Shown: in pieces, positions 1-32,000 of the stretch | How positions within the stretch are numbered: position 1 is the stretch's first letter | Layout: each line of letters opens with the position of its first letter | NCBI GenBank assembly: GCA_030149205.1 | Contig: JASBSB010000001.1 | Span: 270,001 to 302,000 of the forward strand | DNA length: 32,000 nt | Direction of reading: 5' to 3' | Source of the DNA: Candidatus Heimdallarchaeota archaeon | GTDB taxonomy: Archaea; Asgardarchaeota; Heimdallarchaeia; Heimdallarchaeales; Kariarchaeaceae | The notes under the pieces: generated by a model | The model's database searches: none | What the model saw: the letters and a program-made list of their open reading frames with translations, nothing else | What the model was told of the DNA's origin: nothing | Made by a program: the position numbers and the translations under genes

Positions 1-424
1 CTTTGGTAACCTGAACACCTTTCTTTTTCTTTGAAAGGAAAATTTCATCCTCAGGAGGAGGAGCTACTGATTTTTTCTTTTTCTTAGGTGAAACCTTCTT
101 TGGTTTTTCTTCCTTAGCTGGTTCTTCAGAAACCTCTTTTTTAACTTTCTTTTCTACAGATTTCTTAGGCTTTTCTACTGATGGTTCTTTGGAAACCACA
201 TCTGCAGAAGTTTCAGGAACTACCACCTCAAATGCCTTTTCTTCTGTTGAAGAAACTTCTGCGGCATTTTTAATAATTTTTGAAGCTGTAGCTTTCCCGA
301 TGCCTAAATTAATGATATCATCTAGTGTAGCCTTAGCAAGCTTTTCAGCACTTTCAAATCCACCGGACTTAAGTTTGTCACTTGTCTTTGGGCCAACACC
401 CTTTACTTCACTTACATCGGTCAT
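1..424 (-). CDS. Partial gene running off the left edge: N-terminal helix-hairpin-helix (HhH) domain followed by a Lys/Glu/Pro-rich linker; C-terminal domain outside the window
   Basis: Not in ORF track. Hand translation from ATG at 424: MTDVSEVKGVGPKTSDKLKSGGFESAEKLAKATLDDIINLGIGKATASKIIKNA...EPSVEKPKKSVEKKVKKEVSEEPAKEEKPKKVSPKKKKSVAPPPEDEIFLSKKKKGVQVTK, open to the edge. Two HhH motifs (VKGVGPKT, NLGIGKAT). Confidence 0.85.
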   Translation of the reverse strand, partial: MTDVSEVKGVGPKTSDKLKSGGFESAEKLAKATLDDIINLGIGKATASKIIKNAAEVSSTEEKAFEVVVPETSADVVSKEPSVEKPKKSVEKKVKKEVSEEPAKEEKPKKVSPKKKKKSVAPPPEDEIFLSKKKKGVQVTK

Positions 425-492
425 AAGTTCTCTGAAATTTTATTTCACGAGTTTTTTAAAAAAGGTATATTTTGATACGCGCTGTTTGATTG

Positions 493-1203
493 TTATTCTT
501 CACCCAATCTTTCTTTCAAGTTTCTAATTATATCATCATTTCTAACCATTTTTTCCATGAAACTTTGTGACAACTCTCCCTGAATTCTCACGTTATCTTC
601 TCTCTCAGTTTTAAGCGTTTCTTCTAATTCAGAAATTTTCTGTTTTAGTCTCTTTACATCATCCGAGGATCCAACCTGTTGAGAAATTTGCTTCAGAATT
701 GTGTTGATATCTGTACCTTCTGGAAATTTAGCCTGAGCAATCAACTCTAAACTCTTCTTTTCTTGTTGGAAATGGGACTCCATTAACGATCTCTCATCTT
801 TTAATCTCGACTCCAAATCACGGCGAACCGTGGCTTCATTTGCCAATGATTTTTTGAGTTCTCGCACTTCATCTGACAAGGCTTGAACATTTTCTTGCTC
901 AATGGTTAGTGCTCGTCGAGCGCTATCTAATCGACTTTTCAGGTCTTCAATTGAGGCTGCTAAACTGTTATATATCCCAACATAAGAATTTATGTAATCC
1001 CTGATAAGCGGATGTAAAATTTCCCAATACTCATCAATTAAAGCCTCAAGTTCCTTATGTTCAACAGTTACACTGCCTTCTTTGTAAATTGCACGCTTTA
1101 AGGACTCAATATTAGTGTAAGGCTCATGTTCAGGGTAGAAATCAAATAACGATTTATTCTTTTTAGAGCGAAACATTACAAACTGAATTGTGTTTAATAA
1201 CAT
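493..1203 (-). CDS. Hypothetical coiled-coil protein
   Basis: 236-aa ORF with long heptad-like E/K/R/L-rich helices (LAASIEDLKSRLDSARRALTIEQENVQALSDEVRELKKSL; VKRLKQKISELEETLK); no TM segment. Confidence 0.8.
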   Translation of the reverse strand: MLLNTIQFVMFRSKKNKSLFDFYPEHEPYTNIESLKRAIYKEGSVTVEHKELEALIDEYWEILHPLIRDYINSYVGIYNSLAASIEDLKSRLDSARRALTIEQENVQALSDEVRELKKSLANEATVRRDLESRLKDERSLMESHFQQEKKSLELIAQAKFPEGTDINTILKQISQQVGSSDDVKRLKQKISELEETLKTEREDNVRIQGELSQSFMEKMVRNDDIIRNLKERLGEE

Positions 1204-1318
1204 TAAAGGTTTTTGTAAATAGGTGTTAATTTTCTATTATTTCTCTCTCAGTTCTGAAAAATGACAATAACTACAGAAATAATGAAAACCTTTGCTTTAA
1301 TAGAACTTCTTTTTAAGG

Positions 1319-1324
1319 TATAAA
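1319..1324 (+). promoter_or_regulatory. Putative TATA box of lonB
   Basis: TATAAA ending 25 bp before ATG 1350, consistent with a leaderless or short-leader archaeal transcript. Confidence 0.4.
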
Positions 1325-1349
1325 TCTATATATTATTTGAAGGAAACTA

Positions 1350-3293
1350 ATGGAAGATAAAAATCAAGAATCATTATTAGATATAGATTTCCACGATACC
1401 AGTGAGATTGGTGTTCCTCCCAAGCTAGTTGATCAAGTAATCGGACAGGATAAAGCAGTCAGAATAATAAAAAAAGCCGCTTTACAATCTCGTCATGTTT
1501 TACTCATTGGAGACCCAGGAACAGGAAAATCACTCCTAGGTGCAGCAGCTGCAGAATTATTACCTAAAGACACCCTTGAGGATATTCTAGTCGTTCCAAA
1601 CCCAAGCAATGCAAATAACCCTAAGATAGTTACTCTTCCATCCGGAATTGGAAGACAACGAGTGGAGGAAGGTCAAGAGAAAGCTCGAAAACGAGATAGC
1701 ACTCGCACATTGACCTTGTTTCTTGTTGCTCTTTCAATCCCTCTTATCTTTGGATTTGCAACAGGTTGGAGAGACGCAACAGTAATTTTATTCTCTATTA
1801 TAGCAGCTTTGCTAATTTTTCTTGTATTTGGAGGAATGTTAAGAGGAAGGAGTGAAATCCTGGTACCAAAGTTACTAGTTGACACAGAATCAATGACCAC
1901 TGCCCCATTTATTGATGCAACTGGAGCTCACAGTGGAGCATTATTGGGGGATGTTAGACATGACCCATTTCAATCTGGAGGCTTAGGAACGCCCCCACAT
2001 GAGCGTGTGGAAGTTGGTCTGATTCATAAGGCCAACAAAGGTATACTTTACATTGATGAAGTTGGCACTTTGAATATTCGAACCCAACAAAAATTACTTA
2101 CTGCTCTGCAGGAGAAAAAGTTTCAAATTACAGGTCAAAGTGAACTGTCTTCTGGAGCTATGGTTAGAACTGACCCCGTGCCATGTAACTTCATATTGAT
2201 AGCAGCAGGAAATCAAGAGACTATCAGAAATCTTCATCCTGCACTTAGATCAAGAATTCGAGGGCAAGGATATGAAATAGTGATGGAAATCACGATGGAA
2301 GACTCAATGGCTAACAGACGAAAACTTGCTAGATTTGTGTCTCAGGAAGTAGCAAAAGATCACAAAATCCCTCATTTCACTAAAAAGGCAGTTGAAGAAA
2401 TTATATATGAGGCTCAAAGAAGAAGTGGAAGACCAAATTCATTGACACTGCTCCTTAGAGATTTGGGTGGACTAATTAGAACAGCAGGTGACCTAGCTAT
2501 AGAGAGAAACAAAGTGTTGGTTACTGAAGTAGAAGTAATAGATGCAAAGAAGTTAGCGTTGACATTGGAAGGACAAATGAGTCTTCAAACACTTCAAATT
2601 AGGCAAGATTACAATTTAATTCAAATTAACCCTGATGGTGAAGTTGGAAGAGTTAATGGACTTGCAGTATACGGGAAATCCTCCGGAACTGTCACTCCTA
2701 TAGAAGCTGCGATTACACCAGCCCTATCACCTGGATCAGGAAAAATTTATGCAACTGGTCAACTTAGGGTAATCGCCAGAGAATCAGTGCAAAACATTTC
2801 TGCTTTAATTAAAACATACCTTGGAAAAGATATCTCAAATCATGATATACACATACAATTTGTTGGTACCTATGGGGTTGACGGAGATTCTGCGTCGATT
2901 ACTATAGCAACAGCAATTGTTTCTGCAATAGAAAATGCACCTGTTAGACAAGACACTGCCATGACTGGGTCACTTAGTGTTAGAGGAAAAGTTCTTCCTA
3001 TCGGAGGTGCCACATACAAAGCAGAAGCTGCTGCGAGAATTGGAATTTCTAGAGTAATCGTTCCAAAACTCAATTTAAAAGACTTAAAACTTGATGCAGA
3101 ATATCAGGGGAAAATCAAAATTATCCCAGTAGAAACCTTCTCTGACGTATTAAAAGAGGCTTTGGTTCCAGAGTTCGAATATATTGCGGAAAAATTCACC
3201 CAGTCTTTTGATAGAAAGAATCATGAGATAATCGAAGAAGATTTATTTGTAGTTACCAAAAAAGATCATAATAAAGGTGGAATCCCGTTTTAG
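1350..3293 (+). CDS. lonB: Archaeal membrane-anchored ATP-dependent Lon protease (LonB)
   Basis: Walker A GDPGTGKS, two TM helices inserted in the AAA+ domain, Walker B ILYIDE, LRSRIRGQGYE, catalytic Ser in GVDGDSAS and downstream Lys (TYKAEAA). Confidence 0.97.
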   Translation: MEDKNQESLLDIDFHDTSEIGVPPKLVDQVIGQDKAVRIIKKAALQSRHVLLIGDPGTGKSLLGAAAAELLPKDTLEDILVVPNPSNANNPKIVTLPSGIGRQRVEEGQEKARKRDSTRTLTLFLVALSIPLIFGFATGWRDATVILFSIIAALLIFLVFGGMLRGRSEILVPKLLVDTESMTTAPFIDATGAHSGALLGDVRHDPFQSGGLGTPPHERVEVGLIHKANKGILYIDEVGTLNIRTQQKLLTALQEKKFQITGQSELSSGAMVRTDPVPCNFILIAAGNQETIRNLHPALRSRIRGQGYEIVMEITMEDSMANRRKLARFVSQEVAKDHKIPHFTKKAVEEIIYEAQRRSGRPNSLTLLLRDLGGLIRTAGDLAIERNKVLVTEVEVIDAKKLALTLEGQMSLQTLQIRQDYNLIQINPDGEVGRVNGLAVYGKSSGTVTPIEAAITPALSPGSGKIYATGQLRVIARESVQNISALIKTYLGKDISNHDIHIQFVGTYGVDGDSASITIATAIVSAIENAPVRQDTAMTGSLSVRGKVLPIGGATYKAEAAARIGISRVIVPKLNLKDLKLDAEYQGKIKIIPVETFSDVLKEALVPEFEYIAEKFTQSFDRKNHEIIEEDLFVVTKKDHNKGGIPF

Positions 3294-3297
3294 AAAA

Positions 3298-3624
3298 ATG
3301 AGCCTGATTGGTTATTACTACGAAACATTCGTACTATCTGGAATAGTTATTGATGATGAAGAAGTTGAATTTGAGGACTTAGATGTGAGAACTTACTTTA
3401 CCTCTTCTGAATTGGTAAAGATCCAACCCAACAGGGATCCAGTGCTAGAGTTAGATTATTTAGGACTCAGTGATGATGTGGAATTCTTATTTACCTTTAA
3501 ATCATCTTGGGAGGATAGAAGCAGTGACATTCAAGACTATCTTGATCAGGTACAGGAGGAGATTGAGAATCAATTACCAGTACAAATTACGGATGCAGAA
3601 TGGGTTCGAAGAGTCCCAATATAA
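3298..3624 (+). CDS. Small, highly acidic hypothetical protein, probably co-transcribed with lonB
   Basis: ATG 3298 lies 4 bp after the lonB stop (ORF track extends to 3277); 26 Asp/Glu versus 7 Lys/Arg in 108 aa. Confidence 0.75.
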   Translation: MSLIGYYYETFVLSGIVIDDEEVEFEDLDVRTYFTSSELVKIQPNRDPVLELDYLGLSDDVEFLFTFKSSWEDRSSDIQDYLDQVQEEIENQLPVQITDAEWVRRVPI

Positions 3625-3684
3625 TTTACTTGTAAATCAATTAGATCCGGTATGATAAATTTATTCAATTGATTTGTATCTTTC

Positions 3685-4614
3685 TTATAATAAGGTTTTA
3701 GCCTCTTCAATTCCTTTTTTAACTGAGGTAAGTGAAACATTTAAGGCAGCTTTTTCCTTCTCACTCATTGGGACTTCGAGTATTTCTTCGACACCATTTT
3801 TACCCAAGATTGCAGGAACACCTGCATAAATGTCACTGAATCCATATTGACCAGTTAGATAAGAAACCGCAGGCAAAACCCTTCTTTGATTCCTGAGAAC
3901 TGATTTAACCATCTCACCTGCTGCAATACCCGGAGCATAATATCCGGAATAGCCCAATATGTTAACTATCTCACCTCCACCCTTTCGAGTTCTTTCAACT
4001 ATACTTGCCAGCTTTTCTTCAGAGACGAAATGGCTGATTGGTACACCATTAACAGTAGTGGAGCTGGTTAAGGGAACCATTGCATCACCATGTCCACCGA
4101 GAACCATGGCTGAGATATCTTTAGCAGATACTTTAGCCTCCATTGACAAAAACGTTCGATACCTAGCGGTGTCCAGAACACCTGCCATACCAAAAACTCT
4201 TTCTGGATTAAAGCCACTGATCTTCATTGCACTGTATGTCATTACATCAACAGGGTTCGCAATGTAGAGTATCATAGCATCTGGAGCGTATTCCTTGATG
4301 TTACCTACAACAGATTTACAAATGTTTAGATTTACTTTAAGTAAATCCATTCTATCCATGCCTGGCTTACGAGGAGACCCAGCAGGAACAACAACCATAT
4401 CTGCACCTTCGATAATTGAGGGATCAGTTGATCCACTTAATTTTGTATCTGAATACAAGACTGGTGTTGCTTCATACATGTCTAATGCCTTACCCTCAGC
4501 AACTCCTTTAATGATATCATGTAGTACGATTTCATTTGCAACTTCAGATTGTACTAAGCCGAAAGCAACTAACTCTCCAACTTTTCCAGCGCCTATTACT
4601 GCAACTTTGGTCAT
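3685..4614 (-). CDS. mdh: Malate dehydrogenase (LDH-like MDH family)
   Basis: GAGKVG Rossmann motif, GSPRKPGMDRMDLL substrate loop with Arg specificity, ANPVD, GVLDTAR, catalytic GGHGD; GGTGT SD-like motif 7 nt upstream. Confidence 0.95.
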   Translation of the reverse strand: MTKVAVIGAGKVGELVAFGLVQSEVANEIVLHDIIKGVAEGKALDMYEATPVLYSDTKLSGSTDPSIIEGADMVVVPAGSPRKPGMDRMDLLKVNLNICKSVVGNIKEYAPDAMILYIANPVDVMTYSAMKISGFNPERVFGMAGVLDTARYRTFLSMEAKVSAKDISAMVLGGHGDAMVPLTSSTTVNGVPISHFVSEEKLASIVERTRKGGGEIVNILGYSGYYAPGIAAGEMVKSVLRNQRRVLPAVSYLTGQYGFSDIYAGVPAILGKNGVEEILEVPMSEKEKAALNVSLTSVKKGIEEAKTLL

Positions 4615-4826
4615 AATTTATACACCGAAGGAATATTAATCCAATTATTCTTAAGCTATTACGAACTGACCATATTTTTTTGATTAAATACGAACAAAAG
4701 TTTGTGTTACTTCAAAAATTGGTGATTTTGTCCATCCTTACTTTTCTAATTTCCATTAACCACTTGAATATTAATTCTCACTCAAATTGTTTTGAATTGC
4801 TTTATTAATGTGGAATATCAAAGGAA

Positions 4827-5912
4827 TTGAGAATGTATAGGGATAAAGTCATTTCAACGATGATGTTCTTAATTTGCTTAACCTTCCTGTTGAATCCGAG
4901 TTTTGCACTCACCAGACAAGATGGTGTGGATAGGTTTTTACAGGATACGAGGACCTCTATCTCTGGATACTCTCCCACAATATCAGGTGAAATCACAATA
5001 AAAGCAACTACAGAGGCATTGGAGATATCAACATTGCTAGGATTACCTGTGAATAACACCTTAGGTATTCTTCTACATTACCAAGACTCTCAAAATTCAG
5101 ATGGAGGATTTCACAATCAAACATCAAAAAGCTCAAATTGGCAGGTTACATATTATGCAGCTTTAGGTTTACAGTATCTTGGACTAAATTCAACCAGAAT
5201 AAGCAATTGGGGAATATTCGAATACACAAACTCTACTGCTACATCTCTACTCTACAACAATGTTACCGTGGGAAACAGCTCAAAGCTTGAGATAAAACCC
5301 TTATCTACCTCCATAATGAAAAGTTGGTACGAATATATTAAGATGAATATTCTACTTGGAAGACTTCCTACAATTCCTTTTCAAGAGCTATCAAACTCTT
5401 TGAAAGCACTCCAGTACAAAAATGGTTCTTACTTAAATTTTCAGACGGCTATTTGGAGCAATCTAGTACTTAACTCCTTAAATGTAAAGCCTCGAGACGC
5501 ATTAGCTGTTGGCGAGTATATTCGAGCATTTCAAAATTCAACAACAGGAGGGTTTTCAAACAAAATTAATGGTTCTGAAACTCTACAATCTAGCTATCTT
5601 GCACTCTTAGCCTTGAGTTCACTAAACCAATTAAAGTCTCTAGATCACAAAAAGGAGTTAACAACATTTATTATAAACCTCCAAGAACCTAGGTCTGGAT
5701 TTAAAGATACAACCAGTCAAAAAGTAAACATGGAAGATACATGGTACGCAATCCAATCTTTACTGTTATTAAATAAACTAACTGAACTAAGTGCGCCAGA
5801 GGTATTACTAACTCAGGGATTTGTTCCCTATCAGATACTTGGAATTTCAGGAATCTTCATAATTCCAATATTTAAAAAAATAAGAAAAATTAAATCTTCA
5901 AATTACCTTTAA
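4827..5912 (+). CDS. Secreted or membrane-anchored protein with prenyltransferase/squalene-oxidase-like repeats
   Basis: N-terminal signal peptide (MMFLICLTFLLNPSFA); repeats SQNSDGGF, FQNSTTGGF, LQEPRSGF each followed by T/S-Y/W-Y-A helices; C-terminal hydrophobic stretch then KKIRKIK; 9 N-x-S/T sequons. Confidence 0.75.
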   Translation: MRMYRDKVISTMMFLICLTFLLNPSFALTRQDGVDRFLQDTRTSISGYSPTISGEITIKATTEALEISTLLGLPVNNTLGILLHYQDSQNSDGGFHNQTSKSSNWQVTYYAALGLQYLGLNSTRISNWGIFEYTNSTATSLLYNNVTVGNSSKLEIKPLSTSIMKSWYEYIKMNILLGRLPTIPFQELSNSLKALQYKNGSYLNFQTAIWSNLVLNSLNVKPRDALAVGEYIRAFQNSTTGGFSNKINGSETLQSSYLALLALSSLNQLKSLDHKKELTTFIINLQEPRSGFKDTTSQKVNMEDTWYAIQSLLLLNKLTELSAPEVLLTQGFVPYQILGISGIFIIPIFKKIRKIKSSNYL

Positions 5913-6065
5913 TCCTTTTAGCCCATAATAAATGATAAAGATAACGAGAAGCAATCCTCCTAGCTTTATGAATGACTCACTTCGGTGAATGTCTTCGACT
6001 TGCTTATCATCACTTAACATTTTATTGGTTGGATCCTCAGATACGTTCTTAGATGGTTCTTCCAT
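5898..6065 (-). CDS. Small single-pass membrane protein (55 aa), not in ORF track
   Basis: Hand translation MEEPSKNVSEDPTNKMLSDDKQVEDIHRSESFIKLGGLLLVIFIIYYGLKGLKVI*; acidic N-terminus plus one TM helix; fills an otherwise empty gap. Confidence 0.65.
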   Translation of the reverse strand: MEEPSKNVSEDPTNKMLSDDKQVEDIHRSESFIKLGGLLLVIFIIYYGLKGLKVI

Positions 6066-6179
6066 ATATTAGTGCTGAGTCTTATGTATATAGTTTTTAT
6101 TGTATAATATGGTAGAAAAAACAAGATTTTTTCAAAAAAGAACATATTCTTTGTAAATTATATTAATCATTTTAAAAAG

Positions 6180-7445
6180 ATGTATGACCATATATTTATG
6201 CAAAAAATCAAGGTAGAAAACCCAGTAGTTGAACTTGATGGAGACGAGATGACTCGAATTATTTGGGCCTGGATAAAAGAAAGATTAATTTTACCCTATT
6301 TAGATATAGACCTCAAATATTATGACCTTGGAATTGAACACAGAGACGAAACAAATGATCTTGTGACCATTGAAGCTGCTGAAGCAATCAGAAAGTACAA
6401 TGTCGGTGTTAAATGTGCTACAATAACTCCAGATGAAGCTAGAGTAGAAGAATTTAACCTTAAAAAAATGTGGAAGAGCCCCAATGGAACAATTCGAAAC
6501 ATTCTCGGAGGAACTATTTTTAGAGCCCCAATTGTTGTTTCAAATATCCCTAGGTTGGTTCCAGCTTGGAAGAAACCCATTATTATGGGTAGACATGCAC
6601 ATGCTGATCAATATAAAGCAACCGATATTTTGATAAAAGAAAAGGGAACTCTGAAGTTGGTCTTCCAGAACGAAAAAGGTGAAACAAAAGAATGGGAAGT
6701 GGCAGAATATCCAGCGCATGGTGGTGTTGCTATGGGAATGTTCAACTTTGATGACAGCATTCGAGACTTTGCAAGGGCAAGTATGCAAGTAGCATTAGAG
6801 GAAAATTATCCCCTATATTTATCCACGAAAAATACCATTTTGAAGGTGTATGATGGGCGCTTTAAAGACCTGTTTCAGGAAATTTATGAAACAGAATTCA
6901 AAGACAAGTTTGATGCCAAGGGCCTAACTTATGAACACAGATTGATTGATGATATGGTAGCTCAAGTTCTGAAATGGGATGGTGGATTTGTTTGGGCATT
7001 AAAGAACTATGATGGTGATGTTCAATCTGACACTGTTGCACAAGGCTTTGGTTCTCTTGGGTTGATGACCTCAAAACTGGTATGTCCGGATGGAAAAACA
7101 GTTGAGGCTGAGGCTGCACACGGTACAGTAACACGTCATTACAGGCAATACCTGAAGGGAGAGGAAACCTCCACAAACCCAATTGCGTCTATTTTTGCCT
7201 GGACCATCGGGTTGGAGCACCGTGGTAAATTAGATAACAATGAGAAATTAATTCAGTTTGCTCGTACACTTGAAGAAGTTTGTGTAAAGGCAATTGAAGA
7301 TGGTGCAATGACCAAAGATCTGGCAAGATCAGTTTATGATACTCTGAACCCACCAAGAGATAAATGGATGACGACTGAGGAGTTCATGGACAAATTAGAC
7401 TCTGAACTTAAGAAAGCTGTAAATGAGAAGAATCTTCTTGAATAA
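6180..7445 (+). CDS. icd: NADP-dependent isocitrate dehydrogenase, type II (IDH1/IDH2-like family)
   Basis: [63 protein letters not shown]; true start may be ATG 6198. Confidence 0.97.
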
Positions 7446-7498
7446 GATGCATAAATATTAAGAAAACTGAAGTTAGATTCACCCCTCTTTAGAGGATA

Positions 7499-7506
7499 TT
7501 TTATAC
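7499..7506 (+). promoter_or_regulatory. Putative TATA box of the CYTH gene
   Basis: TTTTATAC about 23 bp before ATG 7529. Confidence 0.4.
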
Positions 7507-7528
7507 AATATGTTCTGAATTTTAAGTA

Positions 7529-8068
7529 ATGACATACGAAGTTGAGATAAAACTTCCTCTCCCAGATGACACTAATATTATAAGTAAACTTGAAAAATTG
7601 GGATTTCAGCTTGAGGGAAAAAAACATCAGATAGATGATTATTACAACAGCCCTAAAGTTAATTTTGCTCAGTCTGATGAGGCACTTCGTTTGCGCCATG
7701 ATATTATTTCTTCTAAGACATTTATCACATACAAAGGTCCGAAATTAAAGGGAGACGCTAAAATTCGTGTTGAGGAGGAAACTGAAATCTCAAATGCAAA
7801 TACCATGGGGAAAATATTAGAGCATCTGGGATTTCCCAAAGTTGATACGGTTGAAAAAGAAAGAACAATTTTGGTGAAGGAAAATTTCACAATCTCATTG
7901 GACAGGGTAAAATATTTGGGAGATTTCATTGAACTTGAAGCTATCACTGATGAAGAGAGCAAAATTAATGAGTCAATTAATTCATTAAAATTAATTATTT
8001 CCGCCCTAGATCTTGATATCACAACTCAAATAAAAACAAGTTATCTTGAACTATTATTAGAACGTTAG
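7529..8068 (+). CDS. cyaB: CYTH family protein (class IV adenylate cyclase / triphosphate tunnel metalloenzyme)
   Basis: N-terminal EVEIK (ExExK), QIDDYY, ALRLR, ITYKGP, RVEEE, VEKER, LGDFIELE motifs. Actual substrate not determinable from sequence. Confidence 0.9.
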   Translation: MTYEVEIKLPLPDDTNIISKLEKLGFQLEGKKHQIDDYYNSPKVNFAQSDEALRLRHDIISSKTFITYKGPKLKGDAKIRVEEETEISNANTMGKILEHLGFPKVDTVEKERTILVKENFTISLDRVKYLGDFIELEAITDEESKINESINSLKLIISALDLDITTQIKTSYLELLLER

Positions 8069-9463
8069 AAACCTAGATAATTTTAAAAGTTTGAACAAAA
8101 GGATACCAACAGAGATCAAAATAAAGAATCTCGAAAGATAAATCATCGGTCTGAAGTTTTCACCCAAGGGTATAACAGGTAGTCTGTTTATCTGCTTTGA
8201 AATTTTTTCCAAAACAAGAAAGGTAACCAAAACAAGAAAAGTAAGAATAAGGATTACTGAATTTTCTGTAGAGTATAACTGTAGTGAAAATACAATCACG
8301 GATAACAAAAACATTGCTCCATAAACTATTTTAAGTTTAAACAACCTACTTTCTCTCTCTTCTTCCAACCTTTTTGTAAAGCTGATCAAACCATCAGGAG
8401 TTTTATTTTGTAGGGTCCAAGCAAAATAACCCAGCTTTGGATCAATGTTGAATTGTAAGGAATGTCTGAGAAGCAAGATTTTAGTTTCTGAACTTGGATT
8501 TTGAGAATATTCCATAAACGTGTGATGAAGAATGAAATCTGGGTCTATATCTGGAATATCATCATGTTTAAGACTTAATCCACTTTGATGATGACCCAAA
8601 GTTACATCCTTATGGAGCTCATATCTGTCTTTTGATAGTTTATTCTGCCTTGGATCGATCTGAGAAACACGATTAGATGCAGATTTACTCGTTGAATTAG
8701 AATTAATTATTTGTTTAAAGATATCTTTTGAGTTTTTATTTTGAAGAATCTGAGTTACATCAACATCCCGAAATGAATTTAATTTCACATCGTCAACTCT
8801 GTTTAAACTGTTAATGGTTAATTTTCCGTCCTCAGAAATAGATGCAAGAAATTCTTCGTTCGATGACATCACATTGTTGTATGAAACATAATTTATCAGG
8901 GGATGTTTGGATAAGATATCATAGTACCTTTTAGAAAAATTACAAGAAATGATTTCATTCTCTGGAGACAGAATTATCAGATGTTCAGTATCCACGAAAT
9001 TTAACGATGCAGTTCTAAATTTTTTTTCTATGTCAAAATGACTTAACCTAGAATAAAATTTAGGAGACCAAACCGAAAGATATCCAACCTCAGATAGTAT
9101 CGCTATTTCACCTGAATTTGATAATGTCGAAGCAACAATTGGCTCATTCACTGGAATCCCACCTAACCTCTCCCCAGTTCTCTCATTTAAACAAACAGCA
9201 AAATCTGAGGCAACTGCGTAAATATACGTATAATCGTGACTATACGCAATTGAGAGAATGGAACTATTAACTGGGACTTCCTCACCATACTCATTTTTCC
9301 TCTTCTCATTGTATTCCCATACTTTTTCTAAACTTGGAAGCCTCAGTTTTAAAACCAGACCAGTTGAGGTACCTACCACCAGCTCGTTAAGGATTGGATG
9401 AACTTTAACAGAGGTGAATTCAAGACTTTCAAGCATGTTATTCACAGGATGATTCTTCTGCAA
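8057..9463 (-). CDS. WD40-like beta-propeller protein with C-terminal transmembrane helices
   Basis: About five blade-like repeats (TSVKVHP..ELVVGTSTG; LSIAYSHD; LSNSGEIAILSEVGYLSVW; SSNEEFLASISEDGKLTI), a polar linker, then three hydrophobic segments at the C-terminus. Start is TTG 9463 or ATG 9436. Confidence 0.7.
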   Translation of the reverse strand: MQKNHPVNNMLESLEFTSVKVHPILNELVVGTSTGLVLKLRLPSLEKVWEYNEKRKNEYGEEVPVNSSILSIAYSHDYTYIYAVASDFAVCLNERTGERLGGIPVNEPIVASTLSNSGEIAILSEVGYLSVWSPKFYSRLSHFDIEKKFRTASLNFVDTEHLIILSPENEIISCNFSKRYYDILSKHPLINYVSYNNVMSSNEEFLASISEDGKLTINSLNRVDDVKLNSFRDVDVTQILQNKNSKDIFKQIINSNSTSKSASNRVSQIDPRQNKLSKDRYELHKDVTLGHHQSGLSLKHDDIPDIDPDFILHHTFMEYSQNPSSETKILLLRHSLQFNIDPKLGYFAWTLQNKTPDGLISFTKRLEEERESRLFKLKIVYGAMFLLSVIVFSLQLYSTENSVILILTFLVLVTFLVLEKISKQINRLPVIPLGENFRPMIYLSRFFILISVGILLFKLLKLSRFLTF

Positions 9464-9528
9464 AGCCTATCTTTAAGGATTTATTTTATCGGAAAGGTCT
9501 TTTTGTCTCTTTCAGATGATGACCCATG

Positions 9529-11163
9529 CTATATTTGAACAGAAGCCTGCCCATCAGCTCTCGGGTCAGAACCTGCAGTAAGTATATCAGAGTCTGGGAA
9601 ATAATTAATTATTTGACCTCGTCCAAAGATAGATCGACCATATCCATCCATTGGTCTTACTGGATGCCCATAAGAAGCTATTTGACTCATCAAACTTACG
9701 TTCATCGAACTTTCAAGTGCAACCACACCATTTTGTGTACCATCCATTATGCAGAATCTATAGTGATCCAAGGCTTCCTGAGGGTTCATCTTAAAATCAA
9801 TCATATTTACTAACACCTGAGTGTGACCTTGAGGTTGCATGAATCCTCCCATAACACCAAATGATGAAAATAATTCTTTGTTTGATGTAGCCATCCCTGG
9901 AATGATTGTGTGATAAGGTCGCTTGTTTGGCGCCAGATGGTTGGGGTGTGTTGGATCCATACTAAAGTTATGCCCCCTATTTTGGAGGGTAAAACCTGTA
10001 CCTTTAGGAACCAGCCCTGTACCAAAACCCATGTAATTTGAGTTGATAAATGAACATGCATTCCTATCTTCATCAACAACAGAGAAATAAACAGTATCTG
10101 AGCTGGTGAAAGGAGACCCTTTTTCAATGTTCATTGTAGCTCTGTTTAAGTCAATCATTTCTCTTCTACTCGATGCGTATTTCTTTGATAACATTTTTTC
10201 AATTGGAACATCTTGTTTGCTTGGATCAGCGACATACCAACGTGTATCCGCAAATGCCAATCTCATTGCTTCAATAAGTATATGATAATATTTAGACTCA
10301 GATTCCCTGTAGAGAGATTCCAAATCAAATTCTTCTAAAATATTCAATGCCATTAAAGCAGTTATGCCCTGTCCATTTGGTGGAATCTCATACACCTCTA
10401 CTCCTTTATAATTTGTTGAGATTGGTTTGTCAAAAGTCGAATGGTGAGCTTTAAGGTCATCTAGATTCAGTACTCCACCTCTGGAACTGATAAGTGAGAC
10501 TATGGCATCCGCGATTTTACCTTCGTAGAATCCTGTCTTACCCTCCTCTGTAAGTACCTTAAAGGTGTTAGCCAGAGTTTTATTTCTCATTCTTTGTCCA
10601 GGCTTAGGTGCGTGACCGTTTAATAACATCTCAGCTCCATTTGGGCCACTTAGTAGAAGTTTCTCACTTCGACTCCAGTAATAAGAGGTTATTGGTGATA
10701 CGGAAAATCCACTTTCAGCCAATGTAATGGCTGGTTTAAGTATCTCCTTCATATCAAGTGTACCCCATCTATCTACACTATCCACCCAACCAGCAGCCGC
10801 ACCAGGAACAGTTATTGTATGAATGCTATGCGGATCAAGCTTTGTAATCCCGTTGTCTCTCAGGTAATCCAATGATAAATCACTTGGTGCTCTACCACTA
10901 CCATTTAATCCTTCAACCACTTTTCTTTTGGAATCGTAGTAGAGGACGAAGCAATCACCCCCGATTCCAGTGGATGTAGGTTCGACCACATTTAAAACAG
11001 CTGCCGTCGCAACGGCTGCATCAACAGCATTTCCTCCCTTTTCTAATATACTTAAGCCAGCTGCTGTAGCCAACGGTTGAGAACTGGCAACTATACCCTT
11101 AGTAGAAAAGACAGGGGACCTTCTAGATTTGAACTCCATAACCATGCATTCACAAAGGAGCAT
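9529..11163 (-). CDS. ggt: Gamma-glutamyltransferase family (Ntn hydrolase, YwrD-like subgroup)
   Basis: GGNAVDAAVATAAVLNVVEPTSTGIGGD, EAMRLAFAD, nucleophile Thr in SDTVYFSVVD, RPYHTIIP, GVMGGFMQPQGH, GSDPRADG; likely start ATG 11139. Confidence 0.95.
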   Translation of the reverse strand: MLLCECMVMEFKSRRSPVFSTKGIVASSQPLATAAGLSILEKGGNAVDAAVATAAVLNVVEPTSTGIGGDCFVLYYDSKRKVVEGLNGSGRAPSDLSLDYLRDNGITKLDPHSIHTITVPGAAAGWVDSVDRWGTLDMKEILKPAITLAESGFSVSPITSYYWSRSEKLLLSGPNGAEMLLNGHAPKPGQRMRNKTLANTFKVLTEEGKTGFYEGKIADAIVSLISSRGGVLNLDDLKAHHSTFDKPISTNYKGVEVYEIPPNGQGITALMALNILEEFDLESLYRESESKYYHILIEAMRLAFADTRWYVADPSKQDVPIEKMLSKKYASSRREMIDLNRATMNIEKGSPFTSSDTVYFSVVDEDRNACSFINSNYMGFGTGLVPKGTGFTLQNRGHNFSMDPTHPNHLAPNKRPYHTIIPGMATSNKELFSSFGVMGGFMQPQGHTQVLVNMIDFKMNPQEALDHYRFCIMDGTQNGVVALESSMNVSLMSQIASYGHPVRPMDGYGRSIFGRGQIINYFPDSDILTAGSDPRADGQASVQI

Positions 11164-11262
11164 TAATTTGTGTTGGTTGAGGAAATAAACTAAACCATTG
11201 TTTCATTTCGACTAACATTTGAGAGAAAGTGTTTAATTCATGGGAAACTAATTACTTTTGTA

Positions 11263-11853
11263 ATGAGTTCTTCTGAAATAAGGTCATTATTGAGACAACT
11301 GGACAAAGAATACCAGAACGACCCAGAAATTACAATTGCAAAAACAATTGAAAATATCAGGAATTATGACAAAGAACAAGATTTTGATGGATCCTTCCAG
11401 TTGGCAATGAAACTGGGAGAATGGTATGAACAACTTGATAATGTGGAGAGAGCAAACTCAGCAAAAGCACTTGCACTGGTTCGAGCATCATTTCTGAATG
11501 ATCCGCTTAAAGTGAAAATGATCGAAAAAAATCTCGATCTCACTAGCATGAAAATTAGATTTGCACATTCAATAAACATGGGAAAGGGAGACACTGGTAG
11601 AAAGCACTACTACTTAGTAAATTTAGAACTCCAAACTCTGTGGGGAGACTTTATAAAAGTTAATCCGATCCCTTTGATTGATTTTAACGATGAAAATGAG
11701 GTTCAAGAAATTTTGGAAGATTATTTCCCATATGGTGTGTATCATGTCCATATGATAGAAAGAAATACAAATCAACAACGAAGGGTTGACATACCTGTTG
11801 GTAAGTTTGAGACATTAGAGATTGTGGAAACGGTTTTCAACCTCGAAAGTTAA
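11263..11853 (+). CDS. Hypothetical protein: helical (TPR-like) N-half, beta-rich C-half
   Basis: 196-aa ORF; helix-turn-helix pattern FQLAMKLGEWYEQLDNVERANSAKALA; no recognisable family. Confidence 0.75.
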   Translation: MSSSEIRSLLRQLDKEYQNDPEITIAKTIENIRNYDKEQDFDGSFQLAMKLGEWYEQLDNVERANSAKALALVRASFLNDPLKVKMIEKNLDLTSMKIRFAHSINMGKGDTGRKHYYLVNLELQTLWGDFIKVNPIPLIDFNDENEVQEILEDYFPYGVYHVHMIERNTNQQRRVDIPVGKFETLEIVETVFNLES

Positions 11854-11895
11854 TGTTCCTCAGTTAGTTAATATCTATGGAAAATCCGATAAAGC

Positions 11896-11903
11896 TTTTA
11901 ATA
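11896..11903 (+). promoter_or_regulatory. Putative BRE/TATA for the 11927-16243 gene run
   Basis: GATAAAGC followed by TTTTAATA ending 23 bp before ATG 11927. Confidence 0.4.
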
Positions 11904-11926
11904 AAATTGCGACAAAATAAAACCTG

Positions 11927-12229
11927 ATGAATCAAGATAATTTTTTGAGCAATTTGCGGTTAAATATCTTAGAGCTCTTCCAACCTAGCGCTGCAAGATT
12001 AAACAGAAAATCCTTTAGTCTCCCCGATATTAGCGCTAAATTGAAAGCCATATATATTTTAAGCTCAACCCAAATTAGCTTGAAAACAATCAAAACTCAA
12101 CTTGGTGTATTAGAGGAGAAAGATTTGATCAAACATTTTGAAATGGATGGTGTTCTAATGTGGGGGATGACTGATGAAGGAGAAAAAGTCCTCAAGGAAA
12201 TTCATGAGGGTACTAAAGAAGGAATTTGA
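11927..12229 (+). CDS. Small winged-helix protein
   Basis: LNILELF..FSLPDISAKL..ISLKTIKTQLGVLEEKDLI..WGMTDEGEKVL fits the wHTH pattern (recognition helix, wing, LT..G-type end). Confidence 0.75.
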   Translation: MNQDNFLSNLRLNILELFQPSAARLNRKSFSLPDISAKLKAIYILSSTQISLKTIKTQLGVLEEKDLIKHFEMDGVLMWGMTDEGEKVLKEIHEGTKEGI

Positions 12230-12255
12230 AAAGATAAAAGAATATTTCATTCAAT

Positions 12256-13926
12256 TTGATAAATAAATATGCAGAACTATTAAATTCTATTAGTCAAAGC
12301 TTAATTTACATGAGCTTTGGAGAAAAAACTCCGGGGAAGTTGATATGGGGTACTTCTAATTATCGTATTCAGCTTCATTTAGATGAATTGATATTTAGCA
12401 ATGAATCATCTGGTAAACTCTCACTTTATGAGAGAAGATGGATAAAAGGAGAAGAAGAGTTTACCTCATTGGAAGAGTTAGTTTCTGGGCTTAGAGCGAT
12501 GTGGGAAGCCTCGTTAAGGCAGGGTGTAATACAAGATGCTAGGTTAGCAAGATGGCTTGAGGAGTACCTTGCTGAATTAGGTGTTAAAGTAAATTATCTA
12601 AATGTGCTTGCTGCGATCAAAGGAGATTCAGCTGGAAAGTTCAAACACGTCACCCCTCAGGAGATTTTAAATACATTAGGAACTGAAAAGAAGTTAGAGA
12701 AGGAAGAGATTGAACAAATCCTCCCAGTTTCTCCGGAAATAACCTCAACTGGGGTTAAAATGGATGTTGAGAGTGAAAAAGTCTCACCAGTAAAGGACGA
12801 AGTCTTTGCTACTTTAACTGAGAAACATAGAACCGAACGACCTGAAACCATAAAAAGCATGATCAAGTTTGTTGGGAATGATGGTTCTGATAAACAAATT
12901 AACCAAGAAGGAACGCTTGCTTATAAACTCTCAAGCGATAAGATCAAGTATATTTCTAAATTTATAAATAACACAGGAGAACCCATGAAGGAATTGGTTC
13001 TAGAAGATTCTCTCCCCTTTGATTTAGCACTGGTTCAAACTTCCTCAACCTCAAACGCAACCAAAAATGATCAAAGGAAAGATAAAGAGGCCTTAAACGT
13101 TTCATGGAGAATTGAAGAACTTAAACCTGGAGAAAGTGTAGAAATAACCTACCATTTACAATTACGACTCAGAAGGATGATCATTGCCAAACTGAAAGAT
13201 ACGATTATAGTTCTTCAGACCTTTGATAATATAATCACACAAGATGGAGAACCTTCAGTTCTTACGGAATTTACAAATAACTTTGATTCAGATTTAGAGG
13301 ACTTAACAATAGTAGACCAACTTCCAAAGAACTATTCAATTGAAAGTTCAAATCCTGAGTTAAAGCCGCCTCTTGGTCTCCTTAACACAACAGAGGAATT
13401 TCAAGAGGTTACTTGGACTTTTACAGACCTGAAACCAGGAGGTAAATTGGAAATAAAATATTTTCTGAGAGAAAAAAATTTTGTTGAAAGAGAAATCAGT
13501 CAAGTCAAGTTAGACGAAGATGTGTCAATTGATATTGTGAAGCTGGTTAAAAAATTGAAATATCAATCTGGAATTGGTATAATTATAGGGGTTCGAACAT
13601 CGCATGCAATTGAGGATCAAATCAGATTAAAACTAAAATTCCCTATGAGTGTCTCTGTTCAACTAATTGATCAGACAAATGGCGACCTAGTACTTGAAGA
13701 TGGTGAAAACTGTAAAATTGTAGGTTGGGAATTGGATGTAAATTCACGACGTGATAACTTTGCTTTCATTAGGGTAAAGAGCGAAACTTCTCTTGAAGAA
13801 AGTGGAATATCTTGTGAAGTCCACGGAAAAACATATGATAAACATACGTTAATCCAAACACAGGTTAAGGAGGAGGGACTTGTATTACCTGTGGAGTATC
13901 AAAAAAGTGTTGATGTGAAAGCATAA
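12256..13926 (+). CDS. Hypothetical cytoplasmic protein with three tandem beta-sandwich (DUF11/mu-homology-like) domains
   Basis: Repeated pattern N..(E/D)L...D.LP......V.W....LKPG....I.Y twice (about 12910-13470) and a third degenerate copy (IRLKLKFP...G....IVGWEL); no signal peptide. TTG start 12256, alternative ATG 12310. Confidence 0.75.
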   Translation: MINKYAELLNSISQSLIYMSFGEKTPGKLIWGTSNYRIQLHLDELIFSNESSGKLSLYERRWIKGEEEFTSLEELVSGLRAMWEASLRQGVIQDARLARWLEEYLAELGVKVNYLNVLAAIKGDSAGKFKHVTPQEILNTLGTEKKLEKEEIEQILPVSPEITSTGVKMDVESEKVSPVKDEVFATLTEKHRTERPETIKSMIKFVGNDGSDKQINQEGTLAYKLSSDKIKYISKFINNTGEPMKELVLEDSLPFDLALVQTSSTSNATKNDQRKDKEALNVSWRIEELKPGESVEITYHLQLRLRRMIIAKLKDTIIVLQTFDNIITQDGEPSVLTEFTNNFDSDLEDLTIVDQLPKNYSIESSNPELKPPLGLLNTTEEFQEVTWTFTDLKPGGKLEIKYFLREKNFVEREISQVKLDEDVSIDIVKLVKKLKYQSGIGIIIGVRTSHAIEDQIRLKLKFPMSVSVQLIDQTNGDLVLEDGENCKIVGWELDVNSRRDNFAFIRVKSETSLEESGISCEVHGKTYDKHTLIQTQVKEEGLVLPVEYQKSVDVKA

Positions 13927-13988
13927 TCTCTTCTGCTACAAAATAACTAGGCTTATATTCAATAATACTAATATTATAATTAGAAACA

Positions 13989-14672
13989 ATGGTTAAAGGT
14001 TCTAGTGTTGACAAGAATGAGGGTAAATCTGACCTCATCCCAGAGAAAAAATCTGTTGCCTTCATACATATCAGGGTTGACCCTGAATTCAAAAGAGACC
14101 TCCTTGAAAAGGTTGAGGAAGAAGATACAAATCTTACGGCTTATGTGGTAAACACTCTTTCTGCTGACATTTATAAAAAGGAGATAGAAGAAGAGGATGA
14201 GGAGGATCTATTGAGAGAAGATATACTTGGAGCACTGGAGAACCTAGAAAGAAGAGTAGAAATTCGACTTTCCACACTTCAAGATACTTTTAATTCATTG
14301 ATAGGTAAATTAATTGCACTTGACACCAGAAAATCTTCCACTAGAAGAGGAAAAAGTAGAAAACAACAGGCATTTGTTGAGGAAGACGATGAACTCTCAG
14401 ATGTATTGGATAAGGATGAGGTCCTCAAGATAAGACCAGAAGAGATGGTTTACTCAAGGGTAAAACGTTTTGTAGAAACTAAGGGTGTGGCTGAGGTTCC
14501 TGATTTTCAAGAAATTATTTTGCACTTAGAAACAGATGCACAGATAAAGGAGTTTTTCCAACGACAAGAAGAGACTTTCCCCGGTTGGAAAGAGTCAATG
14601 GTTACAGATGCAATTGAAGAGGCTATTGAAGAACTGGGTATTTCTCTTAAAGGAAGAGGTGGTGGAGCATAG
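13989..14672 (+). CDS. Ribbon-helix-helix domain protein with acidic stretch, coiled coil and C-terminal helical domain
   Basis: AFIHIRVDPEFKRDLLEKVEEEDTNLTAYVVNTL matches the RHH strand-helix-helix pattern; ILGALENLERRVEIRLSTLQDTFNSLIGKL is a coiled coil. Confidence 0.75.
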   Translation: MVKGSSVDKNEGKSDLIPEKKSVAFIHIRVDPEFKRDLLEKVEEEDTNLTAYVVNTLSADIYKKEIEEEDEEDLLREDILGALENLERRVEIRLSTLQDTFNSLIGKLIALDTRKSSTRRGKSRKQQAFVEEDDELSDVLDKDEVLKIRPEEMVYSRVKRFVETKGVAEVPDFQEIILHLETDAQIKEFFQRQEETFPGWKESMVTDAIEEAIEELGISLKGRGGGA

Positions 14673-14686
14673 CTAGACGACCATTT

Positions 14687-16243
14687 GTGAGGCGAAAATC
14701 TAATGAAAAGCGAAATCAAGAGGCAATAGACCTTTTTAATCTGTTCAATCGGCTTCAACCAGTTACCAGGAACAAGTATTTAACTGTGATTCATTCTTTT
14801 GGAGAGTTTTTAATGGTTCATAAAAAATCATTTTGGGATGTTGCTCCATTAGACGTAAAAAAGTTCTTATTGGAAGGAGGTACACCACAATCTAAAAGCA
14901 TCCTAAAAACCTTCTATAGAGTGCTCATAGACACAGGAGAATTTCAGGGTGATAACCCTATAACTCTTCTAAATGAGATCGAAGAACAGGAGAAGGAGGC
15001 GGGAATTGAGATTGAAGCTCCAAAAACATCGGCAGAAACTGTTTTGGAAACATTAAGAGATGAGAATCTAAGTTTTAGTGAAGAGTTTGTCCCTGCAGAA
15101 AACCGGGTGGTGGAAAAGAAAAAGCCCCCAAAACCAATTATGACACTTACTGACCTAGAACATTTACTTAAAAGAACTCATCATATAAGGGAAAGAGCAA
15201 TTCTAGAAATTTTATTTGCCACAGGTGCAAAACTCAAAGAGATAATAGAGTTAAACGTCTCAGATATTGATTTGGAGGGTAAAAAAATAATGTTTTTTGA
15301 AACTGATACTCAGATCTCAAGAGTTATTGCGATGCCAAAACGAGCTTTACCATTCTTAAGACTATACGAACGATGGCGCTTAAGGCAACTTTCACCATCA
15401 AACGCTTATTTTATTACCAAAAAGACAAAGGAGAGAATGAGACCCACAACAGTTTCCTCATGGCTAGCTAGACTTCAACGAGATAAAGAACCTGGTCAGA
15501 GATGGACGATTGGGGATTTTCGAAAACGGGCAATTCTTCAACATTATTGGTTGACAAAGGATTTAGCTGCAGTCAGTAGATTTGCAGGATATAAAAGACC
15601 GGAGGCAGGGTTACGCGTTGTTAATCAAATTCTTGAAGATAGAGGTATAGAAAATCTAAAAGATTTGACTGAACTACCAGAATTTGATGAACTTCAACGA
15701 GACAAGAAAAAATTGACACCAAGACTCAATGATCAATCAACTACAATCACCATAAGTTTAGATCCTGATGAGCTGGAAATGATTCGAAAATCTGGTTTAA
15801 CACCAACTCAAGCAGTTAAAACTGTCTTTTCACTTAAAGACCTATACTCTTCAGTTGCTCCTGCTGCCGCAGCAGCTCCGGTAGCAAGCTCACCTCTTGC
15901 CAAGGCCATGTCCGTAAGTGCTGCACCTCCACCATCCAGACCCAGTGGGGGAAGTTCTGGCCCTAGATCAGAAGGGAAGTCAACGTTTGTTCCTGGGCCT
16001 GTTGGCGGTGGACCACCTTCGGGACCATCTTCAGGAGGCGGAGGTGGTTTAGGATTCTTAAGTGAGCTCAAATCTAAACTGCAGGAAAGAAATAAAGCAA
16101 AGCAAGAAGGAAAAATACCCTCTGAAATAACAATTGGACCTCAAGATCACTTTGCCAATGTTCAGATTTTAGACTCAAAATCGAAGGATGATTCCGATTC
16201 TAAATCTGAAGAAGAAGATGAGAAAGAACAAAAGGAAGACTAA
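14687..16243 (+). CDS. Catalytically inactive XerC/D-like tyrosine recombinase fused to an RHH-like segment, a Pro/Gly-rich region and an acidic tail
   Basis: SAM-like core-binding domain (TRNKY...F..FL...NPI); catalytic-domain framework ERAILEILFATGAKLKEI...DID, GDFRKRAI...DLAAVSRFAGY; catalytic residues replaced (see findings). GTG start 14 bp after the upstream stop. Confidence 0.85.
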   Translation: MRRKSNEKRNQEAIDLFNLFNRLQPVTRNKYLTVIHSFGEFLMVHKKSFWDVAPLDVKKFLLEGGTPQSKSILKTFYRVLIDTGEFQGDNPITLLNEIEEQEKEAGIEIEAPKTSAETVLETLRDENLSFSEEFVPAENRVVEKKKPPKPIMTLTDLEHLLKRTHHIRERAILEILFATGAKLKEIIELNVSDIDLEGKKIMFFETDTQISRVIAMPKRALPFLRLYERWRLRQLSPSNAYFITKKTKERMRPTTVSSWLARLQRDKEPGQRWTIGDFRKRAILQHYWLTKDLAAVSRFAGYKRPEAGLRVVNQILEDRGIENLKDLTELPEFDELQRDKKKLTPRLNDQSTTITISLDPDELEMIRKSGLTPTQAVKTVFSLKDLYSSVAPAAAAAPVASSPLAKAMSVSAAPPPSRPSGGSSGPRSEGKSTFVPGPVGGGPPSGPSSGGGGGLGFLSELKSKLQERNKAKQEGKIPSEITIGPQDHFANVQILDSKSKDDSDSKSEEEDEKEQKED

Positions 16244-16252
16244 TTGATTATA

Positions 16253-16266
16253 AAGTTTTTTTATTT
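16253..16266 (+). terminator. Possible oligo-T archaeal terminator after the recombinase-like gene
   Basis: T-rich run (GTTTTTTTATTT) about 10 nt after stop 16243. Confidence 0.3.
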
Positions 16267-16358
16267 GAGAAAAACCTGAATCTTACGAACTCATTTAACA
16301 TTTTACGAAATTTTTTTTGATTATTTTGAGAAATCTAAGAAAGAGTTGAGTCAAAACG

Positions 16359-16368
16359 TTTTTATTAA
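16359..16368 (+). promoter_or_regulatory. Putative TATA box of the tandem Lrp-like regulator
   Basis: TTTTTATTAA ending 26 bp before ATG 16395. Confidence 0.4.
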
Positions 16369-16394
16369 GCAAAGTTATAATTAACATGTAAACT

Positions 16395-17510
16395 ATGCAA
16401 ATGTACGAAGATTGGAATAAAAATGATGATCGAGGAAATGTACTGAGCCAGAATGAAGCCAGAGTTCTGCATTCATTAATTAAGTGGCCAGACTTAACAG
16501 ATCAAGCAGTTCATTCCCAAATAGGAATGAAAAAATCAACTTTCTCCTCAATTAAAACACGACTAAAAGAGAATGGGTTCTACAAGCGATATTATGTCCC
16601 TAATTTTCCTAAAATTGGTCTTGAGCTATTGGTATCAATGCATGGAAACCTTAACAGGTTTACAACACTAGAGGAGAGAATGAGAGTTGCAAAAGACCTT
16701 TTGGAAAGTTTCGTTGAGGATTTTCACATCGCGTCGGAATCAAATAAAGCTTTTAATCTGTCTGCAAGTCAAAATCTGACAGAATATTCAAAAAACCAAG
16801 AAAAATTCATTCAGTTATACTCAGACAATAAATTTCTAGATAAAAATGGAATGAAAGTTGTCTATTTCCCCTTTGAAATAAGCAGAATTAGAGCATTTAT
16901 GGATTATGAGAGTTTGGTTGCGAAAACCTTTGGATTTGCCTCTGATCCATATGACAAAAGAAAGACAATCCCCTCAGGAAAAGTCAAGCCAACTAAATTA
17001 ACTAAGGCGGAAAAGAAAGTACTTGCTGGATTAGTACAGTTTCCAGAAGAATCTGACACTTTAATTGCTGAGCAAGTTGGTGTTTCAAGAAATACAGTTG
17101 CTAATGCAAAAAGAAAATTTTTAAATCAGAATATTTGTTTTCCTAGGGCTGTTCCAGACCTACAGAAGCTTGGTATGAAGATATTAGTTTTCTCTTACAG
17201 AAAATTTAACCCACGAACTACAATGAAACAAAGAGAAGAGGCTGCAGAGATGGTAAGAAACCTTTTATCTCCATTTTTCTATGTATCCAAAAACTTGGAT
17301 GGATTCTTAATTTCCGCACATAGATCATTTGAGGAGTACAACACTGCGCATGATGAAATTATGAGATATTATCTTAAACATGATTACATTATCGATGAGC
17401 CAGTTTCATACACAATGACCATAAACAACATTCACTTCATTAAGGAATATGAATTTTTACCTTTAACCTTGAAAACGCTTGGATTTACAAAAGCACTCAA
17501 TCAAAGTTAA
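16395..17510 (+). CDS. Tandem-duplicated Lrp/AsnC-like transcriptional regulator
   Basis: Two similar halves: LSQNEARVLHSLIKWPDLTDQAVHSQIGMKKSTFSSIKTRL...VPNFPKIGLELL and LTKAEKKVLAGLVQFPEESDTLIAEQVGVSRNTVANAKRKF...VPDLQKLGMKIL; HTH followed by the Lrp-type linker. Confidence 0.8.
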   Translation: MQMYEDWNKNDDRGNVLSQNEARVLHSLIKWPDLTDQAVHSQIGMKKSTFSSIKTRLKENGFYKRYYVPNFPKIGLELLVSMHGNLNRFTTLEERMRVAKDLLESFVEDFHIASESNKAFNLSASQNLTEYSKNQEKFIQLYSDNKFLDKNGMKVVYFPFEISRIRAFMDYESLVAKTFGFASDPYDKRKTIPSGKVKPTKLTKAEKKVLAGLVQFPEESDTLIAEQVGVSRNTVANAKRKFLNQNICFPRAVPDLQKLGMKILVFSYRKFNPRTTMKQREEAAEMVRNLLSPFFYVSKNLDGFLISAHRSFEEYNTAHDEIMRYYLKHDYIIDEPVSYTMTINNIHFIKEYEFLPLTLKTLGFTKALNQS

Positions 17511-17539
17511 GTTATCCTAATTCACCCCATAATCTAAAT

Positions 17540-19324
17540 TTATTGCCCCTGTCGTTTGAACCATGATTCTAACTTTGAATGAGATATCCGAATAATCGTT
17601 GGTCTACCATGAGCACATGTCCAAGGAGAATTGCACTTAAGCAAATTTGAAAGAATTTCAGCAACTTTTCGTTCACTTACAGGGTATCCAGACCTAACTG
17701 CTCCATGACAAGCCAATCGAGATACAACACGATATTCAATTGCATTAAACTTGGAAGAGATCTCAATATTCGTGTCTGCAGTTAGAAAATCGTTAATCAA
17801 TTTATGAAGACTATCTTTGTCAAGTCTTTGGTCATAATACACAGGAACTCCATGTATCAATATTGTTGAGGTTAAGTGCTGAATACTGTATTGAAATCCA
17901 AACTTTTGAAACGTGTCCTGAAGTTCAACTAAAAGATCTAGTTCTCCTGAATTGATTGATACGGAAACTGGTTTAAGGAAGGTCTGTGACATTACTAGAC
18001 TTTCTCGATGTTCTTGATATCTCTCAAATTTGACTCTCTCATCTGATGCATGAACATCCATCAACCAAAGTTCAGAGTCTTTTTCAATTAATGCGAATTT
18101 ATTAAAAATATGTCCTAAAACTCTAAAACCTCCTTGAACAAAAACCGCCCTTGTGTGGTTGACCGAATTATTTTGAGGTGTTATCTCCTCCAAAGAAGTT
18201 TGTACAAATGATTCTCCTGGAATAACCTCTTTTGTAGAAATTAAAGGTTCATAACCTTCTTGTAAATCTATTTCTGCATTAGAAACATTTGGAGCTTTCT
18301 TATGAGGTAACTGCTGTATTTCAGATTTTTCTACCAAGGTTTCTTGAACCAATGTAGAGATTTCGTGAAAAATTGGGTCATCCTCCCTAAATCTTACCTC
18401 CAGTTTCTGTGGATGTATATTATAGTCAACAAGATTGTAATCTCCCTTCAATGATAAGATTATTACAGGGTAATTGCTTTTCAATAATTGGGACCCATAA
18501 GCTCGTTCGATTTGAGTTACCAATTCTGTATTCCTAATCAATCTACCGTTTATACTTAGATACTGAAATTTTCGGTCTTTTCTTACAAGAATGGGTTTAG
18601 AGATATACCCTGTTATTTTCCAATATCCTACATTGCCTCTGATTGGTACTAATCCTGAGGTGATTTCTGGACCAAAAACATCAAACAATACTGCTAAAAG
18701 CTCTTTTCTGGTTGGACTCTCCAATACGCTTGACACTGTATTCCCCTTCCTTTCACCTACTGTGAAATGAATATCTGGGTAGGTTAAACAGAAATGTGTC
18801 ATCACAGTTAAGATGTGTCTCTTCTCTGTAGCAACTGATTTTAAAAATTTTCTCCTAGCAGGATAGTTATGAAATAATCCACTTATCTCAATTCTGGTTC
18901 CTTTGCTCATTCTTACCTGGTTTTGAGAGATAATTCGCAGATTTTCCATTATGAGCTCACTGCCAAATTCTTCTGACTCAACCTTTGATCGTATTTTGAC
19001 ACGAGAAACACTTCCAATCGATGAAAGTGCTTCTCCTCTAAACCCTAGGGTTGAAACATTATGAATATTATCTTGAGTAATTTTACTTGATGTATGAAGT
19101 TCAAATGCAAGTTTTAATTCTCCTGGCTGTATTCCTTCACCATTATCCTCAACAATCATCCTGTCAATGCCACCATTCTCCAGAATAACCGCAATTTTTG
19201 AAGCATGGGCATCAATGGAATTTTCAACCAACTCTTTTACCGCATCGGCTGGACGAGTAATTACCTCACCAGCTGCGATTTGCCTTATTATTTCTTCTGG
19301 AATTAGATGGATCTTATTTGCCAT
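17540..19324 (-). CDS. mutL: DNA mismatch repair protein MutL (endonuclease-motif type)
   Basis: IAAGEVITRP, VKELVENSIDA, DNGEGI, TLGFRGEALSSI, YNIHPQKLEVRF; CTD motifs DVHASDERVKFE, ACHGA, CAHGRP, WFKR. Start ATG 19324 has GGTGA 8 nt upstream and overlaps the mutS 3' end. Confidence 0.97.
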   Translation of the reverse strand: MANKIHLIPEEIIRQIAAGEVITRPADAVKELVENSIDAHASKIAVILENGGIDRMIVEDNGEGIQPGELKLAFELHTSSKITQDNIHNVSTLGFRGEALSSIGSVSRVKIRSKVESEEFGSELIMENLRIISQNQVRMSKGTRIEISGLFHNYPARRKFLKSVATEKRHILTVMTHFCLTYPDIHFTVGERKGNTVSSVLESPTRKELLAVLFDVFGPEITSGLVPIRGNVGYWKITGYISKPILVRKDRKFQYLSINGRLIRNTELVTQIERAYGSQLLKSNYPVIILSLKGDYNLVDYNIHPQKLEVRFREDDPIFHEISTLVQETLVEKSEIQQLPHKKAPNVSNAEIDLQEGYEPLISTKEVIPGESFVQTSLEEITPQNNSVNHTRAVFVQGGFRVLGHIFNKFALIEKDSELWLMDVHASDERVKFERYQEHRESLVMSQTFLKPVSVSINSGELDLLVELQDTFQKFGFQYSIQHLTSTILIHGVPVYYDQRLDKDSLHKLINDFLTADTNIEISSKFNAIEYRVVSRLACHGAVRSGYPVSERKVAEILSNLLKCNSPWTCAHGRPTIIRISHSKLESWFKRQGQ

Positions 19325-22067
19325 TGGGGGTTTCACCTAAGAGTGACTTCAGGTCATTTAATATTTCTAACGCTTTTAATGGTGTGATATTGTCAAGGGA
19401 AAGGTGAGATAGAGTTGCTAATATTTCGAGTTCTTCTGGTGACCTGAGTAATACATCCTTTTTATGTTTGGAAACTCTTTTCTTTTCAACTAAGGGTCGG
19501 CCTAGGCTTGATCCACCAAAAAAATCGACCAGGGATCCTTGTTTTTCCTGTTCTTCAGACACTCGTATGACCTGAGATGCAAATGATTCTGATTTTTCTG
19601 TTGGAATAACAGAGACTGATTGATTCTCCATTTGGTGCAAAAGAAATCTTGCACGAAGAATGATCTCTTTAGGTATTCCTGCTAGTTTTGCTACTTCTAC
19701 CCCAAAACTCTTGTCAGAGGAACCCTTAAAGAGAAGATGGTCAAAAATTGGTTTTTCACCATCAAAGTGTATTTGAAAATGAAAGTTCATACATCTATCT
19801 AAATACCCTTCCAAATCAGCTAATTGATGATAATGAGTGGCAATCATTGTGAGTGGACGGTTTTGGTGATTGTGGAGAAATTCTGCCAAAGACCATGCGA
19901 TTGCCAAACCATCATAAGTTGATGTCCCTCGTCCAATTTCGTCTGCAATTATTAGAGATTGTGAGGTACAATTATTCACCATATTAGCAACATCAAGCAT
20001 CTCAACAAGGAATGTGCTTTGCCCTGCGATTAGGTTATCTGAAGCTCCAATTCGGGTGAAAATTCTGTCAAATATTCCCAGTCGAGCCTTTTTAGCTGGA
20101 ACAAACATACCAATCTGAGACAATATACTGATCAATGCTAACATCCGGAGCAGTGAGCTCTTTCCACTAAAGTTTGGACCCGTGATAATGAGTAGTGTTT
20201 GCGATTTCTTATCCATGAAAATATCATTGGGTACATACCTCCCACCATCCAAAAAGGTCTCGATTATGGGATGCCTTCCCTGTTCAATATAAACTTCAGT
20301 CTTATTACTGAGCTCTGGTTTTACATAAGCATTTGTGAGTGAAATATATGAAAAAGTGGATAAAACGTCCAACTCTGATATTATCGATGACAATTCCTGT
20401 AGTCTGCTAACATGCTTTGACAAAGAGCTTAGAAGATTATTATAGAGCTCTTCCTCCAATTGGATTATTTCTATCTCAGCGTTTAATATATCATTTTCCC
20501 AATCCTTGAGTTCATCAGTAACAAATCTGACGGCATTTACCATTGCCTGTCTCCGGATATAGTTTGATGGAACATTATTTTCGTTCTTCCTTGTGACTTC
20601 GATATAGTAACCAAGTTGTCTGTTTTGTTTTATTTTTAAACTTGTAATTCCGGTTTGCTCTATTTGACTTTCCTTGTATCTCTCTATCCATTTTTCCCCT
20701 TCACTTAACACTTGAACCAGACTAGCTAATCGATCGTTAATGTTTTGATTAATGACTCTACCCTCTGATGGTGAACTTGCTGGATTATTCACGAGATATT
20801 TTTCTATCATCGTTTGAATATCTAAGCAAGTGTCAAACTTTGGCAGATAATTATCAAGACACTTGTAAGTTGTACTATGTGACTCCAGAATTTCTAATAA
20901 TTCTGGTGTCCGGCTCAAACTCATAGATAGTTGAATCAGCTCTTTGGGTTTAGCGATTCCTAAGGAGATACGTGTAGAAATCCTCTCTATATCTGCCATA
21001 TGAGTCAATAGATTACGGGTCTTATGTTGAATAATCTCTTCTTTGATAAAAAATTCCACCAATAAGTGTCTAGTCTCAATCTCTTTACTATTTAATAGTG
21101 GACTGTGAATCCATTTTCTGAGTCTACGCCCACCCATAGGAGTACAAGTTTTATCCAGCAAACCAACTAGTGTACCATATTCTGTTTTATCTTGATTATT
21201 TTCAAACAGCTCCAAACTTTTAATTGCTGTTCTGTTTAAATTCATGTGAACTTCAGGTTTAATCAGCTGAATTTTAGAGATATTAGATAACTCTCTCATC
21301 TGAGTCTCTTCAAGGTATCTGAGTAAGGCTCCTGAACTCCCAACTACCTCTGAATCAACCTTTATTCCATATCCTTCAAGTGATTTTACTTGAAAATGAG
21401 TTGTTAAAAGTTCATTTGCTTCAGTGTAATTAAACCAAAAGTCGGCACGAAGTGTTAATGTTTCATTTTCATCTAGTTTTCTACCCAACAACAACTTCAA
21501 GGAATTTTCAAGTGAATCTGGGACTAAGTACTCAACCGGTGAGTACCTATCAATGATAGTATGGAGATTTTCGAAATCATTTTCCTCCAGATTTTTAACC
21601 ATAAACTCCCCACACGATAAATCGGCTAAAGAAACACCAATTTCTTTTGTTGTCGAGTTCCAACTAAGTGAACAAATATAATTGTTTTTTCCCGAGGTCA
21701 GTAACTCCTCCTCCACAAGTGTACCACGTGTTACCACTCGAGTGATACCTCTTTTAACAACCCCCTTAACAGATTTCGGATCCTCTAGTTGGTCTGCAAT
21801 AGCAACTTTGTAGCCTTTGTTAACCAGTCTACCGATGTAAGAATCAACACTCCGAAAAGGTACCCCTGCAAGCGGATGATCACCATCCCCTAGAGACCTG
21901 GAGGTTAAGACAATATCTAACTCCTTTGAACCAACAACAGCATCCTCATAGAATAGTTCATAAAAATCCCCAACCCTGCAAAAGAGAATTACGTCTTCAC
22001 CTAGCTCTTTTTTCATCTGAACCCATTGCTTCATCATAGGTGTAGTTCCGATCTTATCGTAATCCAT
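19314..22067 (-). CDS. mutS: DNA mismatch repair protein MutS (MutS1, bacterial type) with C-terminal PIP box
   Basis: TPMMKQW, RVGDFYELFYEDA (mismatch-binding Phe-x-Glu), ITGPNFSGKSS, RIFTRIGASDNL, STFLVEM, DEIGRGTSTYDG, ATHYHQL, SFGVEVAKLAGIP; ATG 22067 preferred over TTG 22070. Confidence 0.97.
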   Translation of the reverse strand: MDYDKIGTTPMMKQWVQMKKELGEDVILFCRVGDFYELFYEDAVVGSKELDIVLTSRSLGDGDHPLAGVPFRSVDSYIGRLVNKGYKVAIADQLEDPKSVKGVVKRGITRVVTRGTLVEEELLTSGKNNYICSLSWNSTTKEIGVSLADLSCGEFMVKNLEENDFENLHTIIDRYSPVEYLVPDSLENSLKLLLGRKLDENETLTLRADFWFNYTEANELLTTHFQVKSLEGYGIKVDSEVVGSSGALLRYLEETQMRELSNISKIQLIKPEVHMNLNRTAIKSLELFENNQDKTEYGTLVGLLDKTCTPMGGRRLRKWIHSPLLNSKEIETRHLLVEFFIKEEIIQHKTRNLLTHMADIERISTRISLGIAKPKELIQLSMSLSRTPELLEILESHSTTYKCLDNYLPKFDTCLDIQTMIEKYLVNNPASSPSEGRVINQNINDRLASLVQVLSEGEKWIERYKESQIEQTGITSLKIKQNRQLGYYIEVTRKNENNVPSNYIRRQAMVNAVRFVTDELKDWENDILNAEIEIIQLEEELYNNLLSSLSKHVSRLQELSSIISELDVLSTFSYISLTNAYVKPELSNKTEVYIEQGRHPIIETFLDGGRYVPNDIFMDKKSQTLLIITGPNFSGKSSLLRMLALISILSQIGMFVPAKKARLGIFDRIFTRIGASDNLIAGQSTFLVEMLDVANMVNNCTSQSLIIADEIGRGTSTYDGLAIAWSLAEFLHNHQNRPLTMIATHYHQLADLEGYLDRCMNFHFQIHFDGEKPIFDHLLFKGSSDKSFGVEVAKLAGIPKEIILRARFLLHQMENQSVSVIPTEKSESFASQVIRVSEEQEKQGSLVDFFGGSSLGRPLVEKKRVSKHKKDVLLRSPEELEILATLSHLSLDNITPLKALEILNDLKSLLGETPNGK

Positions 22068-22130
22068 CAATAAATGAACTAGATTAGGGTGTATTTAATT
22101 AATTTCTATAGAAAATCGTTTTCTGTGAAC

Positions 22131-23066
22131 TTAAAACCATTCATCAAGTGAGAATTGACTTTCGACCTGAGCATTATTAATGAATTCAATTTCGCAACCA
22201 ATGAGTTCTTTTGTATTTAATGTGTAATAATAGTTCCCAGATTTTATGATCAACAGTGCTCCCTTAATCGCAACTATCTTCCCTCCTGCCTCTTTATTTG
22301 GTGATAGGTCAAAGTGTTGAACATAACTTGGGATCTCACCAAGATTTCCAAAATATTCCTCTAAATAAATAATATCCGGATTCTCAAATACTTTACCCTG
22401 AATGTGTTTTTCATTTTGAACCCCTTTTGCAATGGACAAAGCTTCCTCCACTAACTTTCTGAATTCATCAGAATTAAAATTTTCCAGTTTCAAGTTTGAT
22501 CTTTTCTTTTTTGATGAAACCTGTAATTTTACTGGTAATGCCCTGTTAACCTCTTGTTCCACTGCTCTTGCTTCTAGTCCGGGTAGCAGAGCAATTTTCG
22601 TGGCAACATCACTTCCCTGTTCAAGCCATCTTCTTTTTACAGAGAGTGAAACCCCTACTTTATCTATTCCAGCAATGTTTGTTACATATACTGCGGTGTT
22701 GGGAGGTGTACAAAGTTCCTTTGCCCTTGGTGATGAAGGATTACAGATGACTCCAGTACAAGTAGATCTACAGAGAAAAAAATCAGATCGAACACATAGC
22801 AAACATCTATGGTTTCTGACTGAAGGGTTTGTTTTGTAAGTTTCTGATTTTTCTGAACTGTGCATCTGGTTTTGAATACAGGATCTATATTTTCCTTTTT
22901 CTACCTCTCCCCCGATACAAAGCCCTTTGTTAAGTACTCTAATCTGGATTTCATCACCAATCTTAATTTCCTTTCGAGTTATATCTCCAGACACTGTATC
23001 AGAATAGATTAAAAAAGTTTGAACTGGGTTTGGTTGCCATTGCAGCTTAATAAACAGATAACTCAT
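22131..23066 (-). CDS. DUF2797-like protein: Cys-rich region plus GIY-YIG-like module and C-terminal PIP box
   Basis: Eight Cys in the N-half; VYVT...KVGVS...RRWLEQG...A...GLEARAVEQ; C-terminal KIVAIKGALL strand; ends QFSLDEWF*. Confidence 0.8.
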   Translation of the reverse strand: MSYLFIKLQWQPNPVQTFLIYSDTVSGDITRKEIKIGDEIQIRVLNKGLCIGGEVEKGKYRSCIQNQMHSSEKSETYKTNPSVRNHRCLLCVRSDFFLCRSTCTGVICNPSSPRAKELCTPPNTAVYVTNIAGIDKVGVSLSVKRRWLEQGSDVATKIALLPGLEARAVEQEVNRALPVKLQVSSKKKRSNLKLENFNSDEFRKLVEEALSIAKGVQNEKHIQGKVFENPDIIYLEEYFGNLGEIPSYVQHFDLSPNKEAGGKIVAIKGALLIIKSGNYYYTLNTKELIGCEIEFINNAQVESQFSLDEWF

Positions 23067-23071
23067 TTATA

Positions 23072-23473
23072 TTATCTAATTCTATCTTGACTTGTTAAAG
23101 CATTCGTTATTAGTTCTGAGAGTTCTAGATCTAGGTAAGTGTCATTAAGCTGTGCTTTAAAGGCTTCATTCACCACTGATTTATCAACATAGGGTGTTAG
23201 AGTCTCTACAAGTTGTTTTTTCACAAAATTGTTTGTTTCCACCTTCATACGATCTAAGAGGTCAGGAATTACTGATTCTAGATCTATCCAACTCAAACTT
23301 TGAACTGCCACTACTCGTACCAAGTAGTAAGTATCATTAAGCGCCAACAGTAGAGGAGGGACACACTCCTTTGTTCTTATCCTTCCAAGCCTTTGAACCG
23401 CTTTTACTCTCCTCTCCGGTGAACCATAAGACAATATCTCGATATTCTCCTGGAGTTCCTTAGAAAGAGCCAT
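23072..23473 (-). CDS. HEAT-repeat (PBS lyase-like) protein
   Basis: ERRVKAVQRLGRI..VPPLLLALND.YYLVRVVAVQSLSWI..VIPDLLD..NFVKKQLVETL; stop is 5 bp from the DUF2797 start. Confidence 0.85.
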   Translation of the reverse strand: MALSKELQENIEILSYGSPERRVKAVQRLGRIRTKECVPPLLLALNDTYYLVRVVAVQSLSWIDLESVIPDLLDRMKVETNNFVKKQLVETLTPYVDKSVVNEAFKAQLNDTYLDLELSELITNALTSQDRIR

Positions 23474-23497
23474 CTAAGCAATAAGATAGGGCGTTCA

Positions 23498-23504
23498 TTT
23501 TAAA
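23498..23504 (-). promoter_or_regulatory. Putative TATA box for the HEAT-DUF2797-mutS-mutL unit
   Basis: Minus-strand TTTAAAA about 25 bp before the HEAT gene ATG 23473. Confidence 0.4.
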
Positions 23505-23644
23505 GGTATGTTGTCACACTTGAACAATTCAAAATAATTAAATAAAGTGGAAACAAAAGATATTTTTGTTTAGGTTGGTTATTTACCACACGAAAGTATA
23601 GTATAAGTTAAATGAGTATTGATGTAATGGAACTTACTCAGTCT

Positions 23645-23650
23645 GGTGAT
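23645..23650 (+). promoter_or_regulatory. Shine-Dalgarno-like motif GGTGAT preceding the proposed ATT start of rpo5
   Basis: GGTGAT 4 nt before ATT 23655; GGTG-type motifs also precede mutL and mdh in this window. Confidence 0.5.
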
Positions 23651-23654
23651 ATAG

Positions 23655-25022
23655 ATTAGTAATGCTAGCATTCTAAAGGAAATTATTGACGATAATGAAA
23701 CTAAAATATTTACACTCTTTGATGTAGAGAAAGGAAGACTTTCAATTGAGGAAAGACAGGGTGATAGGAGTGTATTTTTAGAAGTTAAAGTATTTACAGC
23801 TGATGCGAGACTCAAGGGTATTCTTTGGTTTTTTGGAGATAATAGAGCTTATATTGAAGACATTAGAAACCTAAAGGCTAGAAAAGAGAGTCAGAAAGTA
23901 GATATGATTCTGATAGCTAAGGGAGGAACTACGGCAGCTGGGAGTAAAATTCTAAAAGCTTCGAAGGTTAAGTTAATCAAAGACCTAGACACTGTCAAAA
24001 AGAAGAGTTCGAAAAAATCAAAAACCAGCAAGAAAAAATCAGGAGAAAAAAGTAACCTCCAAGTTGAAGAAGATTTTCTCGATGAGATTCCCAAATCAGA
24101 TTTAATTGAAAAGGGAATGAACCTTGTCAAAACTAGAGAACCTGAAAGCATTAAAGTGACAAAAGTTAAGGATTATGAAGAAGCGTTTGATGTTAAGGGA
24201 TTTTCTTCAACAGCTGATTTATTAATTGTATACAGGACCATCGAAAAAAACCCAGTAGGAGTAAAGGAAATTAGAAAATTCCAATCGTATCTTGAGGAGC
24301 ACGAAAATGTAGCTGCCGGGATCATTGTACCAGACAAATTTACAACTGCAGCTAAAAGAGATGGACAAAAAGCAAAGATTACCCTGATCTCTTTAAAAGA
24401 GGAGAAAGAAACAGCAATTTCTCCAGAAATTGAGTACTTGACAGAACGGTTGATTAGAGGAGCAATTGAAATTCTAAAGTACCGAGGATACAAAATTTTA
24501 CCTGAAAAAAATAAGGCATATGACCCATTAAGAGCAGGAAGCGAAAAACTGGGTAAATACATTATCGCTGAGGAAAGTTCAGAAAAAACATTAGTGCTAG
24601 TACCCCAAGATGAAGTTGTTAGAGTTGCTACGGTCCGAACCATGAAGGAACAGATGGATCACCTAGGTATCTCTTCTGGTATACTCATCCCCATCAAAAG
24701 ATTCACGTATACTGCAGATAGAGAATGTCAACTCTCTGGAATCGTCCCCTTACGTAAAAATCACCCAGTATTTAACATCTTCAACAATGGCCTCGTTCCA
24801 GAACATGTAATTCTTGATAAAAAAGCAACAAGAGAGGTTTTAAAGAAGTTCCATAGTAAAATTCACCAAATCCCAAAAATATTTGATCGAGATCCAGCTG
24901 TATCCATGTTGGGTGCAAAAGAAGGTGACTTGTTAGAAATTAGGAGAGGGATAGATTCAAAATCCTATCGTATAGTTATTCCAACACCAGGTGTTGATAG
25001 AGTAGAGACGGACGAAGATTAA
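23655..25022 (+). CDS. rpo5: RNA polymerase subunit Rpo5/Rpb5-like protein with an Rpb5 jaw domain and two extra restriction-endonuclease-fold domains
   Basis: C-terminal assembly domain (GLVPEHVIL...IPKIFDRDPAVSMLGAKEGDLLEIRR..SYRIV); Rpb5-N signature RLIRGAIEILKYRGY. Frame is open from 23655 (previous in-frame TAG 23652-23654); ORF track start ATG 23904 cuts the first domain. Confidence 0.75.
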   Translation: MSNASILKEIIDDNETKIFTLFDVEKGRLSIEERQGDRSVFLEVKVFTADARLKGILWFFGDNRAYIEDIRNLKARKESQKVDMILIAKGGTTAAGSKILKASKVKLIKDLDTVKKKSSKKSKTSKKKSGEKSNLQVEEDFLDEIPKSDLIEKGMNLVKTREPESIKVTKVKDYEEAFDVKGFSSTADLLIVYRTIEKNPVGVKEIRKFQSYLEEHENVAAGIIVPDKFTTAAKRDGQKAKITLISLKEEKETAISPEIEYLTERLIRGAIEILKYRGYKILPEKNKAYDPLRAGSEKLGKYIIAEESSEKTLVLVPQDEVVRVATVRTMKEQMDHLGISSGILIPIKRFTYTADRECQLSGIVPLRKNHPVFNIFNNGLVPEHVILDKKATREVLKKFHSKIHQIPKIFDRDPAVSMLGAKEGDLLEIRRGIDSKSYRIVIPTPGVDRVETDED

Positions 25023-26533
25023 ACGATTATTGAATTTGATTCCATTTCTATTGGCTTATCCAACCCCACTAATTCAAGTAGAGTGGGTGAAACGTTCGAC
25101 AAACCTTCGTGTTCCTTTAATTTGATAGCATTGTTATGGTTGAATATAATGAAGGGAACTGGATTTGTTGTATGAGCAGTGTGTGGTTTCCCATTTTCTA
25201 ACATCTTCTCTGCATTTCCATGATCTGCCGTCAGAAGAAATTTATAATCGTTTTTAATACACGCATCAACCACTTTCCCAATAACTTCATCAGTAATTTC
25301 AACAGCTTTAACAGTTGCATCAAAGTTTCCTGTATGACCTACCATATCGGGTGCTGCCACATTAAATACGATAAAATGATACATACCGTTCTCAATTGAC
25401 TCAATAACTTTTTCTCCAATCTGTCTGGTTGACATTTCTGGTACTAAATCATAAGTTGGTACATCTCGACGACTTGGGATTAGTATACGATCTTCGAGTG
25501 GAAAAGGTTCTTCTTTTCCCCCGTTAAAGAAGTATGTAACATGCGCATATTTTTCAGTTTCCGCTATATGGATTTGTTTAAGGTTAGAGGAGGAGAAAAC
25601 CTCAGCAATTGGATTCTTAACATTTGCTGAGGGAAACAGAATATGGACGGGAAGCCCTTGCTCATATTCTGTCATTGTTGCAAAAAACAGGTTGGAAATT
25701 TTTATTACATCAAACTTATCTGGTAGCACAAACAGTTTTGTTAACTGTCTGGCTCGATCGGGTCTAAAATTAAAGAATATGACACCATCACCATTTGAGA
25801 CTGTCCCATCTAAATCGCATAGTATTGGTTTAAGAAATTCGTCTGTTTCTCCCTCTTGATATCTATTATTGATCTCATCGACACAATTTTCAATAACACT
25901 GGTTCTTTTTGAAGTTAGCATAGAATATGCCAGTTTGGTTCGTTCCCATCGAGTGTCTCTATCCATAGCATAAAACCTACCAACTATATCTGAAAGATAC
26001 ACGTCCTTGAGGGAGGAGGTAAATTCTAATAATTCAGAAATATAGATCACAGCACTTGTAGGAGGGACATCTCGCCCATCAGTAAATGCGTGGATAAAGA
26101 TTTTGTTTGGACAATTCTGTCTTGCAAATTTGACCAAAAACTTAAGGTGGTTAATGTGACTATGTACCCCTCCATCACTTACCAAGCCGAAGAAATGGAG
26201 ATTACCACCTGATTGTTTAACATGCTCTATTGATTGGGTTAAAGCTGTATTAGTTTTGATTTTTCCTGATTTGATGCTTTGATTAATTTTTTCATAACTC
26301 TGAAATTCAATTCGTCCAGCTCCCATAGTAAGATGACCAACTTCACTGTTTCCCATAACCCCATTGGGAAGGCCAACTGAATTACCGGATGCTGATAATT
26401 CTGTAAAAAGGCTATCATTAACAAGTCGATCATAATTCGGAGTTTTTGCATGATAAATCGCGTTTCCTTCTATCTCTTTGCTGATACCAAACCCGTCAAT
26501 AATCATTAAAACAGCTTTTTGAACACTTTTCAT
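25019..26533 (-). CDS. gpmI: 2,3-bisphosphoglycerate-independent phosphoglycerate mutase (bacterial-type iPGM)
   Basis: IIDGFG, GVMGNSEVGHLTMGAGR (catalytic Ser), SDGGVHSH, DGRDV, GRFYAMDRD, NFRPDR, AETEKYAHVT, PDMVGHTG, TADHGNAE, HTAHT. Confidence 0.97.
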   Translation of the reverse strand: MKSVQKAVLMIIDGFGISKEIEGNAIYHAKTPNYDRLVNDSLFTELSASGNSVGLPNGVMGNSEVGHLTMGAGRIEFQSYEKINQSIKSGKIKTNTALTQSIEHVKQSGGNLHFFGLVSDGGVHSHINHLKFLVKFARQNCPNKIFIHAFTDGRDVPPTSAVIYISELLEFTSSLKDVYLSDIVGRFYAMDRDTRWERTKLAYSMLTSKRTSVIENCVDEINNRYQEGETDEFLKPILCDLDGTVSNGDGVIFFNFRPDRARQLTKLFVLPDKFDVIKISNLFFATMTEYEQGLPVHILFPSANVKNPIAEVFSSSNLKQIHIAETEKYAHVTYFFNGGKEEPFPLEDRILIPSRRDVPTYDLVPEMSTRQIGEKVIESIENGMYHFIVFNVAAPDMVGHTGNFDATVKAVEITDEVIGKVVDACIKNDYKFLLTADHGNAEKMLENGKPHTAHTTNPVPFIIFNHNNAIKLKEHEGLSNVSPTLLELVGLDKPIEMESNSIIV

Positions 26534-26591
26534 AGGTTAAATTCAGTTGGATTTTATTAACAAAGCAGAATGAGGCAAAGCAAAATGAATG

Positions 26592-27188
26592 TTATTCCAA
26601 GAATTCTGAACGATTAATCTCTTCAACGCTCCAGGCACCCTCAATATAATTGAATGATGTAACAGAACAATTTTTTATCTTGGTTGTGTTAACAACTTCT
26701 TCAAGATTTTGTTGAAGAACATATGCTAAAAACGAGCGTATAACACCACCATGAGCTATTATGCATATATTTTGGGTTTCTTGTGTTCGATTGACTAGCA
26801 AATTCACCTTATCAACTACTCGTTTTTGAACCTCCCAAATCTGTTCACCTTTATGATCAAAAAGTTTCTTCAAAGAGGTCAACGATTTCACCTCAGTTGA
26901 GCTGTGATATAGCTTTTTTCCTTCTAACAAACCACCAAAAGCTTCCCTAAGAGAATCACTATATGTCACTGGGACAGATCTGTGGTTTTCCATTATGATG
27001 TCCGCAGTTTGCACACAACGAGTAAGGTCTGATGAATAAAAAGCATCAAATTCAAAATCTTTTAAAAATTTTGAACACTTAGTGGCTTCTTCCATCCCCT
27101 TCTTGTTTATTGGTATGTCTTGATGTCCTTGAAGTATCCTTCTTTGGTTCCAATCTGTGGATGCATGTCTTACAAAGAGGATCTTCAT
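26592..27188 (-). CDS. Histidine phosphatase family protein (PhoE/GpmB-like)
   Basis: FVRHASTDWN, QGHQDIP, YSSDLTRCVQTA, LRE, IIAHGGVIR, NCSVT. Confidence 0.92.
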   Translation of the reverse strand: MKILFVRHASTDWNQRRILQGHQDIPINKKGMEEATKCSKFLKDFEFDAFYSSDLTRCVQTADIIMENHRSVPVTYSDSLREAFGGLLEGKKLYHSSTEVKSLTSLKKLFDHKGEQIWEVQKRVVDKVNLLVNRTQETQNICIIAHGGVIRSFLAYVLQQNLEEVVNTTKIKNCSVTSFNYIEGAWSVEEINRSEFLE

Positions 27189-27323
27189 TGATGCAAATAA
27201 GTTTATAGGTTTAAATTAATTCACCTACTTTGGTTGAATTTGTGATCACATTTACAACAAGTCTATTCAACTCAGATAGATAAACTCTGAATATTTTTAA
27301 ACTAAAAGAATAATCCTACACTA

Positions 27324-27686
27324 ATGGAAGGCGATACAAGTGGGAAACTCCCAAAGCACATTGAAGAAACATTAAGGTTAATTGGTAGAAAATGGGCAAT
27401 CCCCGTGTTGCATGAATTAACCCATTCACCACTTACATTTGGAGAACTGAAAAATAAGATACCAGGGATCTCAGCTTCTGTTCTTTCAGGATTATTATCT
27501 GATTTTCAAGTCCATGGTGTTTTGGAGAAAAAAACCGTGAATCCCCCCCATCATACTTACTTTATTGGTGATTTTGGAATGGTATTTTGCGATATTATCG
27601 AACGGATAGATGAATTTGGTAAACAGTTACTCGAAATTTATCCTGCTGTAAAAAGTACCAACATTTCGGAAGCACATTTTGACTAA
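27324..27686 (+). CDS. HxlR-family winged-helix transcriptional regulator
   Basis: LRLIGRKWAIPVLHEL...FGELKNKIPGISASVLSGLL...GVLEKK...PP...Y. Confidence 0.9.
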   Translation: MEGDTSGKLPKHIEETLRLIGRKWAIPVLHELTHSPLTFGELKNKIPGISASVLSGLLSDFQVHGVLEKKTVNPPHHTYFIGDFGMVFCDIIERIDEFGKQLLEIYPAVKSTNISEAHFD

Positions 27687-27956
27687 TTAATTTGTAGGTC
27701 TAAGGTTCAACATAGAATTTATTTGATTCTTGGATTCCTCATTAATATATTTAAGTTGAAAACAATCATCAATTAGCTTGGTTAAAAATTCTAGGGGTTG
27801 AACTACCTGTAAAAGGATGTCAACTTTTTCTCGTATTTTTAGAGTTTCTTGATTTATTGTGTTCTTTACGATTGTTAAAAAGACTAGTTCCTCAGATAAA
27901 TTTTGAACTGCTCCTTCTCTTTCTTCTGCCATTTTCGTAAATGGATTATCCTTCAT
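27687..27956 (-). CDS. Small hypothetical helical protein
   Basis: 89-aa ORF with a TTTAAA element about 25 bp upstream; no competing frame. Confidence 0.6.
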   Translation of the reverse strand: MKDNPFTKMAEEREGAVQNLSEELVFLTIVKNTINQETLKIREKVDILLQVVQPLEFLTKLIDDCFQLKYINEESKNQINSMLNLRPTN

Positions 27957-28150
27957 TTATAAAAAAAATAAAAGACTAATGTTTAAATAGCTTTCCTGAT
28001 AAAAAAAAATTTTAGTTAATTACTTAATATTGAAATTTGAATTTGTTTATGAATTGACACTTTGCCATCATTCTAAAATGAACATTATCCCTATGAAATC
28101 AATACAAGCCCTAAGTGAAAATTCTTAAAGATTAGGCTGTCCCAGCTATT

Positions 28151-29440
28151 ATGAAAATTAGTATTGAAGAATATAAAAGAAGAAGAAATCAAGTTTTGCA
28201 AACTATGAAAAATGGAATCCTAGTGATTCCATCGTTACCAGAATCAACGATGAGCAATGATGTTAATTTTGTGTACCGACAAAATTCGGATATTCTGTAT
28301 CTTTGTGGTTTTGAAGAGCCGAACACAACATTGGTCTTGAAAAAGGGAGAAGACAAAAATGAGTTCATTCTTTTTGTTCCAAAAAGGGACAAATTGTTTG
28401 AAACATGGAATGGAAGAAGAGAGGGTACTGTAGGTGCAAAAGAAAAATTTTTTGCAGATGAAGCCTTTGAGAACAGTGAATTGAAAAATAAACTTAGTGA
28501 TTGGTTTACGGAAACTGAATGTTTGTATTTTCCCTTCAAATTTAATCAAAGTATTGACGAGGTCATTTTAAATTCAATATCAGAAGCGAAGAGACAAAGA
28601 AAGTTGTACCCTGTTGAGATTATCAATCCTTTACCAATCATTCATAAGATGAGAGCCATAAAAAGCTCAGAAGAGATTGAACTACTTAAAAAAGGGTCTA
28701 AGATATCAATTGAAGCCCACTTAACAGCTATGAAAAATACCAAAAATTCAAAATTTGAATATGAGGTAGAGGCATATTACGACTTTACTTTCAAAAAATA
28801 TGGATCTAAGAGGGCTGCATACCCCCATATAGTTGGAGGCGGAGAAAACGCTACTATCCTTCATTATATCACTAATGACTCTAAATTGAATGATGGGGAG
28901 CTTTTACTAGTAGATGCAGGTTGTGAATATGGAAACTATGCCACAGATATTACCAGAACTTGGCCAATAAATGGAAGGTTTTCTGACGTGCAAAAAGAAG
29001 TATATGATATCGTATTACAAGTACAGAATGAATGTATCAAAATGATTAAACCTGGGGTAAGTTTTCAAAGTTTAACTGACCATGCAATTAAAAAAATTAC
29101 TGAGGGCTTAATTAAACTAAATTTGTTAGAAGGTGAGGTTAAAGATAATGTTAAAGAAAAAACATACAGACGGTTTTTTATGCATGGGCTAGGTCATTGG
29201 ATGGGGATTGATGTTCATGACAGCCCATTTTATAACCTACAAGACAAGACCTTAGAAGAAGGAATGGTTATAACTGTTGAGCCCGGCATATATATCCCAG
29301 TTGAGGATGATATTCCTGAAAGACTCAGAGGTATTGGAATTAGAATTGAGGATGATATCGTTGTGACAAAAAATGGAAATGTTAACCTGACTGCAGAATT
29401 ACCCAAAACAATTGAAGAAATAGAGAAAATTATGGAATAG
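28151..29440 (+). CDS. pepP: Xaa-Pro aminopeptidase (aminopeptidase P, bacterial type with AMP_N domain)
   Basis: YRQNSDILYLCGFEEP, LHY, DAGCEYGNYATDITR, HGLGHWMGIDVHD, TVEPGIY, GIRIEDD. Confidence 0.96.
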   Translation: MKISIEEYKRRRNQVLQTMKNGILVIPSLPESTMSNDVNFVYRQNSDILYLCGFEEPNTTLVLKKGEDKNEFILFVPKRDKLFETWNGRREGTVGAKEKFFADEAFENSELKNKLSDWFTETECLYFPFKFNQSIDEVILNSISEAKRQRKLYPVEIINPLPIIHKMRAIKSSEEIELLKKGSKISIEAHLTAMKNTKNSKFEYEVEAYYDFTFKKYGSKRAAYPHIVGGGENATILHYITNDSKLNDGELLLVDAGCEYGNYATDITRTWPINGRFSDVQKEVYDIVLQVQNECIKMIKPGVSFQSLTDHAIKKITEGLIKLNLLEGEVKDNVKEKTYRRFFMHGLGHWMGIDVHDSPFYNLQDKTLEEGMVITVEPGIYIPVEDDIPERLRGIGIRIEDDIVVTKNGNVNLTAELPKTIEEIEKIME

Positions 29441-29494
29441 ATTGGTAAATCCCTTGAGAACCTTAATTAATCAAGAAAACGTTATAGAATTGCA

Positions 29495-30241
29495 ATGAGT
29501 GGAATGGATACGATCAAGTTTAATGCAGTCTGTAGCAGATGTAAGGAAACTGTCCCAATAGCCTATTCCCCTCCTGAAAAAGTATCTAAATCCAACAGTT
29601 TTAACATCCCAATGCCAACAGTTAAACCTACTTACTCAGTGAGCGTCCCACACAAAAGGTACATGTTAACTCTAGAGTTTGATGAAAATGGTAATTTATT
29701 CAACCAGACATTGGTTGACAGAATTGACTTAAGTATAGATTCTCTGGTTTCAAGAGACGTTGATATTCTAAACAAAAGTTTGTTTTCCCCCAATAACAAG
29801 TTTAATACAGCTTTCTTATTTTATACTAATTCTAAAGAATTAAAAGAGCTAGTAAAGGCGATTATTAGCATACTACTTGATTTATTAGATAGAAATAAAA
29901 ATTTTAAATTACAATTCAATAGTAATGAATTGATTTTTACCACTGAAAAATTCTCGTTATACTTAGGAACGGACCTAAAAAAGGTAAATAAAATACGAAG
30001 AAGCATTAATTTCTTAATAATTGAACAATCCCAAAGTGATATCAACAAAATAAAATTATCCTCTGACGATAACACTGTCCTGATTTCAAATACAAACAAT
30101 CCATCCTACTTAGAACAGCTAGATCATGATATTTTAGATAAGCTAAAACCAATTCTAATCTTCCATGCAACTACACTAAATGAATATGAGAAGGTTCTAT
30201 ATGAGACCTTTTTCTTAATGTCTCAAATTTTTGAGGTATAA
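29495..30241 (+). CDS. Hypothetical protein: N-terminal CxxC/His module plus alpha/beta domain (DENN-core-like, tentative)
   Basis: CSRC...PH...LEFDENG N-terminus; AFLFYTNSKELKELVKAIISILL...LYLG alpha/beta pattern. Confidence 0.7.
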   Translation: MSGMDTIKFNAVCSRCKETVPIAYSPPEKVSKSNSFNIPMPTVKPTYSVSVPHKRYMLTLEFDENGNLFNQTLVDRIDLSIDSLVSRDVDILNKSLFSPNNKFNTAFLFYTNSKELKELVKAIISILLDLLDRNKNFKLQFNSNELIFTTEKFSLYLGTDLKKVNKIRRSINFLIIEQSQSDINKIKLSSDDNTVLISNTNNPSYLEQLDHDILDKLKPILIFHATTLNEYEKVLYETFFLMSQIFEV

Positions 30242-30248
30242 TTTATTA

Positions 30249-30271
30249 TTTGACCACCCATGGTGGTGAAA
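30249..30271 (+). terminator. GC-rich inverted repeat after the 29495 gene: hairpin terminator or operator
   Basis: TTTg-ACCACC-CAT-GGTGGT-gAAA, starting 7 nt after the stop and followed by a T-rich tract. Confidence 0.4.
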
Positions 30272-30466
30272 TTTTGATTTATAAAAAACAATTTTTTAAC
30301 AAATGGCTTGAAATTGATAATCTTATGATATACAAAGGTAAAATTGTAGAAATTATCATTTTACATAATAAGGCTAATATAAGATTCGTCATCTATATAA
30401 TTTATTGATTATCTTAGGATTTGTTGAACGAACAGGAATAATTTTGTTTAAGCTTGAGGGATCATC

Positions 30467-32000
30467 ATGAGAGCTGAGGATATCAACTACGATTTTCATA
30501 CGCTTACCAAGGAATCAGCACTTGAAAAATTACAAACTGATGGAAAGGGATTAAAATCGGAAGAGGTAATTGCAAGAAGAGAAGTCTTTGGATATAACGA
30601 ACTACAGCAAGAAAAGAAAGAAACGCTTCTAGGCCTGTTTGTTGATCAGTTTAAAGATATCTTGATTATAATTTTGATTATTGCAGCTGGGATAACAGCT
30701 CTTTTGAATGAACCACAAGAAGCCATTTTAATCGTAGTCATACTAATCTTGAATGCAATATTAGGGGTATATCAGGAATGGAAAGCAGACAAGGCTATTG
30801 AAGCACTTAAAAAGATGGTGACGCACAAATGTATAGTTCTGAGAGATAACGAAACAGTTGAGGTAGATTCGCATGATTTGGTACCGGGAGATGTGGTACT
30901 CCTAGAACAGGGTCTCAGAGTACCTGCCGATGGAAGACTTATAGAGGTAAATAATCTAAGAACAGAAGAAGCACAATTAACGGGAGAAAGTCTGGAAGTG
31001 CAAAAATCTAGTTTTGCAACTGTTGAAAAAGATGCGCCATTAGGAAACAGGGTGAATCTAGTTTTTATGGGAACCCATGTTACCTTTGGGAAGGGAAAAA
31101 TGCTTGTCACTTCTACTGGAATGAATACAGAGATGGGGAAAATAGCAAGAGATGTTCAGTCAATTGGCAAAGATGTCACACCCACCCAAGTTAAGTTAGA
31201 AGCCTTTGGTAACAGGTTGGGTATGGCAATTATTGCTTTAATGATATTCATGGCAGTTTATGGGATATTAATAGCAAGAATTGAACCTTTGTCCATGTTC
31301 GAAATTGCGGTAAGTCTTGCGGTTGCTGCCATTCCTGAGGGTCTTCCTATAGTAGTAACTCTAGCCCTTGCATTGGGTGTACAACGGATGTCAAAAGAGA
31401 ATGCTATAGTCAAAAAACTTCCTGCTGTTGAAAGTTTAGGATCAGTGACAATAGTATGTACAGACAAGACAGGAACTCTAACAAAAAATGAAATGACAGT
31501 CCAAGAGGTTATCCTTTTAGAAGAAAAAACTCCGATATCAATGTCTGTTGAGGAGTTAAAGGAAAGAGTACATAATGGAAAATCAACAAAAAGTCTTAGG
31601 TTTCTAGTTGATGCGTTAACACTTTGTAACAACGCAAAAATGGAGAATGGGGAAACATTTGGTGACCCAACAGAACTTGCTCTCCTTCGTTTGACTGATC
31701 AAGTTAACTTGGATAGAGAGAAAATGAATTCTGAATTCAAAAGAATTGATGAAATTCCTTTCGACAGTGAAAGAAAAAGGATGACTGTAGTTGTCCAAAA
31801 CAATACGGATCAATCAAGGATTGCTTTTACTAAAGGAGCCCCAGAAGTTTTACTCAATATGGCGAAATACATTGACCTTGGGGATGGACCACAACCCTTG
31901 ACTCAAGATCATATTAATCAAGTTCAAAACCAGATTAACACATTAACAACAAAAGCTCTAAGAGTACTAGGTTTTGGGTACTATGAGCTAGTCCAGAGTA
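30467..32000 (+). CDS. Cation-transporting P-type ATPase (type IIA Ca2+-ATPase-like), partial, runs off the right edge
   Basis: Not in ORF track. Hand translation from ATG 30467: FGYNEL, LVPGDVV, RVPADGR, LTGES, AVAAIPEGLP, phosphorylation motif CTDKTGTLTKNEM (31457-31495), FDSERKRM, KGAPE. Confidence 0.95.
   Translation, partial: MRAEDINYDFHTLTKESALEKLQTDGKGLKSEEVIARREVFGYNELQQEKKETLLGLFVDQFKDILIIILIIAAGITALLNEPQEAILIVVILILNAILGVYQEWKADKAIEALKKMVTHKCIVLRDNETVEVDSHDLVPGDVVLLEQGLRVPADGRLIEVNNLRTEEAQLTGESLEVQKSSFATVEKDAPLGNRVNLVFMGTHVTFGKGKMLVTSTGMNTEMGKIARDVQSIGKDVTPTQVKLEAFGNRLGMAIIALMIFMAVYGILIARIEPLSMFEIAVSLAVAAIPEGLPIVVTLALALGVQRMSKENAIVKKLPAVESLGSVTIVCTDKTGTLTKNEMTVQEVILLEEKTPISMSVEELKERVHNGKSTKSLRFLVDALTLCNNAKMENGETFGDPTELALLRLTDQVNLDREKMNSEFKRIDEIPFDSERKRMTVVVQNNTDQSRIAFTKGAPEVLLNMAKYIDLGDGPQPLTQDHINQVQNQINTLTTKALRVLGFGYYELVQS

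Follow-up and report, generated by a model that had tools for sequence, protein, structure and literature searches.

A co-inherited gene pair of probable mobile-element origin in Heimdall-group archaea: an RHH/coiled-coil protein and a tyrosine-recombinase-like protein that has lost its catalytic set

The window analysed here is a 32,000-nucleotide stretch of the contig JASBSB010000001.1 from a Candidatus Heimdallarchaeota archaeon. It contains five co-oriented open reading frames (g1–g5), all on the forward strand and, as listed, separated by gaps of 73, 26, 62 and 14 bp, in agreement with the preliminary description of this DNA. The housekeeping flanks given there, ggt and mutL, were also confirmed, and mutS was found in the same region. 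A sixth co-oriented gene, g6, was absent from that account. The nearest ATPases to g1–g6 are MutL and MutS, both encoded on the opposite strand. All five genes g1–g5 are under purifying selection.

11263–11853, + strand: g1, 196 aa, from the open reading frame list
11927–12229, + strand: g2, 100 aa, from the open reading frame list
12256–13926, + strand: g3, 556 aa as listed, probable start at ATG 12310
13989–14672, + strand: g4, 227 aa, ribbon-helix-helix (RHH) and coiled coil
14669–16243, + strand: g5, dead tyrosine-recombinase-like protein, listed open reading frame 14687–16243
16395–17510, + strand: g6, 371 aa, double winged-helix protein (TrmB/MarR-like)
493–1203, − strand: orthologue of a coiled-coil protein, single copy in the genome, 12.8 kb from g4

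The last of these (50% identity, E 1e-86) is the orthologue of a gene that adjoins g4 divergently in four further genera within the family (L024–L028). Inspection by eye found a TATA-like box 5' of g4 and a T-run 3' of g5, and no motif common across loci upstream of g4. Between positions 11000 and 17600, repeats were only short, two-copy and at chance level, with no candidate binding sites around the locus; neither a tRNA nor flanking repeats were found at g5.

The g5 protein is 518 aa long from the listed GTG at 14687. The true start probably differs from the listed one: the coding sequence for a conserved N-terminal peptide, (I/M)ARRPFVRRK, opens at ATA 14669. That codon shares letters with the stop of g4 (ATAG), and reading from it gives 524 aa. 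Orthologues are present in 12 other genomes. The following regions were assigned.

14729–14971, + strand: core-binding (SAM-like) N-domain, approximately residues 15–95
15137–15691, + strand: catalytic-domain fold without the catalytic set, approximately residues 151–335, from alignments to XerA and XerD of the PDB
15740–15856, + strand: RHH-like segment, approximately residues 352–390, from sequence pattern only
15857–16240, + strand: tail, comprising linker, conserved basic helix and acidic end
16049–16111, + strand: conserved amphipathic basic helix within the tail, approximately residues 455–475

Residues 156–303 match the integrase profile PF00589 (E 3.1e-11; 43.8 bits against a gathering score of 27.1). 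The N-domain profile PF02899 reaches only E 0.16 with the window protein, and 23.2 bits with orthologue P0017 against a cut-off of 22.3; this region can also be aligned to the N-domain of intact integrases. In order, the RHH-like segment shows a strand (TITISL), one helix, the turn G-L-T-P and another helix; its conservation among the orthologues is high, and intact mobile-element integrases do not have it. The preliminary description had counted two RHHs: the sequence pattern of this segment would fit the second, but no Pfam profile matched it, nor was there detectable similarity to the RHH of g4. In the tail, an Ala/Pro/Gly/Ser-rich linker of variable length leads into the basic helix, whose motif is x-[LIM]-x-E-L-[KQ]-x-x-L-x-x-R-[RN]; among the 12 orthologues, 10 match it by pattern and an eleventh (L022) shows a close variant by alignment. 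The strict pattern is essentially confined to g5 in this genome. No Pfam family, WH2 included, matched five orthologous tails at E ≤ 10, although such profiles cover short motifs poorly.

Catalytic positions were compared across the g5 orthologues, the genome's own XerA-like gene and intact relatives. The position of the tyrosine nucleophile is occupied by Val here and by V, I or L in 12/12 orthologues; Arg I is Lys (K/R/Q across orthologues), and the β-hairpin Lys is missing in all 12. The HxxR motif reads GDFRK, with DFR[KR] in all orthologues and its first His lost, and His II is Tyr (Y/F/T/M across orthologues). The genome's own XerA-like gene (contig C1, 190 bits) keeps R, K, HxxR, H and Y. 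The idea that g5 is a dead recombinase is therefore upheld, since the fold is matched and the catalytic set is not kept. With its fold retained, catalysis lost as judged from these residues and the gene maintained by selection across two families, g5 has the properties of an exapted inactive recombinase. A role as an XerA/XerC/XerD chromosome-dimer resolvase was rejected: g5 falls far under the equivalog cut-offs (56.3 bits against 220 for NF040815 and 48.8 against 329.6 for TIGR02225), and a separate XerA-like gene exists.

The g4 protein, also on the + strand, is divided as follows.

Approximately residues 24–62: N-terminal RHH, from weak profile and structural matches
To approximately residue 120: acidic stretch, then a long coiled-coil helix
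Residues 121–147: disordered basic/acidic linker
Residues 150–216: C-terminal four-helix domain

An alignment of 11 orthologues (A1) contains 32 invariant columns. The best NCBIfam hit, YlcI/YnfO_N (E 8.5e-5), scores 22.5 bits, under its 30-bit cut-off, and positions 20–70 gave weak matches to many proteins of 45–84 aa. Comparison of the AF2 model with RHH proteins by VIA-align gave Z scores of 5.6–6.7 to MatP, MazE, KacA, TacA and ParD. The RHH/coiled-coil assignment made previously for g4 is weakly supported by these scores and the model, with the RHH itself putative. Among 1.84 billion proteins, only seven cluster representatives were related to g4 at E < 1e-10.

Of 400 Asgard genomes, 13 carry g4 and the same 13 carry g5 (9/11 in family f1, 3/3 in family f4 and none elsewhere), and the only carriers among 185,579 species genomes were Heimdall- or Kari-named MAGs. 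Wherever both are visible (11 loci, from seven genera and two families), the two genes lie side by side in the same orientation, and each is single-copy in this genome. Pairwise identity across the two families is 33–66% (g4, 33–56%; g5, 34–65%), with pN values of 0.15–0.28 against saturated pS values of 0.73–0.86. The g4 stop codon and the g5 start overlap or touch (as ATAG in this genus and TGATG in G007); a single transcript and coupled translation are probable for the two proteins. The pair is strictly co-inherited and its members are probable DNA binders without catalytic residues, which makes a non-enzymatic DNA-bound complex plausible. Synteny, co-occurrence, purifying selection, the lost catalytic residues and the homology of g4 and g5 to an intact mobile module are observations; DNA binding, complex formation and a cellular role are inferred.

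Two other assemblies contain the closest relatives of the pair: modules of two genes, with a g4-like RHH protein gene ahead of an intact integrase. In one of them, G009, the module is a repeat of approximately 1.8 kb with at least seven copies, 80–92% nucleotide identity and unrelated flanks, and the g4-like gene lies directly upstream of an integrase with a full catalytic set. The g4 profile (A1) matched the repeat protein at E ~2e-8, and the reciprocal search returned g4 of family f4; the integrase and g5 have the motifs HDFRR, LQ and AGH in common. The second assembly (L103) contains the same overlapping gene pair. Against the module integrases g5 scored E 5e-18 to 1e-10, compared with 9e-6 for the genome's own XerA. 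The preliminary description had stated that no mobile-element hallmark was present; this is incorrect, because g5 exceeds the PF00589 gathering score and is most closely related to the integrases of an element present in many copies. The donor family is thinly sampled, since the intact module is known from two assemblies, one of which is a fragmented, 63%-complete MAG.

We propose, with a probability of roughly 0.6, that g4–g5 is an exapted, non-catalytic DNA-binding pair derived from a mobile element, in the manner of TnsF or MrpR. The ancestor would be a compact two-gene module of an RHH/coiled-coil accessory protein and a tyrosine integrase, fixed in the chromosome by the ancestor of two Heimdall-group families. 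After capture, the integrase would have lost its nucleophile and most catalytic residues while keeping both DNA-clamping domains, and would later have gained the RHH-like segment, a flexible Pro/Gly-rich linker, the conserved basic helix and the acidic tail. The present g5 may act as a non-cutting clamp on specific DNA sites and may multimerise as recombinases do; g4 dimers could use the RHH to attach to neighbouring DNA or bend it, and the coiled coil to link up, and the g5 tail may recruit a partner.

An alternative is that the pair is an anti-mobile-element device that occupies the attachment sites of related elements or poisons their integrases, limiting spread of the ~1.8-kb element. It is well established that mobile-element enzymes can give rise to decoy or dominant-negative derivatives. 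Both genes have as their closest relatives an active element in the same archaeal family, and many of the G009 element copies carry stop codons. However, G009 holds the domesticated pair together with its element copies, so no exclusion is seen. The element is also rare in the databases searched, and retention of g4–g5 across two families at the divergence given above, with new domains acquired, suggests a role beyond the sites of one element. We regard this alternative as unlikely.

Less likely again is that g5 is a tether of mobile-element origin between DNA and a filament, or between DNA and the membrane or ESCRT. In concert with g4, the dead clamp and RHH-like segment would grip chromosomal sites, and the Pro/Gly-rich linker and conserved basic amphipathic helix would contact a protein of the cytoskeleton or of cell division. 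The logic resembles that of the RHH protein ParR, which binds the actin-like ParM by its C-terminal peptide. If true, these close archaeal relatives of eukaryotes would have in g5 an adaptor for chromosome handling that is specific to their lineage.

The preliminary description had read all five genes as a possible chromosome-organisation system, a single structural complex of DNA binders and scaffolds. Co-orientation, short gaps and the presence of several probable DNA binders speak for such a complex, and the genus's other two species share the order g1, g3, g4, g5. Beyond the genus the order is lost: the synteny check found g4–g5 alone to be adjacent across 11 related loci. No Pfam or NCBIfam profile matched g1, labelled TPR-like in the preliminary description, and its Atlas feature scores did not exceed 0.85. 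It is found in 14/41 relatives, usually beside g2 and on contigs other than those of g4–g5; in this genus, as in two f2 genomes, its neighbour is g3. The g2 protein is probably a winged-helix protein as judged from its sequence, in keeping with the earlier label; its matches are all to winged-helix families (HTH_45, FUR, RepL, DUF505 and Sso10a), but every one is sub-threshold. This gene relocates within the genus, lying downstream of g5 in G001 and G003, and sits beside g1, mostly divergently, in seven other genomes of the family. The two form a separately conserved neighbour pair that, in other genera, is on other contigs or 6–20 kb from g4–g5.

Orthologues of g3 align only from Met19 onward (ATG 12310), which would make the g2–g3 gap 80 bp. 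Its description as a triple β-sandwich protein is supported by a DUF11 match (E 6.5e-7) and by a model (pLDDT 81.5) that is all-β over residues 180–520, with an α/β N-domain preceding approximately three sandwiches. The last sandwich resembles mu-homology domains (Z 8.4–9.4), although not above pilins and CBMs. The gene is present in 39/41 genomes of the order, including 25/25 in family f2, which is without g4–g5, and its neighbours elsewhere include metabolic genes (FAD oxidoreductase, PheRS and an Alg9-like transferase). The downstream g6 matches PF01978 (E 1.9e-6), is 87–90% identical across genera, has three to four paralogues in some genomes and is inverted in G001 and G003.

The phyletic patterns and positions of g1, g2, g3 and g6 thus differ from those of g4–g5; they are neighbours through local synteny and lie outside the g4–g5 system. 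A loose functional tie of g1–g3 to the pair is possible, since in a few genomes (G006 and G007) they lie within ~20 kb of it. The stretch is probably a mosaic of independent units in which the g4–g5 pair is the sole conserved functional unit. Of the structural complex proposed previously, the g4–g5 part survives as co-inherited probable DNA binders, whereas the five-gene unit does not, its order being broken. A chromosome-organisation role is unsupported, as the cluster contains neither an NTPase nor repeated DNA sites, and a complex of all five genes is very improbable. A ParABS/SegAB-type segregation system was rejected: profile searches for a ParA/SegA-type partner NTPase found no P-loop or actin-like ATPase among g1–g6, and no clustered centromere-like repeats occur in 11000–17600. 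The tempting label of a new chromosome-organisation system is therefore struck off and replaced by that of a two-gene module probably captured whole from a mobile element and turned into a non-catalytic DNA-binding pair.

That g5 is a still-working recombinase with a non-canonical active site, in an integrated mobile element, is scarcely credible: the PF00589 score and source annotations of orthologues as XerC/XerD or integrase favour it, but the catalytic losses described above stand against it, the remaining invariant Tyr residues (227, 287 and 387) are structural, being found in intact relatives too, or lie in the RHH-like segment, and the single-copy gene occupies a syntenic housekeeping setting (ggt, Rpo5 and mutL) with no tRNA or flanking repeats.

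Several known systems bear comparison with the proposed exapted pair. XerA and XerC/D (PDB: 4A8E, 1A0P and 5HXY) have the two-domain fold family in common with g5 and provide its best profile match (E 3.4e-15) and best PDB match (E 8e-4); g5 differs in a 55-residue insert, the RHH-like segment, a 130-residue tail and a catalytic set that has not been retained. MatP, the organiser of the E. coli Ter macrodomain (PDB: 3VEA), has an RHH followed by a coiled coil, as in g4. Structure comparison ranked it first against the g4 model (Z 6.7, rmsd 1.9 Å over 56 residues), although this Z is in the range reached by unrelated helical proteins and there is no sequence similarity. MatP lacks the C-terminal domain of g4 and has no recombinase partner; the likeness is one of layout only.

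The nearest system is the Heimdall-group two-gene integrase element of G009 and L103, which is apparently undescribed. Both of its genes are homologous to g4–g5, in the same order and closely spaced; the motifs HDFRR, LQ(RD) and AGH are shared, as is the accessory protein's C-terminal domain. Its integrase, at approximately 290–300 aa, keeps R-K-HxxR-H-Y in full but has neither the RHH-like segment nor the tail of g5, and the element is multi-copy with unrelated flanks. The steps of domestication are directly comparable because these intact relatives of g4 and g5 survive, and the g5 tail is a defined peptide that could serve as bait for partners in Asgard proteomes.

A phage (MrpR) and a bacterial transposon (TnsF) provide known cases of dead tyrosine recombinases that were exapted; we found no description in the literature of one in an archaeal chromosome, with a partner domesticated alongside it and a new recruitment tail. 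[quoted passage not shown] It is phage-encoded, bacterial and a single protein, and it has repeated sites of a kind not found around the g5 locus. TnsF, from Tn6022-like Tn7 transposons, is an inactivated tyrosine-recombinase derivative kept for site-specific DNA recognition; it stays in the transposon as a target selector for TnsABC, carries N-terminal zinc fingers, and has an active ancestor, Tsy, that persists as a mobile element (Faure et al., 2023; PMC10293859). There are no transposon genes near g5, which is chromosomal, vertically inherited and archaeal, with an RHH partner and a long tail, but both proteins are derivatives of tyrosine recombinases that have lost catalysis and whose active mobile relatives survive.

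The five co-oriented ORFs, g1 to g5, were recovered in the six-frame ORF list with gaps of 73, 26, 62 and 14 bp, in agreement with the preliminary description, as are the housekeeping flanks on the minus strand, ggt on one side and mutL/mutS on the other. A sixth co-oriented gene, g6, lies next after g5.

493–1203, minus strand: orthologue of a coiled-coil protein encoded beside g4 in other genera
9529–11163, minus strand: ggt, flank of the cluster
11263–11853, plus strand: g1, 196 aa
11927–12229, plus strand: g2, 100 aa
12256–13926, plus strand: g3, 556 aa
13989–14672, plus strand: g4, 227 aa, RHH-like and coiled-coil protein
14687–16243, plus strand: g5, 518 aa, tyrosine-recombinase-like protein
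16395–17510, plus strand: g6, 371 aa
17540–22070, minus strand: mutL/mutS, flank of the cluster

The remaining genes of the window are housekeeping genes (LonB, malate and isocitrate dehydrogenases, Rpo5, iPGM and a P-type ATPase). No tRNA or Rfam family was found in the whole window, and no repeats or binding sites above chance were found around the cluster. Comparison of three species of the window's genus showed purifying selection on all six genes, with non-synonymous change of 0.04–0.46 against saturated pS values of 0.71–0.87. Every genome compared in this work is a MAG.

Within the cluster, g4 and g5 form a strictly co-inherited pair. Orthologues of g5 were present in 13 of 41 relatives: 9 of 11 in the window's family (f1), all three genomes of family f4, and none of 25 in family f2. 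The two f1 genomes without a match are incomplete, one being 82% complete and the other only 1.4 Mb. A g4 profile search of 400 Asgard genomes returned exactly the 13 genomes that carry g5. Among 185,579 species genomes, the pair was carried only by MAGs named Heimdallarchaeota/Kariarchaeota or "uncultured archaeon", and no further lineage with g4 emerged when 1.84 billion representatives were searched exhaustively. At all 11 loci where both genes could be seen, g5 immediately follows g4 and shares its strand, and this adjacency is the sole constant among them; gene order is therefore conserved for the pair.

The g4 protein begins with an RHH-like unit, followed by a long helix that extends to approximately residue 120; a disordered linker then leads into a C-terminal domain of four helices. 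In structural comparison it comes closest to MatP and to RHH antitoxins, with modest Z scores, and Pfam searches with the separate sub-domains gave nothing beyond noise. A weak g4 match, P0038, was discarded as an unrelated RHH protein adjoining a TrwC relaxase. Interface prediction between g4 and g5 residues 1–400, based on orthologue alignments, scored 0.30 against a mark of 0.32.

Because the stop codon of g4 either overlaps the start of g5 or directly adjoins it, translation of the two genes is probably coupled. The conserved g5 N terminus, (I)ARRPFVRRKSNEKRN, is not preceded by ATG, GTG or TTG in any of the three species of the genus (start regions: window, 14651–14745; locus L022, 5539–5605; locus L023, 5448–5514). 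Where other genera have ATG at the g5 start, the window's genus has ATA, within an ATAG that overlaps the g4 stop, and in two species the g5 frame opens just two codons upstream of the conserved N terminus. The first 20 g5 codons of the window and L022 differ by approximately 10 synonymous and 3 non-synonymous changes; because most differences are synonymous, the stretch is translated, and this points either to initiation at ATA, probably by termination-reinitiation, or to a frameshift from g4. Termination-reinitiation would be the preferred reading of the sequence because no slippery heptamer for a −1 frameshift from g4 into g5 is visible. The database protein for g5 (476 aa, starting at Met43) is too short.

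The preliminary description saw no mobile-element hallmark in the cluster, but homologues of both g4 and g5 occur together in a mobile module, so such a hallmark is in fact present. In G009, a MAG of the window's family, several extra integrase matches adjoin weak matches to the C-terminal domain of g4. These lie in a repeat of approximately 1.8 kb that occurs at least seven times, with 80–92% nucleotide identity and unrelated flanks; several copies contain stop codons. The first gene of the repeat encodes a protein of roughly 200 aa that combines RHH and coiled-coil parts with a C-terminal domain of the g4 type, and the second encodes an integrase of approximately 290–300 aa in which the catalytic set (R, K, HDFRR, GH and Y) is complete. 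In a second assembly, the same overlapping pair adjoins a DDE transposase.

L051–L057, L086 and L087 (contigs C576, C400, C69, C84, C317, C580, C417, C20 and C409): element copies in G009
L103, 4001–5459: second module, overlapping g4-like/integrase pair

An 8-bp sequence, TGCGTATT, is found near both boundaries of the G009 element, the ends of which are approximate. This two-gene element of Heimdall-group MAGs is apparently undescribed, and its intact form is known from two assemblies only. No relatives of the active module were found in IMG/VR, and a word-based search with one accessory protein retrieved only that protein. The elements described in the Aloposon paper (PMC8813620) are unrelated. 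It is plausible that g4-g5 acts as a decoy against elements, but G009 holds the pair and many element copies in the same genome.

A less tenable alternative is that of the preliminary description, in which all five genes formed one structural complex of DNA binders and scaffolds, a possible chromosome-organisation system. This fails the synteny test because g1, g2, g3 and g6 vary in position or occurrence across loci and genomes. Both g1 and g3 adjoin g4-g5 only in the window's genus, and in the genus-mates G001 and G003 g2 lies on the downstream side of g5, with g6 inverted. A divergent coiled-coil gene is located upstream of g4 in four other genera; its orthologue in the window is 12.8 kb from g4, so approximately 12 kb of housekeeping genes and g1–g3 separate the two in this genus. 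The coiled-coil protein (227–236 aa at loci L024–L028) has weak TSC22/leucine-zipper matches and 50% identity across genera.

The neighbouring genes have associations of their own. No family was found for g1, whose TPR-like label is tentative, and its best Atlas features (0.85 for DUF5717, 0.77–0.79 for TPR clusters) are all below the level that counts; the winged-helix matches of g2 are likewise all sub-threshold. Together, g1 and g2 are a neighbour pair in at least eight f1 genomes, mostly divergent and on other contigs (examples: window 11263–12229; G004, contig C7, 36851–37814; G007, contig C216, 52297–53219). Regulators and their targets are usually arranged in this divergent way. The position of g1 directly upstream of g3, both in the window's genus and in one genus of another family, also hints at a separate g1-g3 functional pair.

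The g3 model (pLDDT 81.5) has an alpha/beta N-domain followed by about 340 residues of beta-sandwich, comprising about three sandwiches; a signal peptide was not noted. The last sandwich matched mu-homology domains with Z scores of 8.4–9.4, no better than pilins and carbohydrate-binding modules, so the idea of an adaptor mu-homology protein was rejected and g3 was treated as a generic sandwich. All f2 genomes, and 39 of the 41 genomes overall, carry the gene, which in f2 adjoins an FAD oxidoreductase, PheRS or glycosyltransferase gene. It is conserved order-wide, often with a paralogue that has only the N-domain in common (further g3 sites: G012, contig C39, 6986–8879; G032, contig C78, 3560–5510). 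The g6 protein carries two TrmB/MarR-type winged helices and is 87–90% identical across genera whose g5 is approximately 54–66% identical to that of the window; some genomes have three to four paralogues, and it was not found in f2. As a transcription-factor family, g6 is lineage-specific and unusually constrained.

The integrase catalytic domain profile PF00589 matches g5 with 43.8 bits, above the Pfam threshold, and the g5 score is far below every Xer equivalog cut-off. Alignment with XerA and XerD from the PDB, the genome's own XerA-like gene (contig C1) and 11 orthologues showed K, R or Q at the Arg I position, no hairpin Lys, and DFR[KR] in place of HxxR, with loss of the His. The His II position is Y, F, T or M, and no orthologue keeps the nucleophilic Tyr, which is replaced by V, I or L. 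All the orthologous enzymes are dead, and the gene is nonetheless constrained; a still-active recombinase is very unlikely. By fold, g5 belongs to the tyrosine-recombinase family, but it fails the family's catalytic definition. It is not a Xer orthologue, and the source labels of its orthologues (XerC, XerD or integrase) are misleading.

The motifs DFR[KR]R, LQ(RD) and AG[HY] are common to g5 and the module integrases, which match g5 with E values of 5e-18 to 1e-10, compared with 9e-6 for the genome's own XerA. Both genes are homologous to those of the module and have the same order and spacing, and the fold ancestrally had the catalytic set. In the simplest history, a two-gene module was therefore captured whole, after which catalysis was lost and an RHH-like segment and tail were gained.

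Both DNA-clamping domains are kept in g5, and new C-terminal parts have been added after the fold: a strand-helix-turn-helix block, a linker, a basic helix and an acidic end. The block (residues ~352–390) is highly conserved and looks RHH-like; Pfam searches with this segment gave no profile match beyond noise, and profile-profile comparison with the g4 RHH detected no similarity. The linker is rich in Ala, Pro, Gly and Ser and variable in length, and is followed by a conserved amphipathic basic helix; nothing beyond noise was found in Pfam for the tail. A precomputed PF22823 match on some orthologues was not reproduced. In four genera (L025, L026, L028 and L029), g5 ends in a conserved acidic-hydrophobic [DE][IL]PDF[DS]x, which has no counterpart in the window's genus or in f4 and may be a second short docking motif.

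We infer that g5 clamps defined DNA sites without cutting, by analogy with TnsF of Tn6022-like transposons (PMC10293859) and MrpR of phage SPbeta (PMC10516654), which bind DNA sites in this manner. As a coiled-coil-linked RHH dimer, g4, which is probably translated as a coupled pair with g5, would bind or bend neighbouring DNA and assist g5, as it presumably once assisted the ancestral integrase, and the g5 tail helix could recruit another partner. The output may be gene regulation, DNA bridging or tethering. That g5 tethers DNA to a filament or the division machinery has a low probability.

A literature search for g4-g5 or g5 found no paper describing them. By putative function, g5 falls among the exapted inactive recombinases, from which it is set apart by its chromosomal location in an archaeon, its domestication together with its accessory gene, its confinement to two Heimdall-group families, and the added RHH-like segment and tail, the latter with a motif.

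Follow-up and report, generated by a model that had tools for sequence, protein, structure and literature searches.

In type II ParMRC, the adaptor ParR is an RHH protein whose C-terminal tail binds a hydrophobic pocket of ParM, an actin-fold filament, in the way that actin modulators bind actin (PMC5016525). Tyrosine recombinases have likewise been described in non-catalytic roles: Ndc10, of the budding-yeast CBF3 kinetochore, is presented in the work of Perriches & Singleton (2012), as cited in PMC5771398, as a tyrosine-recombinase fold that serves as a non-catalytic DNA platform, and Crypton-derived genes are listed in PMC3212892 as further domesticated tyrosine recombinases. Among proteins that bind actin through short peptides, human VASP carries its F-actin-binding (FAB) segment at residues 259-278 (PMC10340426), while for Asgard archaea published surveys name only profilins and gelsolins as actin regulators (PMC13716822).

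The gene considered here is an open reading frame of 518 aa (14687-16243, start GTG at 14687) in a window of 32,000 nucleotides, the whole stretch of DNA that was analysed, from a Candidatus Heimdallarchaeota genome of 3.3 Mb in 12 contigs (93.5% complete). This reading frame, its parts and the gene just upstream of it lie on the + strand. The protein consists of a non-catalytic tyrosine-recombinase fold followed by a long C-terminal tail, and its named homologues come from Heimdallarchaeota metagenome bins. The surroundings are made up of housekeeping genes - MutS, MutL, isocitrate dehydrogenase (IDH), GGT, iPGM, LonB and malate dehydrogenase - and the locus is chromosomal DNA and not a mobile element. 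Its near neighbours include genes for an RHH/coiled-coil protein and for a TrmB-like wHTH protein. Pfam searches and the neighbouring genes revealed no NTPase or filament gene at the locus or in the operon to which the gene appears to belong, and a repeat search around that operon yielded no iterons or centromere-like repeat arrays, only short two-copy matches. An AT-rich palindrome at 13963-13982 was also picked up by the repeat search.

The N-terminal helical domain (residues 1-124; 14687-15058) is the counterpart of the Xer/Cre core-binding domain and is modelled by AlphaFold2 at a pLDDT of about 85-94. It is followed, at residues 150-341 (15134-15709), by a domain with the catalytic-domain fold. 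Pfam Phage_integrase (PF00589) covers residues 156-303 of the latter (E 3e-11), with the match ending at profile position 157 of 172, short of the tyrosine. Foldseek, run on the AlphaFold2 model of the 518-aa protein (built with 20 family sequences), matched XerA, Cre, XerD and IntI, the best being XerA 5hxy (E 1.7e-7). The alignments to XerA and Cre extend over both domains, so the two-domain recombinase architecture is present, and a PDB search with the whole-family profile matched recombinases alone.

The catalytic set has nevertheless gone from the catalytic-domain fold. We read the active-site residues from an alignment of 20 family members with the genome's own canonical Xer, which is encoded elsewhere (C1:193166-194158; 117 bits, profile positions 2-169, Tyr region included). 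The Arg I position is K, Q or R across the family, the beta-hairpin Lys is lost, an invariant Asp277 stands in for the His of HxxR, and the position of the nucleophilic Tyr is occupied by Leu327, or by Val in an alternative register; none of the 20 family sequences has Tyr there. A canonical Xer function was considered for the 518-aa protein and dropped, given the dead active site and the separate canonical Xer in the same genome. What remains is a Xer-fold paralogue that lacks the catalytic residues. Archaeal XerA and bacterial XerC/D are its best sequence and structure matches and have the two-domain architecture in common with it, but they possess the catalytic set with its nucleophilic Tyr and lack the roughly 180 residues that the 518-aa protein adds at the C-terminus. 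With Ndc10 and other domesticated tyrosine recombinases it shares a recombinase fold kept without catalysis; unlike them it is archaeal, no sequence relationship is detectable, and the block and tail motifs described in the following paragraphs are peculiar to the archaeal family.

Residue 351, at position 15737, opens the block STTITISLDPDELEMIRKSGLTPTQAVKTVF (residues 351-388; 15737-15850), the best-conserved part of the protein, with a mean pairwise identity of 0.73 and zero gaps in the orthologue alignment. The earlier note had called this segment RHH-like. That call is one of pattern: a strand-like, alternating-hydrophobic TITISL is followed in the AlphaFold2 model by helices at 360-369 and 373-387, but no Pfam RHH model matches the isolated segment, either here or in the upstream protein, and the block is without any match in the PDB search with the whole-family profile; an RHH fold is thus best treated as putative. 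The block leads into a linker (residues 389-449; 15851-16033; pLDDT <50) that is poorly alignable, with 46% gaps in its alignment columns and a length among orthologues of 61 to 145 residues. P, G, S and A make up 77% of it and the tracts AAPPPSRP and GGGPPSGP are both present, as the earlier note had reported; its description as Pro-rich was nonetheless overstated, as no orthologue has more than three prolines in a row (PPP), and therefore no profilin-type polyproline is present. AlphaFold2 places residues 385-454 and 477-518 in disorder (pLDDT <50).

Immediately upstream lies a gene for a protein of 227 aa (13989-14672), which stops 14 bp before the 518-aa open reading frame. A counterpart of about 220-240 aa adjoins every orthologue examined on its upstream side, either overlapping it or within 83 bp. 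The protein belongs to no Pfam family. An RHH-like block (FIHIRVD...) at its N-terminus is followed by the invariant helix NLERR.EIRL.TLQDTFNSLIG.L, and a charged linker connects this helix to a C-terminal domain. Profile searches of 31 related genomes find it in the same 13 genomes as the recombinase-like gene, adjacent to it in 13 of 13, while the remaining neighbours differ between genomes such that the gene pair alone is conserved. This looks like a two-gene operon. The distribution of the recombinase-like gene is narrow: it is present in the host and 9 of 11 genomes of family f1 and in all three of the distant family f4, and it was not found in the sister family f2 (0 of 15), in f3 (0 of 1) or in the rest of the 151 genomes sampled across the phylum.

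The part of the tail that had drawn the attention of the earlier note begins with a Gly run that leads into a helix, GGGGGLGFLSELKSKLQERNKAKQEG (residues 450-475; 16034-16111), and the positions and residues given there for this and the other tail features are exact. AlphaFold2 predicts a lone helix at 455-473, in a block with a pLDDT of about 85 and disordered stretches on both sides. Whether orthologues conserve the helix, which the earlier note had left to be established, can be answered clearly: the alignment of all 19 full-length orthologues, which share 40-66% identity overall, has no gap in the helix, with E460, L461, L465 and R468 invariant and a family consensus of GGGGG-P-x-x-Q-(L/M)-x-E-L-K-A-(I/L)-L-A-A-R-R-x-K. 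The three f4 genomes retain AAYISELKEILKKRRQ together with a Gly-rich run, although the rest of their tail is unalignable, and because the helix is kept there in an otherwise unrelated tail we regard it as a short linear motif that purifying selection has maintained. Being short and rich in K, R, E, A and L, it has a composition that is frequent in many unrelated helices.

A second small motif (residues 484-496; 16136-16174) lies 10-20 residues beyond the helix and is gapless between non-alignable stretches, with a mean identity of 0.39; it reads GPQDHFANVQILD in the 518-aa protein, P(T/S)LGGKI(V/I)D in most orthologues and TGKIVV in f4. The protein closes with a disordered, acidic and Lys-rich end (residues 497-518; 16175-16243, stop codon included; pLDDT <50) that is rich in D, E, K and S. 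This acidic end is lineage-specific, in that f4 tails finish ...KKDGPNAPKL, and most orthologues outside the host genus end in a tip, EEI-x-D-x-P-x-F-(D/E)-F, that the 518-aa protein is without.

How far the tail motif extends beyond this family was addressed by several searches. A regular expression for it, run over the six-frame ORFs of the host, found the 518-aa gene only. When the tail profile was run exhaustively by hmmsearch on 1.84 billion representative proteins, 20 matches reached E<=1e-3; those that were full-length and in a single stretch were all orthologues or fragments of orthologues, and the others were of low complexity or built of repeats, among them eukaryote-like proteins that carry ELQAKLARRRAASE three to five times. 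As only orthologues and their fragments are recovered as full-length single matches, the motif is family-specific and not a shuffled module. A protein-atlas search with the tail produced no usable match, and against PDB sequences the tail profile found a single one, at chance level, to a Sec61-beta homologue (E 0.94). An ESCRT MIM1-type motif was also tried and dropped. The MIM1 consensus is L-x-x-R-L-x-x-L, unlike the L-x-x-x-L-x-x-R spacing of the helix.

Taken together, we consider that the open reading frame probably codes for a DNA-binding adaptor, not an enzyme, with a tethered helix as a candidate docking element. Judging from their fold, the folded domains would bind DNA and, together with the upstream partner, be seated on the chromosome. 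The long disordered tether would then present a glycine hinge and a helix of about 19 residues, phi-x-E-L-x-x-phi-L then x-x-R-R-x-K, with the second motif, of G-x-K-I-V-D type, further along the same tether. The helix might fold upon contact with another protein, acting as a docking peptide, and docking could recruit or cluster that partner at the DNA-bound complex, by a logic analogous to that of the ParR C-terminal tail docking onto ParM. ParR resembles the archaeal protein in pairing RHH-type DNA binding - putative on the archaeal side - with a flexible C-terminal tail that bears a short conserved peptide, which in ParR docks onto an actin-fold filament (PMC5016525). They differ in that no sequence relationship was detected, the archaeal protein has an additional dead-recombinase module, and its locus, which is chromosomal and lineage-wide, has no adjacent parM-like NTPase gene and yielded no upstream iterons in the repeat search. 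As to what the helix might bind, we put forward the co-encoded protein or self-association only tentatively, and we hold it unlikely that the partner is actin, and equally so that it is some other protein. That the helix is not a protein-docking element, and instead serves DNA contact with regulation by the acidic tail, or membrane binding, is as tentative as the first of these.

Actin was the partner envisaged in the earlier note, which had quoted a VASP FAB peptide, and the quoted peptide is correct over the 20 residues 259-278 of human VASP (PMC10340426). In both proteins a Gly run stands directly ahead of a short helix, within a disordered region and downstream of a Gly/Pro-rich stretch, and the spacing phi-x-E-phi-x-x-phi-L-x-x-R-R-x-K is common to the two. 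Aligned by hhalign with the FAB peptide, a profile of 18 archaeal tails falls into the register proposed in the earlier note (P 9.8e-6, probability 82%, 15 columns), with all hydrophobic positions and the RR.K cluster matched. In the best ungapped register, orthologues have 5-9 of 20 residues identical to FAB, the highest being one that reads ...QMGELKALLARRRKMA (9 of 20); the 518-aa protein itself has 8 of 20. The similarity is insignificant at database scale, with no Ena/VASP protein among the tail-profile matches at E<=1e-3. Moreover, the core pattern common to the family and FAB occurs five times in the 1.49 million residues of the host six-frame ORFs, a frequency equal to the 3.3 per million residues expected from composition, and therefore a likeness to some known motif is no surprise. 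The resemblance to VASP is real in form, but the stretch is too short for it to count statistically, and it is not decisive.

The context of the motif also sets the archaeal protein apart from Ena/VASP, since it sits on a pseudo-recombinase of DNA-binding type, without EVH1, polyproline profilin sites, GAB/WH2 (KLRK) or a tetramerisation coiled coil. Pfam models for WH2, WH1 (EVH1) and VASP_tetra match neither the 518-aa protein nor the 18 orthologue tails, for which a scan at E<=10 gave stray sub-threshold matches only, and both a KLRK/LKKT element and a tetramerisation coil are absent from the tail. The earlier note had further likened the order of tail elements to that of WASP-family proteins. 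A rough correspondence with the VCA region does hold (Gly/Pro-rich, helix, acidic), but the analogy is weak: the archaeal tail has no WH2 LKKV element and, having no Trp at all, lacks the Trp that is conserved in the acidic part of VCA tails, and its acidic stretch, missing in f4, is not a family-wide feature.

What, then, can be said for a protein that tethers DNA to actin filaments through an Ena/VASP FAB-like, WH2-related peptide? The hhalign register, the identities that reach 9 of 20 and the GGGGG run ahead of the helix in most orthologues are all in its favour, as is the ParR-ParM precedent (PMC5016525). The host, moreover, has actin, a matter that the earlier note had left to a search of the genome: there is one gene (378-392 aa, 445 bits to PF00022), and gelsolin-domain proteins are encoded as well. 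Actin is found in 27 of the 31 related genomes and in every f1 and f4 genome in which it could be assembled. The same survey, however, counts against the proposal, because all 15 f2 genomes have actin and none has the gene pair; the recombinase-like gene, confined as it is to f1 and f4, is therefore no general actin accessory, though a role as a lineage-specific actin adaptor is possible. Further points against it are that the actin gene is on contig C2, unlinked to the 518-aa gene, that profilins and gelsolins alone are named as Asgard actin regulators (PMC13716822), that the helix of the 518-aa protein has no more than 8 of 20 residues in common with FAB, that Ena/VASP was not recovered, that the core pattern is only as frequent as composition predicts, that the accessory elements of known actin-binding tails are missing and that the acidic tail following it would work against binding to F-actin, itself acidic. 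Of the refuting outcomes named in the earlier note, a helix not kept among orthologues and a host without actin are both contradicted; taken as a whole, the data neither support nor refute the actin interpretation. We regard a FAB-like function as unlikely, and a shade more doubtful is the fuller scheme in which the helix binds Asgard actin while the dead recombinase and the RHH/coiled-coil partner form a chromosomal, centromere-like DNA-actin adaptor.

Charge offers a different explanation, under which the basic half of the helix touches DNA non-specifically and the acidic end folds back, onto that helix or onto the DNA-binding domains, to tune DNA affinity. Auto-inhibition by an acidic tail occurs in other DNA-binding proteins. 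With a net charge of +3, the helix is followed by a region that holds 15 D+E against 6 K+R in the 518-aa protein and 16-27 acidic residues in most orthologues, and the rest of the protein is made of DNA-binding folds. The invariant residues are E460, L461, L465 and R468, however, and simple DNA contact would not be expected to require a hydrophobic face; the positions of the basic residues vary, and f4 keeps the helix without the acidic tail. Such an electrostatic role is in our judgement improbable, somewhat more so than either form of the actin proposal. The isolation of the helix on a flexible tether, and its Leu/Phe and Lys/Arg residues, might alternatively point to an amphipathic helix that targets the cell membrane and so holds the DNA-bound complex there. 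Of shuffled sequences, 50% equal or exceed its hydrophobic moment of 0.65, which is therefore not raised, and the hydrophobic and basic residues are split along the helix and not around it, with the hydrophobic cluster in the first half and the basic residues in the second. By these measures the helix is not of the classic amphipathic type, and it is also internal, with the acidic tail after it; membrane anchoring was considered and dropped as very improbable. We still prefer the reading in which an adaptor bound to DNA presents a docking helix on a tether.

A search of the literature found no publication that describes the module formed by the recombinase-like and upstream genes, in which a domesticated tyrosine recombinase carries a short linear motif on a tether. 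Within this lineage-specific module of DNA-binding type is a conserved peptide of about 26 residues that resembles the F-actin-binding site of VASP. Should the peptide bind actin, the module would link DNA to a genuine actin cytoskeleton in the archaeal lineage closest to eukaryotes, a ParMRC-like or kinetochore-like link, and the peptide would be the first of FAB/WH2 type outside eukaryotes, gelsolin linkers excepted. Should it not, the gene pair would still form an undescribed module of two strictly linked genes built on a domesticated recombinase, and its tethered motifs would still mark it as a chromosomal interaction hub.

The database record (P0002, 476 aa) of the window protein, the recombinase-like protein encoded from GTG 14687, begins at Met43 of that reading frame. 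The 42 residues preceding Met43 (window 14687-14812, counted from the GTG) align with the conserved N-termini of the orthologues, which follow the pattern M.RRPF.R.KKNE.KNQEAID.F..FNRL.P.TR.KY, and on this comparison of sequences the annotated start of P0002 is probably too far downstream. Upstream of the operonic-looking partner gene, which encodes an RHH-like/coiled-coil protein, an AT-rich palindrome, TAATACTAATATTATAATTA, lies at window 13963-13982, 7 bp 5' of the ATG. This palindrome might serve as a promoter element, or the RHH-like proteins might use it as an operator.

Downstream of the recombinase-like gene, window 16395-17510 (forward strand) encodes a 371-aa protein with two winged-helix regions and matches to TrmB, MarR and HTH_23. 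A TrmB-like gene together with mutL also follows the orthologue in locus L003; no such pair is found downstream of the orthologues in L002 or L004. Although the genome is archaeal, full-length MutL and MutS genes of bacterial type, the MutS with all five domains, occupy window 17540-22070 on the reverse strand, in the same orientation as two other genes, one for a DUF2797 protein and a small one with HEAT repeats. Further along, at window 23904-25022 (forward strand), N-terminal domains resembling Mrr-type restriction endonucleases (Pfam Mrr_cat, NA-iREase1) are fused to an Rpb5/RpoH C-terminal assembly domain, and a similar fusion is present near orthologues in two other genomes (L002 9583-11199 and L039 3199-4212).

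Among non-orthologous proteins, the best matches to the orthologue-tail profile were P0027, P0032, P0034, P0035 and P0037, which are eukaryote-like, 366-505 aa long and located on short contigs. All carry three to five copies of ELQ(A/S)(K/R)LARRR(A/V)ASE with disordered spacers between the copies, and CCC-x-x-x forms the C-terminus of some of these proteins; P0037 gave a weak match to Pfam CSLinker (E 0.008, below the cut-off).

Most orthologues outside the window's genus (P0009-P0021; L047, L048, L049, L055) close with a run of acidic residues followed by a conserved tip, (D/E)(D/E)I-x-D-x-P-x-F-(D/E/N/S)-(F/L/I); this acidic tip is absent from the window protein and its genus. Bacterial SSB has a partner-binding tip, DDDIPF, and the orthologue tip resembles both this one and the C-terminal peptide of FtsZ. 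In many orthologues (e.g. L048, L051, L055, P0021) a short repeat, G-P-(S/N)-(L/M)-(G/K/S), also occurs 3-10 times in the disordered linker, as in GGPNLK x6; the window protein has zero copies, and in L051 the repeats stand after the helix in place of the acidic tail. These linker repeats may constitute a second kind of binding motif.

Follow-up and report, generated by a model that had tools for sequence, protein, structure and literature searches.

Mismatch repair systems without MutH, such as those of Bacillus subtilis and Thermus and the eukaryotic MutLalpha, combine a MutS1 sensor that carries a Phe-x-Glu motif with an endonuclease-type MutL, which is recognised by the motifs DQHA(X)2E(X)4E and CPHGRP together with the clamp motif Q-x-x-L-x-P. 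To our knowledge, a GIY-YIG-like partner does not belong to any described MutSL system. Furthermore, nuclear mismatch repair has been proposed to derive from Asgard-like MutS and MutL (PMC7884376).

Regarding the sliding clamp, archaeal Fen1, RNase HII and EndoMS/NucS have flexible tails that end in the motif Q-x-x-L-x-x-aromatic-aromatic. The GIY-YIG proteins, among them Slx1 and HIGLE, the N-terminal domain of UvrC, I-TevI and YhbQ/UPF0213, have in common the residue order Tyr...Gly...Arg...Glu. In UvrC and I-TevI the spacing from this Gly to this Arg is 8 residues, and in Slx1 a zinc finger follows the nuclease domain. As to the family of domain of unknown function DUF2797, a Zn ribbon was noted in it (PMC9425974), and the same cryptic GIY-YIG-like fold that we describe below has already been reported, independently, in a preprint of October 2026 (10.64898/2026.10.10.758204). 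A clamp-binding C-terminus is nowhere mentioned in the published work that a literature search by the name DUF2797 returned.

The locus analysed here lies in a window of 32,000 nucleotides from a Candidatus Heimdallarchaeota archaeon of the Kariarchaeaceae (contig JASBSB010000001.1, positions 270,001 to 302,000), and its features are collected in Table 1. An earlier note on this DNA had described four co-oriented genes, encoding a HEAT-repeat protein, a DUF2797 protein, MutS and MutL, separated by short gaps or overlapping, with PIP boxes in two of them. The open reading frames, all four on the minus strand and at the same coordinates, and the family matches agree with this description. The gap between the HEAT and DUF2797 genes is 5 nt, and that between DUF2797 and mutS is 60 nt if it is counted to a TTG codon of mutS or 63 nt if it is counted to the ATG at 22067, which is the probable start. 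The overlap of mutS and mutL is 23 nt with a GTG start of mutL and 11 nt with the ATG at 19324, which again is the probable start.

Table 1. Features of the HEAT-DUF2797-mutS-mutL locus, in positions of the window
Feature	Position	Strand	Basis
HEAT-repeat protein, 133 aa	23072..23473	-	PF13646 HEAT_2, E 9.7e-12
DUF2797 protein, 311 aa	22131..23066	-	PF10977, 39.8 bits
DUF2797 Cys cluster (C50, C63, C88, C91, C99, C103, C108, C119)	22710..22919	-	conservation
DUF2797 GIY-YIG-like core, residues ~121-220	22407..22706	-	invariant columns and structural matches
DUF2797 C-terminal PIP box QFSLDEWF, residues 304-311	22134..22157	-	motif position; abuts the stop codon
DUF2797-mutS spacer with TATA-like box (22093-22102)	22071..22130	-	sequence reading
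mutS, MutS1 type	19314..22070	-	MutS domains I-V; NCBIfam PRK05399
MutS C-terminal linker PIP box QGSLVDFF, residues 844-851	19518..19541	-	motif
mutL, endonuclease type	17540..19336	-	domains; TIGR00585; overlaps the mutS stop

The explanation that we favour is that mutS and mutL are a canonical and self-sufficient pair, that DUF2797 is probably a PCNA-tethered nuclease, and that the upstream neighbours stand there by inherited gene order, without a demonstrable shared function. We consider this explanation, taken as a whole and with the lack of a functional link between DUF2797 and MutSL as one of its parts, reasonably probable.

MutS contains all five domains (I-V; 901 bits against PRK05399), with the mismatch-binding GDFYELF, which includes the Phe-x-Glu of the MutS1 sensors, at residues 34-40 and the Walker A sequence GPNFSGKS at residues 631-638. 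MutL has the domains HATPase_c_3, DNA_mis_repair and MutL_C (424 bits against TIGR00585). Its C-terminal domain carries the endonuclease motif DVHASDERVKFE at residues 427-438, of the type DQHA(X)2E(X)4E, the clamp motif QTFLKP (Q-x-x-L-x-P) at 451-456, ACHGAVRSG at 542-550 and CAHGRP, of the type C(P/A)HGRP, at 574-579. The set of endonuclease and clamp motifs of MutL is complete, and the protein belongs to the clamp-activated type. In this pair MutS would recognise the mismatch and MutL, as a clamp-activated endonuclease, would make the nick. The overlap of the two genes is a further likeness to the MutH-less systems, whereas the eukaryote/archaeal-style PIP box of MutS is found where those systems use a beta-clamp motif. 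This linker motif reads Q-x-S-L-x-x-W-F in 4 of the 6 relatives examined from the window's own family (f1) and is a Q-less WF in the other 2; QTSLE-L, QTNLF or QTSFF occupies the same site in other Asgard families. Judging from these motifs, it was in family f1 that MutS gained its canonical PIP box of the WF type, which resembles the one of DUF2797.

The end of DUF2797 matches the PIP pattern Q-x-x-[LIM]-x-x-[FYW]-[FYW] and is exposed and flexible: in the AlphaFold2 model of the protein (pLDDT 93, pTM 0.90) the pLDDT falls to 67-68 over the last residues, compared with 97 before them. Each of the 20 orthologues checked across the order has kept the motif at its very C-terminus, and PIP-type tails were also found in the families f6, f10 and f27. 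The same genome encodes a Fen1 ending in QTSLDSFF and an RNase HII ending in TSLDNFF, in the same style as the QFSLDEWF of DUF2797. Furthermore, when PCNA was modelled together with residues 278-311 of DUF2797, the complex scored 0.67 versus 0.02 for the best of 3 controls; of 80 solved complexes 58 attain the mark, as do 2 of 110 mismatched pairs. Contacts agreed between runs to at least 85%, and the partner pLDDT was at least 47. The predicted interface brings DUF2797 residues 301-311 against residues 44-48, 126-133, 235-236 and 253-259 of PCNA, which in the model form the classical PIP pocket, the one that Fen1 and RNase HII also use. PIP-PCNA complexes have already been solved and therefore the pass of the model may reflect memory. 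Tail conservation, the Fen1 and RNase HII ends of the genome and the complex model together suggest that PCNA very probably has a client in DUF2797. Its catalytic fold is unrelated to those of Fen1 (FEN), RNase HII (RNase H) and EndoMS/NucS (PD-(D/E)xK).

The family as a whole shows the same tendency. Among 119 diverged representatives, 62 ended in a clamp motif by regular expression (39 canonical PIP, 9 short PIP and 14 QxxLF), where shuffled tails lead one to expect about 1 and internal control windows gave 0-1. These classes cluster on a tree that was built without the tails (17 changes versus 48 in shuffles): in the Asgard clades the proteins carry a terminal PIP box, and in other clades the terminal motif is QxxLF, of the type known for the bacterial beta-clamp. 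The QxxLF-type members that were checked have bacterial genes around them (Mur ligases, MraY, S20, peptide deformylase), and such members also occur in a bacterial phylum with genomes of roughly 1 Mb, presumably Patescibacteria. In the bacterial phylum of genome G253, DUF2797 was found in only 4 of 151 genomes. From these sequences, tethering to the clamp seems to characterise the DUF2797 family as a whole.

As regards the rest of the protein, the match to PF10977 covers residues 115-292 and lies above the cut-off of 25 bits, and 140 homologues were found among 1.84 billion representatives. Among the control genomes, that of Haloferax volcanii also gave a PF10977 match. In the model, N-terminal and C-terminal strands together build a beta-barrel, which would be SH3/Tudor-like and has the GIY-YIG-like core inserted between its two halves; a Cys cluster and the terminal PIP box complete the protein. 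All eight cysteines are invariant in 19 order-level orthologues, and for C50, C63, C88 and C91 the conservation among the 119 family representatives is 90% or higher. The cluster probably forms two metal sites, for Zn or Fe-S, and 4 to 8 of the cysteines would bind the metal. In the core, Y127, K136, G138, R146, Q150 and E170 are invariant across the same 119 sequences, and four of them (Y127, G138, R146 and E170) would correspond to members of the catalytic set of GIY-YIG nucleases, in the order common to that group. The second Tyr of that set, the one of YIG, is replaced by the invariant K136. The G-to-R spacing is 8 residues.

In VIA-align comparisons, where a Z under 8 may reflect a common arrangement, the best matches of the core were Slx1 and HIGLE (Z 5.2-5.8, 86-103 residues aligned, rmsd 2.8-4.0), specifically Slx1 6seh_C (Z 5.6, 93 aligned, rmsd 3.4), 7cq2_A (Z 5.5-5.7) and HIGLE 7wme_A (Z 5.2-5.8, 86 aligned, rmsd 2.8), with unrelated structures following at Z 4.8 and below and I-TevI at Z 3.4-3.7. 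DUF2797 also resembles the Slx1-like proteins in having an alpha/beta core beside a putative Zn-binding element. The other searches gave little: a Foldseek search of the PDB returned nothing at E 0.001 or below, the structural search of AFDB Swiss-Prot gave weak YhbQ/UPF0213 rows, a Pfam scan of the core up to E 10 found no family of the GIY-YIG clan, and a profile search against PDB sequences yielded nothing meaningful. With hhalign, local alignments of UvrC and of YhbQ-like proteins gave no significant score (E 0.02-0.18, probability at most 2%), although the register of the match agrees. Thus, DUF2797 differs from the GIY-YIG nucleases in having no sequence-profile link to them, in Lys136 at the place of the YIG Tyr, in a shorter distance from Arg to Glu, in the insertion of the core between barrel halves, in the eight cysteines upstream of the core and in the clamp-binding type of tail. 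Longer, fused forms of DUF2797 were not found, which is weak evidence. A defence-system or phage reading was ruled out, as there was no PADLOC or PHROGs match.

The core looks GIY-YIG-like in the model, by a modest structural match with Z below 6, and DUF2797 is a probable nuclease. The earlier note had taken it for a clamp-coupled nuclease, and the retained terminal PIP box, the GIY-YIG-like matches, the invariant Tyr/Gly/Arg/Glu and the Cys cluster all speak in favour of a protein of this kind.

One could also accept the clamp and reject the nuclease, so that the core would act on another substrate (RNA, nucleotides or modified bases) or the protein would serve as an adaptor. The modest structural match and the Lys at the second catalytic Tyr fit this possibility, as do some neighbours of the orthologues, namely an RNase E/G-like gene and a class-V aminotransferase gene in f2 and a radical SAM enzyme in f10 and f27; the neighbour is RadA in f3 and a DHH/DHHA1 protein in f6. 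Nevertheless, we regard it as rather unlikely, given that the four catalytic-type residues and their G-to-R spacing are kept over such diverged sequences, that the known clients of PCNA and the beta-clamp act on DNA, and that another DUF2797 paralogue of this genome adjoins cas1, which is a DNA-processing context. If DUF2797 is the PCNA-tethered nuclease that we favour, its catalytic residues would be Tyr127, Arg146 and Glu170, the flexible PIP box would plug into the hydrophobic pocket of PCNA, and the protein, being tethered in this way, would work on the DNA of replication or repair forks, either at the fork or behind it.

The earlier note had proposed that the four genes form a repair module, and a survey of gene neighbourhoods had been named beforehand as a refuting test. 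Of the 12 f1 genomes, G000 among them, 9 have DUF2797 and mutS as neighbours, directly in 7 cases and with unrelated genes between them in 2. The adjacency was absent from the listed genomes of f2, f3, f4, f6, f10 and f27, which are the six other Asgard families possessing a PIP-bearing DUF2797 orthologue; there the two genes lie on separate contigs or 105 kb, 136 kb or 1.58 Mb apart. HEAT orthologues stand upstream of DUF2797 throughout f1, and in sister genera the cluster is interrupted by pfkB, SnoaL, TPR and VTT genes; four of these genera (g2, g3, g4 and g6) have the pfkB kinase gene between HEAT and DUF2797. DUF2797 is therefore rarely found beside mutSL outside one family, and even there the cluster admits unrelated genes, so that a conserved module finds no support. 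However, the HEAT-DUF2797-mutS-mutL order is kept across at least 6 genera in which protein identity is only 37-57%. It has thus outlasted much neutral synteny, and this counts against the inherited gene order of our own explanation. The WF-type PIP box of MutS in f1 and the co-occurrence with MutS1 described below also count against that explanation.

The TATA-like sequence that had been pointed out before mutS is there (TTAATTAAAT at 22102-22093, 25 nt before the ATG), and all 5 relatives inspected have a TTTAA-type A/T box some 25-40 nt ahead of the start of mutS. It is possibly the own promoter of mutS, and its conservation argues for a separate promoter. The spacer between DUF2797 and mutS contains no long T-run terminator and therefore read-through into mutS is possible.

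We also examined the co-occurrence of DUF2797 with MutS. PIP- or QxxLF-type DUF2797 was found alongside MutS1 in all 7 Asgard families in the samples searched, and in the bacterial phylum with genomes of about 1 Mb MutS1 is present in 3 of the 4 DUF2797-positive genomes versus 32 of 151 overall. As the Asgard families amount to some three independent lineages and the bacteria to a single phylum, this co-occurrence is statistically weak. In the exception, G308, DUF2797 is only partial. Tail-less paralogues occur in the MutS-less families f22, f11 and f18 and in a Woesearchaeote. MutS without a DUF2797 orthologue is found in f13 (MutS in 52 of 54 genomes, the orthologue in 0 of 54), in genus g35, whose genomes are 96-99% complete, and in the complete genome G015.

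These data bear on a narrower form of the repair hypothesis, according to which DUF2797, perhaps with the HEAT protein, is in family f1 an accessory clamp-loaded nuclease of MutSL, co-expressed with it and serving in nicking, excision or strand discrimination. The common strand, the short gaps and the order kept in most f1 genomes agree with it, and so do the WF-type PIP boxes on both DUF2797 and MutS of f1, the occurrence of clamp-motif DUF2797 in MutS1-bearing lineages of the samples searched, and the fact that a search of this genome (completeness 93.5%) did not find EndoMS/NucS. We consider it unlikely, however: six families with the orthologue lack the adjacency, unrelated genes interrupt the cluster, a conserved TATA-like box precedes mutS, MutL already has full endonuclease and clamp motifs, in many Asgard genomes MutSL was found and DUF2797 was not, and the co-occurrence with MutS1 is weak. 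Besides, the HEAT protein has no repair-related features; it gave no match to a repair-related family and only a marginal HEAT-ARM match in PADLOC (E 9e-4). A bolder version would make DUF2797 an ancient and so far unrecognised family of clamp-tethered GIY-YIG-like nucleases, with PIP in Archaea and QxxLF in Bacteria, that was recruited in the Kariarchaeaceae-like family as a third clamp-loaded nuclease together with the PIP-bearing MutS and MutL; we hold this to be quite unlikely. Finally, short linear motifs can arise by chance and clamp binding is here predicted, but that the PIP-like end and the clustering are coincidental and DUF2797 does not bind the clamp is very improbable in view of the position of the motif in every orthologue checked, its excess over expectation, the grouping of its classes by clade and the PCNA complex model.

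Thus, the four-gene repair module fails as a general system, and DUF2797 may have a lineage-specific role in repair. Asgard archaea serve as the reference for how mismatch repair arose in eukaryotes, and whether clamp-motif DUF2797 travels with MutS1 is now a testable question. The widespread DUF2797 family becomes a concrete and testable candidate: Zn- or Fe-binding, GIY-YIG-like and apparently clamp-tethered. Since clamp clients form a small group with a central place in replication and repair, a new family of them across both prokaryotic domains would, if true, be useful.

The four open reading frames of the cluster have the common orientation, the short gaps and the mutS/mutL overlap that the earlier note ascribed to them, as seen from the reading frames, family matches and coordinates. 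The HEAT and DUF2797 genes are 5 nt apart, the spacer between DUF2797 and mutS measures 60 nt if mutS starts at a TTG and 63 nt if it starts at the ATG at 22067, and the mutS and mutL frames overlap. Both PCNA-binding motifs (PIP boxes) claimed for the cluster are also present, one of them, QFSLDEWF, being the C-terminal end of DUF2797, immediately 5' of the stop codon, and the other lying in MutS. The host is an Asgard archaeon (genome G000, 3.3 Mb, 93.5% complete) and the window lies on its contig 4. The observation is confirmed, and the interpretation put on it is partly supported.

Features of the window and of a second DUF2797 locus in the same genome (L002, contig 8)
Feature	Coordinates	Strand	Size or residues	Basis
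Four-ORF cluster	17540-23473	minus		
HEAT-repeat protein		minus	133 aa	PF13646, E 9.7e-12
DUF2797 protein		minus	311 aa	PF10977, 39.8 bits against a cut-off of 25
MutS		minus		all five domains; NCBIfam MutS, 901 bits
MutL		minus		TIGR00585, 424 bits
PIP box of MutS	19518-19541		residues 844-851	QGSLVDFF
TTTAA-type box before mutS	22093-22110			
Second DUF2797 paralogue	L002:1306-2337	minus	344 aa	
cas1	L002:2626-3552	plus		PF01867, E 3e-21

Regarding the repair genes, MutS retains GDFYELF (mismatch binding) and the Walker A motif, and MutL retains the endonuclease motif DVHASDERVKFE, ACHGAVRSG, CAHGRP and the clamp motif QTFLKP. By these motifs both proteins are canonical and of the MutH-less, clamp-activated type. 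Such a system requires no additional nicking enzyme. We found no NucS/EndoMS in the 93.5% complete genome. Asgard-like genes have been proposed as the archaeal source of eukaryotic nuclear mismatch repair (PMC7884376). In the MutS C-terminal linker, a canonical WF/FF PIP box occurred only in f1, the window's own Kariarchaeaceae-like family (window, L023, L027, L028, L032 and L045-L050 compared); the same site reads QTSLE-L in family f10, QTNLF in f6, QTSFF in f13 and QVTLL in f2, and therefore the MutS clamp motif is lineage-dependent.

Among 1.84 billion representatives searched, 140 DUF2797 homologues were found, 119 of which were full-length representatives and were aligned. Y127, K136, G138, R146, Q150, E170 and G269 (numbering of the window's protein) are invariant among these 119 and C50, C63, C88 and C91 nearly so; all eight cysteines are invariant among orthologues of the taxonomic order. 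The structure, predicted with confidence by AlphaFold2 (pLDDT 93, pTM 0.90), has a barrel formed by N-terminal (1-61) and C-terminal (259-295) strands, with the cysteine-bearing region and an alpha/beta core inserted between its halves. In an exhaustive structural comparison the top three matches of the full model were GIY-YIG nucleases (Slx1 6seh_C, Z 5.6; 7cq2_A, Z 5.5; HIGLE 7wme_A, Z 5.2), I-TevI was the next of this kind (Z 3.4), and the core folded alone gave the same result (HIGLE 5.8, Slx1 5.7, I-TevI 3.7), these values being modest, with unrelated structures starting at about 4.8. The barrel weakly matches Tudor, BAH, Sm and KOW-like folds. Foldseek gave no match in the PDB and weak YhbQ/UPF0213 rows in AFDB Swiss-Prot, sequence-profile comparisons gave no connection to GIY-YIG families, and a non-significant hhalign alignment places VY onto (G)IY, KVG onto YIG and Arg onto Arg. 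A cryptic GIY-YIG-like fold of DUF2797, missed by Foldseek, is described in an independent October 2026 preprint (10.64898/2026.10.10.758204); an earlier paper noted a Zn ribbon as the sole feature (PMC9425974). We consider a GIY-YIG-like fold probable and a putative nuclease activity plausible. Neither fused forms of DUF2797 nor matching defence or phage families were found.

The tail Q-x-S-L-x-D/E-W/F-F, or a near variant, stands at most 3 residues from the C-terminus in 20 of 20 order-level orthologues. In G000, Fen1 (contig 4, L118) terminates in QTSLDSFFG and RNase HII (contig 2, L119) in TSLDNFF, which gives the consensus S-L-D-x-aromatic-F; therefore the DUF2797 tail follows the pattern that known PCNA clients have in this organism. 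G000 PCNA modelled in complex with DUF2797 residues 278-311 scored 0.67 versus 0.02 for the best of three controls. Of 80 solved complexes 58 attain that mark, as do 2 of 110 mismatched pairs; because PIP-PCNA complexes have already been solved, the pass indicates resemblance and may reflect structures memorised by the predictor. The runs shared at least 85% of contacts (partner pLDDT at least 47), and the modelled contacts join residues 301-311 to PCNA 44-48, 126-133, 235-236 and 253-259, the classical pocket. Among the 119 representatives, the PIP box is canonical in 39 tails and short in 9, and a further 14 end in Q-x-x-L-F, the bacterial beta-clamp type, against a chance level of about 1 in shuffled tails and 0-1 in internal control windows. 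When the tails are left out of tree building, these classes group by clade (17 changes versus 48 in shuffles); since taxonomy is known for only part of the representatives, spot checks support, but do not prove, a division into archaeal and bacterial types. Genes of the QxxLF type sit among those for Mur ligase, MraY, ribosomal S20 and peptide deformylase, and also occur in the phylum of genome G253 (genomes of about 1 Mb), which we take to be Patescibacteria. In the papers found on DUF2797 we saw no mention of a clamp motif.

Within f1 the order HEAT-DUF2797-mutS-mutL recurs over at least six genera at a protein identity of just 37-57%. DUF2797 and mutS are directly adjacent in G000-G003 and G006-G008, 0.9 kb apart in G010 (a VTT-domain membrane protein gene intervening) and 2.7 kb apart in G004 (SnoaL-like and TPR genes); the relation is lost in G009 and G011 and cut by a contig end in G005. 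A pfkB sugar kinase gene, on either strand, separates HEAT from DUF2797 in genera g2, g3, g4 and g6 (L025-L028, L030, L032); none lies there in the window. A TTTAA-type A/T-rich box stands 25-40 nt 5' of the mutS start in 5 of 5 inspected spacers (window, L023, L024, L025, L031), which is consistent with a separate archaeal mutS promoter, a possibility already raised from a TATA-like box, and suggests a leaderless or short-leader transcript.

Outside f1, PIP-bearing DUF2797 orthologues occur in families f2, f3, f4, f6, f10 and f27, and in the listed cases mutS never adjoins them but lies either on a separate contig or at a distance of 105 kb (G156), 136 kb (G154) or 1.58 Mb (G243, a complete genome). 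The neighbours vary: in f2 (L018-L022) an overlap joins DUF2797 to the end of an RNase E/G-like (FAU-1-like) gene, and a cysteine desulfurase-like class-V aminotransferase gene comes next, in f3 the neighbour is RadA, in f10 and f27 a tightly coupled radical SAM gene, and in f6 a divergent DHH/DHHA1 gene. MutS also occurs without a DUF2797 orthologue in f13 (52 of 54 genomes versus 0 of 54), f26, genus g35 of f10 (96-99% complete) and complete genome G015. This f1-only adjacency, the pfkB insertions, the varied neighbours, MutS without DUF2797 and the TTTAA-type boxes together refute a general HEAT-DUF2797-mutS-mutL repair module on the earlier note's own terms. As for DUF2797 being a clamp-loaded repair partner, the clamp-binding part is supported by the PIP tail and the PCNA docking model, and the general module with MutSL is not.

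In f10 and f27 the radical SAM and PIP-bearing DUF2797 genes continue tightly into two genes whose products, each about 280 aa long, show weak wHTH matches at best (L081, L083, L084, L085, L087), a conserved run that may form an operon of that Asgard class. The DHH/DHHA1 phosphoesterase gene is divergent in both f6 genomes examined (L086, L088), and a RecJ gene is divergent beside a QxxLF-type DUF2797 on a bacterial contig (L034); this is a possible recurring pairing.

A repair role of DUF2797 specific to certain lineages seems unlikely to us, and what would favour it is the f1 synteny at such low identity, the WF-type PIP box in MutS of most f1 members (full motif in 4 of 6 relatives, Q-less in 2 of 6) and the distribution of the tails. 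Clamp-motif DUF2797 was found in MutS1-bearing lineages in 7 of 7 Asgard families in the samples searched, and tail-less paralogues in the MutS-less families f22, f11 and f18 and a MutS-less Woesearchaeote. In the phylum of G253, DUF2797 occurs in 4 of 151 sampled genomes (G253, G381, G401 and G308, the last with a partial protein whose end is outside the tail reading), and MutS domain I in 3 of these 4, G308 being the exception, versus 32 of 151 overall (hypergeometric p ~0.03, ignoring kinship). Because they come from a small number of independent lineages, these co-occurrences are no more than suggestive. The second paralogue of G000 has a long unrelated tail without PIP box and is divergently adjoined by cas1.

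We favour the reading of a canonical mutS-mutL pair adjoining a probable PCNA-tethered, GIY-YIG-like, metal-binding enzyme, an adjacency probably inherited within one family. What merits follow-up is the occurrence of such putative clamp-binding tails throughout DUF2797.

Follow-up and report, generated by a model that had tools for sequence, protein, structure and literature searches.

The MutS of this Heimdall-group Asgard archaeon, a protein of bacterial design, carries in its C-terminal linker the sequence QGSLVDFF, which, judging from its sequence, place and conservation, is likely a functional PCNA-interacting (PIP) motif. A bacterial-design repair system has thus probably been re-plugged into the archaeal/eukaryote-type clamp. 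The features discussed here, from the window (the whole stretch of 32,000 nucleotides that was analysed), are listed in Table 1.

Table 1. Features of the mutS region, with positions in the window and the basis of each assignment.
Feature	Position	Strand	Basis or remark
mutL, endonuclease-type	17540..19336	(-)	Pfam HATPase_c_3, DNA_mis_repair, MutL_C; overlaps mutS end
MutL clamp-binding-type motif QTFLKP (Qxx[LI]xP), residues 451-456	17969..17986	(-)	translation
MutL endonuclease motif DVHASDERVKFE (DxHAxxExxxxE), residues 427-438	18023..18058	(-)	translation
mutS, bacterial-type MutS1	19314..22070	(-)	918 codons from TTG; second codon is ATG
C-terminal helix-loop-helix, MutS residues 878-910	19341..19439	(-)	AlphaFold2 helices and TPxxAL..L..LK pattern
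Low-confidence (disordered) linker, MutS residues 846-875	19446..19535	(-)	AlphaFold2 pLDDT <50
Putative PIP box QGSLVDFF, MutS residues 844-851	19518..19541	(-)	translation, in frame in mutS
DUF2797-family gene, directly upstream of mutS	22131..23066	(-)	Pfam DUF2797, E 5.8e-10
Predicted C-terminal PIP QFSLDEWF of DUF2797 protein	22134-22157	(-)	end of ORF

The initial annotation took the protein for a bacterial-type MutS, and its architecture agrees with this. All five Pfam domains were recognized, with E values from 1e-25 to 2e-69, in the order MutS_I (residues 10-122), MutS_II (130-264), MutS_III (282-573), MutS_IV (444-532) and MutS_V (627-815), followed by the linker and the C-terminal helix-loop-helix; it is a homodimer-type MutS1, far closer to the structures of E. 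coli MutS (531 bits) than to those of human MSH6, MSH2 and MSH3 (238-278 bits). Domain I contains the mismatch-binding Phe-x-Glu motif, GDFYELF at residue 34, and domain V contains its Walker A motif, GPNFSGKS at residue 631; F36, E38, G636, K637 and S638 were invariant in an alignment of 78 sequences. In the AlphaFold2 model (mean pLDDT 87.8) the C-terminus folds into two helices, residues 878-888 and 897-910 (pLDDT 82-87), whose TPxxAL..L..LK pattern is common to bacterial MutS C-termini, and pLDDT falls below 50 over a long stretch only once, at residues 846-875. QGSLVDFF opens this stretch ahead of the helix-loop-helix, just as the first reading of a QxxLxxFF in a disordered C-terminal linker had it, and its residues 847-851 are modelled as a short helical turn. 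PIP motifs usually lie within disordered regions (PMC6881253).

The archaeal clamp that this reading presupposes was found in the host genome: there is one PCNA gene, with PCNA_N and PCNA_C, which aligns over its full length to solved PCNAs. The DnaN beta-clamp (PF00712) was not found in the organism's own genome, which is 93.5% complete, and it exceeded the cut-off in no more than 2 genomes among 400 from the phylum; therefore, a clamp that receives the MutS motif must be PCNA. NucS was likewise not found in the host genome. The proteome offers its own PIPs for comparison, namely those of FEN1 (QTSLDSFFG), PolB (QQSIDDFFG), PolD-DP2 (QLDLSEFF), RFC-L (QQTLDSFF) and a Hel308-like protein (QKGLEFFFG); the consensus of the replication and repair clients is Qx[ST][LI][DE]x[FWY]F, in many cases with a trailing G. 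On a scoring matrix built from seven PCNA clients of the same organism, QGSLVDFF reached 13.7 bits and ranked 18 among 933,358 proteome positions, within the range of the clients themselves when each was left out in turn (3.5-21.8); the family-typical QTSLDDWF reached 18.1 bits, and beta-type motifs scored -7.3 and -1.4. These client PIPs (FEN1, PolB, PolD DP2 and the RFC large subunit) share the consensus with the MutS motif but are at the extreme C-terminus, as are all experimentally confirmed archaeal PIPs in a curated set (PMC6881253), whereas the MutS motif is internal, 67 residues before the end. The bacterial architecture seems to have left the motif at this internal place.

Whether the motif is kept in close homologues was the check proposed at the outset, and it is kept. 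Across 30 non-redundant tails of the MutS family, position 7 is aromatic without exception and position 8 is F in 26; the leucine is present in 25 and the glutamine in 24, being missing in the other 6. The family consensus is Q-[TAS]-S-L-[DE]-[ND]-W-F, with 3.2-4.0 bits of column information at Q, L, W/F and F versus 0.6-1.5 bits in the downstream linker, and the overall identity among the family sequences is only 45-57%. An overlap with coding sequence or RNA on the opposite strand was ruled out as the cause of this conservation: there is no overlapping ORF of at least 80 aa, and all three plus-strand frames have stops across the motif region.

The place of the motif is the one in which bacterial MutS keeps its own clamp motif. 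The same slot holds QLSFF in B. subtilis (806-810) and QMSLL in E. coli (812-816), both read from named records, and DLPLF in C. crescentus (849-853); bacteria-like MutS matches carry QL[SD]LF at the corresponding place. The initial annotation was thus right to set the archaeal motif beside a QL(S/D)LF-type motif in the C-terminal region of bacterial MutS, whose role in binding the beta-clamp is given in bioRxiv 10.1101/2020.07.13.200147. The two belong to the same protein family and architecture, with a flexible C-terminal linker before the helix-loop-helix, and have in common the first half Q-x-x-L and, presumably, their function, which is to hold MutS on the clamp of the replisome. However, QGSLVDFF is three residues longer and has two aromatics at positions 7-8, and its first five residues do not fit the beta pattern Q-L-[SD]-L-F, which calls for a hydrophobic residue in position 2 and F or L in position 5, since QGSLV has G and V there; the bacteria-like matches do fit it. 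According to a Caulobacter preprint (bioRxiv 10.1101/2020.07.13.200147), recruitment to the replisome depends critically on the beta-clamp motif whereas activity does not, and clamp tethering of MutS may be auxiliary.

MutS1 is present in 321 of the 400 genomes of the phylum and follows taxonomy within the order, so that the acquisition from bacteria supposed in the initial annotation would be ancient at best. We read the linker motif in 50 of these 321 genes and placed the family on a MutS tree of archaeal and bacterial sequences from which the last 110 residues had been cut, which excludes the motif, though crudely. The family is monophyletic (support 100) and sister to family f4 (99), whose motif QxTLLxFL is a weaker form of the two-aromatic type; all outgroups carry a short QxxLF or no motif. 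On this tree the two-aromatic form is a derived state, seen in this family and, in weaker form, in f4. Archaeal MutS1 in general does not share it. In most other Asgard families the linker has only the short QxxLF, and genus g12 of family f3 has no recognisable motif. In families f10, f24 and f32 MutS is without the C-terminal helix-loop-helix and ends in PIP-like sequences (QFTLDQFIKK, TILDFFLSEE and QTILTEFD); these C-terminal tails are a second, separate route. The comparison with haloarchaea was made with two secondary-replicon copies, from Natrinema and Haladaptatus. Both nest beside Proteobacteria (support 97), which indicates a separate acquisition, and neither has a canonical PIP (no motif in Natrinema, QQVVFDI in Haladaptatus). 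These two haloarchaeal and the other Asgard MutS1 proteins resemble this one in being bacterial-type, with an adjacent MutL and in hosts with PCNA only, but differ from it in the motif.

Could the match be accidental? The strict PIP pattern Qxx[LIM]xx[FYW][FYW], which QGSLVDFF satisfies, is expected at 7.6e-5 per position with the composition of this genome, that is, about 0.07 times per 918-aa protein and about 0.005 times in a linker of some 60 residues. Genome-wide, 89 matches were observed versus 70.7 expected, so most matches are chance and the lone QGSLVDFF match is not significant by itself. It stands above chance because it is a conserved island in the linker, occupies the bacterial beta-clamp slot and fits the organism's own PIP consensus. 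All 30 family tails keep the motif although their flanks differ, its place is equivalent to that of the bacterial clamp motif, and it is within the top 0.002% of proteome positions on the client matrix; that a low-complexity linker should match a loose pattern by accident is therefore highly improbable, and conservation effectively refutes this reading. Somewhat more credit, though still little, is due to the idea of a generic, drifting short linear motif for a clamp or another partner, with the short Asgard QxxLF binding PCNA adequately and the two-aromatic form being neutral variation. The short QxxLF is indeed kept in PCNA-only Asgard families (f20 4/4, f19 3/3 and f7 4/4), so that a motif of bacterial appearance evidently functions, or at any rate is tolerated, where there is no beta-clamp. 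However, neutral variation is difficult to reconcile with the constancy of positions 7 and 8 at such low overall identity; moreover, the motif of the family has come to resemble the PIP consensus of the organism itself, down to the G that follows it, and the short forms score only -1.2 to 4.6 bits on the client matrix versus 13.7-18.1 for the family motif.

PIP-like motifs are promiscuous, and MIP-box peptides, with the consensus [RK]S[HRK][YF]F, bind eukaryotic Mlh1. The motif might then serve a partner other than PCNA, either the MutL C-terminal domain, in the way of a MIP-box with Mlh1, or the DUF2797 protein, or it might aid MutS oligomerisation; its internal place beside the oligomerisation helix-loop-helix and the tight linkage of mutS, mutL and the DUF2797 gene would suit such a role. 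We consider this quite unlikely, less so than chance but more so than drift: QGSLVDFF does not match the MIP consensus, it occupies the slot by which bacterial MutS is known to bind its clamp, and the DUF2797 C-terminus has the same kind of motif, which fits PCNA as a shared receptor better than mutual binding.

If QGSLVDFF is a PIP motif, it would fasten the MutS homodimer to the sliding clamp of the archaeon and so couple the search for mismatches to replication. It lies in the flexible linker that joins the ATPase/HTH core to the C-terminal helix-loop-helix, the slot of the bacterial beta-clamp motif, where a short QxxLF-type motif was most likely converted in place to Qxx[LI]xx[WF]F, whose longer spacing suits the PCNA pocket. 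In canonical MutS-MutL repair without MutH the sliding clamp is needed for recruitment and for strand-directed nicking, the clamp being the beta-clamp in bacteria and PCNA in eukaryotes. The mutS and mutL genes are adjacent in most of the Asgard loci sampled, and the endonuclease motif of MutL is kept in 7 of 8 family loci, the eighth ORF ending at the end of its locus before the motif. At the same spacing after the endonuclease motif, the MutL proteins of relatives carry QSMLTP, QSLLSP, QQLLNP, QQFLEP and QTLLEP; the Qxx[LI]xP class of MutL motif binds the clamp in bacteria and eukaryotes. Together with this MutL motif, the MutS motif would allow PCNA to serve a clamp-dependent MutS-MutL pathway that is bacterial in design and has no MutH. 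For archaea with canonical mismatch repair, a 2026 review states that the removal of mispairs 'has not been well studied' (PMC13644597); we found no paper in the literature on a PCNA-type motif in Heimdallarchaeal MutS, and the archaeal literature that we found does not address a bacterial-design MutS-MutL working with a PCNA replisome. The change proposed here is a concrete, datable step, in which the clamp slot was kept while its motif changed from one for the beta-clamp to one for PCNA; intermediate and alternative states of the motif are still present in sister Asgard lineages. It would illustrate cleanly how the move of a system between domains of life is followed by a re-tuning of its short linear motifs.

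Eukaryotes have an equivalent motif at another place. Human MSH6 carries QSTLYSFF, with a measured KD of about 3 uM for PCNA (PMC6881253), a sequence very similar to QGSLVDFF and QTSLDDWF. In MSH6 and MSH3, as here, a canonical Qxx[LI]xx[FY][FY] lies in a disordered region of a MutS homologue, and the eukaryotic motifs bind PCNA; however, they are at the very N-terminus, on extensions, whereas this MutS has no extension and domain I begins at residue 10. The difference in placement from the eukaryotic N-terminal PIPs, pointed out in the initial annotation, holds more widely, since none of the 50 Asgard MutS proteins read has a PIP pattern ahead of domain I. Hofstatter & Lahr traced the nuclear MSH proteins back to Asgard MutS, and the eukaryotic nuclear MSH/MLH proteins have been proposed to come from Heimdall-group archaea (PMC7884376); therefore, the motif gives a testable handle on the coupling of mismatch repair to replication before eukaryotes. 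By phmmer against the human MSH structures, Bacillus MutS (247-287 bits) and Geosporobacter MutS (271-328 bits) scored such that this MutS is no closer to MSH than Firmicute MutS, although bit scores are a crude proxy and do not refute a sister relation.

The gene directly upstream of mutS adds a further protein with a clamp-type motif. One could imagine that the nuclease-like DUF2797 protein, MutS and MutL all dock on the clamp, such that one homotrimeric PCNA ring would act as a tool-belt joining the mismatch sensor, the MutL endonuclease and a third nuclease on the nascent strand, and that the linker PIP would be a pre-eukaryotic form of coupling, later replaced by the N-terminal PIPs of MSH6 and MSH3; we regard this larger picture as doubtful. 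Synteny of the DUF2797 gene itself was seen in six loci of the family, which come from five genera, and in 6/6 of them the protein ends in Qxx[L]DxWF, immediately followed by the stop codon.

Translation of the minus strand over 19518-19541 confirmed that the PIP (PCNA-interacting motif) QGSLVDFF, proposed in the initial annotation, is read in frame within a five-domain MutS ORF, as residues 844-851. The protein has GDFYELF as its domain I mismatch-binding motif and GPNFSGKS as its Walker A; no ORF of at least 80 aa overlaps mutS on the opposite strand, and the plus strand of the motif region has stops in 3/3 frames. In MutL, the endonuclease motif DVHASDERVKFE is followed 24 residues further on by QTFLKP.

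Features of the mutS-mutL locus (window positions) and of other contigs (C1, C2, C4, C8) of the same genome
Feature	Location	Strand	Remark
mutS ORF	19314-22070	minus	918 codons; 5/5 MutS Pfam domains
MutS PIP	19518-19541	minus	QGSLVDFF
mutL	17540-19336	minus	overlaps mutS end
DUF2797-family gene	22131-23066	minus	directly upstream of mutS
C-terminal PIP of DUF2797 protein	22134-22157	minus	QFSLDEWF, then stop
Small HEAT-repeat gene	23072-23473	minus	upstream of DUF2797 gene
zf-PARP protein	C1:14136-15065		C-terminal PIP QTFISDYF
RadB/Rad51-like protein	C4:506423-507232		C-terminal PIP QLTLIDFFD
No-Pfam protein, 329 aa	C8:323003-323992		C-terminal QQALDEFFN
No-Pfam protein, 177 aa	C4:35703-36236		C-terminal QDSLDEYF
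No-Pfam protein, 442 aa	C4:401584-402912		C-terminal QQILHPWF
Hel308-like helicase	C2:211973-215215		intein within
PolD large subunit DP2	C8:177952-181980		intein within

Within the window's own family, f1, synteny places the DUF2797 gene upstream of mutS at six loci representing five genera (L003, L004, L005, L008, L009, L010), and 6/6 of these copies end in Qxx[L]DxWF. The HEAT-repeat gene belongs less firmly to the cluster, since its synteny is limited to the two closest genera (L003, L004, L005).

The AlphaFold2 model of MutS is confident (mean pLDDT 87.8, pTM 0.82) and bears out the placement of the motif in a disordered C-terminal linker: residues 846-875 are its sole long low-confidence stretch, which QGSLVDFF opens, with residues 847-851 modelled as a short helical turn, and a confident helix-loop-helix follows at 878-910. 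Bacterial MutS had been said to bind its clamp through this same region, and the named bacterial records do carry such motifs in the equivalent slot (Bacillus QLSFF, E. coli QMSLL, Neisseria QLDIF, Geosporobacter QLDLF, Fusobacterium QMMLF, Parabacteroides QLSFF). Those of Bacillus and E. coli are published clamp-binding motifs, and the equivalent motif in Caulobacter brings MutS to the replisome (bioRxiv 10.1101/2020.07.13.200147).

The strict pattern Qxx[LIM]xx[FYW][FYW] is expected at 7.6e-5 matches per position, and genome-wide we observed 89 matches against 70.7 expected; therefore, a single strict match is no proof. Four independent observations, namely position, conservation, proteome calibration and specificity, place the MutS motif above chance. 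Among 30 non-redundant f1 tails, from proteins with 45-57% overall identity to the query, linker columns outside the motif hold 0.6-1.5 bits and motif columns 3.2-4.0 bits. The motif is thus kept in close homologues, with Q in 24/30, S in 22/30, L in 25/30, W or F at position 7 in 30/30 (W 28, F 2) and F at position 8 in 26/30; the typical form in the family is QTSLD[DN]WF, and the FF of the window is a minority variant. Eight named bacterial and two haloarchaeal MutS proteins gave no match to the PIP pattern at any position.

Twelve ORFs of the genome end in strict PIP matches, among them the replication clients FEN1 (QTSLDSFFG), PolB (QQSIDDFFG), PolD DP2 (QLDLSEFF) and RFC large subunit (QQTLDSFF), together with a Hel308-like helicase (QKGLEFFFG), the RadB-like protein and the zf-PARP protein. 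A weight matrix derived from just these seven sequences gave the MutS site 13.7 bits, rank 18 among 933,358 positions and within the leave-one-out range of true clients (3.5-21.8); QTSLDDWF scored 18.1, and beta-clamp motifs -7.3 and -1.4. From their strong C-terminal PIP sequences, the zf-PARP, RadB/Rad51-like and three no-Pfam proteins are candidate undescribed PCNA clients.

The window's MutS shares protein, slot and presumed job with the bacterial system and differs from it in presumed receptor and in motif class. With eukaryotic MSH6 and MSH3 it shares motif class and presumed receptor, but the position is opposite: the human MSH6 PIP, QSTLYSFF, lies at the very N-terminus and binds PCNA with a KD of about 3 uM (PMC6881253), and no N-terminal PIP was found in the sampled Asgard MutS proteins. 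In a curated set, every archaeal PIP with experimental confirmation lies at the extreme C-terminal end (PMC6881253), unlike the internal PIP of this MutS, whose position is most plausibly inherited from the bacterial architecture. Raw sequence similarity marks the protein as bacterial-type: it scores 531 bits against E. coli MutS and 238-278 bits against human MSH6/2/3, and Firmicute MutS proteins are at least as close to the MSH proteins; such bit scores speak neither for nor against the published placement of Heimdall MutS as sister to nuclear MSH proteins (PMC7884376). That paper on Asgard mismatch repair does not mention PCNA or PIP, and our full-text literature searches turned up no account of an archaeal MutS1 with a PIP box.

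The nearest named MutS proteins are from Heimdallarchaeota and Kariarchaeaceae (Asgard archaea). The genome (3.3 Mb, 93.5% complete) encodes one PCNA of 259 aa (PCNA_N and PCNA_C) that aligns full-length with solved archaeal and eukaryotic PCNAs; neither DnaN nor NucS was found in it. With one PCNA and no DnaN found, PCNA is the sole clamp usable by the MutS-MutL pair. We propose that the linker PIP, through presumed PCNA binding, would tether MutS dimers at replication forks or newly replicated DNA; once a mismatch is recognised MutS would load MutL, PCNA would position and activate the MutL endonuclease via the Qxx[LI]xP motif, and strand discrimination would come from PCNA orientation. Both the clamp motif of MutL and nicking that depends on the clamp are established in bacterial and eukaryotic systems (PMC13644597), and we infer that they operate in this host.

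MutS1 is present in 321/400 genomes of the Asgard phylum, and we read the tails of 50 of these 321 genes, from 22 families, plus two haloarchaeal ones.

MutS motifs at the linker site or C-terminus, by Asgard family (GTDB-style codes; f, family; g, genus)
Family	Motif
f1 (own family)	linker Qxx[LI]xx[WF][FIL]
f4 (sister of f1)	QPTLLEFL / QATLLDFL
f3	QVTLL in g11; none recognised in g8, g12
f7, f19, f20, f21, f29	short Qx[ST/x][LF]F
f6, f28	QLTLF
f31	QTSLE[PS]L
f5	QLSLxEAL
f10, f24, f32	without C-terminal helix-loop-helix; ends QFTLDQFIKK, TILDFFLSEE, QTILTEFD...

Two MutS trees (FastTree, and IQ-TREE with tails removed), whose backbone is weakly supported, recovered f1 (support 100), f1+f4 (99) and these with f3 (94-98), a nesting that mirrors the taxonomy codes and therefore points to vertical inheritance within the order. 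The 14 named bacteria (14/14) grouped separately from the Asgard sequences, save that f31 has no firm placement. Since all outgroups to f1+f4 show either a short motif or no motif at all, the two-aromatic PIP is derived; both motif classes start Q-x-x-L, so the conversion needs only aromatics shifted three positions downstream. The f10/f24/f32 clade (support 97) has lost the C-terminal helix-loop-helix and acquired a PIP-like C-terminal end along a second, independent route; in L019 (f24), L024 (f10) and L064 (f32) this extreme C-terminus (TILDFFLSEE, QFTLDQFIKK and KKKKKQTILTEFD..., respectively) follows a long acidic or basic tail.

In most of the other Asgard families a short, bacterial-looking motif is conserved at the linker site though the phylum is without the beta-clamp (DnaN above cut-off in 2/400 genomes); the Qx[ST][LF]F or QLTLF loci are L055-L058 (f20), L052-L054 (f19), L021/L029/L031 (f7), L015/L018/L027 (f28) and L047 (f6). 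The haloarchaeal pair lies beside Proteobacteria (support 97), indicating a separate acquisition. Both copies, without canonical PIP, are on secondary replicons (Natrinema thermotolerans CP031304.1, L065; Haladaptatus pallidirubidus NZ_CP085307.1, L066), and that of Natrinema has no adjoining mutL and a DUF91 (NucS-like) gene downstream on the opposite strand. Intein domains are present in P0069, a database Heimdallarchaeal MutS homologue of 1342 aa.

Follow-up and report, generated by a model that had tools for sequence, protein, structure and literature searches.

An Asgard archaeal Rpo5 with an Rpb5-type jaw and two further jaw-like domains

Introduction

The gene described here very probably encodes the single, essential Rpo5 (RpoH) subunit of a Heimdallarchaeial (LC_2-like) RNA polymerase, a subunit with an Rpb5-type jaw, D3, and two jaw duplicates, D1 and D2, that would serve as binding modules. 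It is located at positions 23655–25022 on the forward strand of the window, by which we mean the whole stretch of 32 000 nucleotides that was analysed; all coordinates are those of the window. The N-terminal domain of Rpb5 has been said to be absent from all archaea and to be a eukaryotic addition that guides downstream DNA (PMC3479171, PMC3906176, PMC1802627). D3 is a clear counter-example to a jaw confined to eukaryotes, and it comes from the archaeal group that is closest to them. Since the jaw is found in the only Rpo5 of this archaeon, in the company of two copies that appear to be dead nucleases, archaea possess, and have even elaborated, a feature that was supposed to be a eukaryotic invention. 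We found no published report of an archaeal Rpb5-type jaw, recent Asgard structure-mining papers included, and no description in the literature of an RNA polymerase with a tripled-jaw architecture.

Domain organization and fold

The rpo5 frame specifies, in order, D1, a Lys/Ser-rich disordered linker, D2, D3 and an Rpb5_C assembly domain. The original prediction was based on a motif that is repeated three times (YIEDIRNL, GVKEIRKF and RVATVRTM). All three motif sets are present in the translation of 23655–25019, as are RLIRGAIEILKYRGY ahead of the third motif and the linker KKKSSKKSKTSKKKSGEKS behind domain 1. Alignment of profiles with hhalign relates D1 to D2 (E = 4.8e-6) and D2 to D3 (E = 1.8e-5); the direct alignment of D1 with D3 is not significant. 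In every family member an HMM of D2 cross-matches D1 (about 1e-4) and D3 (1e-5 to 1e-7). Judged by these alignments, the internal repeat is beyond chance.

The full-length AF2 model (pLDDT 76.8), for which 19 aligned sequences of the family were used, consists of three alpha-beta3-alpha-beta-alpha-beta cores, a disordered segment at residues 116–144 and an Rpb5_C globe. A separate model of D1–D2 has a pLDDT of 83.8. The geometry between the domains is predicted with low confidence (pTM 0.36–0.47). D1, D2 and D3 are each modelled with the core of the restriction-endonuclease fold, in agreement with the fold that had been proposed for them. Strand 3, placed by the model strands and the hhalign registers, carries WFF in D1, VYRT in D2 and LVLVP in D3, and the catalytic motif (D/E/Q)xK is therefore missing from this strand in all three domains. 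Its absence had been claimed for domain 2 alone and extends to the other two. D1 and D2 are, from the residues at these positions, predicted to be catalytically dead.

A Foldseek search with the full model gave full-length Rpb5 chains, ASFV Rpb5 included, as its first 36 matches, among them 1dzf (E = 5e-12 across about 210 columns); these are followed by archaeal Rpo5 (TM 0.73–0.78) and then by EndoMS/NucS. Matches of the D1–D2 model to acetyl-CoA carboxylase and APOBEC3G were rejected as two-domain coincidences, with r.m.s.d. values of 17–20 Å.

Among the Pfam families on which the original prediction was framed, Rpb5_C and Mrr_cat are matched above their cut-offs and Rpb5_N is not. Rpb5_C covers residues 373–432 (E = 1.8e-14, 53.7 bits; cut-off 23.5). 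The Mrr_cat match at residues 196–248 (E = 1.7e-9, 38.2 bits against 21) covers only profile positions 57–109 of 115, the C-terminal half. Rpb5_N is found at residues 306–334 with E = 0.088 and 13.9 bits, below its cut-off of 27, and NA-iREase1 matches residues 306–359 above its cut-off (E = 1.1e-6).

Coding frame and translation start

The frame (23655–25022, forward strand) has 455 codons followed by a TAA stop, with the protein part at 23655–25019, and is directly preceded by a TAG at 23652–23654. The subunit had been predicted to be 455 residues long. The 455 codons are indeed open, but the codon at 23655 is ATT and no in-frame ATG, GTG or TTG was found upstream of Met84 (23904), which is why the list of open reading frames gives a protein of 372 residues from the ATG at 23904. 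The public gene call also has 372 residues and begins at Met84, with D1 cut, so that the databases conceal the architecture.

Both the missing start codon and the public call could be taken to mean that the residues before Met84 are untranslated here, that the product is the 372-residue protein and that D1 is decaying. We consider this very unlikely. The frame is open across the 83 upstream codons, which retain all 19 of the residues in this stretch that are invariant in the alignment of the family (f1); relatives align with the protein from residue 1–3 to 451 with 41–55% identity; and initiation at Met84 would split the fold modelled for D1, which has this residue in its middle. Conservation and the model together indicate that the 83 codons are coding, and translation must start upstream of Met84.

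The ATT of the window aligns with the ATG at the start-codon position of congeners. In this region two 5'-complete congeners read ATGAGTGCG and ATGAGCGCG and the window reads ATTAGTAAT. A Logan contig (run SRR23576960), which was assembled independently, matches the window exactly across 141 bases, the ATT among them, and the ATT is therefore no artefact of one assembler. A Shine–Dalgarno-like GGTGAT (23645–23650, forward strand) is placed 4 nt before the ATT, where it may assist initiation; such a motif is found upstream of four of the 25 gene starts that were checked, rpo5 being one of the four. Further upstream there is a block of 20 nt, CATAG(T/C)ATAAGTTAAATGAG (23597–23616, forward strand), which is identical across three congeners, with diverged flanks, and occurs once in the window. 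It is promoter-like, with a TATA-like TTAAAT, and may function as such. An ATG at 23612 within the block opens a 15-codon uORF, the TAG of which overlaps the ATT (ATTAG). The uORF of one congener stops with ATGA across the main start, and that of the other shares the reading frame of the main ORF. The GGTGAT and the overlapping uORF stop count further against a start at Met84, and initiation would most likely take place at the ATT at 23655, aided by one or the other, the latter by coupling.

Two other ways of reaching an upstream start were considered and rejected. Recoding of TAG, which would permit a GTG start, is unlikely because TAG terminates five of the 24 ORFs in the window. A +1 frameshift from an upstream ATG was discounted since the homologous codon of the congeners is simply ATG.

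D3 as an Rpb5 jaw

D3 (residues 251–366; 24405–24752, forward strand) is the orthologue of the N-terminal jaw of eukaryotic Rpb5, and the eukaryote-type jaw that had been proposed for this Rpo5 is borne out in this domain by its RGY motif, its collinearity with Rpb5, the jaw profile and the Foldseek matches. The motif, R277-G278-Y279, is in helix 1, and RGY or RGF is predominant across Asgard jaws. DRGY is invariant in eukaryotic Rpb5, and the R26E mutation is lethal in yeast (PMC1802627). D3 is positioned directly N-terminal to the Rpb5_C globe, collinear with Rpb5 in sequence and in fold, and the full-length family profile is collinear with residues 5–195 of Arabidopsis NRPB5 and 15–200 of S. 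pombe Rpb5.

A jaw-only profile of 28 sequences from at least 13 Asgard families, with the D3 of the window as its first row and with no assembly domain, matched human RPB5 residues 3–116 in the PDB with E = 1.4e-10, the plant protein with 2.8e-9 and that of yeast with 3.2e-5. There are no nucleases among the PDB matches of this profile, and the next matches are unrelated proteins with E values of 0.012 and weaker. The D3 of this family by itself gave Rpb5 matches only (E = 0.03).

When the same 28 Asgard jaws were compared with Pfam, Mrr_cat matched 26 and Rpb5_N matched five at E ≤ 0.01 (best 1.3e-5). The Asgard jaw therefore bridges the two families, in support of the suggestion that Mrr-like domains and the Rpb5 jaw are linked. 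The value of the window protein lies in part here, since its sequence connects the jaw to Mrr-type nucleases.

Assembly domain and copy number

The assembly domain (Rpb5_C, or RpoH; residues 367–455, 24753–25019, forward strand) lacks the S.TAG loop and has Asn378 in place of a histidine. The absence of the loop, remarked upon in the original prediction, is real and results from a deletion of four residues that is common to families f1 and f4. Elsewhere the loop is kept in most Asgard lineages and replaced in families f2 and f3. The NCBIfam equivalog for subunit H, PRK09570, scores 56.5 bits and misses its cut-off of 83, which fits the deletion. The residues of yeast Rpb5 that are critical for contacts with Rpb1 are His147, Pro151, Asp182, Arg200 and Arg212 (PMC1802627). 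According to a motif alignment, four of the five correspond to the family-invariant Pro382, Asp413, Arg431 and Arg439. At the fifth position, that of yeast His147, the window protein alone within the family has an asparagine, Asn378.

The missing loop had led to the suggestion that the protein may be a specialized paralogue, and a specialized Rpo5 outside the core polymerase could be argued for from the deletion and Asn378, from the missed equivalog cut-off and from the separation of the gene from rpoB. This is exceedingly unlikely. The genome (3.3 Mb, 12 contigs, 93.5% complete) has one Rpb5_C match, which is this gene, and there is a single such gene in every relative that was searched. The deletion is present throughout f1 and f4, likewise with no second copy; it characterizes the lineage, in which this copy is the only one, and is therefore no mark of a paralogue. 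We regard the protein as the one Rpo5 of its polymerase. Its gene is neighboured by a HEAT-repeat gene, DUF2797, mutS/mutL and a convergent iPGM gene, and rpoB is on a different contig.

D1, the linker and D2

D1 (residues 1–115; 23655–23999, forward strand) is the most diverged of the jaw-like PD-(D/E)XK-fold domains. In the D1–D2 model it has the alpha-beta3-alpha-beta-alpha-beta order, with pLDDT values of about 79–95 across the domain. A comparison with PDB sequences produced no match. The VIA Z values, against BstEII, BsaWI, Cfr10I, VRR_NUC and Bax1, are 5.4–6.6, mostly for proteins of the same fold and in a range that is suggestive only. D1 has 24 family-invariant residues, and because 19 of these precede Met84 the domain appears to be under selection. 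The linker that follows (residues 116–144; 24000–24086, forward strand) is 29 residues long and has pLDDT values below 50; a basic Lys/Ser run gives way to an acidic patch.

D2 (residues 145–250; 24087–24404, forward strand) is a paralogue of the jaw, with the Mrr_cat match at 196–248. It keeps the acidic residue of strand 2, Asp179, and has V-Y-R-T as its strand 3. The VIA Z values are 9.8 for AF1548, 8.6 for NucS, 8.3 for EcoT38I, 7.5 for plant Rpb5 and 6.8 for ASFV Rpb5. In a comparison with PDB sequences the seven best matches are Rpb5, all of them sub-threshold (best E = 0.039), and the D2 profile also picks up one-jaw Rpo5 from other Asgard families (E values of up to 6e-15). An exhaustive search of 1.84 billion protein representatives with D2 returned nine proteins. 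Six belong to the Rpo5 family, five with Rpb5_C and one a partial sequence with the D1-D2-D3 layout of the family; the remaining three are two small iREase-like proteins and a false match to a repeat protein. No typical Mrr nuclease is among the matches in the 1.84 billion representatives.

In a tree of 44 domains, for which the tool warns of long-branch attraction, the D3 domains of families f1 and f4 form one clade (100/99) within the one-jaw domains of other Asgard families. On long branches, D1 and D2 group together, with the D2 of f4 included (85/98). We read the tree and the profile matches as pointing to D3 as the ancestral jaw and to D1 and D2 as old, fast-evolving internal duplicates.

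The position of D1 and D2 apart from D3 and from single jaws, the naming of D2 as Mrr_cat by Pfam and the retention of Glu162, Asp179 and Arg194 in D2 might instead indicate that these domains were captured from a separate gene for an Mrr-type nuclease and have possibly kept some nuclease activity. The profile of D2 leads elsewhere, to the single-jaw Rpo5 of other families and to Rpb5 in the PDB, and the matches in the 1.84 billion representatives are Rpo5 proteins, the iREase-like pair and the false match, with no typical Mrr nuclease; strand 3, moreover, is without (D/E/Q)xK. We find such a capture unlikely and favour internal duplication of the jaw.

Distribution among Asgard archaea

The three-domain form is present in all 11 genomes of family f1. 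In family f4, D2, D3 and the assembly domain are preceded by an N-terminal domain of about 125 residues and a Lys-rich linker; hhalign comparisons of that domain with D1, D2 and D3 are collinear and not significant (E = 0.01–0.07). In the rest of the order the families have a single jaw. One jaw match per genome was obtained for 77 of the 83 genomes of the class, and across the phylum the jaw is matched in 143 of the 301 genomes sampled, with none in the 92 of family f14 and none in family f8 (1.4 Mb). The premise that archaeal Rpo5 consists of the small domain only does not hold for Asgard archaea. At all 16 of the places sampled, from at least ten families, ORFs of 164–246 residues join the jaw to Rpb5_C.

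Among named proteins there is a relative of 538 residues entered as 'Heimdallarchaeota archaeon LC_2, RNA polymerase subunit H'. With full-length one-jaw forms as the query, the best 120 matches are all prokaryote-metagenome proteins, and the few that are named belong to Thorarchaeota. A word-index search for longer proteins, made with the jaw only, returned six proteins.

Proposed role of the tripled jaw

By homology, the Rpb5_C globe would anchor the protein on Rpo1, as it does in every archaeal and eukaryotic enzyme, and D3 would line the far end of the cleft, in a guard-rail position for downstream DNA. The N-domain of Rpb5 has been described in just this way, as a guard rail for downstream DNA (PMC3479171). 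D1 and D2, the older and faster-evolving duplicates, presumed to be catalytically dead, would be held on the flexible 29-residue Lys/Ser-rich tether. Most likely they are non-catalytic binding modules that reach the downstream duplex DNA, chromatin or factors ahead of the polymerase.

The original prediction spoke of an expanded DNA-contacting jaw, and inactive restriction-enzyme folds often retain DNA binding. The median net charge across the family is +1 for D1 and 0 for D2; neither domain is notably basic, which gives DNA binding no advantage over the docking of proteins. We must also consider that D1 and D2 are mainly platforms on which proteins dock, such as initiation or elongation factors, assembly chaperones or chromatin proteins, and are not extensions that contact DNA. 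This is a real possibility, if on balance a doubtful one. The near-neutral charge is in keeping with it, and the same fold is found in the TBP-interacting protein Tk-TIP26 (VIA Z 5.8). The eukaryotic jaw is a known interaction hub used by many partners, among them TFIIB, RAP30, HBx, TIP120 and RPAP2 (PMC13257274; PMC8140126). Conservation of the acidic residue on strand 2 and of several basic residues in D2 would suit nucleic-acid contact equally. We favour non-catalytic binding by D1 and D2 near the downstream DNA.

For the history of the jaw we offer a tentative scenario that may well be correct, though we stop short of advocating it. Fusion of an inactivated Mrr-type nuclease to RpoH would have given rise to the jaw within archaea, and eukaryotes would have received it from an Asgard ancestor. 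In LC_2-like Heimdall archaea triplication would have turned it into an array on a tether, which grips or senses the DNA or chromatin in front of the polymerase. The tripled jaw provides a natural test case for the effect of extra jaw modules on a polymerase.

Comparison with known systems

The canonical archaeal RpoH/Rpo5 (77–84 residues; 1HMJ, 4QIW_H, 7OK0_H) is homologous to the globe of the window protein, which is the sole such subunit here; subunit H of M. jannaschii matches the family profile with E = 2.7e-22. The canonical protein has no N-terminal domain, whereas the window protein adds about 366 residues. The canonical rpoH is usually upstream of rpoB-rpoA; in contrast, the gene in the window and rpoB are on separate contigs. 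The one-jaw Asgard Rpo5 proteins (180–250 residues) have the same globe and a jaw orthologous to D3; they differ in having a single jaw and in mostly keeping the S.TAG loop, and the triple form is confined to family f1.

With Mrr_cat (PF04471) and NA-iREase1 (PF22722) the jaw domains share the fold and the C-terminal half, a V-G-V-x-x-R helix followed by F-T-x-x-A. Unlike these, D1–D3 are without (D/E/Q)xK and are joined to a polymerase subunit and not to a modification-sensing or NACHT module. In Sulfolobus, Rpo13 fills the space beside Rpo5 where the Rpb5 jaw sits and binds downstream double-stranded DNA (PMC3479171). It is a functional analogue of the role that we propose, but it is an unrelated small helical protein and a separate subunit.

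In eukaryotic Rpb5 (RPABC1/POLR2E; PF03871 and PF01191; 1DZF), chain E of Pol I, II and III, the two domains have the same order as D3 and the assembly domain: a dead PD-(D/E)XK jaw with RGY and then the Rpb5_C globe. The window protein differs from it in the absence of the S.TAG loop, in a score below the Rpb5_N cut-off and in belonging to an archaeal host with a single polymerase, and it adds two jaw-like domains and a Lys/Ser linker, for a length of 455 residues against about 210.

Translation starts and the region upstream of rpo5

Most genes in the window (25 gene starts) lack a Shine–Dalgarno-like motif and carry an AT-rich TATA-like sequence no more than 30 nt from the start codon, a combination that suggests mostly leaderless or short-leader mRNAs. 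One exception is rpo5, which has GGTGAT upstream. About 40 nt 5' of the gene, sequence comparison revealed a 20-nt block that is kept among the three congeners. An ATG inside the block opens a 15-codon uORF (block and uORF region, 23597–23659), the TAG of which overlaps the probable ATT start of rpo5 (ATTAG). Among the congeners, one has its uORF stop overlapping the ATG of rpo5 itself (ATGA), and in another the uORF and the main ORF share a reading frame. Translation of rpo5 may possibly be coupled to that of the uORF by termination–reinitiation.

Neighbouring genes

An iPGM gene (25019–26533, minus strand) is convergent with rpo5. Their stops overlap by 4 nt (25019–25022), with no terminator-like hairpin between them. 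Bacterial-type mutL and mutS adjoin on the minus strand (17540–22070), with a 23-nt overlap.

Comparison with other Rpo5 proteins

At residues 377–378 (24786–24791) of the assembly domain, Asn replaces the His that all other family members share (NNGLVPEH versus NHxLVPEH) and that is equivalent to His147 of yeast Rpb5, an Rpb1 contact. The second, independent assembly has the same sequence here.

In the Asgard family f11, probably Thorarchaeia, loci L039 (G275:C138) and L044 (G227:C46) each hold two complete rpo5 genes in tandem, each encoding a jaw and Rpb5_C (187–205 amino acids). Several f11 genomes gave two matches per genome.

The window Rpo5 has no KKxTKKA-type C-terminal tail. Long tails of such repeats are present in some three-jaw relatives (P0005, P0006, P0024 and P0015; columns 520–626 of A1), and some tailed relatives also have acidic Asp/Glu runs. 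The repeat tails resemble histone H1.
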